Below, piece by piece: positions 1-64,000 of a stretch of 64,000 nucleotides of DNA. Position numbers and translations under genes: made by a program. The notes beneath the pieces were generated by a model that saw only the letters and a list, made by a program, of their open reading frames with translations, was not told where the DNA came from and made no database searches. The DNA comes from Promethearchaeota archaeon (GTDB lineage: Archaea; Asgardarchaeota; Lokiarchaeia; Sigyniarchaeales; SOKP01): positions 1-64,000 of the forward strand of contig JAFGOA010000036.1 in the NCBI GenBank assembly GCA_016926735.1, read 5' to 3'. How positions within the stretch are numbered: the stretch's first letter is position 1; each line of letters starts with the position of its first letter.

Positions 1-186
1 ATAAGATTGTATAGTTTCTCAATTAAATATAGGGAAAAACTGAACAATTTTTAATTATTCTACTATTTCTTATTATCTTATTTATAAATATTTGATATAT
101 ATATACTTTCGATTAGAATTTTAAAAAATTTAATTAGTAATCGTTCAATATTTTAATAAAAAAAAAAGTTTTCACATAAAATAATC

Positions 187-1566
187 ATGAATTTCGATAT
201 ATTAAAAAAAACACCCCTTTATGATGTTTTTTCTGATTTAGGAAAAAGAATTTTTTTACCAGATGGTATTTTCTATTGGTCTGGAAGGGCAAAAAAAGAA
301 GCAGACATAAATGGTACTATTGGAACTGCTTATGGGTATGAAAAAGACTTTATAGAAGGAGGTTTTGATGATTGGGTTCCATGTTATTTACCAGAAATAA
401 AAAAATATACTAAATTAAGCGTAAATGATATCGTACCTTATGCATCTATAGGTGGATTAACAGATTTAAGACAAAAATGGAAAGAATTTATTATTGAAAA
501 ATCCTTGTATGATTTAAATACAGAAGAGGCAAAGATAATACATCTTAAAAAATATATTTCAAATCCTATAATTACTGCAGGTGTTACTAATGGAATATAT
601 CTTAGTGGCAAATTATTTCTCAATTCTGGAGAATCTATAATATGCGCTAATAAAAGATGGGGAAATTATGATAATATCTTTAAGAAAAATTTGGGAATCA
701 AGATAAAATCATTTCAATTTTTTAAAGGAAAACGATTAAATTTAGAATCATTAAAAGATGCAATTTTTGAGGTTGGAAAAATACAAAATAAAATAGTTAT
801 AATCTTAAATTTTCCAAATAATCCAACAGGATACATTCCATCAGTACAAGAAGCAATGGATCTCGTAAAATTAATTAAAGAAAGCCAAGTTGAACTTAAA
901 AAACCATTTGTCGTGATAATTGATGATGCATATGAACCCTATGTGTTTTCTGATAATGCTTTAAAAAATTCTATATTCTATGAATTACAGCAACTAAGAG
1001 AGGATATTATTCCTGTAAAATTAGATGGAATAACTAAGGAACTTCTAATGTATGGTGCTCGGATTGGATTTGTGACTATTGGATTGAAACCTAATTGGAT
1101 ATCAAACGATACTGAATTAGAAATATTAATAAATGAAATTAATAATAAACTTGAAGGAATTAATAGAAGCTCAATATCTAATTGTAATCATATATATCAA
1201 GCAATAACAGAAAAAATATTCGATGATGTTGGATTTGAAAATATTTTCAAAAGCAGGAATAAAATAATTGAATTACTTAAGGAGAGATATGAAAAAATAA
1301 ATTTAGAACTTAATAAAATTGATAATCCAGATATAACTATTGACCCGAATTCAGGTGGATTTTTCCTCTTTATAAATTTAAATAAGGAAAAATATAAGGC
1401 AAAAGAATTCGGAGATTATTTACTAAGAACTTATAAAGTTGGAATCATACCAATAGAAGATGAAACAGAAGGTATTAATGGTTTTCGTATAGCATATTGT
1501 TCTATTGATATATCACAGATCTCAGAATTTATAAATAGAATCAAAGCAGCTTTAATTAATTATTAA
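187..1566 (+). CDS. PLP-dependent aminotransferase, class I/II
   Basis: NFPNNPTGY, DDAY and the PLP-lysine segment DGITKELLMYGARIGF; C-terminal GFRIAY. Confidence 0.9.
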   Translation: MNFDILKKTPLYDVFSDLGKRIFLPDGIFYWSGRAKKEADINGTIGTAYGYEKDFIEGGFDDWVPCYLPEIKKYTKLSVNDIVPYASIGGLTDLRQKWKEFIIEKSLYDLNTEEAKIIHLKKYISNPIITAGVTNGIYLSGKLFLNSGESIICANKRWGNYDNIFKKNLGIKIKSFQFFKGKRLNLESLKDAIFEVGKIQNKIVIILNFPNNPTGYIPSVQEAMDLVKLIKESQVELKKPFVVIIDDAYEPYVFSDNALKNSIFYELQQLREDIIPVKLDGITKELLMYGARIGFVTIGLKPNWISNDTELEILINEINNKLEGINRSSISNCNHIYQAITEKIFDDVGFENIFKSRNKIIELLKERYEKINLELNKIDNPDITIDPNSGGFFLFINLNKEKYKAKEFGDYLLRTYKVGIIPIEDETEGINGFRIAYCSIDISQISEFINRIKAALINY

Positions 1567-1775
1567 ATTTCTCTTTATCTTAGATTTTTTTTATTATTTA
1601 ATATTTATTCTATAACGTCTCAAATATTTATAATATAATAATATCTCTAAATTATTAATTAACTCTTTGTTATAAAATTCAATTTAATTCTTTATTTTAC
1701 ATAAAATCGACAATTAGAATAAAAATAAATAATTTTAGTTTAGAATATTTTATTTTTTCAAATAATACCAAGGTT

Positions 1776-1789
1776 AAAGTTTTTATAAG
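1776..1789 (+). promoter_or_regulatory. Putative archaeal BRE/TATA promoter of the gelsolin gene
   Basis: AAAGTTTTTATAAG about 63 nt upstream of the ATG at 1852, with GAGGA just before the start; a near-identical AAAGCTTTTATAA lies upstream of ORF 20759. The AT-rich background limits certainty. Confidence 0.4.
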
Positions 1790-1851
1790 GATTGTAGTAT
1801 ATTATATGTAATAATTTGTTATATATAATTACTAACTTTTGAGGATTATAA

Positions 1852-2826
1852 ATGAAGTTATTTATAGTAGACAAGGGAGAATTAAAAGAGATTAAAAAAC
1901 CCGTTTTTTCTACTGGTGATGTTTATCTTCTTGATGATGAATATACAATTTACGTTTGGATTGGAAATAAATGTAGTGTGGATGAAAAAACCAGTGGAGC
2001 TGCTCAAGCTCGAAATTTAGATCAAGAGCGAGGTGGTGCAGCAAAGATAATTACTATCGATCAAGGTCAAGAATCAAATGATTTTCTCAAACTGATAGCA
2101 TCAATGGGAACTATGAAAATCGTAGAAAAGAATATAGCAAGGACAATGTTGAAAGATGTAATGACGGGAGACTATGCAGGATTTACAGAACACATAAATG
2201 TTTTGTATAGAGTAAGCTCTGAAGAATTTGAAAACATTAATGCAATGAAGATGATACAAGTTCCATATTCTGTTGATTCTTTAGATTCTGAAGATTGTTT
2301 TGTATTAGATTTTGGAACTAGAGTATTGGTATGGCAGGGAAATGCTTGCAATGTTAAAGAAAAGGTAAAATCCGGTCAATGGGCAAGACAAATTGACGCT
2401 GAAAGAGCAGGAGATCAAAATGAAGAAATTTATGAAGAAGGTAATGACGTAGCATTTTTAGATGCCCTTAAAAAGGGTACAGATTATAAAGAATCAGATG
2501 CTTTTCAATTACGAGCAGAATCAGAAATAGAACCAGACACAGAAATAGATAAAATATCTGATGATGTTCAACCAGAAACAAAATCTACAATTGGGGATAG
2601 CACTTCAGAACCAAAGAGCGCTCCTTTACCTCCAGAAAAAATTGAAGATTCTTTAATAACCATAGAAAAATCAGAAGGTCGCCGAATCTGTCCAAAATGT
2701 AGTGAAGAAAAGAAGAGTATGATTCACGAGAGTATAGATAAATCTAATATCATTATGGATTATCCCCGCGTTTATGGAAAAAAATATAAATGCGGTTCTT
2801 GTGGAGCAGAATGGCGCGAAAAATAA
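1852..2826 (+). CDS. Two-domain gelsolin-like actin regulator with C-terminal zinc ribbon
   Basis: Two gelsolin repeats (FSTGDVYLLD..IYVWIG..S.DEK; LDSEDCFVLD..VLVWQG..NVKEK), an acidic/Pro linker, then CPKC...CGSC. Confidence 0.88.
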   Translation: MKLFIVDKGELKEIKKPVFSTGDVYLLDDEYTIYVWIGNKCSVDEKTSGAAQARNLDQERGGAAKIITIDQGQESNDFLKLIASMGTMKIVEKNIARTMLKDVMTGDYAGFTEHINVLYRVSSEEFENINAMKMIQVPYSVDSLDSEDCFVLDFGTRVLVWQGNACNVKEKVKSGQWARQIDAERAGDQNEEIYEEGNDVAFLDALKKGTDYKESDAFQLRAESEIEPDTEIDKISDDVQPETKSTIGDSTSEPKSAPLPPEKIEDSLITIEKSEGRRICPKCSEEKKSMIHESIDKSNIIMDYPRVYGKKYKCGSCGAEWREK

Positions 2827-2861
2827 TTTTGAATATAATTTAATTTTTTATTTTTCACTTT

Positions 2862-4211
2862 TTATTTTAATGAAGTTCTTCTCAATAATTTAATTTTTTT
2901 CTTTAATTCAATGATATCTTTATCCTTTTCATCGATATGTTCTTTTAATTTAATTTTCTCATCCTTAAGGTTTTGAAGATCGTTTAAGATCTTATCTTCT
3001 ATTTTTTCTGTTTCGGATAGTTTACTTTGTAATTTAGATTCTTTTTCTTTTAATATTTTTATAGTCTTTTCTTTTTCTTCCAATCTATATTGCATATTTG
3101 AATATTCTAATTCAAATTTACCTGTTAATTCCCCTGATTTTTGTTGCGTTTGCTCAAGTCTATTTTCCAATCGCTCTATAATTTCTTGATTAGTAAGGAT
3201 CTTTTGATTTAAAGATTCCATTTCTAATACTAAAGTATTTATACGTTCTTCTTTCTTTTTTATATCTTTTTTAAGTAAACTAAATGTTTCCATTTGTTGC
3301 TTTATTTCATTCATTTTTTTATTTGTTTCATTGACCTTATTTTCAAGATTAAATATCTCTTTATCTTTTTCTGTTAGAATTTCATCTTTCTTCTCTACTA
3401 AAAGCTCTAATTTTTCAAATTTAGATTTTTGTATTGATTCTTTTTCTAAATAAGTAATCTGCTCCTCATAACCTTTAATCTTTGTCTTTAATTCTTCATT
3501 AAGACGACTAATTTCTTCATCTTTTAAACCTAGCTTTTTAGTGATATTTTGAATTTCTTGATCATTATTAGAAACATTAGATTTAAAATTTGAAATTTCT
3601 TCTTGAAGAGAACTAATTTTTGAATTCAAACTTCCAATATTATCTGTTTTTTTTTTTAATTCTGCATTTAGTTTTTCTATTTCTTGATTTTTATCAATAA
3701 TTTCATTTTTAAATTCGATTATTTTATTTACTTGAACTTCACTATTACCTAAATTTTGCTCTAAATCTTTAATTTTTATGTTTAATTTCTTTATTATAAT
3801 ATCCTTTTCTTGGATTAAATCATTATCAGTAATCTTGTTTTCATCAAGATTTTTTTTAAGATTATTGATATCTTGTTCTTTTGCCTTTATAACATTTGTA
3901 AATTCTTCCTTTTCTTTTTGTAATTTCTCTATCCTTGAATTAAATTCTTGATTTTCTTGTTTAAAATTATTTAACTCTTTATTTAGTGTTTCTTTCTCAT
4001 TATTTAATCCTTGGATCATCATGTTCAGTTTTTCGTTCTCTTCTTTAAATAATTTTAATTGTTCAAGTGGATTATCAGTATTTATTTTATCATCTGGGAT
4101 TTCATCTCTTTCTTCAACCCATCCTAACGTAGACAAGGCCTCACTAATAGGATGTTCATCATCTTGTCCTTTTTCGTTTTGATTATTATGTTCTTCCATA
4201 ATATATATCAC
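2862..4211 (-). CDS. Long coiled-coil protein of unknown function
   Basis: About 400 aa of E/K/N/L/I heptad pattern with no ATPase motifs; short non-coiled N-terminal head. Confidence 0.75.
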   Translation of the reverse strand: MIYIMEEHNNQNEKGQDDEHPISEALSTLGWVEERDEIPDDKINTDNPLEQLKLFKEENEKLNMMIQGLNNEKETLNKELNNFKQENQEFNSRIEKLQKEKEEFTNVIKAKEQDINNLKKNLDENKITDNDLIQEKDIIIKKLNIKIKDLEQNLGNSEVQVNKIIEFKNEIIDKNQEIEKLNAELKKKTDNIGSLNSKISSLQEEISNFKSNVSNNDQEIQNITKKLGLKDEEISRLNEELKTKIKGYEEQITYLEKESIQKSKFEKLELLVEKKDEILTEKDKEIFNLENKVNETNKKMNEIKQQMETFSLLKKDIKKKEERINTLVLEMESLNQKILTNQEIIERLENRLEQTQQKSGELTGKFELEYSNMQYRLEEKEKTIKILKEKESKLQSKLSETEKIEDKILNDLQNLKDEKIKLKEHIDEKDKDIIELKKKIKLLRRTSLK

Positions 4212-4674
4212 TTTTCAATAAAATATGTTTTTTCCAGATATTTTGTATAGTAATTTAAAATTTATATTAATTAGGAATTATTTTTTGAATATTTAAGTAA
4301 TTAAAAAAAAGAAGGTTTAATATTTTTTATTATAGTATTTGAATATCTAATTTTAATTAAAGCTATACTTTGTGCGAAATAAGAGTTTATAAGATTGAGA
4401 AAGATTTGGATAAAGAAGAGATTTACTCAGGTTTGAGTAGTTATGATAATGAATTTTAACCTTATTTTAAAGAATAAACATAAATTTATCAGAATTTAGA
4501 CTAGAGAATAATGATAAAAATAATAATTTATAATTATAGGGTTTTAATAATTTTTCTATTTCTTATTTTCAGAGAGGAGAAACTATATTTGAATATATGC
4601 ATTTATTTTTAAAAGACGAAAATCTAACATAATTATATAAAATTTTATCTAATCTTAAAAATTGGATTGAAAAC

Positions 4675-5400
4675 ATGTTTGAAGATATAATTAATAAAGC
4701 TTTTAAAGATTTAAACGATGGAAAATTTATATTAATTTATGATAAAGATGGAAGAGAAGAGGAAGTGGATTTAATATGTCTTGCTGAGAAAGTAACAGCT
4801 AAACATATATATAAACTTCGTAATGATGCAGGAGGACTGATATGTATTGCTATGCATGCAAATATAGCAAAAGTCTTGGGATTGCCGTTTATGACAGAAA
4901 TCTATTCTAAAGTTAAGGGAGATTTTAAGGTTTTTAATTCTATTTCAAGAGGAGAAGTGTGCCCTTATGGAGATAGACCTTCATTTTCCATCACGATAAA
5001 TCATACTAATACATATACAGGGATTACAGACATAGATAGAGCGTTAACAATCAGAGAATTTGGAATTTTAAGTGCTAATATTTATAAAAATGGAGTTGAA
5101 TCGGATTTATTAATTAAATCATTTAATTCAAATTTTAGGGCACCTGGACATGTTCATTTACTTATAGCTCATGATAATTTATTAAGTGAAAGAATGGGCC
5201 ATACAGAATTATCTGTATCTTTAGCTTATATGGGAAATTTAACGCCTGCAACTGTATTATGTGAGATGTTAGATAAAGATAATGGTAAAGCATTATCAAT
5301 TGAGAAAGCAAAAGAATATGCTGAAAAAAATAATTTAATTATGATCAAAGGAAACGATATTTTAAAAGTTTTCGAGAAATTTAAGAGAGAGAATTGTTAA
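4675..5400 (+). CDS. ribB: 3,4-dihydroxy-2-butanone 4-phosphate synthase (archaeal type)
   Basis: YDKDGREEEVD, RNDAGGLIC, FSITINH..TYTGITDIDRALT, FRAPGHV, R.GHTE. Confidence 0.95.
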   Translation: MFEDIINKAFKDLNDGKFILIYDKDGREEEVDLICLAEKVTAKHIYKLRNDAGGLICIAMHANIAKVLGLPFMTEIYSKVKGDFKVFNSISRGEVCPYGDRPSFSITINHTNTYTGITDIDRALTIREFGILSANIYKNGVESDLLIKSFNSNFRAPGHVHLLIAHDNLLSERMGHTELSVSLAYMGNLTPATVLCEMLDKDNGKALSIEKAKEYAEKNNLIMIKGNDILKVFEKFKRENC

Positions 5401-5870
5401 TGACAGTAAATATTGGTATTGCAGATACTACATTTGCTCGTGTAGATATGGGAAAGATTGCAATTAATGAAATAGAAAACACAACAACTAAAGCATCTAT
5501 AATAAGATATACAGTACCGGGTATGAAAGATTTACCAGTTGCATGCAAAATATTATTTGAAAAATATGATTGTCAAATCTGTATTGCTTTAGGGATGCCA
5601 GGTCCTGAAGAAAAAGATAAAATATGTGCTCATGAAGCAAGTCAAGGGATTATCAACTGTCAATTAATAACAGGAAAACATATAATTGAATGTTTTGTTC
5701 ATGAAGATGAAGGAAATACCCCTAAAGAATTAATTGAAATATGTGATAATAGAGCAAGAGAACATGCTCAAAATGTATTAAAATTATTATTTGATAAAGA
5801 ATGGTTAATAAAAAGAGCTGGAATGGGCCTTAGACAAGGTCATCCAGATGTAGGACCTATTAAAAAATAA
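5394..5870 (+). CDS. ribC: Archaeal (pentameric-type) riboflavin synthase
   Basis: IGIADTTFARVDMG, RYTVPG.KDLPVACK, FVHEDE, G.GLRQG; the start is probably the ATG at 5400. Confidence 0.95.
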   Translation: MLMTVNIGIADTTFARVDMGKIAINEIENTTTKASIIRYTVPGMKDLPVACKILFEKYDCQICIALGMPGPEEKDKICAHEASQGIINCQLITGKHIIECFVHEDEGNTPKELIEICDNRAREHAQNVLKLLFDKEWLIKRAGMGLRQGHPDVGPIKK

Positions 5871-5884
5871 AATAGTGAAAAAAT

Positions 5885-6313
5885 ATGAGTGAAAAAAAAA
5901 TAAATATAGGTATTGTTGTTGGAGAATTTCATTATGATATAACTGAAAATATGATGAAAAAGGCAATAGAACATGCAGAATTTCTAGGTTGTAATGTCTT
6001 AGATATAGTTAAAGTACCAGGAAGTTTTGATATGCCTTTAGCAATAAAAAGGTTATTATCTAAAAGTGAAATCGAAGGTGTAGTTTGCATAGGAGCGGTT
6101 ATCACAGGAGATACTGATCATGATCAAATTGTTGCTCAGCATGCAGCAAGAAAAATGGTTGATTTATCTTTAGAATTTGATAAACCCGTATCATTAGGAG
6201 TCTCAGGTCCTGGAATGACTCGTATGGAAGCTATTGAACGGATTGAAGATTTTGCACGACGTTCTGTAGAAAGTGTTGTTAAAATGATTAGAAGATTAGC
6301 AAAGATAATCTAA
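5885..6313 (+). CDS. ribH: 6,7-dimethyl-8-ribityllumazine synthase
   Basis: IGIVVGEF, VPGSFDMP, GAVITGDTDHD, KPVSLGVSGPG. Confidence 0.95.
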   Translation: MSEKKINIGIVVGEFHYDITENMMKKAIEHAEFLGCNVLDIVKVPGSFDMPLAIKRLLSKSEIEGVVCIGAVITGDTDHDQIVAQHAARKMVDLSLEFDKPVSLGVSGPGMTRMEAIERIEDFARRSVESVVKMIRRLAKII

Positions 6314-6320
6314 ATTTAGA

Positions 6321-7082
6321 GTGATCTTATTGATTCAAATAACAACTATACAAATCGATAACTTTGGCCCATTCACAGAAGATCTAGGTAATAATCGAGA
6401 ACATAAAATTCAATTATTATTGTCAGAATTGTATATATTCCTACAAAAATGCTTTAACAAATACAATAGTCTTGTTTTTTCTGCATCTAAAGATATTTTA
6501 ATAGCAGTAACAAATGGTATTAGTATTGAAGTACATCAAGAAATTATTGATAAAGTTAAAGAAAATTTCCCGATAACAATAAGTATTGGTATAGGTGTTG
6601 GAAGTACTCCTCTAGATGCTCAAATAGAATCATCAAATGTTTTAAAACCTTATGGGAGTGCGCAATCTTCGAGAAAGAGTATACTAGCCCATAATGGAAA
6701 AAAGATTCCAATCAATAATAATATCAAAGTTGCTCATATTGATATTAATTTTTATACAAAATTAGCGACTGATGTAAATCCGTTCTATATAAATTATATT
6801 TCTTTAAATAAAAGTTATGCGACTTTAATGGAATATTTTAAAGAAATTAATACTCTTTGTTTTTTTAATGGAGGAGATAATTTTATCTGTATCTGTTCAA
6901 ATGATGTAAAACGCTCAGATATAGAAAATATATTGAATAAATATGAAGAAAAATATAAACCTTGGAAATTAAAAGCAGGAATAGGTCAAGGAGAAAATAT
7001 TTTAGAAGCTATATCAGAAGCAAATATCTTTTTGCATAAAATAAGAAAAGGGCACAACCAAGAAAAAATATTAGGCATTTAA
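6321..7082 (+). CDS. gch3: GTP cyclohydrolase III (ArfA)
   Basis: IQIDNFGPFT..LG..RE, G.G.TPLDAQ, GSAQ, AHIDIN, GGDNF; lies within the riboflavin operon. Confidence 0.88.
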   Translation: MILLIQITTIQIDNFGPFTEDLGNNREHKIQLLLSELYIFLQKCFNKYNSLVFSASKDILIAVTNGISIEVHQEIIDKVKENFPITISIGIGVGSTPLDAQIESSNVLKPYGSAQSSRKSILAHNGKKIPINNNIKVAHIDINFYTKLATDVNPFYINYISLNKSYATLMEYFKEINTLCFFNGGDNFICICSNDVKRSDIENILNKYEEKYKPWKLKAGIGQGENILEAISEANIFLHKIRKGHNQEKILGI

Positions 7083-7127
7083 TTATCTCTTTCTTTTTTT
7101 CCAATTATTTTAAAGTGTTTTATTGCT

Positions 7128-7799
7128 ATGAAGAAAATATTTTTTATTCCTATCGGAAGTTTTGAACAACATGGACCTCATTTACCACCAGAAACAGATT
7201 ATTTAATAGCAAAAAAAATAACAAAAGCAATTGCAAAGGATTTTTCAAAAAAGATACTTAAGGGAATAAAAATAGGTATATCAACGGAACATATAGAATT
7301 TAATATGACTAGGTCAATAACACCAGAAATTTTTATTAGTAAAATTAAAAAAGTCATCAGTAAAATTGGAAAAAAATCAATATTGATTATTATTAACGCT
7401 CATGGCGGAAATATTGAAACATTAAAAGAGATCCAACATTTATTTCAAAACCAAATAATTATTTTAAATACTTTTTCATTAATTAAAGAATCCTTGAAAC
7501 AATATAGAACATCTGAAATTGGAGGTATTTGTCATGCTGGAGAATTTGAAACTTCTTTAATGATGTATTTATATCCTAAAAAAGTAAAGATTCAAAATTT
7601 AAAAAAAAAAGATATTGTTTATGTTCCTTCTCTTGACCCTAATTTTGAAAATGAAAAACCTAAGGATTGGAAAACAATTCAATTTTCTAAAAGTGGTGTT
7701 TTAGGAGATCCTCTTCATGCTAATAAAAGAAAAGGAAATATATGGTTTGAGAATATTGTTAAAAATGCATTAAAAAAGATTAAATTAAGTTTCAGATAG
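7128..7799 (+). CDS. arfB: Creatininase-family amidohydrolase, likely FAPy deformylase (ArfB)
   Basis: PIGSFEQHGPHLPPETD, NAHGGN, HAGEFETS, GVLGDP; directly follows gch3. Confidence 0.8.
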   Translation: MKKIFFIPIGSFEQHGPHLPPETDYLIAKKITKAIAKDFSKKILKGIKIGISTEHIEFNMTRSITPEIFISKIKKVISKIGKKSILIIINAHGGNIETLKEIQHLFQNQIIILNTFSLIKESLKQYRTSEIGGICHAGEFETSLMMYLYPKKVKIQNLKKKDIVYVPSLDPNFENEKPKDWKTIQFSKSGVLGDPLHANKRKGNIWFENIVKNALKKIKLSFR

Positions 7800-8279
7800 A
7801 GAATTTTTTGTAAAAACATATCTTCTATCTAAGAAAAATTTTGTAATGTATCCAATAGATAAAGCCACTACTAAACTTATCTCTAATGGAGTATGAAATG
7901 CATTTGTAAATAAAAACTGAATTCCAATATTTTCAATTGTAGTTAATATTGCAAAAGCAAAGTATTTTAAAAATTCAATTGAAGTCTCCTTCAATTGTAT
8001 TTCTTTCTTTTTAAAAACTAGGAATTTATCTAAAAAGTATTTGATAATATATGTAATTCCAACAGCTATAATAGATCCAATTAATTCGGGCATATTATAT
8101 GGATCCGTAGAACAATAGAAGGCATAAATAAAATCATTATCACCCCAATTATCAAGAACCCATGGATATATAAATAATATATTCATTTTTTGAATAATAT
8201 AGTTTAAGATTATCATTAAAAACGCAAAAAATAGATATAATATCATTTGTCTTTTAATATTATCAACATCCTTTTTCAT
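7785..8279 (-). CDS. GtrA-like membrane protein
   Basis: Four hydrophobic segments with a duplicated KYFLDKFLVF / KFFLDRRYVF motif. Confidence 0.7.
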   Translation of the reverse strand: MKKDVDNIKRQMILYLFFAFLMIILNYIIQKMNILFIYPWVLDNWGDNDFIYAFYCSTDPYNMPELIGSIIAVGITYIIKYFLDKFLVFKKKEIQLKETSIEFLKYFAFAILTTIENIGIQFLFTNAFHTPLEISLVVALSIGYITKFFLDRRYVFTKNSLSET

Positions 8280-8347
8280 TTTTTTCCACCTTTTTGATAT
8301 TAATGTTTTAAAGAATTATTTTAGATTATTTGTAATTTAAATTAATT

Positions 8348-8968
8348 TTATGAATCCAACTTATTTTTCCAACTGGATTCTTCAGAATCGTCAATATCAT
8401 TGTTTGATTCAAAAGAATTAGAAAGATGATCAGCTATTTTTTGATTATTAGGAGATAGAGTATTATTACCTCCCATCATTCCCATAATTTCTCTTAGAAA
8501 TGATGCAGATTTATCATCTTCACCCACTTTTTTTTTATAAATTCTAAATATAATATAAATTATTAAATTAAAACCTAAAGAACATAAAAAATATATTGCA
8601 AACCATCCACTCCCTAAAATCCATAAAGGAAAGGGAAGAAGATCACTACTATATGGCGCATAAATTATCCATAGAACAGCGATTATACCGATGAAAAGAA
8701 AACATCGAAGACACATAGGTAAAAGCGATTTTTTCATCATTTGGCTTGTTAATGATTTTATATCTATTTGTATTTGTATAAGCATTTGTGGATCTCCAAT
8801 TATACGAGCATTAGAAAACCTTTCTTGAAGATTTCGTGCTTTTTCTCGATATTTTTTCATATCTTTACCAGTTAATCCAAAAACTTTATTGAAAAATCTG
8901 CTAAAAATAACAATACCGAGAGTTATAAATAATATTTGAAGAATAACAGAAATAGTTTCAGCTGACAT
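8348..8968 (-). CDS. DUF106/EMC3/TMCO1 (Oxa1-superfamily)-like membrane protein
   Basis: TM1, then a coiled coil ending in QMMKKSLLPM, TM2, LPFP, and GWFAIYFLCS in TM3. Confidence 0.7.
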   Translation of the reverse strand: MSAETISVILQILFITLGIVIFSRFFNKVFGLTGKDMKKYREKARNLQERFSNARIIGDPQMLIQIQIDIKSLTSQMMKKSLLPMCLRCFLFIGIIAVLWIIYAPYSSDLLPFPLWILGSGWFAIYFLCSLGFNLIIYIIFRIYKKKVGEDDKSASFLREIMGMMGGNNTLSPNNQKIADHLSNSFESNNDIDDSEESSWKNKLDS

Positions 8969-9100
8969 ATGTATGCACTATTCTTTGAAATTGCAAATCA
9001 AAATTAAATTTTTGTATAATATTATTTTGATGAGATTTATTTAAACATTCCATAATTTCATCGAATAAATAAAATATTGATAATTTAAGACATTAAAAGA

Positions 9101-10159
9101 TTATTTTAAATTACCTTTAAAGAAATTTTTTACATATTTTTCATATATTGTTCTTCTATCTTTCAATAAAGATGCAGTAATACTGCATCCTAATCTGCAC
9201 CCATCACAGAAATTATAATCATCATGTTTTTTCATAATATCTGTTGCCTCTTTTGAGTTATAAATTGAATAAATTGGATTTGTTAATGCATTATATCTTT
9301 TTATAGGATGAATTTTACAAGGAAAATCAATAAAACCATCATGTCGTACAAATAAATAAGCTTCAGCTACACGACAGCGGACAATTTTTTGATGTTTTGG
9401 ATTTCCTCCAAATCCACCACTTTCTATAATCTTAATACTGTATTTGTCTGTAAGGAGATTTTTATACTTATTTTTTAGAAATCTTACTATTTTTGCCCAT
9501 AAATTTAGATTAGGAATTATTGAATAAATATCATCAATCTTATACTTTTCTCCATTATATTTTCTGATTATATCTTCACAAGGATATAATTCAATTAGAC
9601 AGTTAAGTCTTTTAGCTAGTTCACATAAATCTGGCATATATTTTAAATTCGTTTTCATAACATTTGTACTTATAATTACTTTAATGCCTTTTTTATTTGC
9701 TAATTTAATAGTATCTATTACTTTGTCAAAAACCTCTATTCCTCGAGTTTTATCATGTAAACTGGCAAAGGGATAATCCAATGACAAAAGAATATAATTT
9801 AATCCTTTTAATTTATCTTCTTTTAATAATAATGGGAGAAGATATCCATTTGATGCAAGCCCTGTAATAAGTTTATGAACAACACCTGAATGATAAATAA
9901 GGTCTGGAAGATCTTTTCTTAGAGTTGGTTCTCCCCCAGTGAAAGTAAGAGATAATACTCCTAAATCTGAAATCTGATCTATAATTGATTTGATTTGATT
10001 TGTTGTCATCTCTTTTTCTTTTAATGAATTAGGAATTCCAGGTATAGCACAAAATTTACAATTAGCGTTACATCGGAGTGTAAGTTCTATTTGGGACGAA
10101 TATGGTATTTTTCTAAACGTTAATGTGTTTAAAAGATAGTTCCTTACATATTTCCACAT
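9101..10159 (-). CDS. Radical SAM protein with C-terminal SPASM/twitch-like cysteines
   Basis: CNANCKFC, FTGGEPTLR, SLD, C-terminal CRV..PC..CDGCRLGC. Confidence 0.88.
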   Translation of the reverse strand: MWKYVRNYLLNTLTFRKIPYSSQIELTLRCNANCKFCAIPGIPNSLKEKEMTTNQIKSIIDQISDLGVLSLTFTGGEPTLRKDLPDLIYHSGVVHKLITGLASNGYLLPLLLKEDKLKGLNYILLSLDYPFASLHDKTRGIEVFDKVIDTIKLANKKGIKVIISTNVMKTNLKYMPDLCELAKRLNCLIELYPCEDIIRKYNGEKYKIDDIYSIIPNLNLWAKIVRFLKNKYKNLLTDKYSIKIIESGGFGGNPKHQKIVRCRVAEAYLFVRHDGFIDFPCKIHPIKRYNALTNPIYSIYNSKEATDIMKKHDDYNFCDGCRLGCSITASLLKDRRTIYEKYVKNFFKGNLK

Positions 10160-10271
10160 AAAAAATCTTACACCTAAAATAAAATTAATAATGTATAAAA
10201 CAGATTCATTTTATAATAATGATATTTCATATTATAAAACTATTTTTCTTATTCTATATTTTTTTTATAAA

Positions 10272-12083
10272 ATGCCAAAATTATTTCAAGATAACTTTTC
10301 TGAGAGAAGAAAGAGATTTTTATCAATAAAGTATAGTACAAGCCTTAAAACTATACTATCATATTTATGGGACTATAAAGGTTTGTTTTACTTAGTTGTA
10401 ATAATTGGATTGATAAATTCCATTTTATTTTTGGTTTCGCCTATATTATTAGGACCTATCCTGGATATATTAGTAGAATCTTCAAATCCTATTGAAAATG
10501 TATATCCTATTTTTATTTTAGTTATGATTATTCAATTGATTGTAGCATTATTAATGGGCATAAGAGTATATATAAATAGATGGATTGGTACAAATGTAAT
10601 TTATAAATTACGTAATGATTTATTTTCAACAATTCAGATAATGAGTTTTAGTTGGCTAGATCTTACTAAAACAGGAGAATTATTATCTAGAACAACAAGT
10701 GATGTAAATTTATTAAAAGAATTCTTAGGTAATAATCTACAAATGTTTGTAAGACAGTTATTTACATTTATTTTTAGTTTTGTTGTACTTTTTTTTATAA
10801 ATTTTGAATTGGCAATTTATGTTATTTCCGTTAGTCCTGCTTTATTTTATGTTTTAATTAAATTTCGGAAAAAAATAAGGCCAATTTTTAGAAAATCTCG
10901 TGAGAGTTATGCAGAATTAACACATAATATACAAGAGAATATACAAGGAATAAATGTTGTTAAGGCATTTTCAAAAGAAGAGCATGAACTTGAAAAATTT
11001 TCTTTATCTAATCAAAAATATTATAATGATTCAATGAAAATAATAAAAGTACAGGTTATTTTTGACCCACTTATTTATTTAATAGATAGTATAGCATTTT
11101 TAATTGTATTATTACTTGGTACTTATTTTGTCTATGAAGGAAAAATTTCATTTGGAGAAATTTTCTCATTCATATTGATAATGAATTTCTCAGTTGAACC
11201 TCTTTATTTTATTTCAAGATTTCTTGGAAATATGCCTCAAATAAGTGAAACATGTGAAAGAATTGTTCATATTTTAAAATCTGAAGTAAATCTTCAAGAA
11301 AGCGAAAATGCTAAAGATTTACCAACTATTAAAGGTGAAATTATATTTGAAAATGTTTCCTTTAAATATAATATTGAAAGTGAACATAATGTATTAGATA
11401 ATATTACTTTTAGAGTTACCCCTGGTGAAACTATAGCAATTTTAGGCTCTACAGGTTCAGGAAAATCAAGTTTAGTGAAACTTATCCCTCGTTTTTATGA
11501 CGTATCCAAAGGAAGGATTTTGATTGATGGCATAAATATAAAGGATGTAAAATTTAAATCATTACGTAAACAGATAGGTTATGTTTCTCAAGAAAAAATT
11601 TTATTTAGTAGAAGTATTAAAGATAATATATGCTTGGGTAATAAGAATTTAACTGATGAGGAAATTGAAAAAATAGCTAAAATCGCTGATATTCATGATT
11701 TTATAACTAAAGATCTTAATAAGAAATATAATACAAAAGTTGGCGAGAGAGGTCTAACACTTTCAGGGGGTCAAAAACAAAGAATTGCTATAGCGCGAGC
11801 TATTGCTGTTAAACCTAAGATTCTTATTTTAGATGATTGTTTTTCATCTGTAGACGTAGATACAGAATATAAAATACAAAAATCCTTAAAAAAAGTTATA
11901 AAAAATACAACAACCTTTCTAATCACACAAAGATTAAGTACAGTCAGACATGCAGATAGAATATTAGTTCTAGAGAGAGGAAAAATTGTTCAATTAGGAA
12001 GTCATGAACAATTAATAAATGAGAAAAAGGGTATTTATAAAAAATTATATTTAACACTTCAAATAGAGGAAAGATCCAAATGA
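10272..12083 (+). CDS. ABC exporter subunit (TMD+NBD), first half of a heterodimer
   Basis: 6 TM, GSTGSGKS, LSGGQKQR; degenerate Walker B ILDDC and Q in place of the switch His (ITQR). Start chosen at ATG 10272 (ORF track gives 10191). Confidence 0.92.
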   Translation: MPKLFQDNFSERRKRFLSIKYSTSLKTILSYLWDYKGLFYLVVIIGLINSILFLVSPILLGPILDILVESSNPIENVYPIFILVMIIQLIVALLMGIRVYINRWIGTNVIYKLRNDLFSTIQIMSFSWLDLTKTGELLSRTTSDVNLLKEFLGNNLQMFVRQLFTFIFSFVVLFFINFELAIYVISVSPALFYVLIKFRKKIRPIFRKSRESYAELTHNIQENIQGINVVKAFSKEEHELEKFSLSNQKYYNDSMKIIKVQVIFDPLIYLIDSIAFLIVLLLGTYFVYEGKISFGEIFSFILIMNFSVEPLYFISRFLGNMPQISETCERIVHILKSEVNLQESENAKDLPTIKGEIIFENVSFKYNIESEHNVLDNITFRVTPGETIAILGSTGSGKSSLVKLIPRFYDVSKGRILIDGINIKDVKFKSLRKQIGYVSQEKILFSRSIKDNICLGNKNLTDEEIEKIAKIADIHDFITKDLNKKYNTKVGERGLTLSGGQKQRIAIARAIAVKPKILILDDCFSSVDVDTEYKIQKSLKKVIKNTTTFLITQRLSTVRHADRILVLERGKIVQLGSHEQLINEKKGIYKKLYLTLQIEERSK

Positions 12084-13897
12084 TCCTAAAGAAAAAGAAA
12101 AGAAAAGAAAAGAAGAGTGATTTAAAAGCATTATATGTAATTAAACGTCTGATAAAATATATTGGATCTAATAATAAGAAATATATAGCTCCATTGATCA
12201 TTTTAATTATTCTTAATCTTTTTTTTAACTTATTTTCTCCATTGGTTTTTCGTCATTTAATTGATGTGGGAATAGGAAATGCGATAGGGGAAGGAACTGG
12301 AGGAAATATTGATATTATCATATTTGATGGGATTCTTTATTTTATATTGACACTCCTAATTGTTTTAACTCGAATTTTACAAGGATATATTATTCAGAAA
12401 CTTGCAACAATAACAATGTATAACCTCAGATATGAAATTTTCACAAAATTTCAATATTTAGGATTAGATTATCATGAAAATTCCAATAATAGTGCGGGAA
12501 AAAAAATTTCTTATCTAACGAATGATGTTAATACCATTCAAGAATTAATAGAAAGTGGGCTTTTAGTCATAATTGGAAATTTCTTTTCTTTAATAGGGGC
12601 TTTAGGATTTATGATTATATTAAGTCTACAATTAACATTAGTATTATTCATAATTATTCCTGTATTTGGAGTTATAGGAGGATCTGTTTTTAAAAAAGCT
12701 AGAAAATATTATAAAGATTTAAGAGAGAAAGTATCAAAGGTAACTAGTGCATTTGATGAATCTATTTTAGGAATGAGAGAAATCCAATCTTTTGCAATTG
12801 AAGAAGAAATGTTTTATGAATTTAATGAGGCTACCAAAAATGAAAAAGACATATCATTAAAATCAGCAAAATTATTTGCTATTATCCCAGGATTGATAAT
12901 TTTAGTATTTACCACTGGAATTGGTATCCTATTTTTTACAGCAGGGATTTTAATAAGAGATAAAGTAATTACATTAGGGACATTTATCTCTTTTATTTTT
13001 TATTTATTTCAATTCTTTGAACCCTTAAATGCTTTAATTGGGTTTTTTACAATATTACAAAATGCTTTAGCAGCAGGGACACGAATGATCGGTTTGATCG
13101 ATACTTATCCTTCAATAAAGGAAAGTTTTAATCCTATTAATCTGAAAAACATTCAAGGTGAAATTGAATATAATAATATTAGTTTTTACTATGATAAAGA
13201 AAATCCTGTCATTAATAATATAAATATCAGAATAAAAGCAAAGGAAAGATTAGCACTAGTTGGTTATACAGGTGCAGGAAAAAGCACTTTTATTAAACTA
13301 TTAAATAGATTTTATGATCCTATTGATGGGGACATTACATTGGATGGTGTAGAACTTAAAAATATCAATCTTAAAAGCTTAAGATCCAATATTGGAGTTG
13401 TTTTACAAGAAAATTTCCTTTTTTCAGGTACTATTATGGATAATATAAAATATGGAAAATTAGATGCAACAGATGAAGAAGTAATTAATATTGCCAAACA
13501 GGTTAATGCACACAATTTTGTTATTGATCTTGAAAATGGATATCAAACATTAGTAGGAGAAAGGGGAAGTCACCTTTCAGAGGGGGAAAGACAATTAATA
13601 GCTTTTGCAAGAGCACTAATAGGGGATCCTCCTATTTTAATATTAGATGAAGCGACTTCTGCAGTTGATCCTTATAGTGAGCTTTTAATCCAAGAAGCTT
13701 TAGAAAAGATTTTAAAAGGACGGACAAGTATTTCAATTGCTCATAGACTATCAACTATTATAAATTCTGATAGAATTTTGGTATTAGATAAAGGAAAAAT
13801 AATTGAAAAAGGTTCTCATGAAGAATTGATGAAAAAAAATGGATTTTATCAACACTTGTTTGAGCTACAATTTAAAGATCCTTATAAGAAATACTAA
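12080..13897 (+). CDS. ABC exporter subunit (TMD+NBD), second half of a heterodimer
   Basis: GYTGAGKS, degenerate signature LSEGERQ, canonical ILDEAT and IAHR; 4-nt overlap with the upstream gene. Confidence 0.93.
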   Translation: MILKKKKRKEKKSDLKALYVIKRLIKYIGSNNKKYIAPLIILIILNLFFNLFSPLVFRHLIDVGIGNAIGEGTGGNIDIIIFDGILYFILTLLIVLTRILQGYIIQKLATITMYNLRYEIFTKFQYLGLDYHENSNNSAGKKISYLTNDVNTIQELIESGLLVIIGNFFSLIGALGFMIILSLQLTLVLFIIIPVFGVIGGSVFKKARKYYKDLREKVSKVTSAFDESILGMREIQSFAIEEEMFYEFNEATKNEKDISLKSAKLFAIIPGLIILVFTTGIGILFFTAGILIRDKVITLGTFISFIFYLFQFFEPLNALIGFFTILQNALAAGTRMIGLIDTYPSIKESFNPINLKNIQGEIEYNNISFYYDKENPVINNINIRIKAKERLALVGYTGAGKSTFIKLLNRFYDPIDGDITLDGVELKNINLKSLRSNIGVVLQENFLFSGTIMDNIKYGKLDATDEEVINIAKQVNAHNFVIDLENGYQTLVGERGSHLSEGERQLIAFARALIGDPPILILDEATSAVDPYSELLIQEALEKILKGRTSISIAHRLSTIINSDRILVLDKGKIIEKGSHEELMKKNGFYQHLFELQFKDPYKKY

Positions 13898-14035
13898 TTT
13901 AATCAAATTTTTTTACGATTATCATTTCGAACGATAAAAAATATCGTTTCTTATTAGAACTATTTTAATGATTTGAAATCTGAGATATAAATAGAACAAA
14001 CTGTATAAAAAAATATTAAAAAAATAATATTAAAT

Positions 14036-14416
14036 TTAAGCTGGAAAGTTATAGGAACATTTTTTACAAGTAATCTTTTTCTTATATATCTTTATTCCTC
14101 CCATTTGATGAATTGGGGGTTGAGACCTATCTTCCCTCTCATCAAAATCAGTACCTCCGCATTCAGGACATACTCTTCTTCCTTCTACAGGAGGGGCTAC
14201 TTTAAGCCTTTCTTCTTCTTTCTGTTTATCTATGACTTCAGAAGGTTTTAATCCTCCTGGAGCTGTTTCTGCAGCAGGAGCTGGTGTTGACGCAACTGGA
14301 GTTGGTTCTGGCTCTTTTGGAGCAATAGAACCACTTGAACTGGAACCTAGTACTTTATCTAATTTATCATTTATGATTTCAAGTAATTTTATTACTTTTT
14401 CTTCAAATTCACTCAA
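14036..14416 (-). CDS. Small protein: short amphipathic helix, Pro/Ala linker, zinc ribbon
   Basis: TTG start preceded by AGAGGAG; CPEC...CKKC; the ribbon aligns with the gelsolin C-terminus. Confidence 0.8.
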   Translation of the reverse strand: MSEFEEKVIKLLEIINDKLDKVLGSSSSGSIAPKEPEPTPVASTPAPAAETAPGGLKPSEVIDKQKEEERLKVAPPVEGRRVCPECGGTDFDEREDRSQPPIHQMGGIKIYKKKITCKKCSYNFPA

Positions 14417-14859
14417 TAATTTTCTCCTCTTTCAATTGGAGTAGATTGATTTTAATTAATAATCTTAGAATCATCTTAAATATTTTAGTAAAAAGAAAAT
14501 AGTAAAAAAAACAAAATTATAATCTTTTTTTTTGGAAGCTTTACACTATATACTCCTATAGCATGATCTTTTCTCATTTCTTACAAGGATATATCAATCC
14601 CATAAACCAATATTTTTTCATTTGGTATTAGTTTGACAAAAATAAGTTAATTTATTTCATCTTCAGTACTATTCTCAAAAATTATATTATAAGAACTCCT
14701 TAGTAATCTCTTTTTTACATGACAATTTTTAGCTTCTTCATCTCTAATGGATATTATTTCTGCATTATCTCTAAATTCTACTCTTGATGATGATATAATT
14801 CTTAAATTATAATGATGGAAGGGAATAATAAATGATAATTTTGGATTATTTTCAATTTA

Positions 14860-17187
14860 TCAATTTTTTTGTCTCATTGGAGTGAAAATATCAAAAAATT
14901 CCCTTTTTAACTTAGTATTCAATTGAAATTTTATTATTATTTTATTTCCTGAAAGAGTATTAGCATGAATATTATTAAAAGATTCTCCAAATCCTGTAAA
15001 AACAACAATATCTCCATTCTTTAAATTAGAATCTAATTTATCATTGTCTTTCACCCGGAGATACATTCCAGGTTTAATATCATATAAATTATTAATATTG
15101 TGAATACTTGAAAAGGAATAAGTTCCTGCATATTGCTCAATAACATAGTCATATAATTGTTTTAAAGGCTCATTTTCTATTTCTACAACTTCTCCTTTAA
15201 TTCCTCTTTTAGCAATTAAAAGAGCCGCAATAGCATGATCAACAAAGCCTTTACTTTTTACTTCACTAACTAATTTACCTTGCTGTAAATGAAAAATCGC
15301 TTCTTTAGTTGTCTTATACTCATCAACGAGAAATATTTCTGGTGGTTTAAAATGTTTTTTGCTTGAATTATTATATTTAGATATCTTTCTATCCATTTTA
15401 TCTTTAGAAAATAGATGTCCTTCTTTTGTTTGATTTGGAATATTAAAATAATCTATCAATAAATCGATAATGAAATTAGAACCAGGACCATTCCCGATAA
15501 AAATTCTATTTATTAATTCCTTTTCATTTCCAAGGAATAGATCTAATTCTTTTTTAATGATAGAAATAGCACCTAAACGAGCTTTTGCATTTTCTATTTT
15601 ACTTTTAAGATTTACATACCATAAAGAAGGGAGTTCTGATTTCTCTATTAAGCAAAATCCAAAATGTCTCGTCCCAGGATCAACTGAAAGAACTCTACCA
15701 GTTTGTTGAAAATTGAAAATACTTATTTCGGCTTTACCATTAGAAGTCTTCATAAGAGAGTTAAAAAAAAATTCAAACTGTTCATTTTTGATCTGTAGAA
15801 AGAAAATATTTGTATTTGATTGATACAATACCTCAACATCATATTTTTGAATAATAGGATAGATTTCATGAATATTTTCAATTTTTACAATCACATCTTG
15901 ATGTGGAATAATTTTAATTAACTTAACTTTCTCTATAGCCTTAGCTATAGCTTGAGCAATATTATCTTCATTATTTCCAGAGAGAACATCAACATGCAAA
16001 CCATCTAAATGAAATGCTTCATATGCGGCAGATGAACCTAAAATATCATAAATCTTCTTTTCATTAGTACCATTTCTGGTAATCGTTAAAATTCTTTTAA
16101 ATCTTGGAGCAATTTTCACTTGAGCACCATTGGATTTACCAGTACTCTTTTTATTTATTGTTATTATTCCTTTTATTTTAGTTCCAATAATCTTAAAATC
16201 AATTAATTTCTCTAAATTCTCTTTGATAAAGTCAAATTGAACATCACCTAAAACCTGTATGTTGATATCTTTTTTATCAATGTAAAAATTAAATGATGGA
16301 ATTATTGTTTTTAGATCTTCTAAAATTTCAATACCCATTTTGAATTTAAAAGGATCATTAATATGGATAAAATATTCCTTTCTTGGTTGGATTTCAGACA
16401 TTAAACCATTAATTTTACTAGAAATAAAGTTTCCTCTAATATATTTTGTCCCTAAATCAAATTTCTTGTTAAGATTTAAAGAAATTTGAATAATGTCCCC
16501 TTCAGTAGCATCTTCTAAAGATTGAGTATCTAAAGAATACATATGTTTAACTCTTAATTTTTCAGTGATGAAACTATTAGTTTTAATTGTTCCAGAAAGA
16601 ATTCCTATACTAATCAAATCTCCCAATCCCTTTTTATAATCATATCCTAATATAATAAATTTAAGATCTGATTTGTAATTTTCTCGCCTTTTAGAATATA
16701 ATTGTATTCTTTTAATTAGGTTTTCTATACCTATTTTTTTTTTTGATGAGGTTTCAACAATAAAATACTGGTCTGTTGTTAATTGTTCTAAGTTTTGTTT
16801 AATTTTTTCTATAGATACATTTGGTAAATCCATCTTTGTCCCCACAATTATCATAGGTAGTTGCATTTTAGTAGCTATATCGAATAACCAGTATGTGCGT
16901 GCTTTAAATCCTTCATTGGCTGCAGCTATCAATACTAAGACATCAGTAAATTCTAAACCTAGAGCAATACTACCTTGAAAGTCAATATGACCCGGAGAAT
17001 CTAAAAAATTTAACAATAAATTTTCCTTTTTAAGATAAAATTGAATGACTTTAAGGGATACAGTTGTACCATGATTTAATTCAAAATCTAATTTATCTGG
17101 AAATTTACCAACGATAGCATTTATCAAAGAACTCTTACCATGCTGACTGTGACCTGCAATTAGAACATTTAAAACTCTTCTATTCAT
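14860..17187 (-). CDS. Translational GTPase (EF-G/TetM-like) fused to a YqgF/RuvX-like RNase H-fold nuclease domain
   Basis: GHSQHGKSS, ELNHGTTV, DSPGHIDF, TKMD; later VLSVDPG, IFIGNGPGS, VDEYKTT, VDHAIAALLIA. Confidence 0.8.
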   Translation of the reverse strand: MNRRVLNVLIAGHSQHGKSSLINAIVGKFPDKLDFELNHGTTVSLKVIQFYLKKENLLLNFLDSPGHIDFQGSIALGLEFTDVLVLIAAANEGFKARTYWLFDIATKMQLPMIIVGTKMDLPNVSIEKIKQNLEQLTTDQYFIVETSSKKKIGIENLIKRIQLYSKRRENYKSDLKFIILGYDYKKGLGDLISIGILSGTIKTNSFITEKLRVKHMYSLDTQSLEDATEGDIIQISLNLNKKFDLGTKYIRGNFISSKINGLMSEIQPRKEYFIHINDPFKFKMGIEILEDLKTIIPSFNFYIDKKDINIQVLGDVQFDFIKENLEKLIDFKIIGTKIKGIITINKKSTGKSNGAQVKIAPRFKRILTITRNGTNEKKIYDILGSSAAYEAFHLDGLHVDVLSGNNEDNIAQAIAKAIEKVKLIKIIPHQDVIVKIENIHEIYPIIQKYDVEVLYQSNTNIFFLQIKNEQFEFFFNSLMKTSNGKAEISIFNFQQTGRVLSVDPGTRHFGFCLIEKSELPSLWYVNLKSKIENAKARLGAISIIKKELDLFLGNEKELINRIFIGNGPGSNFIIDLLIDYFNIPNQTKEGHLFSKDKMDRKISKYNNSSKKHFKPPEIFLVDEYKTTKEAIFHLQQGKLVSEVKSKGFVDHAIAALLIAKRGIKGEVVEIENEPLKQLYDYVIEQYAGTYSFSSIHNINNLYDIKPGMYLRVKDNDKLDSNLKNGDIVVFTGFGESFNNIHANTLSGNKIIIKFQLNTKLKREFFDIFTPMRQKN

Positions 17188-17400
17188 TACAAGTAATTAA
17201 AATATTCCATTGAGGAAATATTTTTGGTTTAAAAAAAGATTTTAATCTTTAAAAAAAACAAGTTTTTTTTATTAATCATCTTAAAAATTATAAAAAAAAT
17301 ATATTCTAATTTGATTTATTATTAAACTTGAAAATAATAATTATTTTATTTATAATTTATTATCAATATAAATATATTTTAAGGCATAAAAATCATATTT

Positions 17401-18240
17401 ATGGAAAATAGAAAAATTAATGATTCAGAATGGTTAATACCAAAATCAGATATCTCATTTGATTATCTTTTAAAATTTAATAGGAATATGGGAATATTAC
17501 ATCTTATTCAAGGACTAATTATGGTGATATTTGGTTTTCTCCCTCAATTAGCATTCAGAATAGATGTATATACAACATATATCAAATTTGTTTTAGGACC
17601 TCCAAATACTATAGAACCAAATCCAGAGATTCTTTTTTCAATTTCTGCTGTAGGTGCATTGGTTGGTTCTTTCTTATTAATATCCGCTTTAGCACATTTC
17701 TTAATAGCTTATCCATTAAATAAATCTTACATTAAAAATTTGAAGAGAGGGATAAACAAGGTTCGCTGGTTTGAATATGCATTTTCAAGTTCAATTATGA
17801 TTCTACTTATTGCTCTATTTTTTGGTGTTCTTGATTTCTGGGCACTGGTTATGATTTTTACTCTGAATGCTTTGATGAATATGTTTGGCTTAGTAATGGA
17901 ATCATATAATGTTTATACAAGAAAATTAGGTGAAAAGATTAAATGGGGGCCTTATTATTTGGGAGTTATTGCTGGAGCTGTTCCTTGGATTGTAATTACG
18001 GCCTTTTTCTTTAATACAAGTGTGACTGGGGGTCAAATTCCAGGATTTGTTTATGGAATCTATATAATCGAATTATTCTTTTACAATACTTTTGCAATCA
18101 ATATGATACTTCAATATAAAGGAGTGTGGAAATGGAAAGATTATCTTTTTGGAGAGAAAGTGTATCAACTTCTTAGCCTCATTTCAAAAAGTTTCTTAGC
18201 ATGGCTAGTTTTTGGAGGTGTTTTTTCTCCAACAGGGTAA
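17401..18240 (+). CDS. Heliorhodopsin
   Basis: 7 TM; FN..MGILHLIQG, SALAHF, N.VRWFEYAFSSSIM, LQY, Y..GE..Y..LSLISKSFLAW with the retinal-binding Lys. Confidence 0.95.
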   Translation: MENRKINDSEWLIPKSDISFDYLLKFNRNMGILHLIQGLIMVIFGFLPQLAFRIDVYTTYIKFVLGPPNTIEPNPEILFSISAVGALVGSFLLISALAHFLIAYPLNKSYIKNLKRGINKVRWFEYAFSSSIMILLIALFFGVLDFWALVMIFTLNALMNMFGLVMESYNVYTRKLGEKIKWGPYYLGVIAGAVPWIVITAFFFNTSVTGGQIPGFVYGIYIIELFFYNTFAINMILQYKGVWKWKDYLFGEKVYQLLSLISKSFLAWLVFGGVFSPTG

Positions 18241-18330
18241 TATTGCACTTTTCTTTTTATATATGAAATATTTAAATATAATTATAATCAAATATGAATA
18301 TAATATCTAATATAATAGAGATGAAATAAT

Positions 18331-18756
18331 ATGGAACAATCGCAAAAAGTCGTGTATTATGGATTAGCCTTAATTACTAGTCTAATTGGTGCTGTGTTAA
18401 TTTTAGTTACTGAATTTTCAGGGTATTGGACATCAATAATAACTGCTTGGATTGGAGTTGATAGTGCTGCAGCTGTTATATTAGTTCCGTTAGCATTATT
18501 TCTATTTTATTCTGTAGTAATAAATCTTCTTTTAATAGCAAATCCAGATAAAATTCAAAATAAAAACTTAATTGTTTTAGCGAAATTTCTTTGTTTGATA
18601 ACTTTCATACTATGCATAATAGGAGGAATTGTGTTTATTGCAATTGTTGAGATAGATGGTGTCTCAGGCTGGTGGTTTGGAGCGGGATTTTATGGTGGAG
18701 TCATAGGAGGGATTTTATCTTTTATTTTTATGTATCTCGCAGAAAAAGTAGAATAA
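18331..18756 (+). CDS. Four-TM membrane protein of unknown function
   Basis: Four hydrophobic helices; WWFGAGFYGG motif. Confidence 0.7.
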   Translation: MEQSQKVVYYGLALITSLIGAVLILVTEFSGYWTSIITAWIGVDSAAAVILVPLALFLFYSVVINLLLIANPDKIQNKNLIVLAKFLCLITFILCIIGGIVFIAIVEIDGVSGWWFGAGFYGGVIGGILSFIFMYLAEKVE

Positions 18757-18828
18757 AAAATCTAAAAGATATTTAATATTTCTTTTTATTTTATTAAGCT
18801 AAAGTTAGAATTTTATACCTAAAGGACT

Positions 18829-20442
18829 TTAGATCTTATAGAGCAAATTCCTATATTTCCCCGCACATTCTTCCCATGAATATGTATTAAAAATATCAAA
18901 TCCATTTAAAATCATATCACAATATTCTTCTTTATTATTAATATAATATGAGATTGCTTCTTCTAATACGTTTTCAAGTTCATATACCATTGACCAAAAA
19001 ACAGGATTACGCCAATCAATAGGTTCTGTAATAGATCTTCTTTTTTTAAAATCTGTTGAAAGTAATAATCTCCAATTATCAGGTTTCTCAGTATCAAATG
19101 ATTCTCGATATAAAAAACCTGTAGGTTTAGAAATATCCTTATGGTATTCCTTTACATAATTTTGAATATTTTTTGGGAGAAATTTAAAATTCTTGGGACA
19201 GACTTGTTGTATCAAACCTCCAGTAGCTCTAGCAATAATAGGGACTCCGGCAGAATATCCTTCATTTGCTGCCCCAAAAGGTTCATAATATGAGGGCATA
19301 ATAATATAATTTGCAGATTCTTGTAACTCTTGATAACCAACAGAGAGACGATAGGGAAAAACCATAACATTATTACCATATTCATAACATAGATCTCCTA
19401 AATACGATAGACTTATTAGATCTTCTCCACTAGGTATTGGTGCAAAAATGAAAAATGCTGAAGATGTTCCATATTTTTTTAAATATTTATAAATAGAAGC
19501 AGCAGCAACATCAAATCCTTTTTGTTTAGGCGCATCTCTACCAAAAATTAGAAATAGAGGAATTTTATCATTCGAAATATCAAATTTATTGCCCCATAAA
19601 GGATTAAGTTCTTCACTTTCCATTAATAGATTATTAAATATCTCACGGTTTTTTAATTTCTCATTTAAAATACCATCCTTAGTCGTTATATTATCAGGAA
19701 AGATTTTTTCAATAAAATTACCATTTTCTATTCCGATAGGATTTAGAAGTTGAAATTCCCCCCTAAGTTTTCTGCAAAGTACATCACGGAGCAATACATC
19801 ATTCATTAATTCATGAGCAAATTGTGTAGAGACGGTAGATAATCCTTGCATTTTTGGAATAGTAAATTGTAAGATAGTGCGCCCTTGAGGATCATTTGGC
19901 AGATATTCATCATAAGGATTATGGAGAGTTAAAAAACATTTATGCTGGGTTGATAAAGAAAAAGAATCTACAACAAGAGCTGTTTCCCAATCCTGTAAAT
20001 GTATAATATAAGGAGGGGGATAATTTTCCTGAATTAGATCCAATACTTTAGGTATTGATTTAGAGAAGAAATAAGAATCATGAATGAGTGAATCAAACCT
20101 CCATGTATCATTATATGGGTTTTTTCCAGATAAAAAGAACTTATCACATTTTACAAAAAATATATCAAAGTCTTTAAGATGAGAAAATTCTTTACTCTTA
20201 TAAATATTAATTTTATGTCTAAATCCCTTATATAATACCATATCTTCAAATTCCGTTTTTATTATTATTTCTTTTTCTTGAGAATTCTTTGTTTTTTCGA
20301 TATTTTGAAACAATGGTGTTAATAGAATTGTTTTTATTGATTTTGACATAATAGGTGGCAGTCTTTTCATAACTGCAGAAAGCCCACCCCAAGGTGCATA
20401 GTGATTCTCAAATGATACAAAAACAACAGTGTGATCTAACAT
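18829..20442 (-). CDS. glgA: Glycogen/starch synthase (GT5-like)
   Basis: SFE...GGLSAV, HLQDWETAL, TLHN, GIENG, GR..KQKGFD, MPSYYEPFG, RATGGL. Confidence 0.8.
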   Translation of the reverse strand: MLDHTVVFVSFENHYAPWGGLSAVMKRLPPIMSKSIKTILLTPLFQNIEKTKNSQEKEIIIKTEFEDMVLYKGFRHKINIYKSKEFSHLKDFDIFFVKCDKFFLSGKNPYNDTWRFDSLIHDSYFFSKSIPKVLDLIQENYPPPYIIHLQDWETALVVDSFSLSTQHKCFLTLHNPYDEYLPNDPQGRTILQFTIPKMQGLSTVSTQFAHELMNDVLLRDVLCRKLRGEFQLLNPIGIENGNFIEKIFPDNITTKDGILNEKLKNREIFNNLLMESEELNPLWGNKFDISNDKIPLFLIFGRDAPKQKGFDVAAASIYKYLKKYGTSSAFFIFAPIPSGEDLISLSYLGDLCYEYGNNVMVFPYRLSVGYQELQESANYIIMPSYYEPFGAANEGYSAGVPIIARATGGLIQQVCPKNFKFLPKNIQNYVKEYHKDISKPTGFLYRESFDTEKPDNWRLLLSTDFKKRRSITEPIDWRNPVFWSMVYELENVLEEAISYYINNKEEYCDMILNGFDIFNTYSWEECAGKYRNLLYKI

Positions 20443-20758
20443 CTTATTATAATTGATTAAAGATAACCCATATATAAATTAATCACAAATAAAAGGATTC
20501 TACATACTCTATTTTAAAAATAATATATTCTTATTAAAAAGAGAATTAATTAGAATTAAATTAAAATAGTTTTATACTATAAATATCTTATGTTAAATGT
20601 TTGATTTCCATAGATGGGATTCAATTCTCAATATTTTTGATATTTATCCTTATCTTTTCTCTAATAGGTAATGTGAAATTAAGGAAACCTAAAAGCTTTT
20701 ATAATCGTATTATTTTGTGTATAATTAATAGGTAAAAAGGGTAGGTTGAGTATAAAAA

Positions 20759-20974
20759 ATGGATAGTCAATTAAAGCGACATTTAAAATATTATCAATAT
20801 TTAGAATTTGTTAGAGAAAAATCTTTACTATTAGATGATATACAAAAAGATATCTTTAAATTAGTTATCCAAAATTATGATTTAGATCTTACTAAAAATC
20901 AAATCTCTGAAGAAATAGAATATATTAGGAGTGCAATGAATAGAAAATTAAAAAAAGAAGATTATGTTTGTTAG
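20759..20974 (+). CDS. Small helical hypothetical protein
   Basis: 71-aa ORF in intergenic space with typical composition; TATA-like AAAGCTTTTATAA about 55 nt upstream. Confidence 0.55.
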   Translation: MDSQLKRHLKYYQYLEFVREKSLLLDDIQKDIFKLVIQNYDLDLTKNQISEEIEYIRSAMNRKLKKEDYVC

Positions 20975-21190
20975 ATATATATTCATAAAAGAAACCAATG
21001 AATAAAAATAAAGATTTTCCTTTTAAGCTTATGTATCTAATCAATTTTGAAAAAAATAGTTGTAGAATCTTCACTCAAAAAATAGCTTTTTTTTTTTAAT
21101 ATAATGCAAACCTTTTTTTTATTTTAATTGCTAAATTCAATATGATATAATTATTTAAGGAAAACAATAATAATTAAAAGATGTATCTTA

Positions 21191-21412
21191 ATGATTAAAG
21201 AAAAGACAGTTTGGATCGTTATGGTTGGAATAGCTTTGGCTTTCATTTTATATTTATCTATTGATATGTTTATACCTGACTATTTAAAATTAGTTACGTT
21301 TTTATTACTACTTATAGGTTTTGAATTATTAGTATTTTTGATTTTTAATAAAAGAAAAAAAAAGAAAGAAAAATCAGACGATCAATTTGATTATCTTTTC
21401 AATGAAAAATAA
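21191..21412 (+). CDS. Small two-TM membrane protein
   Basis: Two hydrophobic helices followed by a basic KRKKKKEK tail. Confidence 0.6.
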   Translation: MIKEKTVWIVMVGIALAFILYLSIDMFIPDYLKLVTFLLLLIGFELLVFLIFNKRKKKKEKSDDQFDYLFNEK

Positions 21413-21421
21413 TCTTATACT

Positions 21422-21817
21422 TTATTTTTTTTCCATATCTCTACTTGCTATGATGTTAACATCTTCATTTGTAATATTTTTTATCAAAATATCTCCCATT
21501 TTGACTGGAGCTTTAATTGTAGTGTTTGCTATGATTTGAAATGCTTCATTCAGTTTCTCTTTTAGTAATGGTTTATTGGACCTAACAGGTAAAAGTGGAT
21601 GAATAGCATTATCTATTTTAATAGTTGTTGTCATAATTCTTTTAGGTTCAAAAAATTCTTGCTGTGCATATTCTAATCCACGTTTGCATGTATATCCTTG
21701 GAAAGTATTCTTTCCCTCAATATCTTCCCTCACTTCTATTAAACACCCAGTTGGACAAACTATACAACGAATTGTTTTAATTATCCCTGTGTCTTCACAT
21801 TCTTTCATAAAAATCAC
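21422..21817 (-). CDS. DUF1667-type CxxC small protein of the GlpA-like cluster
   Basis: CIVCPTGC, GYTCKRG..YA..E...PKR..TTT, APVKMGD. Confidence 0.88.
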   Translation of the reverse strand: MIFMKECEDTGIIKTIRCIVCPTGCLIEVREDIEGKNTFQGYTCKRGLEYAQQEFFEPKRIMTTTIKIDNAIHPLLPVRSNKPLLKEKLNEAFQIIANTTIKAPVKMGDILIKNITNEDVNIIASRDMEKK

Positions 21818-21822
21818 TTCTA

Positions 21823-23115
21823 TTATTCTATTAAAGGTTCTAATAGCGGTATAACTTCAATAATTAAGCCATTACAATTAGGATTTAAGTCTATTTCGTT
21901 TATTTTTATATTTAATTCAATCATTTCACTCGGAATAACATAAGATTTCTTTTTTTTATATATTATCCTATTTGTATCATCCTTAATATTAATTTGGACT
22001 CTTCTATCAGGATTTTTTACTCTTAAATTAATAATAATATCATGGATATTTTCACTAAGAGATATATTGTCAGGTTTTACATAATTTACATTATTGCCCG
22101 GAAAAAGACAGATACTCTGTATAGTCTTTAATTTTTTTTTATATCTTGTATTGATATAATCAACAGCATTCTTTCCAGCTCTTTTTGCTTCTGCAGTTAC
22201 AAGATCAACTAGATCATGAACTTGGAGAACATTTCCGCATGCGAAGACCCCTTCTAAGGTAGTTTCTAAATTATTATTAATTACTGGCCCCCCCATTGAA
22301 GAAATCTCAGCACCAGCATCCCTTGTTAGTTCATTTTCAGGTATTAAACCAACTGATAATAAAAGAGCATCACACTCAATAAATCTTTCAGTACCTATAA
22401 TACGATCGTAATCTTTTGTAACCGCTTCTATGGTAACTCCCTTTAATCTATCTTTTCCATGGATTTTAGTGACAGTATAACTTGTAATTAGAGGAATATT
22501 GTAATCTTCCAGACATTGTACTTCATTTCTTAGTAAACCACTTACATAAGGTTGAATTTCTACTACTGCTTTAACTTTACATCCTTCCCATGTTAGTCTC
22601 CTTGCCATTATCATTCCAATATCTCCACTACCTAAAATAACAATTGTTTTTCCAGGTAAGTATCCTTCAATATTCACAAATCTTTGAACTTGACCCGCTG
22701 TGAATATGCCTGCAGGTCTAAAACCAGGGACGTTTATTGCTCCTCTTGTTCTTTCTCTACAACCCATAGCCAAAATTATTGCTTTAGGAATAATTTCAAT
22801 TAATCCTTCATTTTTGTTTACTGCATATAATTTGTTATCAAAAGCTATCTCTATTACCATAGTATCTAATTTATAAGGGATTTGAAGTTGATTTACCTGA
22901 TCAATAAATAATTGAGCATATTCTGGTCCAGTTAGCTCTTTATCAAACTCTTTTATACCAAATCCATTATGAATGCATTGCATTAAAATACCACCCAATT
23001 CGATCCCTCTCTCTAATAAAAGAACTTCGAGACCTGCTTTTTTAACTTCAATTGCAGCAGCTAATCCTGCTGCTCCACTTCCAATCACTGCAACATCTGT
23101 TTTATATGTATTCAT
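21823..23115 (-). CDS. NAD(P)/FAD-dependent oxidoreductase, partner of the GlpA-like subunit
   Basis: GSGAAG, GGILMQCIHNGFG, LTGPEY, AMGCRER, GSGDIG, GVFACGN. Confidence 0.9.
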   Translation of the reverse strand: MNTYKTDVAVIGSGAAGLAAAIEVKKAGLEVLLLERGIELGGILMQCIHNGFGIKEFDKELTGPEYAQLFIDQVNQLQIPYKLDTMVIEIAFDNKLYAVNKNEGLIEIIPKAIILAMGCRERTRGAINVPGFRPAGIFTAGQVQRFVNIEGYLPGKTIVILGSGDIGMIMARRLTWEGCKVKAVVEIQPYVSGLLRNEVQCLEDYNIPLITSYTVTKIHGKDRLKGVTIEAVTKDYDRIIGTERFIECDALLLSVGLIPENELTRDAGAEISSMGGPVINNNLETTLEGVFACGNVLQVHDLVDLVTAEAKRAGKNAVDYINTRYKKKLKTIQSICLFPGNNVNYVKPDNISLSENIHDIIINLRVKNPDRRVQINIKDDTNRIIYKKKKSYVIPSEMIELNIKINEIDLNPNCNGLIIEVIPLLEPLIE

Positions 23116-24596
23116 TTTAAATTTCCCTTTTCTAATAATTGTGTTAATAACAGATCTTTAGTTTTTGCTATCAATATATTTGTATCCTCTCCTTTCTTTG
23201 TTATCGCTTGATAAGGGATATTTAATTCATTAGAAAGGATTTCCATAACCCGAGGTCTACAAAAACCAGCTTGACATCTTCCCATACCTGCTCTACAACG
23301 GAATTTTACACCATCTAAAGTAGTTGCCCCTACAGGAGCTTGTATTGCATTTAAAATCTCTCTCTCTGATATTTTCTCACATCTACAAATTATCCTTCCC
23401 CAAGAAGAATCCTCTTTAATTTTTTTCTCTAATTGTTTTTTTGAAAAATCAGTAAATCTCTCAGGTTTAGGTCTATAAGGATTATAATTATCCTTAAGTT
23501 TAAGTTCAACACCAAGAAGTTCAAGAATATCAATCACCTTCTCTGCTATCGCAAAACTTGAAGTTAAACCTGGAGATAATATTCCTGCTACATTGATAAA
23601 TCCATATATCTCAGTATTGTCAATTATAAAATCATAAGTATTAGAAACAGCTCTTAATCCTGCAAAATTTTGAATAGATGCTCTAAGAGGCAAATTGGGT
23701 ACTAATTTCCTAGCTCCTTCAAGTATTTCTTTTAATCCTGCTGTTGTTGTAGATGTATCTTCTAAATCATTAATATTTTGTGCATTGGGACCGACAAAAG
23801 CATTACCATGAAAAGTAGGACATACAAGAATTCCCTTTGATAATTTTGTTTGAGTTGGAAATAATATTTTATTTAATTGAATACTATTACGATCAAAAAG
23901 AATATATTCACCTTTTCTTGGTGTTATGTCAAAATAATCTAAACCAAGCATTTTGGATATTTTTGCTGAATACAATCCTGCACAATTAATCAAATTTGAA
24001 CACTTAAATTCATTTCTTGGAGTTGTTATCTTAAATGTATATTCACTATGATCGATTTTAATTACTTCTTGATTTCTAAAGAATTTTACACCATTAATAG
24101 CTGCATTCTCAGCTAGGGCAAATGTCATTTCATATGGACTTACGATCCCAGCAGATGGCGCATGTAAAACACCTATAACATCCTCAGAAAGATGAGGTTC
24201 CATTTTCAGAATTTTTTGTTTATCTAAAATAAGTTCGAGATCTAAGACACCATCTTCAATCCCCTTTTTTCTTAATTCTTCTAAAAGTTTAATTTCCTCA
24301 ACCTCAAATGCAACTACAAAAGATCCTATTCTTTTAAAAGGAAAATTCAATTCTTTTGCTGCTTGAGTATATAATTTATTTCCCCTGATACAGAGATTTC
24401 TCTTGATATATTGTCGTTCTGCAGAGTATCCCGCATGTATTACCCCAGAATTTGCTTTGGTTGTTCCCATTGCAATATCAGCATTTTTTTCTAATAAACA
24501 TATTTTTAGATTATATTTACTCAATGCTCTAGCAATATTACATCCGATAACTCCGCCTCCAATTATGATTATATCATAAATTTCTGATGATAACAA
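23112..24596 (-). CDS. FAD-dependent glycerol-3-phosphate dehydrogenase-like (GlpA/LhgO family) with BFD-like [2Fe-2S] domain
   Basis: GGGVIG, GTTKANSGVIHAG, GILSPGLTSS, ICRCE...RAGMGRCQAGFC. Confidence 0.88.
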   Translation of the reverse strand: MLSSEIYDIIIIGGGVIGCNIARALSKYNLKICLLEKNADIAMGTTKANSGVIHAGYSAERQYIKRNLCIRGNKLYTQAAKELNFPFKRIGSFVVAFEVEEIKLLEELRKKGIEDGVLDLELILDKQKILKMEPHLSEDVIGVLHAPSAGIVSPYEMTFALAENAAINGVKFFRNQEVIKIDHSEYTFKITTPRNEFKCSNLINCAGLYSAKISKMLGLDYFDITPRKGEYILFDRNSIQLNKILFPTQTKLSKGILVCPTFHGNAFVGPNAQNINDLEDTSTTTAGLKEILEGARKLVPNLPLRASIQNFAGLRAVSNTYDFIIDNTEIYGFINVAGILSPGLTSSFAIAEKVIDILELLGVELKLKDNYNPYRPKPERFTDFSKKQLEKKIKEDSSWGRIICRCEKISEREILNAIQAPVGATTLDGVKFRCRAGMGRCQAGFCRPRVMEILSNELNIPYQAITKKGEDTNILIAKTKDLLLTQLLEKGNLK

Positions 24597-24741
24597 TTCT
24601 ATTAGGACCTTTTTACAAAATTTAAATTATATTTACTAAAATCAAATTATTAAATACTCAATTTTTTTTTAAATTTATTTAATAAATAATAGATAAATGA
24701 TAACATAGATTAATCGGATTTAAACAAAAAAACTATGAGAA

Positions 24742-25062
24742 TTAAGAATAAAATTTAAAAGAAAACCATAAAAGATTAAAAATGACGATTATTAAAATCA
24801 ATATTTTTGTAAAAGGATTAAATAATGAGTTTTTTATTGATTTATTCAGTTTAATTTGGTGATTAGTTTTTATTAAATTTTCTATTTGAGAAATATTATT
24901 ATCTATTGGTTTATCAAGATGTATCGAGCCTAAAAATCGTGGTTTATACAAATTCTTAATTATATTATCTATATAATTTGAAGGAATGGAATTAAAATGA
25001 GAATCTTTTTTTTCTTGTACTATATCTTTTTTTTTTTTATAGTTCTCCATAATTATATTCAC
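24742..25062 (-). CDS. Small protein with a single C-terminal TM (tail-anchor-like)
   Basis: Hydrophilic body with ILILIIVIFNLLWF near the C-terminus. Confidence 0.55.
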   Translation of the reverse strand: MNIIMENYKKKKDIVQEKKDSHFNSIPSNYIDNIIKNLYKPRFLGSIHLDKPIDNNISQIENLIKTNHQIKLNKSIKNSLFNPFTKILILIIVIFNLLWFSFKFYS

Positions 25063-25229
25063 TCAGATAGTTAAAGTTCTAAATTCTATAAAGTAAACTA
25101 GTCTTATAATTTTTATTGATTATAATTTTATTTTCATATATAATTTCTTTAGTCTAATTTTTGATAAATAATATCTTACTATAAATATAAAAAAGTGGAC
25201 TTAGAAACCAAATATCTATTAAAAAAAAA

Positions 25230-25640
25230 CTACCAAATTGCATCTTGAAATTTCTTTACGGCATCTTTTAATGATGTTTCAATATGTTTTTCAAAATCAG
25301 TAAATATAGAAACGTCATAGTCCCAATTTGATAATTTTTCTCCATATATTTCATAGAATTTACGCGATATTCTTTCCAATTCTTGCTTTATTTTTTTTTC
25401 TTTTTCTTTATTAGCAGTATTTGCAATAAATAATAGATCTTTATGTTTGATAATTGTAAATTTTTTATTTCTTAATTCAAAGTTTGAAATACCTCCTTCT
25501 ACTATCGTCTCAGCAAATTGGTTTATTGCACTCATTAGGGCTCCAAATAATTGATCATTGATTTTTGAATTATAAACATGACTATATACTGTTATCCCAC
25601 TACTAGTTAAAATCCATAAATCTTGTATTATTTTTCCCAT
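25230..25640 (-). CDS. Stand-alone longin-like domain protein
   Basis: LWILTSSGITVYS beta hairpin, DQLFGALMSAINQFA helix, three strands, L..I..KFYE.Y, W..DVS.F. Confidence 0.7.
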   Translation of the reverse strand: MGKIIQDLWILTSSGITVYSHVYNSKINDQLFGALMSAINQFAETIVEGGISNFELRNKKFTIIKHKDLLFIANTANKEKEKKIKQELERISRKFYEIYGEKLSNWDYDVSIFTDFEKHIETSLKDAVKKFQDAIW

Positions 25641-25842
25641 ATTATATCCAAAAATAAATCCTATTTATTCAATAAAAGAATTAAAATTATCATATTAATA
25701 ATTTTTTAATTGTTATTCCTCATGTGAATTATAAGACTTTTATTCTATTTTTATTTTAACTTAGTTCCTTATGGCTAATATTTTTAATTTTATTTCTTTT
25801 ATATTTTATAGTTATTTATATTTTTTAGATCCAGATCATAAA

Positions 25843-27576
25843 ATGAGTCAATATTATAAAAAACCAAATTTAACTGTTTTATCACATTTTAAATCAATAG
25901 TGGGAGAAGAAAATTATTTTGATAATATCGAGACCAGATGGAGTTATGCTTTTGGAGGAATTAATTTTCAAAAAAAATGGATACCTGATTTAGTTTTAAT
26001 ACCAAAAACAACAGAGCAAATTAGGAAAATATTAAAAATAGCTAATAAAGAAAAAATTCCAGTTACCCCTAGAGGAATGGGTACGAGTTTATCTGGAGGT
26101 CAATTAACACCTTATGCAGGAATTGTACTCGATTTATCAAGAATGAATAGAATAATTAAAATTGATATAATTAACAATTATGTTGAACTTGAACCGGGAG
26201 TTATTTGTGATGATTTAAATAATATATTAAAAACACAGGGTTATTTTTTTCCTCCAGATCCGGGTTCAAGTTCGGTTGCAACTATAGGAGGTATGGTTGC
26301 TTCTAATGCCGGAGGAATTCAAGCTTTTAAATATGGTGTTACTAAGCAATATGTATTATTTTTAGAAGTAGTCTTATCAAATGGTGAAATTTTAAAATTA
26401 GGTTCTGAAGTATTAAAATCAGTTGAAACATACAATATTAAAGACTTATTCATAGGTTCAGAGGGCTCATTAGGAATTATTACTAAGATAGGGCTTAAGA
26501 TAAGACCTTTACCATCCTTTAGGAAATTAGGATTGTTTATTTTTAACAAAATTGAAAGTATTCAAAACATAGCTATTAAAATTAGAGAAAAAGGAATAAT
26601 TCCAAATATCTTAGAATTTATGGATAAATCCATCTTAAAAGCTATTATTAGCTATTTAAAAGGTGATTTTCTCAATTTTCCAGAAGGATATGTATTAATC
26701 ATAGAACTTGATGCAGAGAATAATAAGGTAATAAAGGAAGAATTTGAAGAAATAAAAAAAATTATTGACATAAATACACCAATTTTCACAAAAATTGCTA
26801 AAGATGATACAGAAAGAGAAAGTCTTATTTTAGCGAGAAAATCCAGTCTTCCAGCACTTTCTAAAATAAGTCCTACTTGTTGTGTAGAGGATTGCTCTAT
26901 TAAAATTTCTGATTTTGCAGAAATTATAAAAAAAATTGAGGATATACCAGAAAAAATTAACGCAAAAAATTTGAAAGTTGCTATTTCTTCCCATATGGAA
27001 GGAAATCTTCATCCTAAATTTATATTTAATGAGAATAATCCTAATGACTTAGAAGAATTCAAAAAAGCTATGGAATATTTATATTTAAAAATTATTATCC
27101 CTTCTGGCGGATCCATAACAGGAGAACATGGAATTGGAAAAGTTAAAGGAGAATTTTTAAATATTAAACTTAAAAATAATATAATTGAATTAATGGAAAA
27201 AATAAAGAGAATATTTGATCCAAATCAAATTCTAAATCCAGGAATTGGAAAGGGAGATAAAAGAAAACTAATATTGAGAAGAGATGCAAGGATTTTAAAA
27301 AATTATAAAGGTGCAATTTTAAAGTTAAATTGTATGAGGTGTGGATTTTGTGTAAAACATTGTCCTTCATGGATTCTCCATAATACTGAAACTTATAGTC
27401 CAAGAGGTAGGTTGAGTATTTTAAATGGATTAGTATATGGTGATCTGGAATTTAATAATAACATCTATGATATCTTTCATTCCTGCACTTTATGTGGATT
27501 ATGTGTTGAAAAATGCCCATCAAAAGTGAATACATTATCAATTTTCGAAAAATTCAGAGGAATTTTACACAGTTAA
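25843..27576 (+). CDS. FAD-linked oxidase (GlcD/D-lactate dehydrogenase-like) with C-terminal 2x[4Fe-4S] domain
   Basis: PRG.GTSLSGG, FPPDPGS, IGSEGSLGIIT, GNLH, ITGEHGIG; CMRCGFCVKHCP and CTLCGLCVEKCP. Start chosen at ATG 25843. Confidence 0.9.
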   Translation: MSQYYKKPNLTVLSHFKSIVGEENYFDNIETRWSYAFGGINFQKKWIPDLVLIPKTTEQIRKILKIANKEKIPVTPRGMGTSLSGGQLTPYAGIVLDLSRMNRIIKIDIINNYVELEPGVICDDLNNILKTQGYFFPPDPGSSSVATIGGMVASNAGGIQAFKYGVTKQYVLFLEVVLSNGEILKLGSEVLKSVETYNIKDLFIGSEGSLGIITKIGLKIRPLPSFRKLGLFIFNKIESIQNIAIKIREKGIIPNILEFMDKSILKAIISYLKGDFLNFPEGYVLIIELDAENNKVIKEEFEEIKKIIDINTPIFTKIAKDDTERESLILARKSSLPALSKISPTCCVEDCSIKISDFAEIIKKIEDIPEKINAKNLKVAISSHMEGNLHPKFIFNENNPNDLEEFKKAMEYLYLKIIIPSGGSITGEHGIGKVKGEFLNIKLKNNIIELMEKIKRIFDPNQILNPGIGKGDKRKLILRRDARILKNYKGAILKLNCMRCGFCVKHCPSWILHNTETYSPRGRLSILNGLVYGDLEFNNNIYDIFHSCTLCGLCVEKCPSKVNTLSIFEKFRGILHS

Positions 27577-27837
27577 TTTTTTAGAAATATATTATTGCAG
27601 TTTTTTATTAAACAGTATATTTTTTGATATATATGTACTATAATAATGAGACATATATCTTTATATAATAGTTTATCTTAAAAGGTTAATATAGAAAAAA
27701 ATAATATAATCTTATTTTTAAAATTAAGATTAATTCACTACTAAAACCTTTTTAACAAAAAAAAGTACTATACTATGAAAAAATCGAATTTTTTATTCTT
27801 ATCCAATTTTTAAAAATTTAAAAATCTAAGATTAAAT

Positions 27838-28782
27838 ATGATGATCAATAGCTATAAAGATCGATTACGATCTGATGATGATATTGTAAAGGGTAAAGAA
27901 GACACAATTAATTGTTGTGATAGACCAAATCTGGAATGTCGAAAGGGTGATAATGTATGTCTTAATTGTGGTATGATTCTTGGTAGAAATTTAGTGGGTA
28001 ATGAAAGAAGAGCTTACACTATTGAAGAGATTAACAAAAGACGGAGAACAGAACCGAGATGGAGAGAATTTGGTCCAAGAACTATGTTACCAAATACAAA
28101 AACAGATTCAAAAGGTAGATTAATCGGAGCTAAAGGTAAAACTCTTTTTTCACGATTATCAAAAATACAAAATTCATTAGTTTCTAGCATAGAAAGAAAT
28201 TTTTGGGAAGCAAAACCAAAATTAAAGATGCTTGCCTCAAAATTAAATATTCCAGAATATATTAAAGAAACAGCATGGAAGGTATATTGTGTTGTTGCTA
28301 AACGGAAACTTACAATGGGACGTTCCATAGATGGTTTCATTGCAGCAGCATTATATGCAGCAATCAGAGTACATGAATTTCCAAGATTACTTGAAGAAGT
28401 ATGTGAATGTTCATTAACTCCAAGAAGAACAGTGCATAGATCTTTGGGTATGATTGTGAAAGAAGTATTACCAAAATTAGGATTGAAATATAAACCAATA
28501 ACTGCTGAACAACTTGTTTTTAGGTTTGGAAATGACCTTGGTTTACCAATGGGAACTCAAAAGAAAGCAATTAATATGTTAATAAAAGCTTCTAAGAATG
28601 GATTATTAAGAACGGGAAAAGATCCAAAGGGACTTGCTGCAAGTGTTATATATATGGCGGCTAAGTTGACAAATCAAAGAAAGACTCAAGCTGAAGTTAG
28701 TGAAATTGCTAAAGTAACTGAAGTTACACTAAGAAGTCGTTCTAAACAAATTAAAGATAAATTATTAAAATCTAAATTATAA
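27838..28782 (+). CDS. tfb: Transcription initiation factor IIB (paralog 1)
   Basis: Zn ribbon CC...CLNCG, ERN, GRSIDGFIAAALYAAIR, GKDPKGLAA, TQ.EV..IAKVTEVTLR. Confidence 0.93.
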   Translation: MMINSYKDRLRSDDDIVKGKEDTINCCDRPNLECRKGDNVCLNCGMILGRNLVGNERRAYTIEEINKRRRTEPRWREFGPRTMLPNTKTDSKGRLIGAKGKTLFSRLSKIQNSLVSSIERNFWEAKPKLKMLASKLNIPEYIKETAWKVYCVVAKRKLTMGRSIDGFIAAALYAAIRVHEFPRLLEEVCECSLTPRRTVHRSLGMIVKEVLPKLGLKYKPITAEQLVFRFGNDLGLPMGTQKKAINMLIKASKNGLLRTGKDPKGLAASVIYMAAKLTNQRKTQAEVSEIAKVTEVTLRSRSKQIKDKLLKSKL

Positions 28783-29229
28783 CCCTTTCTATAATTACTT
28801 ATACACTTTTTATTATTTTTTTTTGATGAGAGTACTATATTTGAGTATTTATTGATTTCAGATTATCCATTTTTATCCATATTACTCAAAAAGACTACTC
28901 TCTTTATGAAAGAGATGAATTTAATAGAGATATATTAATTATTAAATCATTAATTTCTTCCTCTTTTATTATATTCAAATAATTTATATAATTGAATATT
29001 TTCTTAACATAAAGTATAGGTATGATTTTATATCGCATAAATCCTCTTTGAACGAAAAATTATTCCAAGAATGATGAAATGATTTTTCAGGCATATAAGC
29101 CTTCTCATCGTAGAAGTTGTTATACACTTGTAGGACGTTACAACTATTAAGTTATGTTTTATTCACCAATAATCCTATGATTCTAAAGAATAACTGTTAA
29201 AAAGAATAAAAATTTCAAAATATTAGCCT

Positions 29230-30453
29230 ATGAAATATATTATTTTAATTTGTGATGGTGCTGCTGATTGGCCAATTAAACAACTAGAAAATAAAACAAT
29301 CTTTGAAGCAACAGAGACACCTTATTTAGATCAAATTGCTAGTATTAGTAGAATGGGATTATTAAAAACTGTCCCCGATGGTATGAAACCTGGAAGTGAA
29401 TGCGCTAATATGTCTATAATGGGTTATCGACCAGAAAAAGATCTCAGTGGTCGGGGCCCATTAGAAGCTCTAAGTGCTGGAGTCCCTTTAAATGATTCTG
29501 ATATTGCTTTTAGATGTAATCTTATCACAATTGAAAATAACTTTATTAAAGATTATTCTGCTGGACATATTACTACAGAAGAAGGAAGAATTTTAATTAA
29601 TTATTTACAATCTAAAATTAAAATTGAAGGCGTCGATTTTTATCCTGGAATTCAATATCGTCATATTTTAAGACTAAATGGAAATATTTTTTCTGAAGAA
29701 ATTGAGACTACTCCACCACATGACGTTCTTGATAAAAATTATAAAGATTTTCTCCCTAAACCTAAAGATCCAAAAAATTATAAAGCAATTAAGACTTCTG
29801 AATTAATTATTGACTTAATAAAGCAAAGTAATGAGCTACTACGTAGTCATGAAATAAATCAAATAAGACAATCTAAAGGAAAACGGATAGCATCACATAT
29901 TTTTCCATGGAGTGGAGGTAAAAAGCCTAATATTGAACCATTTAGTAAGAAATTTGGTTTGAATGGATCTGTGATTTCTGCTGTTGATTTGATCTTTGGA
30001 ATAGGAATTGCAGCGGGATTAGATCCAATCTATGTTAAGGGAGCAACAGGATTACCAGATACAAATTATAAAGGTAAAGTGGAGGCAGCTTTGGAAGAAT
30101 TAAAAACAAAAGATTTTGTTTATCTTCACATCGAAGCAATAGATGAAATGGCTCATACAGGTGACTATCAAAAGAAAATGAATGCTTTGAAAGATTTTGA
30201 TCAATATATTGTAAAACCTATATTTGAAGCAGAAGAACTATTCAATCAAGAATTATGTATCGCAATTTTACCTGATCATCCTACTCCATGTGAAATAAGA
30301 ACACATTCAAGAGAACCAGTTCCTTTTGTTATTTATAATCCACAACAAAAAATAAACAATCCGCGAAAATTTTCGGAAAAAAATGCTAAGAATGGAGAAT
30401 ATGGACTTATAGAGAACGGAGAGGATTTTATATATCTTTTAACAAATAATTAG
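29230..30453 (+). CDS. apgM: Cofactor-independent phosphoglycerate mutase (archaeal ApgM type)
   Basis: DGAAD, PGSECAN, GRGPLEA, HIEAIDEMAH, PDHPTP, THSREPVP. Confidence 0.92.
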   Translation: MKYIILICDGAADWPIKQLENKTIFEATETPYLDQIASISRMGLLKTVPDGMKPGSECANMSIMGYRPEKDLSGRGPLEALSAGVPLNDSDIAFRCNLITIENNFIKDYSAGHITTEEGRILINYLQSKIKIEGVDFYPGIQYRHILRLNGNIFSEEIETTPPHDVLDKNYKDFLPKPKDPKNYKAIKTSELIIDLIKQSNELLRSHEINQIRQSKGKRIASHIFPWSGGKKPNIEPFSKKFGLNGSVISAVDLIFGIGIAAGLDPIYVKGATGLPDTNYKGKVEAALEELKTKDFVYLHIEAIDEMAHTGDYQKKMNALKDFDQYIVKPIFEAEELFNQELCIAILPDHPTPCEIRTHSREPVPFVIYNPQQKINNPRKFSEKNAKNGEYGLIENGEDFIYLLTNN

Positions 30454-30463
30454 ATATTATTAA

Positions 30464-31753
30464 TTATGGTGTTTTAATAATAGGAGATTTTTCTTTTTCC
30501 CAGTTAACAGCAAATAATATATCTCTACTTGGTGTATTTCGATATATTATTGGATAACCACTTTTTTTTTCAAATTCCTTAGCAATAGTATTTAGAAAAT
30601 TAAAATCAGGAAAGTAATCTTGAATAGATCTATTATCTTTTACTCGATTTTCAATTTCCAATGCTTTTGCTTGTAATGTAAATCCTTTTATCTCAAAGAA
30701 GTTAGGATTTGCTTTTTCAATTATTTTTATATAATCATCTATATACTCTTTTTTTAGATTTAAATCCTTTATTGCTGTAAGCCTTATCAACGTTCTTGTA
30801 GAGAGAGAGTGTAAAAGTTCAAAAGATTCTTGAATTTTATTCCATCCATTTTTAATCATAGGTCTACATATTTTCTTATATAATTCTTCATTTGGCGCTG
30901 GAAGAGTAATGTACAATTGAGAGGGGAGTACATCCATGTTGGATATAGTCGTTGGTAATGTACCATTAGTTACTATAAAAGTAGTCATTTTTCTCTTTTT
31001 AAATTCCTCTACAAGTTCAGATATTCGTGGAAAAAGTAGAGGTTCTCCATCAAGAGATATTGCTGCATGATTTGGATATAAAGCTTCATTATGGACACTT
31101 ATAATCTCATCTGGAGTAGTAATTAAACGATTTACTAAAAGTTCAATCTCCTCTTTTGAATTTAGGGAACTTTTAACTTCATCATCAAGCTTGAAAAGGT
31201 TTAAAGAATTATCAGAAGAGGTTATAAATCCTTGATTTTTCAAAAGATTAAGAGCTCGTTCAATCTTATTTTTACTAACATGAATATTTTCGCTTAGGGA
31301 CTCAATATTATGATATCCTTTATCAATAAACATGAAATAAAGAATATCATTCATAATCTCATAATTATCAATATATCTTCTTAAAGGTAAATGATTTTGA
31401 ATTATATCCTGCTGATGTTTTACCATAGTATCAATAAGATCTTTTGGATCGTCAGGTTCAACAATAAATTTATCGCCTAATGATCCTTGTTCTATATCTC
31501 GCCAACAAAAAACGCATTGGTGATTACAGAATGGTAAAGAAGGTGTGTTTTGTAGACATCTATGACTTTCTATACCAAATATTCCTTTATAACAATTTCT
31601 ATTACTTCTACCCGTCATTAATTTTTGTTCCAACCAATGACATGGTTTTATTGCCGTATGTTTATGATCTCCTATGATTCTATATGTAGTTTTAGTGTAT
31701 GTTTCAATAAACTCATTTGTAATTCTGTTATCTTTAATAAATCTATTGGTCAT
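30464..31753 (-). CDS. taw1: tRNA 4-demethylwyosine synthase (TYW1/Taw1 radical SAM) with internal insertion
   Basis: HTAIKPCHW, CYK..FGIESHRC.Q.TP, CNHQCVFCWR, HAAISLDGEP, TFIVTNGT. Confidence 0.92.
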   Translation of the reverse strand: MTNRFIKDNRITNEFIETYTKTTYRIIGDHKHTAIKPCHWLEQKLMTGRSNRNCYKGIFGIESHRCLQNTPSLPFCNHQCVFCWRDIEQGSLGDKFIVEPDDPKDLIDTMVKHQQDIIQNHLPLRRYIDNYEIMNDILYFMFIDKGYHNIESLSENIHVSKNKIERALNLLKNQGFITSSDNSLNLFKLDDEVKSSLNSKEEIELLVNRLITTPDEIISVHNEALYPNHAAISLDGEPLLFPRISELVEEFKKRKMTTFIVTNGTLPTTISNMDVLPSQLYITLPAPNEELYKKICRPMIKNGWNKIQESFELLHSLSTRTLIRLTAIKDLNLKKEYIDDYIKIIEKANPNFFEIKGFTLQAKALEIENRVKDNRSIQDYFPDFNFLNTIAKEFEKKSGYPIIYRNTPSRDILFAVNWEKEKSPIIKTP

Positions 31754-31899
31754 TTGGGTAAAACACGATTTAATTTATTTTTATGCTTGAATATAATAAA
31801 TATAAAAAAGCTTAAGACATAAATTAAATTATTTCTTAAGAAATATAAGTCTCTCAATAATTAGATTAGGACTTATAAAATATAATTGGAATTATCATT

Positions 31900-32772
31900 A
31901 TGAAAAATCTTATAAAAAGTGAATTGTTAAACTTAGGACTAAAATTTATTACTGTAGATGAAAAAATAATCAAAATCTTTTTAGGAACTATCCCTTCAAA
32001 TATTAACGAAATTGTAATCCTTCCAACAATAAAATATATGATGAAAAGAATTGTAAACAGTTTAGTTAATATGAGTAAAAAAGGACGCGTTTACAATGGA
32101 ATACTTAATAACGTACGAGTTAGTGTTATTAGATGTGAAGTTGGTTGCCCAAATATGGCAATTTTATTAGAGTGTTTAAAAAGAACAAAAGCAAAAAAAA
32201 TAATTAGAATTGATATTTGTGGAGGAATAAATGATTTAGAAAATAATATTGATATAGGAGATATAATTATTCCTAATCTGGCATATTGTGGTGATGGTAC
32301 AACAAATCAATATATTTTAACTCATCCAGATTTAATAAATCAGCTAGAATCAATTGAAAATCCTATCGGACAATTCCAAAATATAGTAGCAGGGGCTCAA
32401 AAAATATATATATCGAAACCAAATGATAAATTGAATAATATAATCTTTAATCATGGTTTAACTAATATTAAAAAGCAAACAAAAAAAGTTGATTTATGGA
32501 CTACTGATGCACTATTTTGTGAAACATATGAATTTCTGAATGCTATAAGATCTAAAAAAATAGAAGCAATAGATATGGAATCTTCAATATTATTTTTATT
32601 GGGAAATAAATTTAACCTACATACAACATCTATATTGTCAATTTCTGATTTACCTGGAACAAAATATGATCTGCTTAACTCAAATGAAATTCATTCAAAT
32701 TTGGAAAATGGTATGAATAATGCAATAAACATTTTAATTAATTGTCTACCAATGATAGAAGAAATGAATTAA
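31900..32772 (+). CDS. Purine/uridine nucleoside phosphorylase family protein
   Basis: VG.P, IIRIDICGG, IGDIIIP, GDGTT, WTTDALFCET, AIDMESS, SISD. Confidence 0.82.
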   Translation: MKNLIKSELLNLGLKFITVDEKIIKIFLGTIPSNINEIVILPTIKYMMKRIVNSLVNMSKKGRVYNGILNNVRVSVIRCEVGCPNMAILLECLKRTKAKKIIRIDICGGINDLENNIDIGDIIIPNLAYCGDGTTNQYILTHPDLINQLESIENPIGQFQNIVAGAQKIYISKPNDKLNNIIFNHGLTNIKKQTKKVDLWTTDALFCETYEFLNAIRSKKIEAIDMESSILFLLGNKFNLHTTSILSISDLPGTKYDLLNSNEIHSNLENGMNNAINILINCLPMIEEMN

Positions 32773-32781
32773 TTTAAGGAA

Positions 32782-33906
32782 TCACTCAAAGAAATAAATT
32801 TTCGCTATAGAATCTGCTCGTCCAAACATGGAAATGTCTCCCATAAAATTTTTTAATTCATCAGAAAATTCTTTTTCAAAATCATTAGCAAAATAATTAT
32901 GAGCCATTTCAGATGCTTGAGTAGTATAATCTACTATTAATGCACATAGAAAATAATCTTTTTTAATTATTTTTAATTCACGTCCTTCTAAGATAATTGA
33001 TTCTATATTACCTGAAGTTTTAGTTGCTTCTTTTAATAAGGAAGAAATAGCAGAAAATGCACCTGTTAAAAGCTCAGAATCACGATCTTTAAGCTCTTTT
33101 CCAAATATTTTGGAATAAAGCTGTATCCCCGTCTCAGAATAAACAAGAAGTATATGAATTCTCTGACGTTGTAATAGCCATGGTTTCTTACTTGCTTGAA
33201 AAAATGTAAATCCTATTAGTATCATTCCTATATTCTGAAAAAAGAAACGAGGTATATGCAAGTATCCTATAGTTGTGTTATCGAGATCAGAAAATAATGT
33301 CACTAAATAAGGTATAATCGGTAAAAAGATTGTTAGAAATATTCCTAAAGATAATAATGCTATCAGATGCTTTTGAGTTCTTGACCAAGCTGTTTTTCTA
33401 CTTTTATAAAGCATTAAAAATAGAATAATAAAACTAGATAAAGAAAATAATGATTCTAAAAGACCTAATATACTATGCTCAGAAAGGTCAACTGAATAAA
33501 TACCTTCTTTATAGGAGACAATTAATTGTGGGGTAGATATTAATCCACCAATAATTAAAAAGGCAAATATTGTAAGGAAAACTTGTGTTTTTGAAAATTG
33601 AACATCTTTTTCAAATATTTCAAGAAGAATAATTATTGAATATAGTACTAATATTTCCGAAATTGATGTTATGATAAAAAGGATTTTTGTTATTTCCAAA
33701 TTATCTAAGAAAAAGTAAGAGATCAGAGATGTGCTTGTATTTAGTAAATAATTAAAAAAAAAAATACTCAAATATCCAAACATTTTATATTTTGAGCTTA
33801 AATATTTCCTTAAAAAAAAAAAACTGAAATACACTGCAATAAACAGGATTATTATTGAACCAATTCCATATATCAGATTATTAACTAATTGTGCTTGATA
33901 TAACAT
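32782..33906 (-). CDS. 7TM membrane protein with C-terminal longin-like domain
   Basis: Seven hydrophobic segments in aa 10-240; C-terminus LLVYSETGIQLYS..SELLTGAFSAISSLL..F.KEF..F.GDIS.F aligns with ORF 25230. Confidence 0.72.
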   Translation of the reverse strand: MLYQAQLVNNLIYGIGSIIILFIAVYFSFFFLRKYLSSKYKMFGYLSIFFFNYLLNTSTSLISYFFLDNLEITKILFIITSISEILVLYSIIILLEIFEKDVQFSKTQVFLTIFAFLIIGGLISTPQLIVSYKEGIYSVDLSEHSILGLLESLFSLSSFIILFLMLYKSRKTAWSRTQKHLIALLSLGIFLTIFLPIIPYLVTLFSDLDNTTIGYLHIPRFFFQNIGMILIGFTFFQASKKPWLLQRQRIHILLVYSETGIQLYSKIFGKELKDRDSELLTGAFSAISSLLKEATKTSGNIESIILEGRELKIIKKDYFLCALIVDYTTQASEMAHNYFANDFEKEFSDELKNFMGDISMFGRADSIAKIYFFE

Positions 33907-33979
33907 TTTTATATTGAATATTTTTTTATGTATTTAAATAGACTCTTAATTTTTTAAATATAACTATTTATGGAAATTG

Positions 33980-34870
33980 TTACAATCCTTTTAATAATTC
34001 TGAGAAGTTGGGTTCTTTGAAGTAATTGTTATATTTTTTTAATAATTCTATATTAACCAAGTGGATTTTCTTTCCAGTATTATTTTTTGCTGATTTTATA
34101 AGGTCTAATTCTTTCATTTTTTTTATATGATATTGAATAGTTCCAGGATATACATCCAATTTAGTAGCAATATCCGAAATTGCTATTGTATCATCTTTAA
34201 AGAACTCTTCAATAATTTTTGGAATTAAATCATTTATAAAAACTACTTTATATTTATCAAAATCATTTGGAATATCTTTTAAAAAATAATGTAGCGTTTT
34301 TCCAATTTTTTCTGATCTTATTAATCCAAAATTTTCCAAGGTCATTACATGTTTAAGAAAAGGAGTTCTAGTTATCTTTAAAAGCTCCTCGATTTTTTCA
34401 TCTCTAGCATGAATTCCTGGATTATCACGAATAAAATCCAAAATTGTGACTAATTTATCATTTTGGAGAATTTCTAATTTAGTTCTTCTTTCATTGGTAA
34501 CAATCCAATTTTTTTCTTCTAAACTTCTAATTGATAGAAAAATATCTTCTTTACTATATCCTTTTTTATATGATAATTTTGCTATGCAAGTGGCATAGAG
34601 TTTTTCTATAATTGGGAATTTTTGTATTTGAGTTTCCGATTCAACTTCAAATTCCGTATCGTATCGTTTTAATTTGAGAATTTCTTCGGCTATTATTAAA
34701 ATATCTTTCTCAGCTTCAGATAATTCATCAATTAATTGTTCTGTCTTTTTTAAGGAAATTGATTCTTTTTTGATTTCTAAAGGTGTGAAATCATCTTGTC
34801 TAAATGAGCTATCTTCAAGAGTTGTTACTTTTTTTTTTTCTTTCGAGTCTCTTTTTTTCTCTAATGACAT
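33980..34870 (-). CDS. Multi-winged-helix transcriptional regulator
   Basis: ILDFIRDNPGIH..HVMTLENFGLIRSEKIGKTLHYF, then ISDIATKLDVYPGTIQYHIKKMKELDLI. Confidence 0.8.
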   Translation of the reverse strand: MSLEKKRDSKEKKKVTTLEDSSFRQDDFTPLEIKKESISLKKTEQLIDELSEAEKDILIIAEEILKLKRYDTEFEVESETQIQKFPIIEKLYATCIAKLSYKKGYSKEDIFLSIRSLEEKNWIVTNERRTKLEILQNDKLVTILDFIRDNPGIHARDEKIEELLKITRTPFLKHVMTLENFGLIRSEKIGKTLHYFLKDIPNDFDKYKVVFINDLIPKIIEEFFKDDTIAISDIATKLDVYPGTIQYHIKKMKELDLIKSAKNNTGKKIHLVNIELLKKYNNYFKEPNFSELLKGL

Positions 34871-34885
34871 GATAATTTCTTTTTT

Positions 34886-36589
34886 CTAAGCATGTTTTTC
34901 TAAAAACTCAACAAATTGATATTGTTCTTCAGAGTCCATATATTTTAATTGTTCTATAATTTTTTTATACTGTTCAGGTTTCACATTTGGAAGTTTTCTA
35001 ATTTTTTCTACTAAGATACGAGGAATTTTTTCTTGATAAAGGTTTATTATAGCATCAATATATTTAACTTGTTGCTCTTTTGTTAAGAAAGCTAATTCTT
35101 TTAATAATTCTTCTTTTTCATTTTTTGGGATATTTAATTTCTTTATTTTTTCCCTTATATCATTTGAAAGAAGATTAAAAATTTTGGAGAAATATTCTTT
35201 GACTAATTTTTGATCTTTTTCATTTTTCACTGGTAGAATTGATTCATGTAATTTAAGTTCAATATCCTCTTCCTTCTGTTTTAAAAATTCTTTTTCTTCC
35301 TTTTCAGATACTATTTCTTCAGATTTTTTCAATTCTTTTATCTGTTTTTCTTTTATATCAGGTACCCTTAACGTAGATTCTTCCTTTATTTTTACAATTT
35401 CCCTTTGAATATCTTCTTTTTTTGATTCAATTGGTTTTTCTTTAATTTGTGTTATTTTATAAGGATTAATTATTGGAATAGAAGTTTGATCCTTTTTTAT
35501 AATTTCTTGCTCTTTCTTTTCTCCTTGAGCTAATATCGAAGGTTCCAAATTAGTTGGTAATTTTTCTTCCTTATAATCTGTAGGTTTAATTATAATAAGG
35601 ATATACATTGTTATTGCTTTTAATAAAATAAATATACCAACAGAAAAGAAACACGTGGCAATTATACCGAAAATAAATGTTCTTAATGCAACTACTCCGT
35701 CACAAGTTTGAATCTTTTGTATACTATCTCGATAAGCATAGTCTATAATTAAAAATATAGTAGCAAGAACAAAAAGTCCAATACCTATAACAATAAATAT
35801 ATTGTTAATAATTACATTCTTTAATTGTTCGATATCTATATCTTTAATATTATTTATAAAATCCTCTATAAAGGCTTGAATTTGTAAATATGTTCCCTCA
35901 TTGAAAAAAGTATAACCAATGTATAAAAATAGTATAAATCCTATCAAGGAAGAAAATTGATTGAATGAATTTTTTATGTATAAAAAAATTCTATATGTCC
36001 CTTTTTTATTTCTTTCACGAGTAAGGATAATATAAAAGAATATTAATATTCCTTTTAGTGTTATGAAAAATCCAGCACCATAAACAAAAGATCCTAATAT
36101 ACCTATCCAGAAACTATGAACAATGACACTCCCTAAATCTCCTTCTTTTATTTTCTTTTTTATTATGATTTTATCATATAATGCGATTAATATTCCAAAA
36201 ATCCCTAATAATGATTGTCTAATAAGATAAATATACCAAGGAATTATTGGATTAAAAAAATATTCTAAACTTAAAGCTATTGAAAAAATCGATACAACTA
36301 GAAGGGGAATATATGAAAAATCATTTAATCTTTGAATAGCATTATATAAGGATGGATATGATTTTGTCTTTTTATGTGAATATGTATACTTTTTTTGATT
36401 TTCCCATTTTTGCCATCTTTCTGTCTTTTTTTCAGGTTTGAACTTTCTCTCAGTAAAGTTAATTCCTGATATATTGAAAGGAGTCCCACATTTTTCACAA
36501 AATACTCTTACATTATTTTCAATTAATCCTGATAATTGACTGGGAAAATGATATCCACATTCATTACATATATATATTTTTTTAGACAT
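34886..36589 (-). CDS. Membrane protein with N-terminal zinc ribbon, duplicated TM module and C-terminal helical repeats
   Basis: CNECG...CEKCG; about 8 TM; charged tail. Start chosen at ATG 36589. Confidence 0.7.
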   Translation of the reverse strand: MSKKIYICNECGYHFPSQLSGLIENNVRVFCEKCGTPFNISGINFTERKFKPEKKTERWQKWENQKKYTYSHKKTKSYPSLYNAIQRLNDFSYIPLLVVSIFSIALSLEYFFNPIIPWYIYLIRQSLLGIFGILIALYDKIIIKKKIKEGDLGSVIVHSFWIGILGSFVYGAGFFITLKGILIFFYIILTRERNKKGTYRIFLYIKNSFNQFSSLIGFILFLYIGYTFFNEGTYLQIQAFIEDFINNIKDIDIEQLKNVIINNIFIVIGIGLFVLATIFLIIDYAYRDSIQKIQTCDGVVALRTFIFGIIATCFFSVGIFILLKAITMYILIIIKPTDYKEEKLPTNLEPSILAQGEKKEQEIIKKDQTSIPIINPYKITQIKEKPIESKKEDIQREIVKIKEESTLRVPDIKEKQIKELKKSEEIVSEKEEKEFLKQKEEDIELKLHESILPVKNEKDQKLVKEYFSKIFNLLSNDIREKIKKLNIPKNEKEELLKELAFLTKEQQVKYIDAIINLYQEKIPRILVEKIRKLPNVKPEQYKKIIEQLKYMDSEEQYQFVEFLEKHA

Positions 36590-36819
36590 ATCCTTTACAC
36601 TAATAATATGTATTTTATTTTTTAAAATATTTTTTTTTTCACACAAACTCAATTCTATTTAAATTTCTTTGAAATAATTTCTATACCATTATATATACTT
36701 AAGTATATAACTAATGTATTTATACCTTTTTTCTGTATAAACTATTTTTATCCTATAAAATAAAAAAAACTTTTAAAATTTAAAAAAATTGGAGTCCAAT
36801 TATTACTAATACAGAATTA

Positions 36820-37320
36820 TTAAATTAATTCTAACCATTTTAGTGATTTGACAGTGTTGTGTAATTGATGATCATCCTCAACCATATAAAACATTAGGTT
36901 ATTAAAAATCAAGTAAGCTTTATTTTTATTATCTTCAATAGGGATTACTTTATCATTTCTCCCATGATATATTTTTACTGGAATCTCGATAGGGTTAATA
37001 TTTTTTGGGAGTAATTCCTCTCTCAGTAAAAAAGGCGCTAATAAAATTAATTTTTCAATTTTTTCAGGATTTTGAATAGCATATAGCGTTGCCATTAGTC
37101 CACCAAAAGAAGAAGCAATTATTATCCATTTTTCTTTTTTATTTAAAATTTGATTTAATTGTTCCATTCTTTTATTCAATAGTGTTTTCATAGGTATTCT
37201 TTCATGATATTTTTCAAAATCTGGAGTTAAACAATTCGGAAAAACGCTTTTAAAGTATTCACCTTTAAAACCTTGTCCAGAGCTTATCAAACCATGGATA
37301 AAAATAAGATTATCAGTCAA
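36820..37320 (-). CDS. Alpha/beta hydrolase (YqiA-like esterase)
   Basis: FIHGL.SS, ASSFGG nucleophile elbow, LILLAP, HGRNDKVI, DDHQL; probable TTG start at 37320 overlapping the upstream stop. Confidence 0.85.
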   Translation of the reverse strand: MTDNLIFIHGLISSGQGFKGEYFKSVFPNCLTPDFEKYHERIPMKTLLNKRMEQLNQILNKKEKWIIIASSFGGLMATLYAIQNPEKIEKLILLAPFLLREELLPKNINPIEIPVKIYHGRNDKVIPIEDNKNKAYLIFNNLMFYMVEDDHQLHNTVKSLKWLELI

Positions 37321-38401
37321 GAAAAATCTCCTCTCCATCATACAGATTATCATCATCAGTTTCCATACGTTTCAATTCTAATTTATATCCAATATACATC
37401 AGTAAACCTACTATTGATAAATAAAAAATCACTAAAAAAATAATAATTGGAGAATAACTTCCACCAAAAGAGATAGCATAGAGAGATATACCAATAATAA
37501 AACCTGTTATTAGCCTTGATTTTGTATTACTTTCTCTAATAAAAAGCCTTTGTATGCCCCAATCGATAATACAAGGAATAGGAAAGATAATACAAATTAT
37601 GAGAGCACTTTCAGGAGTTAAAATAAAACCAGTAGTTCTAAATAGAATGTACATTGTGAAAAATGTAAATAACGCTCCTAATAATGTACCCGAGCATCGT
37701 GAACAAAAATAAATATATGTTTTCCCAAATTTAAGATAAAAAGTATGGTCACATGCATATTCTGGATGATGTGTTAAAGTCATATTATAAAAATGATATT
37801 CCTTCTCTGCTAAAATATAATCATACATAAAAATTAAAAAAGGAATTATTAATGGTATTGATATAATAAATTGAATCAGAAATTTTAATCCATAATTATA
37901 TATAATATCCTCTAATATATTAGTTGGTTCTACAATAATTTGAAAAATTATAATAGATAAGAAAATAATAATTGAAAATGTTATTGATAATATAGAATTA
38001 TACAGTAAATTTAGCTTTTTTTTATATTTCAAAGGGTTATATTTATATAATCCTATAAAAAATCCAATTAAAGCAACAATTAAACACCATTGTATTTGTA
38101 AATCATTATAATAAATAATTTGATATAATAATTCTCCGAAAAATCCAGCTATAGCACTTCGAAAGGACCCTGCTAAATTTGATAAAAAAATAAAAGATAA
38201 TAATGTAAAACCAAATTGAAATGTTGAAAATTTATTTATTATATAATAAGAGGAGATTGATCCAACTGATTCAGAAAAATAGAAATAGATAATGATTATA
38301 AAAAATATTATAAAAAGATTCAAGAAAATTTTTTTTATTGTAGTATTCTCTTCTCTTTTATTTTGTTCTGATTGAGAATAACAAATATCTTCATTGTTCA
38401 T
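37313..38401 (-). CDS. ECF S-component-like domain fused to DUF2085-like membrane domain
   Basis: LAGS..SAIAGFFGELL...W....ALIGFFIG; then THH...FCSRCSG..LG, DW..Q...RESN...RLITG. Confidence 0.62.
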   Translation of the reverse strand: MNNEDICYSQSEQNKREENTTIKKIFLNLFIIFFIIIIYFYFSESVGSISSYYIINKFSTFQFGFTLLSFIFLSNLAGSFRSAIAGFFGELLYQIIYYNDLQIQWCLIVALIGFFIGLYKYNPLKYKKKLNLLYNSILSITFSIIIFLSIIIFQIIVEPTNILEDIIYNYGLKFLIQFIISIPLIIPFLIFMYDYILAEKEYHFYNMTLTHHPEYACDHTFYLKFGKTYIYFCSRCSGTLLGALFTFFTMYILFRTTGFILTPESALIICIIFPIPCIIDWGIQRLFIRESNTKSRLITGFIIGISLYAISFGGSYSPIIIFLVIFYLSIVGLLMYIGYKLELKRMETDDDNLYDGEEIFLD

Positions 38402-38444
38402 TATAATGCCTTTTTAATGATATTTAATATATCAAGGATGTTCC

Positions 38445-39110
38445 TTAAGTATAGATTATATCTAAATATTCTAATAATTCCTTTTTAGTATATTCAAATC
38501 CCTTTCTTAATAATCTAAGAATAATTTTTTTTCCTATTGGTACTTTAAGAAGGTTTGGATTGTTTTCAACAAGTGTTATTGCTTCATCATTATAATCTAT
38601 ATTTTTAATTAATGCGTCATACGCTTCTTTCTTAGTTTTAAAGACTACTCTTGTTAATTCATCATAGTTGTTAACATCTTCTTTGGTCTGTATCATTTTT
38701 ATAACATCATTTACCTGGATGATAAATAATTTCTTATTTATTTCCAGAAGCGTCTTAAATTTCTTATTTTTTTTATCACAATGAATATATGTCTGATCTC
38801 CTTCTAAATATTCTTGAAAATTATCTTCAATCACAATATTGAATTTATCTTCATTTGCTCCATTTTGAACGAGTAGTTTACCACAATTTAATGTTATATT
38901 TATTTGTTTTAATGTTCCTACTTTAGCATTTTTATTACTCCATGACTCATAAAATGTTTTAATTAGTGGTTTGATAACAGGATTTAATAATCCTGCTTTT
39001 AATTCTGTATCTATTAATTTTTTGCCATAATCAAGGGCGTTATTCATTCTCTGAATCATTTCATCTTTTAATATATTGTAATTCCGTTCTAAATGGTTCA
39101 ATTTAAGCAT
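38445..39110 (-). CDS. Helical hypothetical protein
   Basis: 221-aa ORF co-oriented in the minus-strand run; no motif recognised. Confidence 0.7.
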   Translation of the reverse strand: MLKLNHLERNYNILKDEMIQRMNNALDYGKKLIDTELKAGLLNPVIKPLIKTFYESWSNKNAKVGTLKQINITLNCGKLLVQNGANEDKFNIVIEDNFQEYLEGDQTYIHCDKKNKKFKTLLEINKKLFIIQVNDVIKMIQTKEDVNNYDELTRVVFKTKKEAYDALIKNIDYNDEAITLVENNPNLLKVPIGKKIILRLLRKGFEYTKKELLEYLDIIYT

Positions 39111-39258
39111 TCCCCAATTTTTTTGATCTAGTAATATTAAAATTAAGAATAATTTTATATTAAATTATTTAATAGTAATGTTGTTCTATTATATTATTGA
39201 ATTTATGATAAGAAAATAACTTTTGTAATTTTATATTTTTTAATTGAGTTGTCTAACT

Positions 39259-42200
39259 ATGCGTTATATTTTTAAAATAATCGTTTTGGGAAATTCCGAT
39301 GTTTCCATACCATATTTATCAATAGCCATTAATGAAATAGGTGAGGAGAAAGAAAAATATATAGAATGGAATCATGAATTAGCGGTTTTAGATAATGTTT
39401 GTGAAATTGAAACGATTGCAATAACAGATTTAACCATAGATATTGATCAAATTATTCCAAGTGTTGATGGCATTGTATATTTTCTGAATCCATTAGTTCC
39501 TGAAGAAACCGAATTTTTTCAAATGATTCTTGATATTTTAGAAAAAGTAAAACGAAATATTCCTACTATTATGATTTATTATAATGAGGATGGTATACTT
39601 CCTATATCTGTAATTGACCTTTTAGAGGATAATTGGATTAAATATCCTGATTTTGAAGTATTTATAAATCTTAAACCTATACAATTCAGACAAGGTTTAC
39701 ACTGTTTATGCTTAGCTATGATCTCTGGAGATTATCCCTTGGATATAGAGAATGCATGGTTAAGATATCCTATTTTAGTTATGCAAGCAAATTTTTATTA
39801 TAATCGAAAAGATTTTTATAATGCTGCTAAAACAATGAAAAAAATAGCTTTTATAAGAAATTTATATAATAAAGAAAACGTTTATATAGCCAGTGAACAA
39901 GCAGCTTATCTTTTTTCAAGAATAGACCTTTATCAAGAAACAGCAAATATTTTATCTTCGATTGATAAAAAAAGGGCTCATAAATATAAAAAAGTATATG
40001 CTAGAGCTATGATTAGAGAGGGTAATAAATTATTTGCAAAAGGAGATTATAGATTTGCTGCTAAACAATATGAAAATGCAGCTCAATGGGTTTTAATTGA
40101 ATTAAAGGAAAAAGAGCTTATTGTTGAATGTTTTAAATTAGCGATTAATTCTTGGATTTCTGCATGTGAAATTGAGAATGCATTCACAATTCTTGAAAGA
40201 TTACCTCATGAAGATATAAAACCAACTTTGGAAGAAGTTGCTGATAAAGTAATTGCTGCTGCAGATTTTCTCGTATCATTAGGAAATATAGAAGAAGCAA
40301 GAGAAGAATTATATGTTGCTATAAACACATATCAAAGAGAAAACCTACCCAAAGTATTAAAAAAATTTGCAAATAAGCTATTTGAAGTCTTGATTCAATT
40401 GATTAAAGTTTACATAACAGAAAAAAAAAATAATTCTGCTAAAAGATGTTATGATGAAATAGTTAATTTATGGACTTCTTTTGAAGTAAAAAAAAGCAAT
40501 TTAGATGATATTTTAGAACCACTTATAATACAATTTTTAGATAAATTTAGATTTGGTAAAGCAACACATTTATTAAACGAATTAAATTCCTTGGATATAA
40601 AGAAAAAATTAACAGAATATTCATCTAAGGCAGAAGAAAAAAGTAAAGAAATTAAAAAATTGGAGAAAGATATCAATATTAATTATGGAATTCAATGTCT
40701 TATTAGCTATATTGAGCTTGAAAATGAAATAATAAATGATTACAACGCAATAAACTTAGAAAAAGCGATAGAATTAGTTGGTAAAAATCAGTACATTCGA
40801 GCAGCAGATATATTACAAAAATATACTGAATATTTAAAATCTATCGGTGAAATTAACGAGGCAGATAGAATTTTATGTGAATTATTAGATATTTTAATAG
40901 AAGGTAATAGATTAGAAGAATTCCTAAATTATTTTGATAAAATAACTGGAAAGCGAATTATAAAAAATTATTTAAAATATATCTTTCCGTTCTTTATTGA
41001 ACGATATAAAACAGTTTCTAAAAATTATAGATTTGAAAAGAATTTAAAAATATTCGAAAAAATGAATTCATTTCTAAGAAAGGAAATGTTATATACACAA
41101 TCAAGAGAAATAAGTAAAATTTTTATTGAAATTTTGGGAAAAGAAGCATTATTTTTAATTGGGATTGAAAAAAATACAATCGGAATTGAAGGTGCAATAA
41201 ATTTAATCAAAAAAGCTTCAAATATTGCAAAATCATATTTAGAAAATTATATAATTCAATTTGATGAGGTTTATAAAGCTATAGCTGATATTTATATGAA
41301 TTTAGGAGATTTATCCGCTGCTTTAAGTAATATTGATCAAATTATCGATAAAGATATAAAGAAAGAGGTTTATAGGAGAATGACAAAAAAGGAAGAAACA
41401 AAGATTTCTCAAGAATCTAAAAAGATTAAAGCGTCACTAGAAGCACAATCAATAAAAGAAGGATTATCAGATATAATAAAGCTTGCTAATGAATCCAAGG
41501 CAGAAAAAGAATATTATCTTAAACAAAGAAAAGGATTCAAACGAGCCTTTTTTGGAGAAGCATTAAAAAATATAAATGAAGAAAACTTTCAAGCAGCCCT
41601 TGAAAAATATAAAGAGAGTGTAAATCGATTAGAAAACATAAAACAATATTATTTGGTAGGAGTTAATATTGTAATGATTCTTCTATTGTACCTTAAAATT
41701 CAGAAAAAAAAGGAGCTTATTGATTATATTGAAAAGAAATCTTATTCTGATAACATTTATTACAATACTTTTCCTATAATTTTAACTGAATATATTGTTA
41801 ACTTAATAAAATTACATGAAGAAAAAAAAGTTAATGAATCTTTAATATTTGTAGAAAATCTTCCACTATTTGGGAAAGAAAAGAAATTATTATATGAACT
41901 TATGGAAGGTACCATTGAGATGGGGGAAATAAGAGCACATACCAAAGAAGATAGGTTAAAAATAGAGGTAGTAAAAGAAAAAACTTCTCAAAAATTTTTA
42001 GAATTAGAACAAAAGGTCGATATATTAGAGCAAAAACTTAAAGATCATAAAACAATCTTTCAAGAATTATTTAAAAAGCGAAAAGCTTTAAAGAAAAGAT
42101 ATTATAACGAAATATTAGAATTATTAGCCAGAAATAGCTATTTAGAAGCATCTAAAAAATATTATGAGCTTACAAATGCTTTTTTAAAAAGAAAAGATTA

Positions 42201-42474
42201 TGAGAATTCCGCTCTTTTATTACTATTTTACGGATTATCTTGTATTAAAGCAAAAATACCAATAAAAGATATAAAATTAAAAATTAATGAATTATTATCA
42301 AATTTAGGTACTTCAAAAGGCCTTGTTAGCGAAATTTTTCAAATAGATCTCTTGTTATTTATTATTGATATATTTGAACTTTCAATAAATCAATATATTC
42401 CTCAGATTAATAGTATGTTATCTAAAATACCGTATTTTGAAGAGGAGCAAAACCTTTTATCTATTAAGTTATGA
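39259..42474 (+). CDS. Degenerate small-GTPase-like N-terminal domain plus long TPR/alpha-solenoid
   Basis: RYIFKIIVLG, VDGIVYFLN, IPTIMI strands without GKT; helical repeats such as GNKLFAKGDYRFAAKQYENAA. Start chosen at ATG 39259. Confidence 0.65.
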   Translation: MRYIFKIIVLGNSDVSIPYLSIAINEIGEEKEKYIEWNHELAVLDNVCEIETIAITDLTIDIDQIIPSVDGIVYFLNPLVPEETEFFQMILDILEKVKRNIPTIMIYYNEDGILPISVIDLLEDNWIKYPDFEVFINLKPIQFRQGLHCLCLAMISGDYPLDIENAWLRYPILVMQANFYYNRKDFYNAAKTMKKIAFIRNLYNKENVYIASEQAAYLFSRIDLYQETANILSSIDKKRAHKYKKVYARAMIREGNKLFAKGDYRFAAKQYENAAQWVLIELKEKELIVECFKLAINSWISACEIENAFTILERLPHEDIKPTLEEVADKVIAAADFLVSLGNIEEAREELYVAINTYQRENLPKVLKKFANKLFEVLIQLIKVYITEKKNNSAKRCYDEIVNLWTSFEVKKSNLDDILEPLIIQFLDKFRFGKATHLLNELNSLDIKKKLTEYSSKAEEKSKEIKKLEKDININYGIQCLISYIELENEIINDYNAINLEKAIELVGKNQYIRAADILQKYTEYLKSIGEINEADRILCELLDILIEGNRLEEFLNYFDKITGKRIIKNYLKYIFPFFIERYKTVSKNYRFEKNLKIFEKMNSFLRKEMLYTQSREISKIFIEILGKEALFLIGIEKNTIGIEGAINLIKKASNIAKSYLENYIIQFDEVYKAIADIYMNLGDLSAALSNIDQIIDKDIKKEVYRRMTKKEETKISQESKKIKASLEAQSIKEGLSDIIKLANESKAEKEYYLKQRKGFKRAFFGEALKNINEENFQAALEKYKESVNRLENIKQYYLVGVNIVMILLLYLKIQKKKELIDYIEKKSYSDNIYYNTFPIILTEYIVNLIKLHEEKKVNESLIFVENLPLFGKEKKLLYELMEGTIEMGEIRAHTKEDRLKIEVVKEKTSQKFLELEQKVDILEQKLKDHKTIFQELFKKRKALKKRYYNEILELLARNSYLEASKKYYELTNAFLKRKDYENSALLLLFYGLSCIKAKIPIKDIKLKINELLSNLGTSKGLVSEIFQIDLLLFIIDIFELSINQYIPQINSMLSKIPYFEEEQNLLSIKL

Positions 42475-42476
42475 TT

Positions 42477-43394
42477 TCATACAACATCTGCAAATTTCTG
42501 AAGGTCTTTAACACGCATTCTCAGTGTTACCTCAGTTACTTTTGCTAGTTGAGAGATTTCTTTTTGAGTTCTATTCTCATTACATATTTTAGATCCTATA
42601 TAAAGAGCTGCTGCTGCTATACCTTTTGGGTCTTTTCCAGCAGAATTAAATCCATTTTCTTTTGCTTTTTGAATTAATTTTACTGCTATATTTCGACAAT
42701 TCATTGAAAGTTTTAATTCATCATTAAATTTATCCACATATCTATCTGATGAAAAATATTGTACTTTTAAATTAAGTTTGGGTAAAACTTCCATTAATAT
42801 TAGTCGATAACTTTTAACCACTTTTTTTTTTGGAATTTGGGCAACTTTTGTAATTTCTTCGATCGTTCTAGGAATACCATGTACTCTTAGAGCACAAAAA
42901 ATTGAAGCTGATAATAATGTATCAATACTTCTTCCCATTGTTAATTTTTTTTTTACAGTCTGAGTATATATTCTTAATGCATCCTCGGCAACAGTATCTG
43001 GAACACTTAACCGCTTCTGAAGTCTTTGTAAATTGGGTAAAGCTATCCATAAGTTCCTTTCAAAACTTGTTGTAAGAGATCTATGAATTTTAGCTAATCT
43101 ATTAAATTGAGATTTATATTTTGGACTTAAAAGGCTTCCTCTAGCATCTCGACTTCCTTTTATAATAGTTCTCGGACCAATAGGGCTATATACTCTCTCA
43201 TTACTCTTCCTTTTTTGAATTTCTTCTTGTGTAAAAGCCCTTCTTGGAGAATCATCAAATATTCTTGAAATAACTAAACCACAATTAAGACATACATAAA
43301 AACCATCTTCCTCTGATACTTTTGGAGAATCACAACATGTTTCTGGTGTATCTTCTTCAAAAAATTGATCATTTTCGATTTTAGATGGCATCAT
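42477..43394 (-). CDS. tfb: Transcription initiation factor IIB (paralog 2)
   Basis: CC...CLNCG, ERNL..A, GRSIDTLLSASIF.A.R, GKDPKGIAAAALY, RTQKEI...AKVTEVTLR. Confidence 0.93.
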   Translation of the reverse strand: MMPSKIENDQFFEEDTPETCCDSPKVSEEDGFYVCLNCGLVISRIFDDSPRRAFTQEEIQKRKSNERVYSPIGPRTIIKGSRDARGSLLSPKYKSQFNRLAKIHRSLTTSFERNLWIALPNLQRLQKRLSVPDTVAEDALRIYTQTVKKKLTMGRSIDTLLSASIFCALRVHGIPRTIEEITKVAQIPKKKVVKSYRLILMEVLPKLNLKVQYFSSDRYVDKFNDELKLSMNCRNIAVKLIQKAKENGFNSAGKDPKGIAAAALYIGSKICNENRTQKEISQLAKVTEVTLRMRVKDLQKFADVV

Positions 43395-43805
43395 AATCAG
43401 ATAAAAAATGAACTTTATGGAGTTTTTGCTTTATATAGAAAATTATGATAATATTTAAATGCTATTATTTTCAAAATAATTATCCCATATATCCCTATGA
43501 TAATAATCAAAATAAGAATTTAAAAATCTTTACTTAAAAAAGGTTGAATGTAATATCCTTTTTTTTTAAATTTAATAATTTTTAAAATATTTCCTCTCTT
43601 TGTATTAGATTTTATATTTATTTATCAAAACATTTTTTTAATTTTAAACTTTCATATATATGAGGGTAATTTTGAATTTACTCAAAATTTCTTAAATTCA
43701 TATATATATTTAAAAAAAAAAAATCATTACAATTAAAATAGAGAAATCAGATCAAAATATTATGAAAATTTTATAAATTAAAATAAAATTATTTGTTGAT
43801 TAATT

Positions 43806-45050
43806 ATGGCAAAAAAACCCAATTTGAAAAGCGAAGATGTGATTACAGAATCTGATAGTAACACAATTGAATTTATTCTTAAATTCTTTAGAGCTAAATC
43901 TCTTAATATTGATAAAGAGAAAAACGTAGTTATTATAAAAGGAATTTTAAATAATCCTATTGAATCCTTTAGTTTCTTAAATAAAAAAGAAGTAGATTTT
44001 ATTAAAAAAAGTTTAACTGTAACAAATCTCAAAGATCTATTGGAATATAAGAATAAAAATCTCTATGATTATATCTCATTTGATAATCTCAAATCAACAG
44101 AAAAAGCAGGTATTGAGATTAAAGAATTAGAAGAAAAAATACAGAAAGCAATAAATATCACAGTAATTGCTGATAAATTAAAAGAAAATTCAGTCTCTTT
44201 GGATAAAGAACAACAAAAAATAATAATCGCAGGATTAGATCAAGCAGGTAAAACAGCCATCCTAACTAAGTTTGGAGGTAGATTTGGTCTTAATGAATTA
44301 GCAAAAATTAAACCAACTAAAAAAGTAGAAAGAAGAGAAATTAATACAGATAGTTTTACAATATTTCTTTGGGATTTTGGAGGGCAGAGTATTTATCGAG
44401 AAGAATATCTTGAAAATCCAGATACTTATTTTATAGGTGTAGATTTATTAATTTATGTAATTGATATTCAAGATCCAGACAGATTTGACGAATCATTTAC
44501 ATATTTAAAAGGAATTGTTAATGCTTTAAAAAATTTAGAAGAAAATCCTTACATATTGATTTTCTTACATAAATATGATCCTGATATAAGACAAGATCCA
44601 AAAATAGAACTTAATGTCGAATTTGTAAAAGATAAACTTAAAGATTTCTTTGCAGAATCGACTTTTTCTCATGAAACATACTTATCCTCCATATATTATT
44701 CTGTTGCAAGAGAACCCCAATTTGCTAAATATATGAAAGAAATGATAGCTAATGTTGGTAATTCTGTTGATAATCCTACAATTCAAAAAGTTGAAGGTTT
44801 AGCTAAGACATTAGAACAAACCCTTAATGCTGTAATACGTCTTTCAGAAAGTATGTCTCTTGAATTAAACCAATTAGATACACGATTAAGGGCTCTCGAG
44901 TCTGGAGCTGTTCATATGGCTCAGCAAGGGGTCCCCATAGAAATTAGTCCAACAGTGCAAACAAAAGAAATAGGAGGAGGAAATGTTCGAGTTAGAGTTC
45001 TTGATGAATTAAAGGACTTATTTGCAAAAAGAAAAAAACTCGATTTTTAA
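43806..45050 (+). CDS. Arf/Rag-like small GTPase with N- and C-terminal extensions
   Basis: G1 GLDQAGKT, G2 KPT, G3 WDFGGQ, G4 HKYD, G5 SSIY; C-terminal coiled coil. Confidence 0.88.
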   Translation: MAKKPNLKSEDVITESDSNTIEFILKFFRAKSLNIDKEKNVVIIKGILNNPIESFSFLNKKEVDFIKKSLTVTNLKDLLEYKNKNLYDYISFDNLKSTEKAGIEIKELEEKIQKAINITVIADKLKENSVSLDKEQQKIIIAGLDQAGKTAILTKFGGRFGLNELAKIKPTKKVERREINTDSFTIFLWDFGGQSIYREEYLENPDTYFIGVDLLIYVIDIQDPDRFDESFTYLKGIVNALKNLEENPYILIFLHKYDPDIRQDPKIELNVEFVKDKLKDFFAESTFSHETYLSSIYYSVAREPQFAKYMKEMIANVGNSVDNPTIQKVEGLAKTLEQTLNAVIRLSESMSLELNQLDTRLRALESGAVHMAQQGVPIEISPTVQTKEIGGGNVRVRVLDELKDLFAKRKKLDF

Positions 45051-45055
45051 AGATC

Positions 45056-45772
45056 TTATTTCATTTCTTTTTTTCTCTGATTTTTTATATGTTTATATAA
45101 TGCTAATAGAAGAATAGAACCAAATGCTCCTATACAAAGAATAACATACCATATATTTTCAAATAATAAAGGATTGATTTCATAAGGTATCATATCTATT
45201 TTTAAACTATTCTCAATTTGAACTAACAAATCAATTAACAATGGAGAAATAAAAAATACCGTTATGGTAAATCCTACAATACCTAAACTAAAACCAACAA
45301 TCACATCTGAAGGATAATGAACTCCTAATTGAACCCTAGAAAAAGCTATTAATCCAATTAATATACAAAATACCAAAAGAATATAAGGTGAATTTGTTAA
45401 AAAACTAATAGTTAATCCTTGAGAAACAATATTATATGTATGCCATGAAGGAAAACTTCTTGAAAAAGGTTTTCGCGCGAAAACTTTAATATTATCTATT
45501 TTTCTAAAAGGTCTTTGCCTTTTAATTAATATTTTTATGAAAACTATTGATACTAATCCAAATAAATAAGCAAATCCAATATTTGATAAATAAAGAGGAT
45601 CATACCAAATCAATAAAAAAAAACCTATTAATATACACCAGATAGTCTCTTCTCCTAAAAATGAGAGGTTTCTTAGTAAAGCTGTAAATATATTGCCTCC
45701 AATACCATTATATTTTACGACAATTTTACTATCCCATTCATTTATCTTCTCAAACCAATTTTTGATTTCCAT
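45056..45772 (-). CDS. PAP2-family membrane phosphatase
   Basis: K....RQRP, SFPSWH, SRVQLGVHYPSDV. Confidence 0.9.
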   Translation of the reverse strand: MEIKNWFEKINEWDSKIVVKYNGIGGNIFTALLRNLSFLGEETIWCILIGFFLLIWYDPLYLSNIGFAYLFGLVSIVFIKILIKRQRPFRKIDNIKVFARKPFSRSFPSWHTYNIVSQGLTISFLTNSPYILLVFCILIGLIAFSRVQLGVHYPSDVIVGFSLGIVGFTITVFFISPLLIDLLVQIENSLKIDMIPYEINPLLFENIWYVILCIGAFGSILLLALYKHIKNQRKKEMK

Positions 45773-45781
45773 AGTTTTTAC

Positions 45782-46579
45782 TCAGCTATTCAATTGTTCA
45801 ATAAATTTATACTCTTTTTTTACTGTTAATGATTTTTCCTTAAAATATTTTAGATTATGGGAATCTGATCCAATAAAAATCTTTGCCCCTAATTTTTTTA
45901 ATTGAATAATTATCTCTCTTGAAGGAAATGATCTCCCATAAGAATATTTTAGACCTGAAAGATTATATTCGATATTAATTCCATTTTTTATACATAATTT
46001 TCCTAAATTGAGTATTCTTTCATCTGAAATGTCACAATCTTTACTCGGTTTTAATTCATTATTATTAATATATCGAAAAATTGTGTCAATATGACAAATA
46101 TTTTGAAATATTTGAGATCTAATCATTTTTTCAACAGAAATAAAATATTCATCAATTAATTGTCCTGTTGTTTTTTTTTTTAAAAGCTCAATAATATAAG
46201 ATTTTTCCGTAATTGGAAATCCTATATCGCATTCATGAACACTTCCAGCAATGAAATCCATTTTTTTATCATAATCGTCCATGAATTCTATTAAATCGAC
46301 TTCTCTTTCCTTATAATAATCGACTTCTAACCCGCTAAGAATAAAATCATAGGTTTCTTTTAATTCATCGATTTCTTCCAAATAATTTTCAATATTACCA
46401 TTATAAAATGGATGAGAAATATCATTCTCAACTTTATAAAGCTCATAGTGCTCTAAAAAACAAATATTAATTTTTTTTTTCTCAGCAATTGTGATATAAT
46501 CTTCAAAATTAGGACCATTTTGAACAATATCGGAACTCCATTTTGTATGCACATGATAATCTGTATATTTGAACCGCAT
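45782..46579 (-). CDS. PHP-domain phosphatase (histidinol-phosphatase HisJ-like)
   Basis: DYHVHT, EH, GLEVD, GSVH, CHID, EYN.SGL, GSDSH. Start chosen at the internal ATG 46579. Confidence 0.85.
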   Translation of the reverse strand: MRFKYTDYHVHTKWSSDIVQNGPNFEDYITIAEKKKINICFLEHYELYKVENDISHPFYNGNIENYLEEIDELKETYDFILSGLEVDYYKEREVDLIEFMDDYDKKMDFIAGSVHECDIGFPITEKSYIIELLKKKTTGQLIDEYFISVEKMIRSQIFQNICHIDTIFRYINNNELKPSKDCDISDERILNLGKLCIKNGINIEYNLSGLKYSYGRSFPSREIIIQLKKLGAKIFIGSDSHNLKYFKEKSLTVKKEYKFIEQLNS

Positions 46580-46702
46580 ATGTCTATAAAAATTATTAAT
46601 TAATGAATTATTCATGAAATATAATTTATCAAATTAGAAAAAATTATTTAAAAAATGCATTAGAAACTCAAATAGGGAGAGAAAAAAACTAAAATTGGGA
46701 AA

Positions 46703-47503
46703 TTAAATATTATTGCGTAGATATTCAAGTGCTTCTCCTCTAATTTCCCCATAAGTTCCTATTCCAATTTTTTTGATCTCATCTACAATTTGGGGTGTTT
46801 TAATATTTCTTAAAGTATTACGCCAAAAAAGAGTTTCAAGATTTTGAAATTTTGCAAGACTTTTTGGAAATTTTTCCATATGAACGTTAAATAAAGCAAT
46901 TGTCTTTAATGAAGGATGACTTGCTAGAAATACAGGGATGTCATCAATAGTAGTTCGACAAAAGTCAATTTTATTCAGGTTGGATGCATTTAAGAGAGTC
47001 TCTGGAAGGTAGAAATCTTTAGGTGTTTCATATAGTCTTATATTTTTTAAATTTTGAAGATTTCCAATAGATTTAGGTAAAGTTTTCATTAATTCACAAG
47101 TGAACTGTAATGATTCTAAACTCTCCATTTCTCCTATTGATTGGGGCAATTCAGTTATTACCTTACTCTCGATTGTCATTATTTTAAGTTTTTTTAGTTT
47201 ACCAATTTCTTCTGGAAGATTTCCCATAAGTGCATGTCTCCACCCAATTGTTTCCAGATATTCTAATTTTCCTATTTCTGTAGGCATATATCTAATCTCA
47301 TTCTTTTTAATCTCCTCTGCTGGTATTTTATTATAGATAGGTCTCTCCTCTTTATCCATTTCAAATGAAATTTTAGTTATGTGTTTTTTTGTTGTTTCAT
47401 ATTTGGGACCTAAAAGAGATGCTTTTTTCTTGGGAAGGATATTGATTTTTAATGCATTATTTATTAATTGAATTATTTCCTTTTCTTCTTTAAAATTAAT
47501 CAT
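46703..47503 (-). CDS. Leucine-rich repeat protein
   Basis: About 7 repeats of 23-24 aa with consensus LP.EIG.L..L..L. Confidence 0.88.
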   Translation of the reverse strand: MINFKEEKEIIQLINNALKINILPKKKASLLGPKYETTKKHITKISFEMDKEERPIYNKIPAEEIKKNEIRYMPTEIGKLEYLETIGWRHALMGNLPEEIGKLKKLKIMTIESKVITELPQSIGEMESLESLQFTCELMKTLPKSIGNLQNLKNIRLYETPKDFYLPETLLNASNLNKIDFCRTTIDDIPVFLASHPSLKTIALFNVHMEKFPKSLAKFQNLETLFWRNTLRNIKTPQIVDEIKKIGIGTYGEIRGEALEYLRNNI

Positions 47504-47941
47504 TTTATATCATTTTAAATTTAAAATATTCCTAAGGTTCTTAATAATTTTTAGAATTAAAATAATGCTAAAATTTCTAAGTAGAAATCTCGCTAAAATT
47601 ATATATATAATCTTAAAATATCTATTTCGCAATATTTCTAATACATTTTCAATTATTCGGATATTTTTTCCAACAATGGTTTTTTAAAGAACATATTCCA
47701 TAGAAAATGTATAGATTTTAATAGAAATCTGAATTGAAGATGTTTTTCACGATCTCCTTATACTAACTTCACATAAATACTATATCAGAATCATGATAAA
47801 TAATTGGTTTTCTTATTTATCAATATTTACAATGGATTTTCTGTTCATTTAAAAATGTAGAGTATTATGATATAGTAAATTCTATGTATATTCATCCATA
47901 CTTTAAAGAACATGGGTTTTTGCTATAAGATTGTAAAAAAA

Positions 47942-48331
47942 TTAGCAATTATCATTTATTCTATCAAAATATACATTCATTTTTTCCAAAAAAGAATCTA
48001 CTCTTGAAAATTCATCAATAATCAATGTTAGGAACACTTTATATTCATTATTTTTAAAAATCATAATAGAAATATCTTCTATTTGAGCGATAATTTTTTG
48101 CAATGATCTATCTCCAATTGTTTTCCCCAAACCATCAGCACTTTTTAAAACAGAGGCAATCATCGGGATTAATTCTTTATAATTATAATCTTCTTTCGTT
48201 TCTTTAATTAATAATCTACCATCTAAATAGGAAAGAATCACTCCCAGAAAATTACCTTCTTTTTTGATTTCTTCAAGTATCTTTGATAATTTTTGATAGT
48301 TAGGACTATTTTGGATTTTATTTTCACTCAT
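47942..48331 (-). CDS. Roadblock/LC7 domain protein (divergent)
   Basis: L..ILEEI....NFLGVILSYLDGRLL, MIASVLKSA..LG..IG...LQKII. Confidence 0.78.
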   Translation of the reverse strand: MSENKIQNSPNYQKLSKILEEIKKEGNFLGVILSYLDGRLLIKETKEDYNYKELIPMIASVLKSADGLGKTIGDRSLQKIIAQIEDISIMIFKNNEYKVFLTLIIDEFSRVDSFLEKMNVYFDRINDNC

Positions 48332-48406
48332 GATTTTAAGAAAGCATGTTCAATATCTAAAATAATTAATATGCATTTAATTAATTAATGTTATAGTGAA
48401 AAAAAG

Positions 48407-49795
48407 TTGGAAAATAAAGATTTAGTAGAATTAATAAAAGAGAGTAATAAATTCTTTATTATAAATGAATTAATCCCATTTTTAAAAATTCCTAGTTTTA
48501 CATTAAATAAGGAAGGAATTAATCAAGCTATTAATTTTATAATTAAATATATCTCTGAATTTAGTGATGATATCCAGAAAATTGAAGGAGAGGTAAACCC
48601 TTTAATAATAGCAAAAGTTTCAGGGAAAATTAAAACGCCTATCCTAATTTATATGATGTATGATACTCAACCTGTTAATGAATTAAAAAAATGGGAATCT
48701 CAACCTTTTCAAGCAGATATAAAAAAAATTCCAGAATTTAATAATTTAGGAAATTGTATTATTGCTAGAGGAGCATATAATTCAAAAACTCCTTTATTAT
48801 CATTTCTCAATATTATAAAAATTCTTAAACAAAAAGAAAACTTACCTATTTCATTGTTTCTTGTATTTGATGGAGAAGAAGAAATAGGATCCCCAACATT
48901 TTTAAAATTAATATCTACTAAAAAATCATTATTTGAAAATTGTACACATGCTTATTATCCTTCAACTAAACAAGATATAGATGGTAAAGCTATTATTAAA
49001 TTAGGATATAAAGGATTAATTTCATTTTCTTTAAGAACTACCTCTAAAAATAAACAAGTTCATTCTGCTTATAATAATATCATACCAAATCCTTGTTTGG
49101 ATCTTTTGAGATTAATAGATATTATTTTTAAAGATAATAAAATACAAATAAAATCTTTATCTGAAGAATATAAACCTTTACAAAAAGAACAGGAACTTTT
49201 AGAAAAATTATCTTTAAATAAAGATCTTGGAAATATCTTGTTAAAAGCAGGAATTAATCAATATTCAGCTCAAGACTCTTATCAATTATTTTTTAATTAT
49301 TTATTCAAACCCACATTCAATATTTCTACATTAAAATCTGGATATTTAAAAGAGGGTATAAAAAATTCAATTCCGAATAGTGCTCTTTGTAATATTGATA
49401 TTAGATTTGCACATCAACAATCTGTAGATATTATCTTTGATGAAATTTCAAGACTTATTCTTTCATATTCTCGTAATCTAAATTCTGATGTTGAAATTAT
49501 AAAAAACAGTGCTATTGAGAGTTCACGTATAGATATTGATTCTGTCCTAGTAAAGAGTATTCTAAAGAGTTATGATAAATTAGAAATTCAATCTGAGATC
49601 TGGCCAATTAGCGCAGCAGCAGCCCCGTTAAGTAAAATAAATACTGATTTAGGAATGGAATACATTGCAGCAGGTTTAGGAATAGGAGGTAATGCTCATA
49701 CTTATAATGAATTTATACAATTTGATTCAATAATCGACGCTAGACTATCTTATTTTTATTTTCTTTTTTTCTGTTCAGAAGACCTTAATTTTTAA
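48407..49795 (+). CDS. M20/M25/M40 family peptidase-like protein
   Basis: YDTQP, W...PF, ARGA..SK, DGEEEIGSP, LGYKG, HSA, NAH..NE. Confidence 0.85.
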   Translation: MENKDLVELIKESNKFFIINELIPFLKIPSFTLNKEGINQAINFIIKYISEFSDDIQKIEGEVNPLIIAKVSGKIKTPILIYMMYDTQPVNELKKWESQPFQADIKKIPEFNNLGNCIIARGAYNSKTPLLSFLNIIKILKQKENLPISLFLVFDGEEEIGSPTFLKLISTKKSLFENCTHAYYPSTKQDIDGKAIIKLGYKGLISFSLRTTSKNKQVHSAYNNIIPNPCLDLLRLIDIIFKDNKIQIKSLSEEYKPLQKEQELLEKLSLNKDLGNILLKAGINQYSAQDSYQLFFNYLFKPTFNISTLKSGYLKEGIKNSIPNSALCNIDIRFAHQQSVDIIFDEISRLILSYSRNLNSDVEIIKNSAIESSRIDIDSVLVKSILKSYDKLEIQSEIWPISAAAAPLSKINTDLGMEYIAAGLGIGGNAHTYNEFIQFDSIIDARLSYFYFLFFCSEDLNF

Positions 49796-49937
49796 AGATG
49801 TCCTATAGTATTACATATATTATATCACAAAAATTTTTAAAAAATTATTTTATCTAAATTATATCTGAAATAGAAAATAAGAATATTATACAATAGTTTT
49901 TTTTATAAATTTACAGTTATCAGGTTCCAAAATAACA

Positions 49938-50501
49938 ATGAGTAATTCAAATATTGATATTGTTTTTAAAATATGTATTTTTGGGGATGGTGGTGTTGGT
50001 AAAACAACATTAATTAAGAGATATTTAACTGGTTTATTTGATGATTCTACAGCTATGACTATTGGATTAGATTTTCATACAAAAAGAATCAAAATTAAAG
50101 ATTTAAATATCGCACTTCAAGTATGGGATTTTGCTGGAGAAGAAAGATTTCGTTTTTTATTACCTTCTTATGTAGGAGGTGCAAATGGAGGATTATTTAT
50201 GTTTGATATTACTCGATTTACAAGTCTAAAAAACTTCCCTGATTGGTTAGAAATATTCAGAAATGGATATAATAAAAACAACAGTACAAATAATGTAGAT
50301 TTAAAACTACCCGTGATTATGGTAGGTGGAAAATCAGATCTAAATGATAGTCGAGCAGTTTCAATAGAGGATGCTGAGGAAATAGTGCAAAATGAAAATC
50401 TATATAGTTATATTGAATGTTCTTCAAAAACGGGTGAGAATATAGAGGAAATTTTTAATCAAATTGTATTATATCTGCTGAAAGTCTCAAATATATTTTA
50501 A
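49938..50501 (+). CDS. Rab-like small GTPase
   Basis: FKICIFGDGGVGKT, TIGLDF, LQVWDFAGEERF, GGKSDL, ECSSKTGENIEE.F; no C-terminal prenylation cysteines. Confidence 0.93.
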   Translation: MSNSNIDIVFKICIFGDGGVGKTTLIKRYLTGLFDDSTAMTIGLDFHTKRIKIKDLNIALQVWDFAGEERFRFLLPSYVGGANGGLFMFDITRFTSLKNFPDWLEIFRNGYNKNNSTNNVDLKLPVIMVGGKSDLNDSRAVSIEDAEEIVQNENLYSYIECSSKTGENIEEIFNQIVLYLLKVSNIF

Positions 50502-51139
50502 TGTGTATATTAGTTGAAAAAACAATACTCATTTGAATTATTATTATATTAATAATATATATTAAATTATTAATACAAAAATAATATATTGAAGTTTACT
50601 TTCTAATGTTCCATAATTTAATTCTAATTTATTTGTTTTTTAAATCAGAAAAGATTATAATAAACGTTCTATAAATTCATACAAGATTTTAAAACCACTA
50701 TTTCGTCTTAAGCGTTAAGGAGCGATATGTATCATCTTTCATAGACTATTTCCAATTATATTAGAGGAGATTGTCATTCTCCTTTTTTGTCGAAATCACT
50801 ATAATTATATTCATTGTTTTAGAGGGAATTTGATTAATTTTCTCCTTTGAATATGATGCTATTTAAATAATTTTCGATATAACTGATTTATATACAATTA
50901 AAAATGATAAATGTCTATTTTAATCAATAATTAGACTTATTCCCTTTTACAAAACATAGAATTTCTTCTATTCTTTTTTTGAACTTTATTGAGATTTTCT
51001 TTTTTTATATCAATGCGTTAATATTTTATTATTGTTATTAATTATGAAAATTACAAAGAAGATTAATAAACACCTTATTTATATATTATTATTAAGTTAG
51101 CATTAACTTTAGATTGAGATTAAAAGGTATTGGAATAAA

Positions 51140-51487
51140 GTGCCAATTGGTTCATTAGTTATTAAATGGGACACAAGAAGCGGAATTGATATTTTAGCAA
51201 AAAACCCAGAAAATATAGCTGATAAAATTTCAAAAAAAACTTTATTACAGCTTTATAATATGCATCAATATTTAGTAGATGAAGGAGTTGTATGGTTACA
51301 ACTAGATCATCTAAATCTTGTATCTTACTTTTCTGGAATTGATTTTTATTTTATAGTTGTTCTTAATATGCTTGAAAATCCTGAAGAATTTGAAGAAAAA
51401 ACCTTTTATTGTGGAAAAAAATTATCAGAATATACAGAAAATGATAATTTAAATGAAATAATGATAATGATGTGCAAGGATTTATAG
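51140..51487 (+). CDS. Small uDENN/longin-like domain protein
   Basis: GTG start; beta-rich N-terminus WD.RSG..ILAK.P, a helix, three strands and a helix; fold call is tentative. Confidence 0.5.
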   Translation: MPIGSLVIKWDTRSGIDILAKNPENIADKISKKTLLQLYNMHQYLVDEGVVWLQLDHLNLVSYFSGIDFYFIVVLNMLENPEEFEEKTFYCGKKLSEYTENDNLNEIMIMMCKDL

Positions 51488-51511
51488 CTATAGCACTAAT
51501 TTTTTGATATC

Positions 51512-52354
51512 CTAAGATATAAATATATCATCTAATTTTTCTATAATAAGATTTGGTAATAGATCTTTATCATTTTCTGCATTATTTAATGTAATTCTTA
51601 TATTTTCTATTTCGCTTCTAGTCGTAACACCTGTTAGAACAGCTATAGTAGTAATACCTGCTCTATTACCCGCTAAGATATCAGTATTGAGTCGATCTCC
51701 AATCATAACCGCATATTCTTTCATTAACGAATTATCTTCTAATATCTTATTAATACCAAATGGATTTGGTTTTCCATAAATCACTTTTGGATATTTACCA
51801 GTACAAGTAGTAACAGCATTTACCATTACACCTGCTCCGGGTTTAATTCCTTTTTCTACAGGCAAAGTTGAGTCTGAATTAGTCGCGATAAATTCGGCCC
51901 CTTTTTCAAGTATACATTTCTGAGCAGAATATAATTTATTATATGTTAGATCTCGATCAAGACCAACTACCACATAATCTACATTATCAACTTCCTCATC
52001 TTCCTTTAAAATAATGTGTCCACTATTCTCTAATTCTTTTTTTAATCCTATCTCTCCAATTACAAATACTTTAGAATTTTTCTTCATTTTTGTTATCTCA
52101 GAAGTGGTAATTGAAGCGCTTGTATAAAAATCTGAAATTTTACTTTCTATTCCTAATTTATTTAATTTATCTACATACATTTCACGAGTTATCGTTGAAT
52201 TATTTGTATTATATATAACTTTAATGGACATTTCTCTTAATTCCTTGATGATTTTATTAACATTTTCTATTAATTTTTTACCTCTATAAATTACCCCATC
52301 TAAATCAAATATAAAAAGTTTTTTCTTCTTTAAATCATCAATTAATTCTCGCAT
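51512..52354 (-). CDS. HAD-IIA hydrolase (NagD-like)
   Basis: FDLDGVIY, TNNS, ATN.D, GKP, MIGDRLNTDI, VLTG. Confidence 0.93.
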   Translation of the reverse strand: MRELIDDLKKKKLFIFDLDGVIYRGKKLIENVNKIIKELREMSIKVIYNTNNSTITREMYVDKLNKLGIESKISDFYTSASITTSEITKMKKNSKVFVIGEIGLKKELENSGHIILKEDEEVDNVDYVVVGLDRDLTYNKLYSAQKCILEKGAEFIATNSDSTLPVEKGIKPGAGVMVNAVTTCTGKYPKVIYGKPNPFGINKILEDNSLMKEYAVMIGDRLNTDILAGNRAGITTIAVLTGVTTRSEIENIRITLNNAENDKDLLPNLIIEKLDDIFIS

Positions 52355-52449
52355 AGTTATTTAAAATAATAATAACTGATATTAAAAGATAATTAGAACA
52401 CAAAATATCTTTAACTCTGCTAAATAAAAAGAATAATAATAAAAATTAT

Positions 52450-53589
52450 TTATAAAAATCCAATGGGTAAGTTAAAGACATAATAAAAAATAGTAATACC
52501 AAGGGTTATAAGAATTGGATTTAATATATTATCTGCTATATATGTTGGAAAAAAATCAAGCAAAAAGAATATGATTGCAGCAATTATCGCATATATAGGT
52601 CCTACAGTAAATACCCCTATTAAATATGCACTACCTACTCCTGCAATAAAACCTTCAACAGTTTTTTTCTGACCTCTTGGACAATTGATCCTATATTTAC
52701 CTAATCCCCTTCCAACTAAAGCAGCAGCAGCATCAGAAAAACATGCTATTAAAATTCCTGCAGTAAGAGCATTTAAAGGAACTATACCCTCTAAATACAA
52801 GATATAAGAAAATATAGCTCCAGCCAATAAATATATTTGAGGCCCAACTGCATTATATTCCTCATTTCGTAGCACTGAGCGTGTTAAAAAATTTAACATA
52901 GAATATTCTGGTCCCCATAATATTCTTATCAATTCAGATACAATTGTAAATACTAATATAGCAATAAAAGCAAATAACGTAATATATTGTATCGCAATAA
53001 AATCACCTATTGCATATGGATATGTTGATATATCCCCCCAAAGAAAATTATATGTAGGTTCAGTGGTTTTTATAAAATAGATTATACCTTCATTTACCAT
53101 TCCTGCTAGAGGAGGGAATATCATATAAATTCCATAAATTGCAAAAATGAACAAAAGTCCACCTAAATGAAAGGTTTTTCTAATTAATTCCATTTTTATG
53201 GAGATTTGTTCTCTATATGGGCTTTCTTTTTTCATTGCAATAATATATCTTTTAATAAGAGAGAGATCTTTTATGTTATTTGATACTTTATCAAAATCTA
53301 TTTTTTTACTGATTTTAGAGATTAATAGACTAAAACTTAGAAAAACTATCAACATAATTCCAATCCACCATACCATAAATCCATTGTAAGGATAATGGGC
53401 TAATCCTTTGATTGAATTATAATAAGCAAAAAAAATAAATAAGAAAGCACATACCAAAGTAGAACTACTTCCATATCTATTTTCTTTATATCCCTTATAA
53501 GCAATATAAAACATAAGAAATGATAATATAAAGAAGAAATAAGTTAATGTTGTATTATAGAGTTCTGGTATAATATTCAAATTAATCAT
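52450..53589 (-). CDS. CTP-dependent polyprenol/diacylglycerol kinase family (dolichol/phytol kinase-like) with extra N-terminal TMs
   Basis: ELIRKTFH, LR.EE, SDAAAALVGR..GK, KKTVEG, DNI..P. Confidence 0.82.
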   Translation of the reverse strand: MINLNIIPELYNTTLTYFFFILSFLMFYIAYKGYKENRYGSSSTLVCAFLFIFFAYYNSIKGLAHYPYNGFMVWWIGIMLIVFLSFSLLISKISKKIDFDKVSNNIKDLSLIKRYIIAMKKESPYREQISIKMELIRKTFHLGGLLFIFAIYGIYMIFPPLAGMVNEGIIYFIKTTEPTYNFLWGDISTYPYAIGDFIAIQYITLFAFIAILVFTIVSELIRILWGPEYSMLNFLTRSVLRNEEYNAVGPQIYLLAGAIFSYILYLEGIVPLNALTAGILIACFSDAAAALVGRGLGKYRINCPRGQKKTVEGFIAGVGSAYLIGVFTVGPIYAIIAAIIFFLLDFFPTYIADNILNPILITLGITIFYYVFNLPIGFL

Positions 53590-53678
53590 ATATTCTCTTG
53601 ATTCTATTAATATTATATTGAATATTATATCCTATAATTATTCTTCGGAATATTCTATTAAAATAAGTAGATCTCTAG

Positions 53679-54746
53679 ATGATAAAAATTGAAAATAAAA
53701 AAATGAATTTACTTAATACTCTTATGAGAATAGAAAGCAATGAAATACCTGTTTATTGTACGGGATATCCAAAAGAGAGTTTTATGAAATTATATCAAAA
53801 TAAATATAACATAATCTCTGAAAATAACAATATGTTTATTCTAAAAGGAAAAGATTATTCTCTTATTGATAAAATGGGATTTGATGCTATTTCAATCTGG
53901 GACTTTAGAAGAGGCATAGGAGGGTATAGACTTGATTTTCGAACAGAAATAGATGGATGGGGGAGAATTATGACAAATAATTGGTATACTTGGGATGGCG
54001 TCTTCAAAGATGAAAAAATAATTAATAATTGGAATCATTTAACCTTACCTTCAGAAAGGGATTTAATATTATTAGCTCGATTTCTTAGGTATAACAATAA
54101 GATGGGTTATGTCTTATCTTTACCCGGATTATTTGAAAAAACCTGGCAATCTATGGGATTTATCTTTTTTTCCAAATGTTTAAAAAAAAACATTGAATTC
54201 ATTAGAAGAATTATTGATTTTTTTTATGATTATATAATAAAATTAATAAAACTCCTACAGAAATATGGCGTCAATATTTTTTTAATTGCAGATGATCTTG
54301 GTTATAATAATCGTTCATTTATTCAGAAGAATATATTTTTTCAATTATTTTTAGATAAATACAAAAATCTTGTGAATTTTATTCATGATAACAAGAATTA
54401 TGTAATTATTCATTCTGATGGATATATATCAAATTTTGTTGATCTTTTAATTGATATTGGATTTGATGGGATACAAAGTATTGAACCTAATGCCGGTAAT
54501 AATATATTTGAACTTTTTAGGAAATTCGGTGATAAAATCTGTTTTATTGGTAATCTTGATAATGGAAAATATTTAACTTTTGGGACCACCTTAGAAGTTA
54601 GACAATATGCAGAAAAATTGATAAAAAAAGCGAAAAAATATAATTCTTTTCTAATAATATCTCCTACCCAACAAATTAATGAAATTACTCGTCCAGAAAA
54701 TATATATCATATGATAAAAATTACAAAATTACAATCTCGTAATTGA
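53679..54746 (+). CDS. Uroporphyrinogen decarboxylase/MtaA-like family protein
   Basis: DGWGR, FE..W..MG, ADDLG, HSDG, IG.DG..SIEP.AG, ICFIGNLD. Confidence 0.82.
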   Translation: MIKIENKKMNLLNTLMRIESNEIPVYCTGYPKESFMKLYQNKYNIISENNNMFILKGKDYSLIDKMGFDAISIWDFRRGIGGYRLDFRTEIDGWGRIMTNNWYTWDGVFKDEKIINNWNHLTLPSERDLILLARFLRYNNKMGYVLSLPGLFEKTWQSMGFIFFSKCLKKNIEFIRRIIDFFYDYIIKLIKLLQKYGVNIFLIADDLGYNNRSFIQKNIFFQLFLDKYKNLVNFIHDNKNYVIIHSDGYISNFVDLLIDIGFDGIQSIEPNAGNNIFELFRKFGDKICFIGNLDNGKYLTFGTTLEVRQYAEKLIKKAKKYNSFLIISPTQQINEITRPENIYHMIKITKLQSRN

Positions 54747-54983
54747 AATTAAATATTTCACACATAAAGGTTTTTTTTAAATCAGATTGATATGAAAAAT
54801 TATTTATTTTTTTTTTGTCATTAAAATTTATAAAATTAATAATCTAATAATATATTCAAATCAAAAAAAATAAAAGATATAATAAAAATTAAATAATATC
54901 AATCTAAGTTTAAATATAACTTTTAATGTTATAATATTATAACTTTATTATTCAAATTAAATAATTATTGGAGTTATTTTCTC

Positions 54984-55355
54984 ATGGCACAATCAACAGG
55001 AGGAACACTTGATAGTATACTGAAGCAATTACTAGCTTCTATTCCAGAAGTCAAATCTGCAGCTATTGTATCCGTTGAAGGGCTTCCTATTGCCTCAGCT
55101 CTTCCACAAGGAGTAGATGAAACTCGTATTGCTGCTATGACGGCTGCAATCCTTTCCCTCGGAGAAAGGGCAGCCCATGAAATGCAAAAGGGAGATTTAG
55201 AACAAATAATGGTTAAAGGAAGCGATGGGGTACTTTTAGTATTAGCTGCGGGCCCAAATGCGGTTTTAACTGTCTCTACAACAAAAGATGTGAGATTAGG
55301 ATTAATATTTCTCGACTGTAAGAGAACTTGTGAGAAAATAGCAAAATTAATATAA
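54984..55355 (+). CDS. Roadblock/LC7 (MglB-like) protein
   Basis: AAIVSVEGLPIASALP, RIAAMTAAILSLGERA, G.LEQIMVKG..G, LGLIFLD. Confidence 0.93.
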   Translation: MAQSTGGTLDSILKQLLASIPEVKSAAIVSVEGLPIASALPQGVDETRIAAMTAAILSLGERAAHEMQKGDLEQIMVKGSDGVLLVLAAGPNAVLTVSTTKDVRLGLIFLDCKRTCEKIAKLI

Positions 55356-55604
55356 CTCTTTGATTAAATCACTATTTTAAGAAATCCCCTTCTGTTCTGT
55401 AATTCTTTTTTTTTTGATTAAAATACGGAAATTATAGGAGATAATTCTCGATTAATTGTTATAAATTAATAATCATTAAGGGAGGAATAATTTTTATTAA
55501 TAAATTACTATTTTAGAAACATTACTAATATATTAATTAAATTTTCTGTTTAAAAACATAAATAATTTTATTATAATTCACCTTAAATCGTTTATCTTGT
55601 AAAA

Positions 55605-58600
55605 ATGTGTGCTGAAAATTTTAGTAAACAACTGATCTCAAGATTTGCTGAACTGGAGTGTGAAAGACAATTATTTTTAGACATAGCTCGTAAATTTCCT
55701 GAGAAATGGTATATTGATCAAAGAAAAATTGAACCGGCCAAACATATTCGTAAAAAGGTTGAATTATTAAAAAGATTAGGAAAAGAATATGAGGATATTG
55801 TTTATTCTTATTTGTTAAAACTAGAAGGTGTACAATATAATGACAGTGGCCCAAGAATAGTTGAGGATACCTATCTTAATCCTTTTTTATTTAAACAATT
55901 ATATGAAGAGAAGAAAAAAGCTCATAATATAGATTTTATATTACTTGAATTTCAATATGAAATACCTGAATCATTTTTTCTCGATCTCTTTCCTTTAAAA
56001 AACAAAAATGATACAATACCTGTAAGTTATGCGGAACAAAGACCTGATATTATAGTTATAGGAAATTCTCTATGTAAAAATCAAGATTCTATTTTTGAAT
56101 TAAAACCTAAAGGAATAATTAGAGAAGTTCCTAAAGAAGAATTAAACTATCGATATGGAATAAATATTATTGATATTAAAAATGTAAGAGAAGACCACAT
56201 TGGAAAAAAACAATTTGTAGAGATTTTCTATTATCTTTATACCTTAAGTTATTATTTAGAGAATTATAATTTAGAGAAAAAATTCTTTATTAATATCGAA
56301 TTCAATGGAATTTTTCCCAAATATGATAATAAAATTTTAAAAGATATTCATTATCTAAATGATATTATAGATTTAACAATTTTAATTCATTGGAAAGAAT
56401 CACATCAACTTTTTGTGGATATTATCGAAAAGATTAAGAATTTATGGTTAAAATCTCCAGTTTTAATTGATTCTATACCTGTGAATATTCAAACAAATTG
56501 TGGTTATTGTTTTTTCTTAGAGGATTGTAAAAAAACACTCGGATTTGATGGTATAAAAGAACCTAAAGATTGGTCATTAAAATTGTTACCGCACACATCT
56601 AATTCTATTTCCCAAAAATTAATTGAAATGAACTTTAATACTATTGCTGATGTTGCGAATAATATATATAAAATACCCATCAGTAGTACTCCTGAACCTA
56701 TATATTCAGAAATACCTCTTCTAGAATTAAGAGCTAAATCTCTTTTATTGAATGAAGAAATTAATCCAAAATCAGGACTTATTTATACTTATTCACTCCC
56801 TAAATTTTCATCTTTCTCAGTTATTTTTGCAGTAGAAACTGATCCGGCTAATGAAAGAGTGTATGCAGCAGGTTTTCTTGTTGAAATGACAACTTCACCA
56901 AATGCCCCCTTTAGCACAGTATTTGATAATTGGTGGTCTATTTGGAAAAGATCAATGATTAACAATACATCCCTTTCAGAAATTCAAAATGATCTAAATA
57001 GATATCTTATAAGAGAAATATCAATAGAAGAGGTTAGTTGGTTTTTCAATCTTCTCAAAAAACTAAAAAATATGATTATACTTCTAAATGGTGAAGAAAC
57101 AAAAAAAGGAAAAAAAAGAAAATCTACGTATGTTTTATATCAAATTTCTGCTGTTAATGAAGATCATACAAATAAGTCTGAAGCAAAATTTACGAAAGAA
57201 GTAATAAAAAAACTTCATTATATCCTTGAGTTATGTAATACCGTGGAAAATTACGTAGTTGTTGAAGGTTTAAATTCAGGGGATTATTATGGACCATCAA
57301 CTAGCTTTTTTTATTGGTCTAAGAGACAATTAGATAATTTTCAAGATATGTTGGAAAGAAATTTAGAGGAGATAGTCAAAGATATTCCTATATTCCGAAA
57401 ATATCTCAAGATTTTATTTTTGTTTAATCCTTCTGACTCAGAGGTTACCAATCCATACCAACCAAAAAAATTATTTAATGTTCAAAAGTTTTGTGAAACA
57501 ATTTTAGGAGTCCCTCTTATTATTGGTTATACTTGGCATGAAATTGCATATAAACAATTGGGATTACGTTCTAATAAAGATTATTGGATTCCTCATTTTA
57601 ATTATATGGATTTCAATAATTGGTATGAAATGATATTAGAAGAAGATCCAAATAAGGTTGAAGAAATTAAAAATGAAATACGTAAACAAATTATGCATAA
57701 AATCAGAACAATTAATCGGCTTAGATTTAAATTTCAAACTGAAAGTAAACATGTAATTTCTAAACATGCCAATATTATTAGTAGAAATGTGATAAAAAGA
57801 ACAATTTTAACCTCTGATTTTCATCCTATCGCAAAAGTTTGGTATTTATTCTCAAGATTAACAGGTGCTATAGATCAAATTGAAAAAACAGAAATTCGTA
57901 CTACTTATCCTGAATTCAGTATAGGTAAAATGGATGCTGCTAAAGTTAGTAATCTAAAATTGCATAAAATAAGTAATAAAACATACAATACATTTGAATT
58001 AAAGGACTTATCCAGTAATATGAAAATTGATATTGGTGATAGATTACTATTGATTCCAGAGTTTAAAAGAGATATTAGCTCTAATAGACGATTATTTCCT
58101 TGGATAATTACTATAGATGAAATATTATGGTCCTCAAAAATTAATGGATATAGAGTAAAAACTAAACTTATTTTTAGTGAGAATAAAGGAGAAGATAAAA
58201 TAAATGAACTTAAATTTGCAAATATAGAGACTCTAGATTGGTATCTATATCCTTTATCATTAGATGCTTGGTCAAGTAAATTATATAGCAATAATGGTTT
58301 ATTAGAAAGAAATAATATTGGAAAATCATGGCTTGGCCATCTACTATCATATATATGGAATATTCAATCAAAAGACAAATTAAAATGGCCTGAGAACTGG
58401 GTTTTTTCTGGACCTTCTGTCTATCTATACACGCCACTCCAATTGAATAGAATTAAAGATAAAAATACAAAATTAGATAGTGTAGATTTATTATCTAAAA
58501 TTTATCCGAATCCAGATCCATCACAAAAAAAAGCTATTAATTTAGTATTAGAAAATATAATATCTGCCATTCAGGGACCACCTGGAACAGGAAAATCTCA

Positions 58601-60092
58601 GACAATTACAACTTTAATTGATGAATACTATGAAAGATGTTTATTAAATAAAAAACATTCAATACGGATATTGATAACTGCATTCTCTTATGCGGCTCTA
58701 AGAGTTATAATAGACAAAATTCGAAATGCTAAAGATACTTTTGGTAATCCCACAAGTATATCCAAGCTTCAAATGGTCTTTTTAAGATCAAAATACCAAA
58801 AACCTATTAAAAATAAAAATGATGAGAGAAAAGTTGATGATCTTGTACGTGTTGGAAATTCATGGAAATTTAATGAGGAATCACGTATAGTCACAAATAC
58901 AAATCCTCTTGAAAACTCCTTGGAAGATAATTTTATTATGTTTGCAAATGCTCATCAATTATATTATTTACCTGAACGAGTTAAAGATAATTTTTATTTT
59001 GATTTAATATGTGTTGATGAAGCAAGTCAACTCCCTGTTGATTATTTTATATCAAGTTTACAATTTTTAAAAAATAAGAAATTTTTTATGAAAGAACCAG
59101 AAAAGACATTAAAAACTAAAATTGAGTCAAAAAATAATGAAATTCTTGGAGAACTAGAATTAAATTATGATGAAGATATAATTCCTACAAAAGTAATTAT
59201 TGTAGGGGATTATAATCAATTACCTCCTGTTCAACCTGTGCCTCCTCCTAAAAACCTCAAAATAATATTAGAAAGTCTTTTTGCTTATTATGTTAAAAAT
59301 CACAAAATTCCTAATGTACAACTCCAAATAAATTACAGATCGAATAGAGATATTGTGGAATATACATCCCAACTTGGTGTCTATAAGAATTTGAATGTAG
59401 ATAAAAAAAATATTAACAAATTACTTTTAGGTGATTTAGAAAGAGTTAAAAAAGATTGGGTTAAAAAAATGTTAGATCCAAAAAAAGCAGTTATCACTAT
59501 AATACATAATAGAAATTATGAGATTGGAATAAGTACTTTAGAATCTAAAATTGTAGTAAATCTCCTTAAAGGTTATTTTTCGATGATTAATCCTAAAAAT
59601 GAAGAAGAGGAAAGAATATTTTGGAAAGAGTATGTAGGAGTTGTAGCACCTCATAATGCTCAAGGAAGATTAATTATTCGGCAGATACACGATGAATTAA
59701 CAAATAATATTGAGCCTATTTCAAATCTTGAACATTCAGAGTTAATGTTCCTATTAAAAAACTCTATTTATTCCGTAGAAAAATTTCAAGGTTCTGATAG
59801 AGAACTAATCATTTCATCAATTGGCCTTTCAGATCGAGATCAAATCTCTGCTGAAAGTGAATTTATTTATGATCTTAATAGATTCAATGTTCTTACTTCA
59901 AGAGCAAAGTCTAAAATTATTTTAATAGCTAGTAAAAGATTTCTTAAATTTATTCCCAATAATAGAGAAATTATGAAAGAAGCTGCTCAAATAAGAAGAT
60001 TTGCGTACGAATATTGTAATAATTTTATAAATATTCAATTAAAAAATGAAAAAAATAAGAATGAAAAAGTACAATTAAGATATAAACATTAA
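55605..60092 (+). CDS. Dna2-like PD-(D/E)XK Fe-S nuclease / SF1B (Upf1/Dna2) helicase fusion
   Basis: N-terminal C20, RPDII, IIDIK, CGYCFFLEDC; helicase motifs SQKKA, QGPPGTGKS, VDEASQ, VGDYNQLPP, NYRS, SVEKFQGSDRE, NRFNVLTSRAK. Confidence 0.85.
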   Translation: MCAENFSKQLISRFAELECERQLFLDIARKFPEKWYIDQRKIEPAKHIRKKVELLKRLGKEYEDIVYSYLLKLEGVQYNDSGPRIVEDTYLNPFLFKQLYEEKKKAHNIDFILLEFQYEIPESFFLDLFPLKNKNDTIPVSYAEQRPDIIVIGNSLCKNQDSIFELKPKGIIREVPKEELNYRYGINIIDIKNVREDHIGKKQFVEIFYYLYTLSYYLENYNLEKKFFINIEFNGIFPKYDNKILKDIHYLNDIIDLTILIHWKESHQLFVDIIEKIKNLWLKSPVLIDSIPVNIQTNCGYCFFLEDCKKTLGFDGIKEPKDWSLKLLPHTSNSISQKLIEMNFNTIADVANNIYKIPISSTPEPIYSEIPLLELRAKSLLLNEEINPKSGLIYTYSLPKFSSFSVIFAVETDPANERVYAAGFLVEMTTSPNAPFSTVFDNWWSIWKRSMINNTSLSEIQNDLNRYLIREISIEEVSWFFNLLKKLKNMIILLNGEETKKGKKRKSTYVLYQISAVNEDHTNKSEAKFTKEVIKKLHYILELCNTVENYVVVEGLNSGDYYGPSTSFFYWSKRQLDNFQDMLERNLEEIVKDIPIFRKYLKILFLFNPSDSEVTNPYQPKKLFNVQKFCETILGVPLIIGYTWHEIAYKQLGLRSNKDYWIPHFNYMDFNNWYEMILEEDPNKVEEIKNEIRKQIMHKIRTINRLRFKFQTESKHVISKHANIISRNVIKRTILTSDFHPIAKVWYLFSRLTGAIDQIEKTEIRTTYPEFSIGKMDAAKVSNLKLHKISNKTYNTFELKDLSSNMKIDIGDRLLLIPEFKRDISSNRRLFPWIITIDEILWSSKINGYRVKTKLIFSENKGEDKINELKFANIETLDWYLYPLSLDAWSSKLYSNNGLLERNNIGKSWLGHLLSYIWNIQSKDKLKWPENWVFSGPSVYLYTPLQLNRIKDKNTKLDSVDLLSKIYPNPDPSQKKAINLVLENIISAIQGPPGTGKSQTITTLIDEYYERCLLNKKHSIRILITAFSYAALRVIIDKIRNAKDTFGNPTSISKLQMVFLRSKYQKPIKNKNDERKVDDLVRVGNSWKFNEESRIVTNTNPLENSLEDNFIMFANAHQLYYLPERVKDNFYFDLICVDEASQLPVDYFISSLQFLKNKKFFMKEPEKTLKTKIESKNNEILGELELNYDEDIIPTKVIIVGDYNQLPPVQPVPPPKNLKIILESLFAYYVKNHKIPNVQLQINYRSNRDIVEYTSQLGVYKNLNVDKKNINKLLLGDLERVKKDWVKKMLDPKKAVITIIHNRNYEIGISTLESKIVVNLLKGYFSMINPKNEEEERIFWKEYVGVVAPHNAQGRLIIRQIHDELTNNIEPISNLEHSELMFLLKNSIYSVEKFQGSDRELIISSIGLSDRDQISAESEFIYDLNRFNVLTSRAKSKIILIASKRFLKFIPNNREIMKEAAQIRRFAYEYCNNFINIQLKNEKNKNEKVQLRYKH

Positions 60093-60110
60093 ATTTACTT
60101 TGAGAATTAT

Positions 60111-61604
60111 ATGACGAATATAAAATTCCTACATATTGCTGATATTCATCTTGGTAAAAGGCAGTATAATCTTAAAGAAAGATATTATGATTATTTCCGT
60201 GTTTTTAAATCAATTTTAGAAAAATCCATTGAAAAAGAAGTGGATTTTATTTTAATTTCAGGAGATCTGTTTGATAACAGAAAAATAGGTCCTATTGTTT
60301 TAACTGATGTTTTTAATATCATATCTAAATTTAAAGAGAGAGCTAAAAATAAATTAAATCGAGATATTCCTCTAATCTGTATTGAGGGGAATCATGATAA
60401 TCCTATTTATTCAACTCAATCTTGGATGACATTCCTCGCAGATCTAGAACTAATTATCCTTCTATCTGGAAAATATGATAAAAATACAAAAAAAATAATT
60501 TTTGACCCATATGACTCTAAAACTCGACGAGGAGGAAAAATAAAAATAAAAAACATAACAATATATGGTCTCCCATTTTTTGGCAGTTCTACCGCTCATA
60601 TTTTTCCTCAAATCTATGATGCAATAGAACAAAATAATGAGCAATCTAATATTTTAATGATGCATTTTGGAATTCAAGGAAATGATCCTATAAAATCAGG
60701 AATAGAAATATCTGAAAGCTTAAATAAATTAAGAGAAAAAATAGATTATCTTGCTTTAGGTCACTTTCATAAACAATATATACTTCCTAAGAAAGATCCT
60801 TGGATCTTTAATCCGGGAAGTCTAGAAATTAATGATATTAAAGAATTATTTGAAAATTATGAAAGGGGAGCCTTTATAGTAAAAATTTTAGGAAAAGAGA
60901 TTTATCATGAAGAACTAATTTGTGAAATAGGAGATAATAATAGTAATATGATTTCTAATAGAAATTTTAAACTTCTTTCTCCAATAGATATTGGTGAAAC
61001 AAAATCATTTAAAGAAACAATTGTTTTAATATTAGATTCCTTGATAAAAGATCTCCCTGAAAAAAAATCCAATTTATCAAAATCAAAAGATGATCTCAAC
61101 TGTCCAATCGTTATTTTTTCTATAAAGGGACAAATTCCATATTCAAGATTGGAAGTAAATATAAATCAATTAAAAGGGGAAATTATGAATAAATTTTCAA
61201 TTCTTGATGTAAGAATTTTTTCAACATATCTCATATCAACATTAGATGATATTATTATATCTGAAGAAAAAAAAACTATAGAAGAGATTGAAACGGATGT
61301 ATTTAATGCAATTTTAAGTGAAAATCCTCTCTTTAAAGGTATTGAAAGTGACACAATAGCATTAATGAAAAATATAAAATTTGGTCTAATTGAAAAATCT
61401 CCAAATTATTTTGAAATAAAAGAGTCTATAAAAGATTGGTTTATGTCGTATGTTGATAAATTCGACTTACCAAAAATTAATATTTTTACAAAGAGTAAAA
61501 AAATCAAGGAAGAATCATCAGAAGAGAATAATGAGGAGGAGATAGAAGAGAATATTCAAGATGAATTCGATTTGGATGAATATATAGATGATATTGACAA
61601 TTAA
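60111..61604 (+). CDS. mre11: Mre11/SbcD DNA repair nuclease
   Basis: HIADIHLG, SGDLFD, EGNHD, ALGHFH, NPGSLE; acidic C-terminal tail. Confidence 0.92.
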   Translation: MTNIKFLHIADIHLGKRQYNLKERYYDYFRVFKSILEKSIEKEVDFILISGDLFDNRKIGPIVLTDVFNIISKFKERAKNKLNRDIPLICIEGNHDNPIYSTQSWMTFLADLELIILLSGKYDKNTKKIIFDPYDSKTRRGGKIKIKNITIYGLPFFGSSTAHIFPQIYDAIEQNNEQSNILMMHFGIQGNDPIKSGIEISESLNKLREKIDYLALGHFHKQYILPKKDPWIFNPGSLEINDIKELFENYERGAFIVKILGKEIYHEELICEIGDNNSNMISNRNFKLLSPIDIGETKSFKETIVLILDSLIKDLPEKKSNLSKSKDDLNCPIVIFSIKGQIPYSRLEVNINQLKGEIMNKFSILDVRIFSTYLISTLDDIIISEEKKTIEEIETDVFNAILSENPLFKGIESDTIALMKNIKFGLIEKSPNYFEIKESIKDWFMSYVDKFDLPKINIFTKSKKIKEESSEENNEEEIEENIQDEFDLDEYIDDIDN

Positions 61605-61620
61605 AGAGGAAAAACATAAA

Positions 61621-64000
61621 ATGCTTATAACTAAAATTGAATTAAAGAATATTACAACTCATAAAAAAACGTTAATTGAATTTCAGAATGGATTGAATTT
61701 ATTATTTGGAAATAATGGTACTGGTAAATCAACTGTTCTTAATATGATTGGATATGTACTATTTAATTATCTTCCAGGGAAGCAAGAGAGCTACGTTCGT
61801 CAAGCTAAACGTGGAGAAATAAAACATGGGATGATAAAAGTCTGGGTTGTTGGTTTAGATGATGAATTATATATAATAGAAAGAACATTAGGAAAATCTA
61901 ATCCTAAAATTCAGATTAAATATGGATATACAGATTTAATTGTTCCCGGAGTAAATAATAAAATGGATTTAGAAGAATGGGTAAAAATTCAATTAAAATT
62001 AAATCCAGAAACTAATTTATCCGATCTTTTTAAAACATCTATTGGTGTACCTCAAGGAACATTTACACAACCTTTTTTAGAAACCCCTCAAAACAGAAAG
62101 AATTTTTTTGATCCTATTCTAAAGGTTGATGTATATAGGAAAATTTGGAAGAATTTTTTAAATATTATTAAAGAATTAGATAATGATATAGTTGAAATAA
62201 AACTTAAAAAAGAAAAATTAGAAGGACGATTAGAACCTATAGATGAGATAAAGAATGATAATGACCAATATATCTTAAAATTAAAAAAATCAGAAAGACA
62301 ATTAACCAATATTAAAAAGGAATTAGAATTATTAGAAAGAAAAAACAAGGAATACAAAAAAATAGATGATGAATTAAAAGAAAAAAATATTCTGAAAGAT
62401 CAGATATTAAATCAAAAAAATGAATTATATGAAAATCTAAAATCAATAAAAAATAAATTAGAAACAGCTCGAAAAGCTGGTGCTATTTGTGATAAAACCT
62501 TAAATGATTATGAAAAATATGAAGATTATCTAAAAGAGGAACAAAAATTAAAAAAATTAAATGAAGAACTAATTGATTTGAATAAAAATTATAATAAATT
62601 AAACCAAAAATTAATTCAATTGAAGAGTAATAGAGAAGAAAATCTTAATGAAATATCTGAAATAAACAAACAAAAAAAATCCTTTTTAGAGTTAGAAAAA
62701 AATTATGAATTATCACAACACCTAAAAGGAGAATATGAGACTTTAATGGGAAAAAAAAAAGAAATTATTATCTATGAAAAAGACCTTGAAGATTTTAAAA
62801 TAAAAAATGTTGAAATTACTAAAAAAATAGATGAAATTGAAAAGAAATATGATAATTACTCTGAATTAAAAAAAAAAAAAGAGATATTAGACAATAAGAA
62901 AGAATTAAAACATACATTAGAAATCAATATAAGTAAACTCGAAACTAGAATAAAACAGCTTGAAGAGAATAAGATTCAATCCAAGGGAGGTATTTGTCCA
63001 ATATTAAACGAACAATGCCGTAATATAGGAAGTAAATCTTTTAATGAAATATTTCAAAAAGAATTAGATGTATTAAATAAAGAATTAAAACCCGAATTAA
63101 AAAAAAGAAATGAAATTGATAAGGAATTAAAAGAATATGATATAATAAATAAAGAAATTAATAAATTGGATGAGCTAAAAGTACAATTAGATCTTCATAA
63201 GGAAACAAAACTTGAGATTGGAAAAAACATAAGACATCTTATTGATAAAACAAAAGAAAAGCAAGAAATAATAAGTAAATTAGATGATTATAAAAAAAAA
63301 AAAGATGAATTGGAATCAGATATCGAAAAATTTAATGTATATAAAGAAAAACTCTATGTTGATTTACCAAAAAGGAAAAAAAAAATAGAGGATTTGAACA
63401 ATAAAATCATCCCATTACAAGAAGAACTAAAACCTCTCAGAGAAAGAATTGAACATCTTGAAGAAAATCCTGAGAAATTAAAACTTATTAATATAAAATT
63501 AAATTCATTGAAAGAAAATCATGATCTATATTTATCTAATAAGGATATTGCCAGAACTGTACAAGAACTAGAAAAAGAACAAAATATTATAGAGGAGAAA
63601 TACAATAAATTGGAAAAAAAAAATCAAGGAATAATGAGTGAAATAGAAAAAATAAGTAAGACATATGATAGAAACGATAAAGAAAATGTAGAAAAAAGAT
63701 TTTTGAGTCTTAAAGAAGAGCAAGGAAAGATCTTAGAATCAATTAATGATTCAAAAGATAGATTAAAGGAGATTAACAAAAAATTAGAACAACTTAAGAA
63801 GATTGAAGATAATTTAAAAATTACTATGGATAAATTAAAGACATTAGATTTTATTAAAGATATTTCTGAAAAAATTCGCTCATATTATAAAATAGCAGGT
63901 CCAAAAATTGCAGAAACGTTATTAAAACATATTAATGCCGAAGCTACTAACCATTATAGGTCTATTATGGAAGATCATAATGTAATTTTAACATGGGAAG
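61621..64000 (+). CDS. rad50: Rad50/SbcC SMC-family ATPase (runs off the window end; absent from the ORF track)
   Basis: Hand translation from ATG 61621: MLITKIELKNITTH..GLNLLFGNNGTGKST, Q-loop IGVPQGTF, coiled coil, CPILNEQC hook at 62995-63018; still in frame at the window end (AGPKIAETLL..LTWE). Confidence 0.92.
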   Translation, partial: MLITKIELKNITTHKKTLIEFQNGLNLLFGNNGTGKSTVLNMIGYVLFNYLPGKQESYVRQAKRGEIKHGMIKVWVVGLDDELYIIERTLGKSNPKIQIKYGYTDLIVPGVNNKMDLEEWVKIQLKLNPETNLSDLFKTSIGVPQGTFTQPFLETPQNRKNFFDPILKVDVYRKIWKNFLNIIKELDNDIVEIKLKKEKLEGRLEPIDEIKNDNDQYILKLKKSERQLTNIKKELELLERKNKEYKKIDDELKEKNILKDQILNQKNELYENLKSIKNKLETARKAGAICDKTLNDYEKYEDYLKEEQKLKKLNEELIDLNKNYNKLNQKLIQLKSNREENLNEISEINKQKKSFLELEKNYELSQHLKGEYETLMGKKKEIIIYEKDLEDFKIKNVEITKKIDEIEKKYDNYSELKKKKEILDNKKELKHTLEINISKLETRIKQLEENKIQSKGGICPILNEQCRNIGSKSFNEIFQKELDVLNKELKPELKKRNEIDKELKEYDIINKEINKLDELKVQLDLHKETKLEIGKNIRHLIDKTKEKQEIISKLDDYKKKKDELESDIEKFNVYKEKLYVDLPKRKKKIEDLNNKIIPLQEELKPLRERIEHLEENPEKLKLINIKLNSLKENHDLYLSNKDIARTVQELEKEQNIIEEKYNKLEKKNQGIMSEIEKISKTYDRNDKENVEKRFLSLKEEQGKILESINDSKDRLKEINKKLEQLKKIEDNLKITMDKLKTLDFIKDISEKIRSYYKIAGPKIAETLLKHINAEATNHYRSIMEDHNVILTWE

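Follow-up and report, generated by a model that had tools for sequence, protein, structure and literature searches.

A translational GTPase fused to a YqgF-type nuclease domain in Asgard archaea and Methanopyri

Little is known about RNA cleavage on stalled or defective ribosomes in archaea, or about the enzymes that trim archaeal rRNA ends. An open reading frame of 775 codons in the window (the whole 64,000-nucleotide stretch of DNA analysed here) raises a question in this area, namely whether a translational GTPase (trGTPase) joined in one chain to a YqgF-type nuclease domain is a genuine archaeal protein, where it belongs among the trGTPases, and what it might do.

The reading frame proposed by the first-pass annotation was recovered at positions 14860–17187 on the minus strand (Table 1), and all the motifs quoted for it were found in the protein. 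Full-length homologues were detected, as would be anticipated for a real fusion, in related genomes: about 85 from Lokiarchaeia at 54–96% identity, together with distant ones at 27–33% identity in other Asgard classes and in Methanopyri, retrieved by an exhaustive profile search. Beyond these distant full-length members the matches fall to the G domain alone, and this succession indicates that the fusion is real and that the family is closed. The GTPase and nuclease halves co-occur in every complete homologue examined. Compared with two relatives, the gene showed dN/dS values of 0.11 and 0.14, remaining below 0.25 in each domain and reaching its lowest values (0.03–0.15) in domains III–V. Homologues and dN/dS together rule out an assembly artefact or a pseudogene, and the fusion is thereby confirmed as a real family. 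A promoter scan at the gene returned chance-level signals only, this type of scan being ill-suited to archaea.

Table 1. Coordinates in the window of the fusion gene, its domains and the gene marking its slot
Feature	Residues	Position	Strand	Basis or remark
trGTPase-YqgF fusion gene	775 aa	14860..17187	-	ORF; full-length homologues; dN/dS 0.11-0.14
G domain, without G' insert	1-165	16693..17187	-	Pfam GTP_EFTU, column counts, spacing
Domain II beta-barrel	~166-262	16402..16692	-	all-beta in model; EF-G_D2; VIA alignment to EF-G
EF-G/EF-2 domain III	~263-336	16180..16401	-	profile matches and superposition
Putative reduced domain IV	~337-428	15904..16179	-	colinear hhalign; strand/helix order in model
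Domain V	~429-495	15703..15903	-	weak EFG_C and SBDS_C matches; colinear hhalign
YqgF/RuvX/Tex-type RNase H fold	~496-665	15193..15702	-	Pfam, model, column counts
Linker helix and five-stranded beta-barrel	~666-775	14863..15192	-	model
Small Zn-ribbon-type gene		14036..14416	-	downstream; marks conserved slot

The GTPase half shows the features that define the trGTPase superfamily, i.e. G1–G5, a switch II His and a domain II barrel following the G domain, with a Pfam GTP_EFTU match at aa 4–163 (6e-25). Residues K18, T42, D63, G66, H67, K118, D120 and S147 are invariant in the G domain of the family, the GTPase His67 being conserved across 106–107 homologues. The description of G1 as an EF-type P-loop held for the motif and failed for one key residue, since Q15 occupies the position of EF-Tu Asp21. 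This Asp is replaced by Gln in 80 of 104 members, the 775-aa protein included, and is retained in 21, which belong to Methanopyri and to non-Lokiarchaeial Asgard archaea. In EF-Tu, Asp21Ala slows ribosome-stimulated hydrolysis about 1000-fold, and in trGTPases the switch II His touches A2662 of the sarcin-ricin loop (PMC5084732).

Downstream of the G domain, domains III and V had been recognized correctly in the first pass, whereas domain II and a shortened domain IV had gone unnoticed. The EF-G_D2 model exceeds its cut-off in Methanopyri members (1.4e-12), and domain III is matched by profiles of aEF-2 (2e-5), Tet-like proteins (5e-4) and TetM/TetO (0.013). In the full-length AlphaFold model (pLDDT 80, pTM 0.69, with low confidence in the linker), domains I–III superpose in VIA on EF-G 4v9o (Z 32.8, rmsd 2.8, 332 residues aligned), and 437 residues align with archaeal EF-2 6u43 at an rmsd of 5.4. 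The fold of aa 1–496 matches EF-G, EF-2 and Snu114, the last being level with EF-G in VIA. Using hhalign, the profile of aa 262–496 proved colinear with domains III-IV-V of EF-G-like proteins (221 columns, E 4e-4) and of aEF-2 (220 columns, E 9e-4); against LepA only domain III aligned. The segment between domains III and V spans about 92 aa, is shorter near the tip loops, lacks the His of the H583/diphthamide loop and gave no significant match when compared alone by profile, its putative assignment to domain IV relying on colinearity and secondary structure. The protein therefore resembles EF-G, aEF-2, Tet(M) and Tet(O) in its domain order I–V, fold, switch II His, G4 and G5, while differing by the smaller size of its GTPase half (~495 aa versus ~640–730), the missing G' insert, the short domain IV tip without the His loop, a P-loop opening with Gly-His, a P-loop to switch I spacing of 24 (versus 33–39 in the EF2 family), its separate clade and the added nuclease and barrel.

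On 267 columns of the G domain and domain II, with a sampling that left out RF3, the family formed a single clade (support 100/99), sister to LepA, BipA, EF-G, Tet and aEF-2 jointly (96/85) and outside the sampled EF2 family (100/98). The specific label "EF-G/TetM-like" given initially is consequently abandoned, the spacing of 24 being that of SelB and aIF2-gamma, even though domains III and V are present after domain II as the EF2 family requires. A clade with aEF-2 was not rejected on the same columns (p 0.105), so that the family may possibly have arisen from aEF-2 by fast evolution. SelB and aIF2-gamma share with the fusion both this spacing and a G domain devoid of G', whereas they carry an EF1-type domain III in place of the EF2-type domains III–V, and a clade uniting the family with SelB, aSelB and aIF2-gamma was rejected (AU p 0.0057), which also dismisses a SelB/EF-G chimera despite the agreement in spacing. 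All NCBIfam trGTPase models scored far under their cut-offs against the 775-aa protein. An EF-G/aEF-2 translocase was discarded on this ground and on the absence of G', the spacing and the short domain IV without its His; Tet(M)/Tet(O) on its tet_protect score (66 bits for a cut-off of 775) and its separation in the tree; and IF2/aIF5B on a position outside the IF2 clade, a spacing other than 21 and the lack of IF2 domains III–IV. Since the host genome has kept EF-1A, aEF-2, aEF-2p, aSelB, aIF5B and aIF2-gamma, the fusion protein represents an additional factor. The same genome holds a truncated copy of the aEF-2p N-terminus of 162 aa (L036 = G000:C55:8581-9000).

The C-terminal half was predicted in the first pass to contain an RNase H-fold YqgF-type domain, and both models and profiles agreed with this prediction. 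Of 76 family members, 74 are recognized by the Pfam model RuvX (best 2.5e-8), which reaches its gathering cut-off in three of them (P0111, P0112 and P0113) and matches the 775-aa protein itself weakly at aa 595–658. The AlphaFold model of aa 494–775 aligned with Tex (Z 12.3–13.1, rmsd 3.7–3.8, ~130 residues), Spt6 (Z ~12) and, in VIA, Deinococcus radiodurans YqgF (7w89; Z 11.5, rmsd 2.7, 109 residues), with RuvC-type resolvases also among the fold matches. Three carboxylates, D503 at the end of beta1, E623 at the end of beta5 and D650 in the last helix, are invariant across 106–107 homologues, as are E629 and H651, in a family whose members diverge to about 30% identity; beta4 ends in GNGPG and has no Glu. 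This is the pattern of YqgF, with an Asp in beta1, a Glu at the end of beta5, a single Asp in the last helix and no beta4 Glu, and the D. radiodurans protein is an RNase that requires the equivalent residues for its activity (PMC9601230). The acidic residues thus stand where the first pass had placed them, and the fusion architecture with an intact nuclease site is borne out by homologues, model and invariant residues. Among Lokiarchaeia, Asgardarchaeia and Methanopyrus the nuclease domain is conserved at 37–44% identity versus 33–41% for the G domain, and a disordered insert at aa ~586–611 is specific to the Lokiarchaeial members. Judging from its sequence, the nuclease domain is apparently catalytically intact.

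The known YqgF/RuvX proteins (PF03652; Escherichia coli YqgF, D. radiodurans DR2509, Mycobacterium tuberculosis RuvX) share with the fusion the RNase H fold, the Asp-Glu-Asp triad and the lack of the RuvC beta4 Glu, whereas they stand alone, with a length of about 140 aa, and are essential in several bacteria, none being known as a fusion with a GTPase. Tex and Spt6 gave the top Z scores and have the DPG and GNG motifs and a small barrel behind the domain. In Tex, however, the third carboxylate is missing (PMC3985635) and HhH and S1 domains are present, and neither protein has a GTPase. Membership of the Tex/Spt6 group was rejected, D650 being present and the nuclease domain being followed by no more than a single helix and a short barrel. 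This C-terminal region had been described as a beta-rich tail of ~110 aa; a beta-barrel of ~75 aa was indeed modelled, preceded by a helix. Its modelled strand order suggests an SH3/KOW-like barrel, an S1/OB-type barrel (IF1 at E 0.47, and two Spt6 rows) being the alternative reading, and searches of Pfam, PDB sequences and the ESM Atlas gave no significant match. The tail carries a charge of +9 to +14 in distant members and −1 in the 775-aa protein. Lokiarchaeia also encode a standalone YqgF-like protein of ~296 aa with DPG and IDE motifs and no Pfam match (L082:3751-4575, L083–L088; in the host G000:C17 ~12130-13020, plus strand), next to genes read from their sequence as RlmE/FtsJ-, Trm1-, RadB- and TlyA-like. 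As searches of four Asgard genomes returned no Hjc, this protein might act as a resolvase or as an rRNA nuclease.

The fusion is carried by all six Methanopyri genomes. In Methanopyrus kandleri AV19 the orthologue (Q8TV36/AAM02777.1) is labelled "Translation initiation factor 2, GTPase" and has IF-2 as its best NCBIfam match, M. kandleri-type genomes carrying a separate aIF5B. A 2015 survey of trGTPases gives an odd "IF2" for the M. kandleri genome (PMC4342817 supplement), which is probably Q8TV36. Among 379 Asgard genomes, the carriers were Asgardarchaeum (G004), a probable member of the Baldrarchaeia (G007) and 34 of the 129 genomes of the Lokiarchaeal family from which the window comes, searches of the other 248 genomes finding no copy. 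Full fusion matches were confined to these groups in a pattern scan covering 185,579 genomes.

Within the Lokiarchaeal family the gene occupies a constant slot, flanked in most cases by a dual-specificity phosphatase gene and a Zn-ribbon gene. Neither is a dedicated partner, both occurring also without the fusion and the phosphatase not being found in the genus of the window. In at least 26 non-carrier relatives no more than 91–237 bp separate the two flanking genes, which excludes incomplete assembly as the cause of absence, and no fusion remnant was seen at the empty sites in the loci read. Set against genus labels, the gene tree required 11 changes, for a minimum of 10 and 24 after shuffling. 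The fixed slot, the clean empty sites and a tree following the genera point to vertical inheritance with repeated loss in this family. The fusion is dispensable in Lokiarchaeia, and this speaks against an essential role in rRNA maturation in that class.

Gene neighbourhoods in Lokiarchaeia or Methanopyri offered no ribosome or RNA clue. A link to selenocysteine was rejected on the few genomes compared, a carrier (G304) having no SelB among its trGTPases and a non-carrier (G307) having two; these two aSelB copies lie on one Lokiarchaeal chromosome (L123 and L126). Diphthamide loss was likewise rejected, Dph2 being present in M. kandleri and missing from the Asgard carriers tested, as was the idea that the fusion stands in for Pelota, SBDS or Hjc, whose occurrence does not track with it over five genomes. 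Small-RNA libraries of M. kandleri gave, in one study, contigs of low depth in the 5' and 3' portions of the gene, on both strands, a signal too weak to be used. In the window, a heliorhodopsin gene (Pfam 6e-86; 17401–18240, plus strand) diverges from the fusion; the two adjoin in six loci only, so that the heliorhodopsin was probably inserted into the slot. In non-Lokiarchaeial Asgard archaea, the fusion is directly followed by a gene for a conserved protein of ~98 aa with no Pfam match, in many cases accompanied by an ARMT1-like gene (L027:4099-4398, L028:9870-10166, L030:8937-9236, L045:7725-8006).

Considering sequence and modelled structure together, we propose, with a probability of roughly 55%, that the protein is a GTP-gated, ribosome-docking RNase cutting on the A-site/large-subunit side, with a part in either quality control or late-stage maturation. 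The first pass had likewise read it as a GTP-gated nuclease docking at the ribosome. Once GTP is bound, docking at the factor-binding site would rely on domains I, II, III and V as in EF-G, EF4 and BipA, with contacts to the sarcin-ricin loop, the uL11 stalk base and the small-subunit shoulder, and the blunted domain IV would fill or sense the A-site side while being unable to drive translocation. The nuclease, joined to domain V with almost no linker, would then most likely cut RNA on the A-site side, be it rRNA, tRNA or mRNA, in ribosomes that are stalled, idle or immature, and the C-terminal barrel may assist in gripping the RNA. Its placement on this side is suggested by EF4 and BipA, whose C-terminal domains sit there after domain V and reach tRNA and 23S rRNA (PMC5207388). 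Release would follow His67-dependent GTP hydrolysis, for which the Lokiarchaeal Asp-to-Gln change in the P-loop predicts a slower rate and a longer dwell time. The protein would serve ribosome quality control or a checkpoint late in maturation, and other pathways able to take over would account for its repeated loss.

By analogy, the fusion may work like an accessory factor of the EF4/BipA type bearing a YqgF domain. EF4 (LepA) and BipA/TypA are alike in lacking G', in being accessory and dispensable and in having an extra domain behind domain V, whereas they have no domain IV, their C-terminal domains are non-enzymatic and they are bacterial or organellar. MutS2/RqcU also joins an NTPase to a nuclease domain and binds ribosomes, its ATPase and Smr domains being unrelated to those of the fusion. 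Several points count against a ribosomal role: the P-loop position at which fast ribosome-stimulated hydrolysis requires an Asp is mostly occupied by Gln, the gene neighbourhood is silent on ribosomes and RNA, and, as analogies, Snu114 has the same fold and works off the ribosome and aIF2-gamma shares the switch I spacing without being ribosome-activated. Against an RNA target, again by analogy, some YqgF proteins cut DNA junctions.

Other explanations were weighed against the proposed A-site-side RNase. The protein could be the counterpart of E. coli YqgF, trimming the pre-16S 5' end in near-mature ribosomes with its GTPase serving as a test-drive checkpoint, a role compatible with the YqgF-type triad, with the action of E. 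coli YqgF on pre-16S within 70S ribosomes and with a presence in six of six Methanopyri. We consider this unlikely, the fusion being cleanly absent from at least 26 close relatives and not found in 248 other Asgard genomes, all of which must nevertheless mature their 16S rRNA, the host having a separate standalone YqgF-like gene, and a domain placed after domain V presumably sitting on the large-subunit side. The patchy distribution (34 of 129 in the Lokiarchaeal family) would fit a translation shut-off nuclease triggered by stress or infection, for defence or dormancy, which would mimic EF-G to reach and inactivate ribosomes; an effector nuclease is joined to an NTPase, and the Gln P-loop could lock the protein onto the ribosome. 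The slot fixed amid housekeeping genes, the agreement of the gene tree with genus labels and the retention in all Methanopyri make this scenario quite improbable, as do the lack of a PADLOC match to the fusion, with LeoA similarity of the GTPase domain in two homologues only, and of any antitoxin-like partner travelling along.

The remaining alternatives concern the nuclease domain itself. It is equally improbable that the RNase H domain is a non-catalytic nucleic-acid binder, as in Tex/Spt6, within a GTPase remodelling ribosomes or RNPs. Snu114 and Prp8 offer a functional analogue of such an arrangement, an EF-2-like GTPase lying beside an RNase H-like domain, albeit on separate chains, and Snu114 equals EF-G among the structural matches; Tex/Spt6 are the best matches of the nuclease domain (Z 12–13), the DPG and GNG motifs are Tex-like and two Spt6 rows align into the tail too. 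The three carboxylates with E629 and H651 are nevertheless invariant, where Tex lacks the third, and Tex/Spt6 exceed YqgF by a Z of just 1–1.5. A RuvX-like resolvase of DNA junctions, under a GTPase that left the ribosome, would fit the resolution of Holliday junctions by some YqgF/RuvX proteins, the RuvC and resolvase fold matches and the failure to find Hjc in the four Asgard genomes tested. We regard it as very unlikely, for M. kandleri has Hjc in addition to the fusion, a non-carrier (G065) is also without Hjc, and the ribosome-facing domains III–V are under the strongest purifying selection (dN/dS 0.03–0.15).

Literature searches by architecture and accessions returned no description of the fusion, in line with the first-pass statement that no such protein was known, a passing mention in the M. 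kandleri genome paper being possible. Both halves come from known superfamilies; the papers searched describe neither their combination nor the subfamily. The trGTPases are among the best-surveyed families, with 57 subfamilies counted (PMC4342817), and yet a member with a fused nuclease was not found described. Tentatively, the family might represent a deep-branching new trGTPase subfamily, sister to all EF-G/EF-2/LepA/BipA proteins and no recent offshoot of them. It might then be the first case of a catalytic nuclease built into a ribosome factor, and define an archaeal GTP-gated pathway of ribosome quality control or RNA cleavage. M. kandleri is cultured, and a one-chain, probably thermostable protein makes a direct test possible. 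That it occurs both in Methanopyri and in part of the Asgard archaea is also relevant to the early evolution of trGTPases.

Two further observations were made along the way. At its far end (55605–64000, plus strand) the window contains an ORF of 1495 aa followed by ORFs that look, from their sequences, Mre11-like and Rad50-like. Methanopyri also encode a second odd trGTPase, a three-domain SelB/EF-Tu-like protein of ~360 aa with the P-loop GHFNHGKT (L101:943-2073, L110:961-2046, L128 and L133), which is probably the extra "SelB" entry for M. kandleri in the same survey (PMC4342817).

Follow-up and report, generated by a model that had tools for sequence, protein, structure and literature searches.

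What does a nuclease-helicase of Dna2-like layout do beside mre11 and rad50 in an Asgard archaeon? Long-range resection in eukaryotes is carried out by MRN/MRX and Dna2, acting with Sgs1/BLM and RPA. In Sulfolobus and Pyrococcus the corresponding genes form the end-resection operon herA-mre11-rad50-nurA (review PMC13748450), and the shift from archaeal HerA-NurA to eukaryotic Mre11-Rad50 with Dna2/Exo1 resection is a question explicitly posed in that 2026 review (PMC13748450).

We analysed positions 1-64,000 (hereafter the window, 64,000 nucleotides in all) of contig JAFGOA010000036.1, assembly GCA_016926735.1, from a Promethearchaeota archaeon (Lokiarchaeia; Sigyniarchaeales; SOKP01) whose genome is 99% complete. 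Towards the end of the window a gene for a 1495-residue protein (P0001), which we refer to by the working name helnuc, is followed by mre11 and rad50. An earlier note on this DNA had read the locus either as a eukaryote-like resection machine or as an acquired anti-plasmid/anti-virus system. Our literature search found no paper describing helnuc-mre11-rad50.

Gene layout

The ORF coordinates (Table 1) agree with the earlier note in giving three co-oriented genes, with gaps of 18 nt between helnuc and mre11 and of 16 nt between mre11 and rad50 if rad50 starts at ATG 61621. This start is preceded by a ribosome-binding site, AGAGGA, and the family alignments begin there; the alternative start, ATG 61588, would give a 17-nt overlap with mre11. 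The T-run behind the upstream gene is likely an archaeal terminator bounding the upstream operon, and the position of the TATA-like box suggests that helnuc is leaderless or has a short leader. Another T-run follows the rad50 stop codon, such runs lying only at the two outer ends of the trio, and we infer that the three genes are co-transcribed as an operon. The 16 kb of contig downstream of rad50 hold only small or unrelated ORFs (e.g., DUF359), and herA and nurA, which were thought to lie perhaps just beyond rad50, are absent from this segment as well as from the window.

Table 1. Features of the helnuc-mre11-rad50 locus, in positions of the window.
Feature	Position	Strand	Basis
T9 run 3' of the upstream Roadblock/LC7 gene	55407..55416	+	Sequence reading; upstream gene by Pfam
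AT-rich TATA-like box, ~30 nt ahead of the helnuc start codon	55566..55577	+	Sequence reading
helnuc, 1495 aa (nuclease / exonuclease-like / helicase)	55605..60092	+	ORF; Pfam
Cas4-like PD-(D/E)XK nuclease with four Fe-S cysteines, aa 1-330	55605..56594	+	Motifs and AF2 model
DEDD/DnaQ-like 3'-5' exonuclease fold, aa 401-724	56805..57776	+	Structure alignment and motif comparison
Beta-barrel/stalk and SF1B helicase, aa 740-1495	57822..60089	+	Pfam, PDB profile, AF2/Foldseek
mre11, 497 aa, acidic C-terminal tail	60111..61604	+	Pfam Metallophos and NCBIfam archaeal Mre11
rad50, 903 aa from ATG 61621	61621..64332 (window ends 64000)	+	NCBIfam Rad50
Rad50 hook C-P-x5-C, not CxxC	62986..63018	+	Sequence comparison

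Domains of helnuc

The N-terminal domain carries the arrangement that had been noticed in the sequence, one early cysteine (C19) and a CxxC-x5-C group (C299-x2-C302-x5-C308) around a PD-(D/E)XK site formed by E115, D148 and D190-x-K192, and all of these residues are invariant in 15 homologues. Since its AF2 model also aligns with Cas4 (7mi4_A, Z 9.9 over 198 residues), we regard the domain as a nuclease of the Fe-S-cluster type, the cluster itself being predicted. Pfam gave no match for this domain, a PDB sequence profile search with residues 1-950 gave none at E <= 10, and Foldseek gave no significant match for the 950-residue N-terminal model; the N-terminal folds were recovered by all-against-representatives structure alignment, not by Foldseek.

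The central domain is closest to the exonuclease domains of family-B polymerases (Pol alpha, epsilon and II; VIA Z 13-14 over 180-196 residues). Here the first ExoI aspartate is replaced by Ala409, with E411, D413, H664 and D669 retained (Hx4D intact), and the four acidic residues plus histidine of a DEDDh exonuclease are not all present. The first ExoI residue is likewise non-acidic in most of the helnucs linked to Mre11-Rad50; the ExoI DxE is kept in helnuc paralogues, most bacterial homologues and one subclade. Because the first catalytic aspartate is missing from helnuc and most of its linked relatives, the domain is more likely a module that holds DNA, or the 3' strand, than an active 3'-5' exonuclease. 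A Cas4-like nuclease followed by a PolB-exonuclease-like RNase H fold, as in residues 1-724, is reminiscent of the TM0106-family RecB-like nucleases / YprB-type RNase H-like proteins (TIGR03491), although in helnuc this pair is fused to a 750-residue barrel and SF1B helicase, and the TIGR03491 model has no helnuc match at E <= 0.01 (NCBIfam).

The helicase half, with matches to Pfam AAA_11/AAA_12, is complete as first supposed, every motif of an Upf1/Dna2-type SF1B enzyme being present (Walker A GPPGTGKS at residues 991-998), and both nuclease and helicase motifs are invariant among the aligned homologues. A PDB profile search placed mouse DNA2 on top (1e-14) with Upf1 nearly tied, and Foldseek (AF2 pLDDT 81.5) gave Dna2 as the best match (5ean_A, E 1.6e-24, 784 columns) with Upf1, Sen1 and IGHMBP2 close behind in a near tie. 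Helnuc has two features of the Dna2 type, a nuclease with C-x(n)-C-x2-C-x5-C and an Upf1-like SF1B helicase placed after a beta-barrel.

Mre11 and Rad50

The profile models agree with the identification of the second and third genes as mre11 and rad50. The mre11 product matches Pfam Metallophos (4e-16), with the DxH, GDLFD, GNHD and GHFH motifs readable and an acidic tail motif of the DLDDYIDD type that is conserved, and it is best matched by the NCBIfam archaeal Mre11 models (Mre11_Pyroc 1e-30, below the equivalog cut-offs). The rad50 product is best matched by archaeal Rad50 models (PRK03918 2e-38, with scores below the equivalog cut-offs) and has ABC ATPase heads and a long coiled coil, with the C-terminal signature, Walker B and H-loop present in the full ORF. 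Its hook departs from the CxxC zinc hook of Rad50, and the C-P-x5-C form is kept across the order, including in a herA-linked Rad50. A search for a second copy of either gene, which the earlier note had called for, found none in this genome, so that the trio holds the sole Mre11 and Rad50 detected. A 395-residue 'type B' Mre11-like gene of relatives pairs with a PHP-domain protein and was set aside as a separate system.

Conservation and inheritance

Comparison with other genomes, also called for, shows the trio at no fewer than 27 loci of Lokiarchaeia, with identities falling to about 40%; they include those of Promethearchaeum syntrophicum MK-D1 and Lokiarchaeum ossiferum. Because it recurs in so many related loci, the adjacency is far beyond chance; the linkage arose once, however, and the occurrences are therefore not independent. 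The neighbours are metabolic or ribosomal genes, and, with no flanking gene family common to more than five of 22 loci, conservation is confined to the trio. When the helicase region was used to look for the closest named outgroup, the helnuc family itself took up the results.

The helnucs linked to Mre11-Rad50 form one clade (support 100) that is ordered like the GTDB families, which fits vertical inheritance of the linked proteins, and the pairwise identities of helnuc, Mre11 and Rad50 correlate (r ~0.95). Across 41 relatives, a genome has helnuc, Mre11-A and Rad50 either all together or not at all, except for two genomes with a classical cluster. All three are missing together from 18 of the 41, several of them 99-100% complete, and the module is therefore dispensable.

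Relation to the HerA-NurA operon

A genome of the same order (G039) carries helnuc-x-herA-mre11-rad50-nurA on one strand, and in two others (G029 and G037) the cluster is the classical herA-mre11-rad50-nurA and lacks helnuc; together these clusters tie helnuc to the archaeal end-resection operon. The composite cluster was seen in one MAG contig only, and two metagenome scans for further examples gave none, one recovering no relatives of the query and the other showing helnuc in 0 of 80 HerA loci. In the host genome, a search for herA and nurA, as had been advised, returned a sole NurA-HerA pair that lies between McrBC and DruA; when the operon-type proteins of relatives were compared, HerA had no better match there than one of 26% identity, and NurA had none. 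The Mre11 and Rad50 of the trio are orthologous to those of the classical herA/nurA operons.

Like the archaeal operon, then, the trio has adjacent, co-oriented mre11 and rad50 encoded with a motor and a putative nuclease for the 5' strand. The difference is that those roles belong in the classical operon to a hexameric HerA ring and to NurA, whereas helnuc is a single polypeptide of unrelated folds (SF1B and Cas4-like) in a cluster that lacks herA and nurA. Across most of this Lokiarchaeial order, helnuc stands at the operon position that belongs to HerA-NurA in other archaea, and the relatives display both the classical and the mixed state.

A probable resection enzyme working with Mre11-Rad50

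Because the synteny is conserved, the genes are co-inherited and the composite cluster embeds helnuc in herA-mre11-rad50-nurA, there is good support for a nuclease-helicase of Dna2 architecture that is functionally paired with Mre11-Rad50. We think it probable that helnuc is a Dna2-analogous resection enzyme that replaces HerA-NurA and works with Mre11-Rad50. This proposal starts from what was observed directly, namely the domains, their intact catalytic motifs, the conserved linkage and co-inheritance of the genes, and the composite operon of one relative. The operon would encode a machine for processing the ends of double-strand breaks, in which Mre11-Rad50 would bind and open the DNA end and helnuc, if coupled to it physically or functionally, would then perform long-range resection of the 5' strand. 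The SF1B motor would travel 5'-to-3' along the 5' strand, both polarity and choice of strand being presumed, with the Fe-S Cas4-like nuclease ahead of it cutting that strand as in Dna2, and a 3' tail would be left for RadA.

There is bacterial precedent for this reading in the putative addB-addA-sbcD-sbcC operon of Bacillus subtilis (PMC1533848), where a helicase-nuclease whose Fe-S iron-staple nuclease is AddB is encoded directly upstream of the Mre11/Rad50 homologues, although AddAB is a bacterial two-subunit enzyme, based on SF1A and without a DEDD domain. Ground for the mechanism comes from Bad of Geobacillus, which belongs to the same architectural class (Fe-S iron-staple nuclease and SF1 helicase) and has demonstrated 5'-3' translocase and ssDNA endonuclease activity (PMC7430649); it is of another family, however, with a type III-like methyltransferase as neighbour, no link to Mre11-Rad50 and no DEDD domain. 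More tentatively, helnuc may associate with Mre11-Rad50 in a physical complex, for which the acidic Mre11 tail is a possible contact, and act as a single-polypeptide long-range resection enzyme that has displaced HerA-NurA in Lokiarchaeia. If this were true, the design 'Mre11-Rad50 plus Fe-S nuclease / SF1B helicase', for which eukaryotes rely on Dna2, would have been invented independently and before eukaryotes, from a gene family common to Asgard archaea and Myxococcota.

Dna2 and SbcCD/Mre11-Rad50 have other known jobs, at forks, hairpins, protein-blocked ends and flaps. The trio could accordingly serve such a transaction, for example at stalled or reversed forks, and the same linkage evidence would apply; the module is, moreover, dispensable in many relatives, and B. 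subtilis SbcC has been tied to cross-link repair and the replisome (PMC1533848). The sequence holds nothing that separates these roles, but the composite cluster puts helnuc with a full resection set, and we consider this alternative unlikely.

Slightly less likely again is a role against viruses or plasmids, in which the module would break down foreign linear DNA, comparable to the defence function of RecBCD/AddAB or to the Lamassu-type SMC-nuclease systems. Presence among close relatives is patchy, a bacterial homologue (L118) sits after BREX-like genes (DUF6079, PglZ and a Cas3-like helicase), the Dna2-like Bad adjoins a methyltransferase (PMC7430649), and PADLOC gave domain-level matches to MkoA and DpdJ on the helicase and to LmuB on Rad50. 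These matches cover only helicase or SMC-head parts and belong to different systems, Mre11 has no match, and the trio does not correspond to any one anti-phage system in PADLOC. Furthermore, the Mre11 and Rad50 concerned are the only ones found in the genome and are orthologous to classical-operon copies, no defence or mobile genes flank any Lokiarchaeial locus checked, the surroundings being housekeeping genes, the helnuc tree follows taxonomy, and no homologue was found among 50,697 phage records, 72,556 plasmids or IMG/VR. The second reading offered by the earlier note is thus not favoured.

It would be more surprising still if the adjacency were inherited gene order without functional coupling, helnuc acting independently of Mre11-Rad50. 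In its favour are the single origin of the linkage and the tolerance of rearrangement, since in the MK-D1 clade a transporter, in some cases together with an oxidoreductase, is inserted between helnuc and mre11, and one trio locus is divergently oriented. Most homologues outside the linked clade also stand alone: those in other Asgard families and Myxococcota do not adjoin Mre11-Rad50. The orthologue L104 lacks Mre11-Rad50 in its vicinity. Against it, the trio alone is conserved while its flanks turn over, the three genes are jointly present or absent, and the gaps are of 16-18 nt in most loci. A beta-CASP nuclease was considered as a partner common to the unlinked homologues and was rejected, being found only next to L133 and L137, which are closely related copies of the Myxococcaceae type, and next to one Lokiarchaeial paralogue.

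Relation to eukaryotic Dna2

It is highly improbable that eukaryotic Dna2 has its Asgard orthologue or its ancestor in helnuc, with the operon as a direct forerunner of MRN-Dna2 resection. Among PDB entries the helicase half matches mouse Dna2 best in both the profile and the fold comparison, and the domain order is equal (Fe-S nuclease, then SF1B helicase), but the lead over Upf1 is marginal, helnuc has no match to Pfam Dna2 (PF08696) at E <= 0.01, its nuclease half has no PDB sequence match, it carries an extra DEDD domain of 320 residues, and separate proteins of about 1000-1170 residues with Pfam Dna2, PDDEXK_1 and AAA_11/12 occur in Asgard families f13, f15 and f16 and in G039, coexisting with helnuc in f15 and G039 and showing 21% identity to P0001 in the helicase only. 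This argues against helnuc being the Asgard Dna2 orthologue. What it shares with Dna2 is a layout, an Fe-S PD-(D/E)XK nuclease N-terminal to an Upf1-like SF1B helicase with a beta-barrel, and Mre11-Rad50 as putative partner; unlike in MRN-Dna2, the locus has no RecQ partner. The likeness is one of design and does not imply descent, and the eukaryote-like resection machine of the earlier note holds only as an analogy.

Most of an Asgard order keeps Mre11-Rad50 and pairs it with a Dna2-style nuclease-helicase in this way, two cultured species (P. syntrophicum and L. ossiferum) among them, and the trio is a clonable, assayable system for studying the exchange of resection motors. In public records helnuc carries no annotation beyond 'AAA domain', 'DEAD/DEAH helicase' or 'hypothetical'. 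The protein defines an unannotated family in which no Pfam model covers about 950 of the residues; judging from the predicted fold, a single chain would combine a motor with two domains of nuclease type.

Organisation and conservation of the locus

Three plus-strand ORFs fill 55605-64332 of contig C16 in the host genome (3.88 Mb, 99% complete, G+C ~25%; the window is C16:1-64000), confirming the three co-oriented genes with gaps of 18 and 16 nt described in the earlier note. The second gap is measured from the ATG at 61621, which is preceded by AGAGGA and is where the family alignments begin. The first ORF encodes a nuclease, exonuclease-like and helicase protein, here called helnuc. The first gene is preceded by a T9 run and by an AT-rich element resembling a TATA box, and a T-run lies downstream of rad50; no T-run was found in either internal gap, a pattern that would fit a single transcript. 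The upstream intergenic region also holds a strong GGGAGGA ribosome-binding-like site, with ATG, GTG and TTG absent at the usual distance.

Coordinates of the helnuc-mre11-rad50 trio and of related features
Feature	Position	Strand	Length
First ORF, helnuc (P0001)	55605-60092	+	1495 aa
Second ORF, Mre11 (P0002)	60111-61604	+	497 aa
Third ORF, Rad50-like protein (P0003), extending beyond the window end	61588/61621-64332	+	903-914 aa
GGGAGGA site	55479-55486		
Mre11 C-terminus	61500-61601		
Rad50 hook	62986-63018		
Second Rad50/SMC-like gene	L038:1359-3950		~840-860 aa
Mre11-like phosphoesterase and PHP-domain protein	L080:5157-8017		395 aa, 537 aa
NurA and HerA	C147:81-8676 (L086)		305 aa, 629 aa
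Solo NurA	C110:31991-32872 (L087:7887-9170)		~428 aa
Bacterial helnuc homologue and neighbours	L118:138-14527		
Separate Asgard Dna2 + AAA_11/12 proteins	L163:191-3172; L164:534-3521; L165:1761-5270		~1000-1170 aa

P0002 matches the Metallophos and archaeal Mre11 models and P0003 the archaeal Rad50 models, both under the NCBI strict equivalog cut-offs, and catalytic motifs are legible in both translations. The Rad50 hook reads C-P-x5-C, not CxxC, and this form is kept throughout the order, including in a herA-linked Rad50, with CPxC in the Harpocratesius clade only. In most linked loci Mre11 has an acidic C-terminal tail bearing a DLDDYIDD-like motif, a tail that is missing from Mre11 of the MK-D1 clade; a C-terminal extension of helnuc with a DDDLF-like tip occurs in the MK-D1 (L107, L110), Harpocratesius (L116, L132) and f4 (L113, L115) lineages. 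Such acidic or DDDLF-like tips may be docking peptides. One subclade (L038, L099, L102, L119) carries a second Rad50/SMC-like gene just 3' of rad50. An Mre11-like phosphoesterase paired with a PHP-domain protein, at L080 and similar loci in relatives, is a recurrent two-gene unit separate from Mre11-Rad50.

Full-length helnuc homologues are present in 24 of 41 relatives, and the orthologue adjoins mre11-rad50 wherever the contig extends far enough. With a genome scan of 185,579 species added, the synteny comparison proposed in the earlier note shows the adjacency kept in at least 27 loci, including those of P. syntrophicum MK-D1, L. ossiferum B35 and Harpocratesius repetitus, amid flanks that turn over: these are ribosomal or metabolic genes, and no gene family recurs in more than 5 of 22 complete loci. 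The MK-D1 clade has an unrelated insertion (a CitMHS transporter, alone or together with an oxidoreductase), one locus is exceptional in its divergent orientation, and no Mre11-Rad50 was seen at the locus of orthologue L104. The pairwise identities of helnuc, Mre11 and Rad50 are correlated (r ~0.95), and helnuc, long-type Mre11 and Rad50 are jointly present or absent across the 41 relatives, save two genomes of the classical herA-mre11-rad50-nurA type; all three are absent from 18, some of them 99-100% complete.

Domain structure of helnuc

Public annotations of these proteins are generic, and Pfam coverage of P0001 is confined to residues ~970-1445 (AAA_11/AAA_12). Alignment of 15 homologues bore out both an early Cys plus CxxC-x5-C around a PD-(D/E)XK site and a complete SF1B helicase, as first noticed in the bare sequence: C19, C299, C302 and C308, with Cas4/AddB/Dna2 'iron-staple' spacing, are invariant, as are E115, D148, D190-x-K192 and every helicase motif. 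In an AlphaFold2 model of residues 1-950 (pLDDT 78), residues 3-330 align with Cas4 (7mi4_A; Z 9.9, 198 residues) and residues 401-724 with DEDD exonuclease domains from family-B polymerases (Z 13-14 over 180-196 residues). This exonuclease-like domain retains Hx4D (H664, D669), E411 and D413; the first ExoI aspartate is Ala409 in P0001 and non-acidic in most linked relatives. DxE persists in the paralogues, in one linked subclade (L099 is of the DxE type) and in the majority of bacterial copies. From these residues we read the domain as catalytically weakened.

Relation to HerA-NurA

We consider it probable that helnuc is a Dna2-analogous enzyme of Mre11-Rad50-coupled end resection, acting in place of HerA-NurA. 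Two NurA-model matches were found in the host genome, a solo gene and a NurA-HerA pair. The pair, on contig C147, is flanked by McrB/McrC-like genes on one side and a DruA gene on the other, in what looks like a defence-island setting, not a resection pair. The solo NurA, beside an rRNA adenine dimethylase gene, is conserved in 39 of the 41 relatives regardless of the presence of Mre11-Rad50. With operon-type queries from relatives, HerA found a sole match in the host genome, 26% identical, and NurA none. Two genomes of the same order (G029, G037) have herA-mre11 and rad50-nurA without helnuc. The strongest tie of helnuc to the resection operon is a 12.8-kb contig of a third genome, G039, in which the helnuc C-terminus, a 200-aa ORF, HerA, Mre11, Rad50 and NurA follow in one run; it was seen on this one MAG contig, and no further helnuc-herA composite turned up in a metagenome scan. 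A role in some other DNA processing linked to Mre11-Rad50 is much less probable than end resection.

The putative addB-addA-sbcD-sbcC operon of B. subtilis (PMC1533848) offers a bacterial precedent for the layout of the trio, and the bacterial DNA2-like helicase-nuclease Bad of Geobacillus adjoins a methyltransferase (PMC7430649). A 2026 review of NurA describes Asgard resection as uncharacterised, suggests as a speculation that NurA gave way to Exo1 and Dna2 in eukaryotes, and makes no mention of a helnuc-mre11-rad50 operon (PMC13748450); our literature search turned up no published description of the Asgard operon.

Distribution and phylogeny of helnuc

An N-terminal profile matched just 352 proteins among 1.84 billion representatives. 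In a FastTree tree rooted on distant relatives of the same architecture, the linked helnucs group in a single clade (27 rows, support 100) whose internal order matches GTDB families. The linkage thus arose once and was retained by descent; its many occurrences are not independent. Branching outward are a Lokiarchaeial paralogue clade without Mre11-Rad50, then a branch made up of a Heimdall copy and a single one from Myxococcales, then a Myxococcota/Bradymonadales clade.

Bacterial copies all come from Myxococcota-type MAGs, and none is linked to Mre11-Rad50. One of them (L118) lies directly 3' of genes for DUF6079, PglZ and a DEAD/Cas3-like helicase, and this BREX-like setting favours a function in defence, which we nevertheless regard as unlikely; searches of viral contigs, phages and plasmids yielded no helnuc copies. 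Among 400 sampled Asgard genomes helnuc occurs in 53, including three families beyond the home order in which no copy has Mre11-Rad50 beside it, and source names extend its range to Hermod-, Hod-, Sigyn- and Heimdallarchaeota. That helnuc works without functional coupling to Mre11-Rad50 is even less probable than a function in defence.

Relation to Dna2

In a model of residues 740-1495 (pLDDT 81.5) the top match is mouse Dna2 (5ean_A, E 1.6e-24), with Upf1, Sen1 and IGHMBP2 almost level, and a PDB sequence profile ranks the four identically. The Pfam Dna2 family (PF08696) has no match in P0001 and none above cut-off in the host genome. Of the 400 Asgard genomes, 59 encode proteins of ~970-1220 aa that do match it (31/31 in family f13, 10/12 in f15, 11/22 in f16, and 0/134 in f1, the window's family). 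Such proteins occur alongside helnuc in f15 and in G039, and P0001 is 21% identical to one of them, over the helicase only. The resemblance of helnuc to Dna2 is thus architectural: the eukaryote-like reading offered in the earlier note holds as an analogy of architecture, not as to Dna2 itself, and true Dna2 ancestry is highly improbable. The three PF08696 proteins examined, from other families (L163, L164, L165), carry Dna2 and AAA_11/12 domains, and two also match PDDEXK_1; the two of ~995 aa have a C-terminal RING finger.
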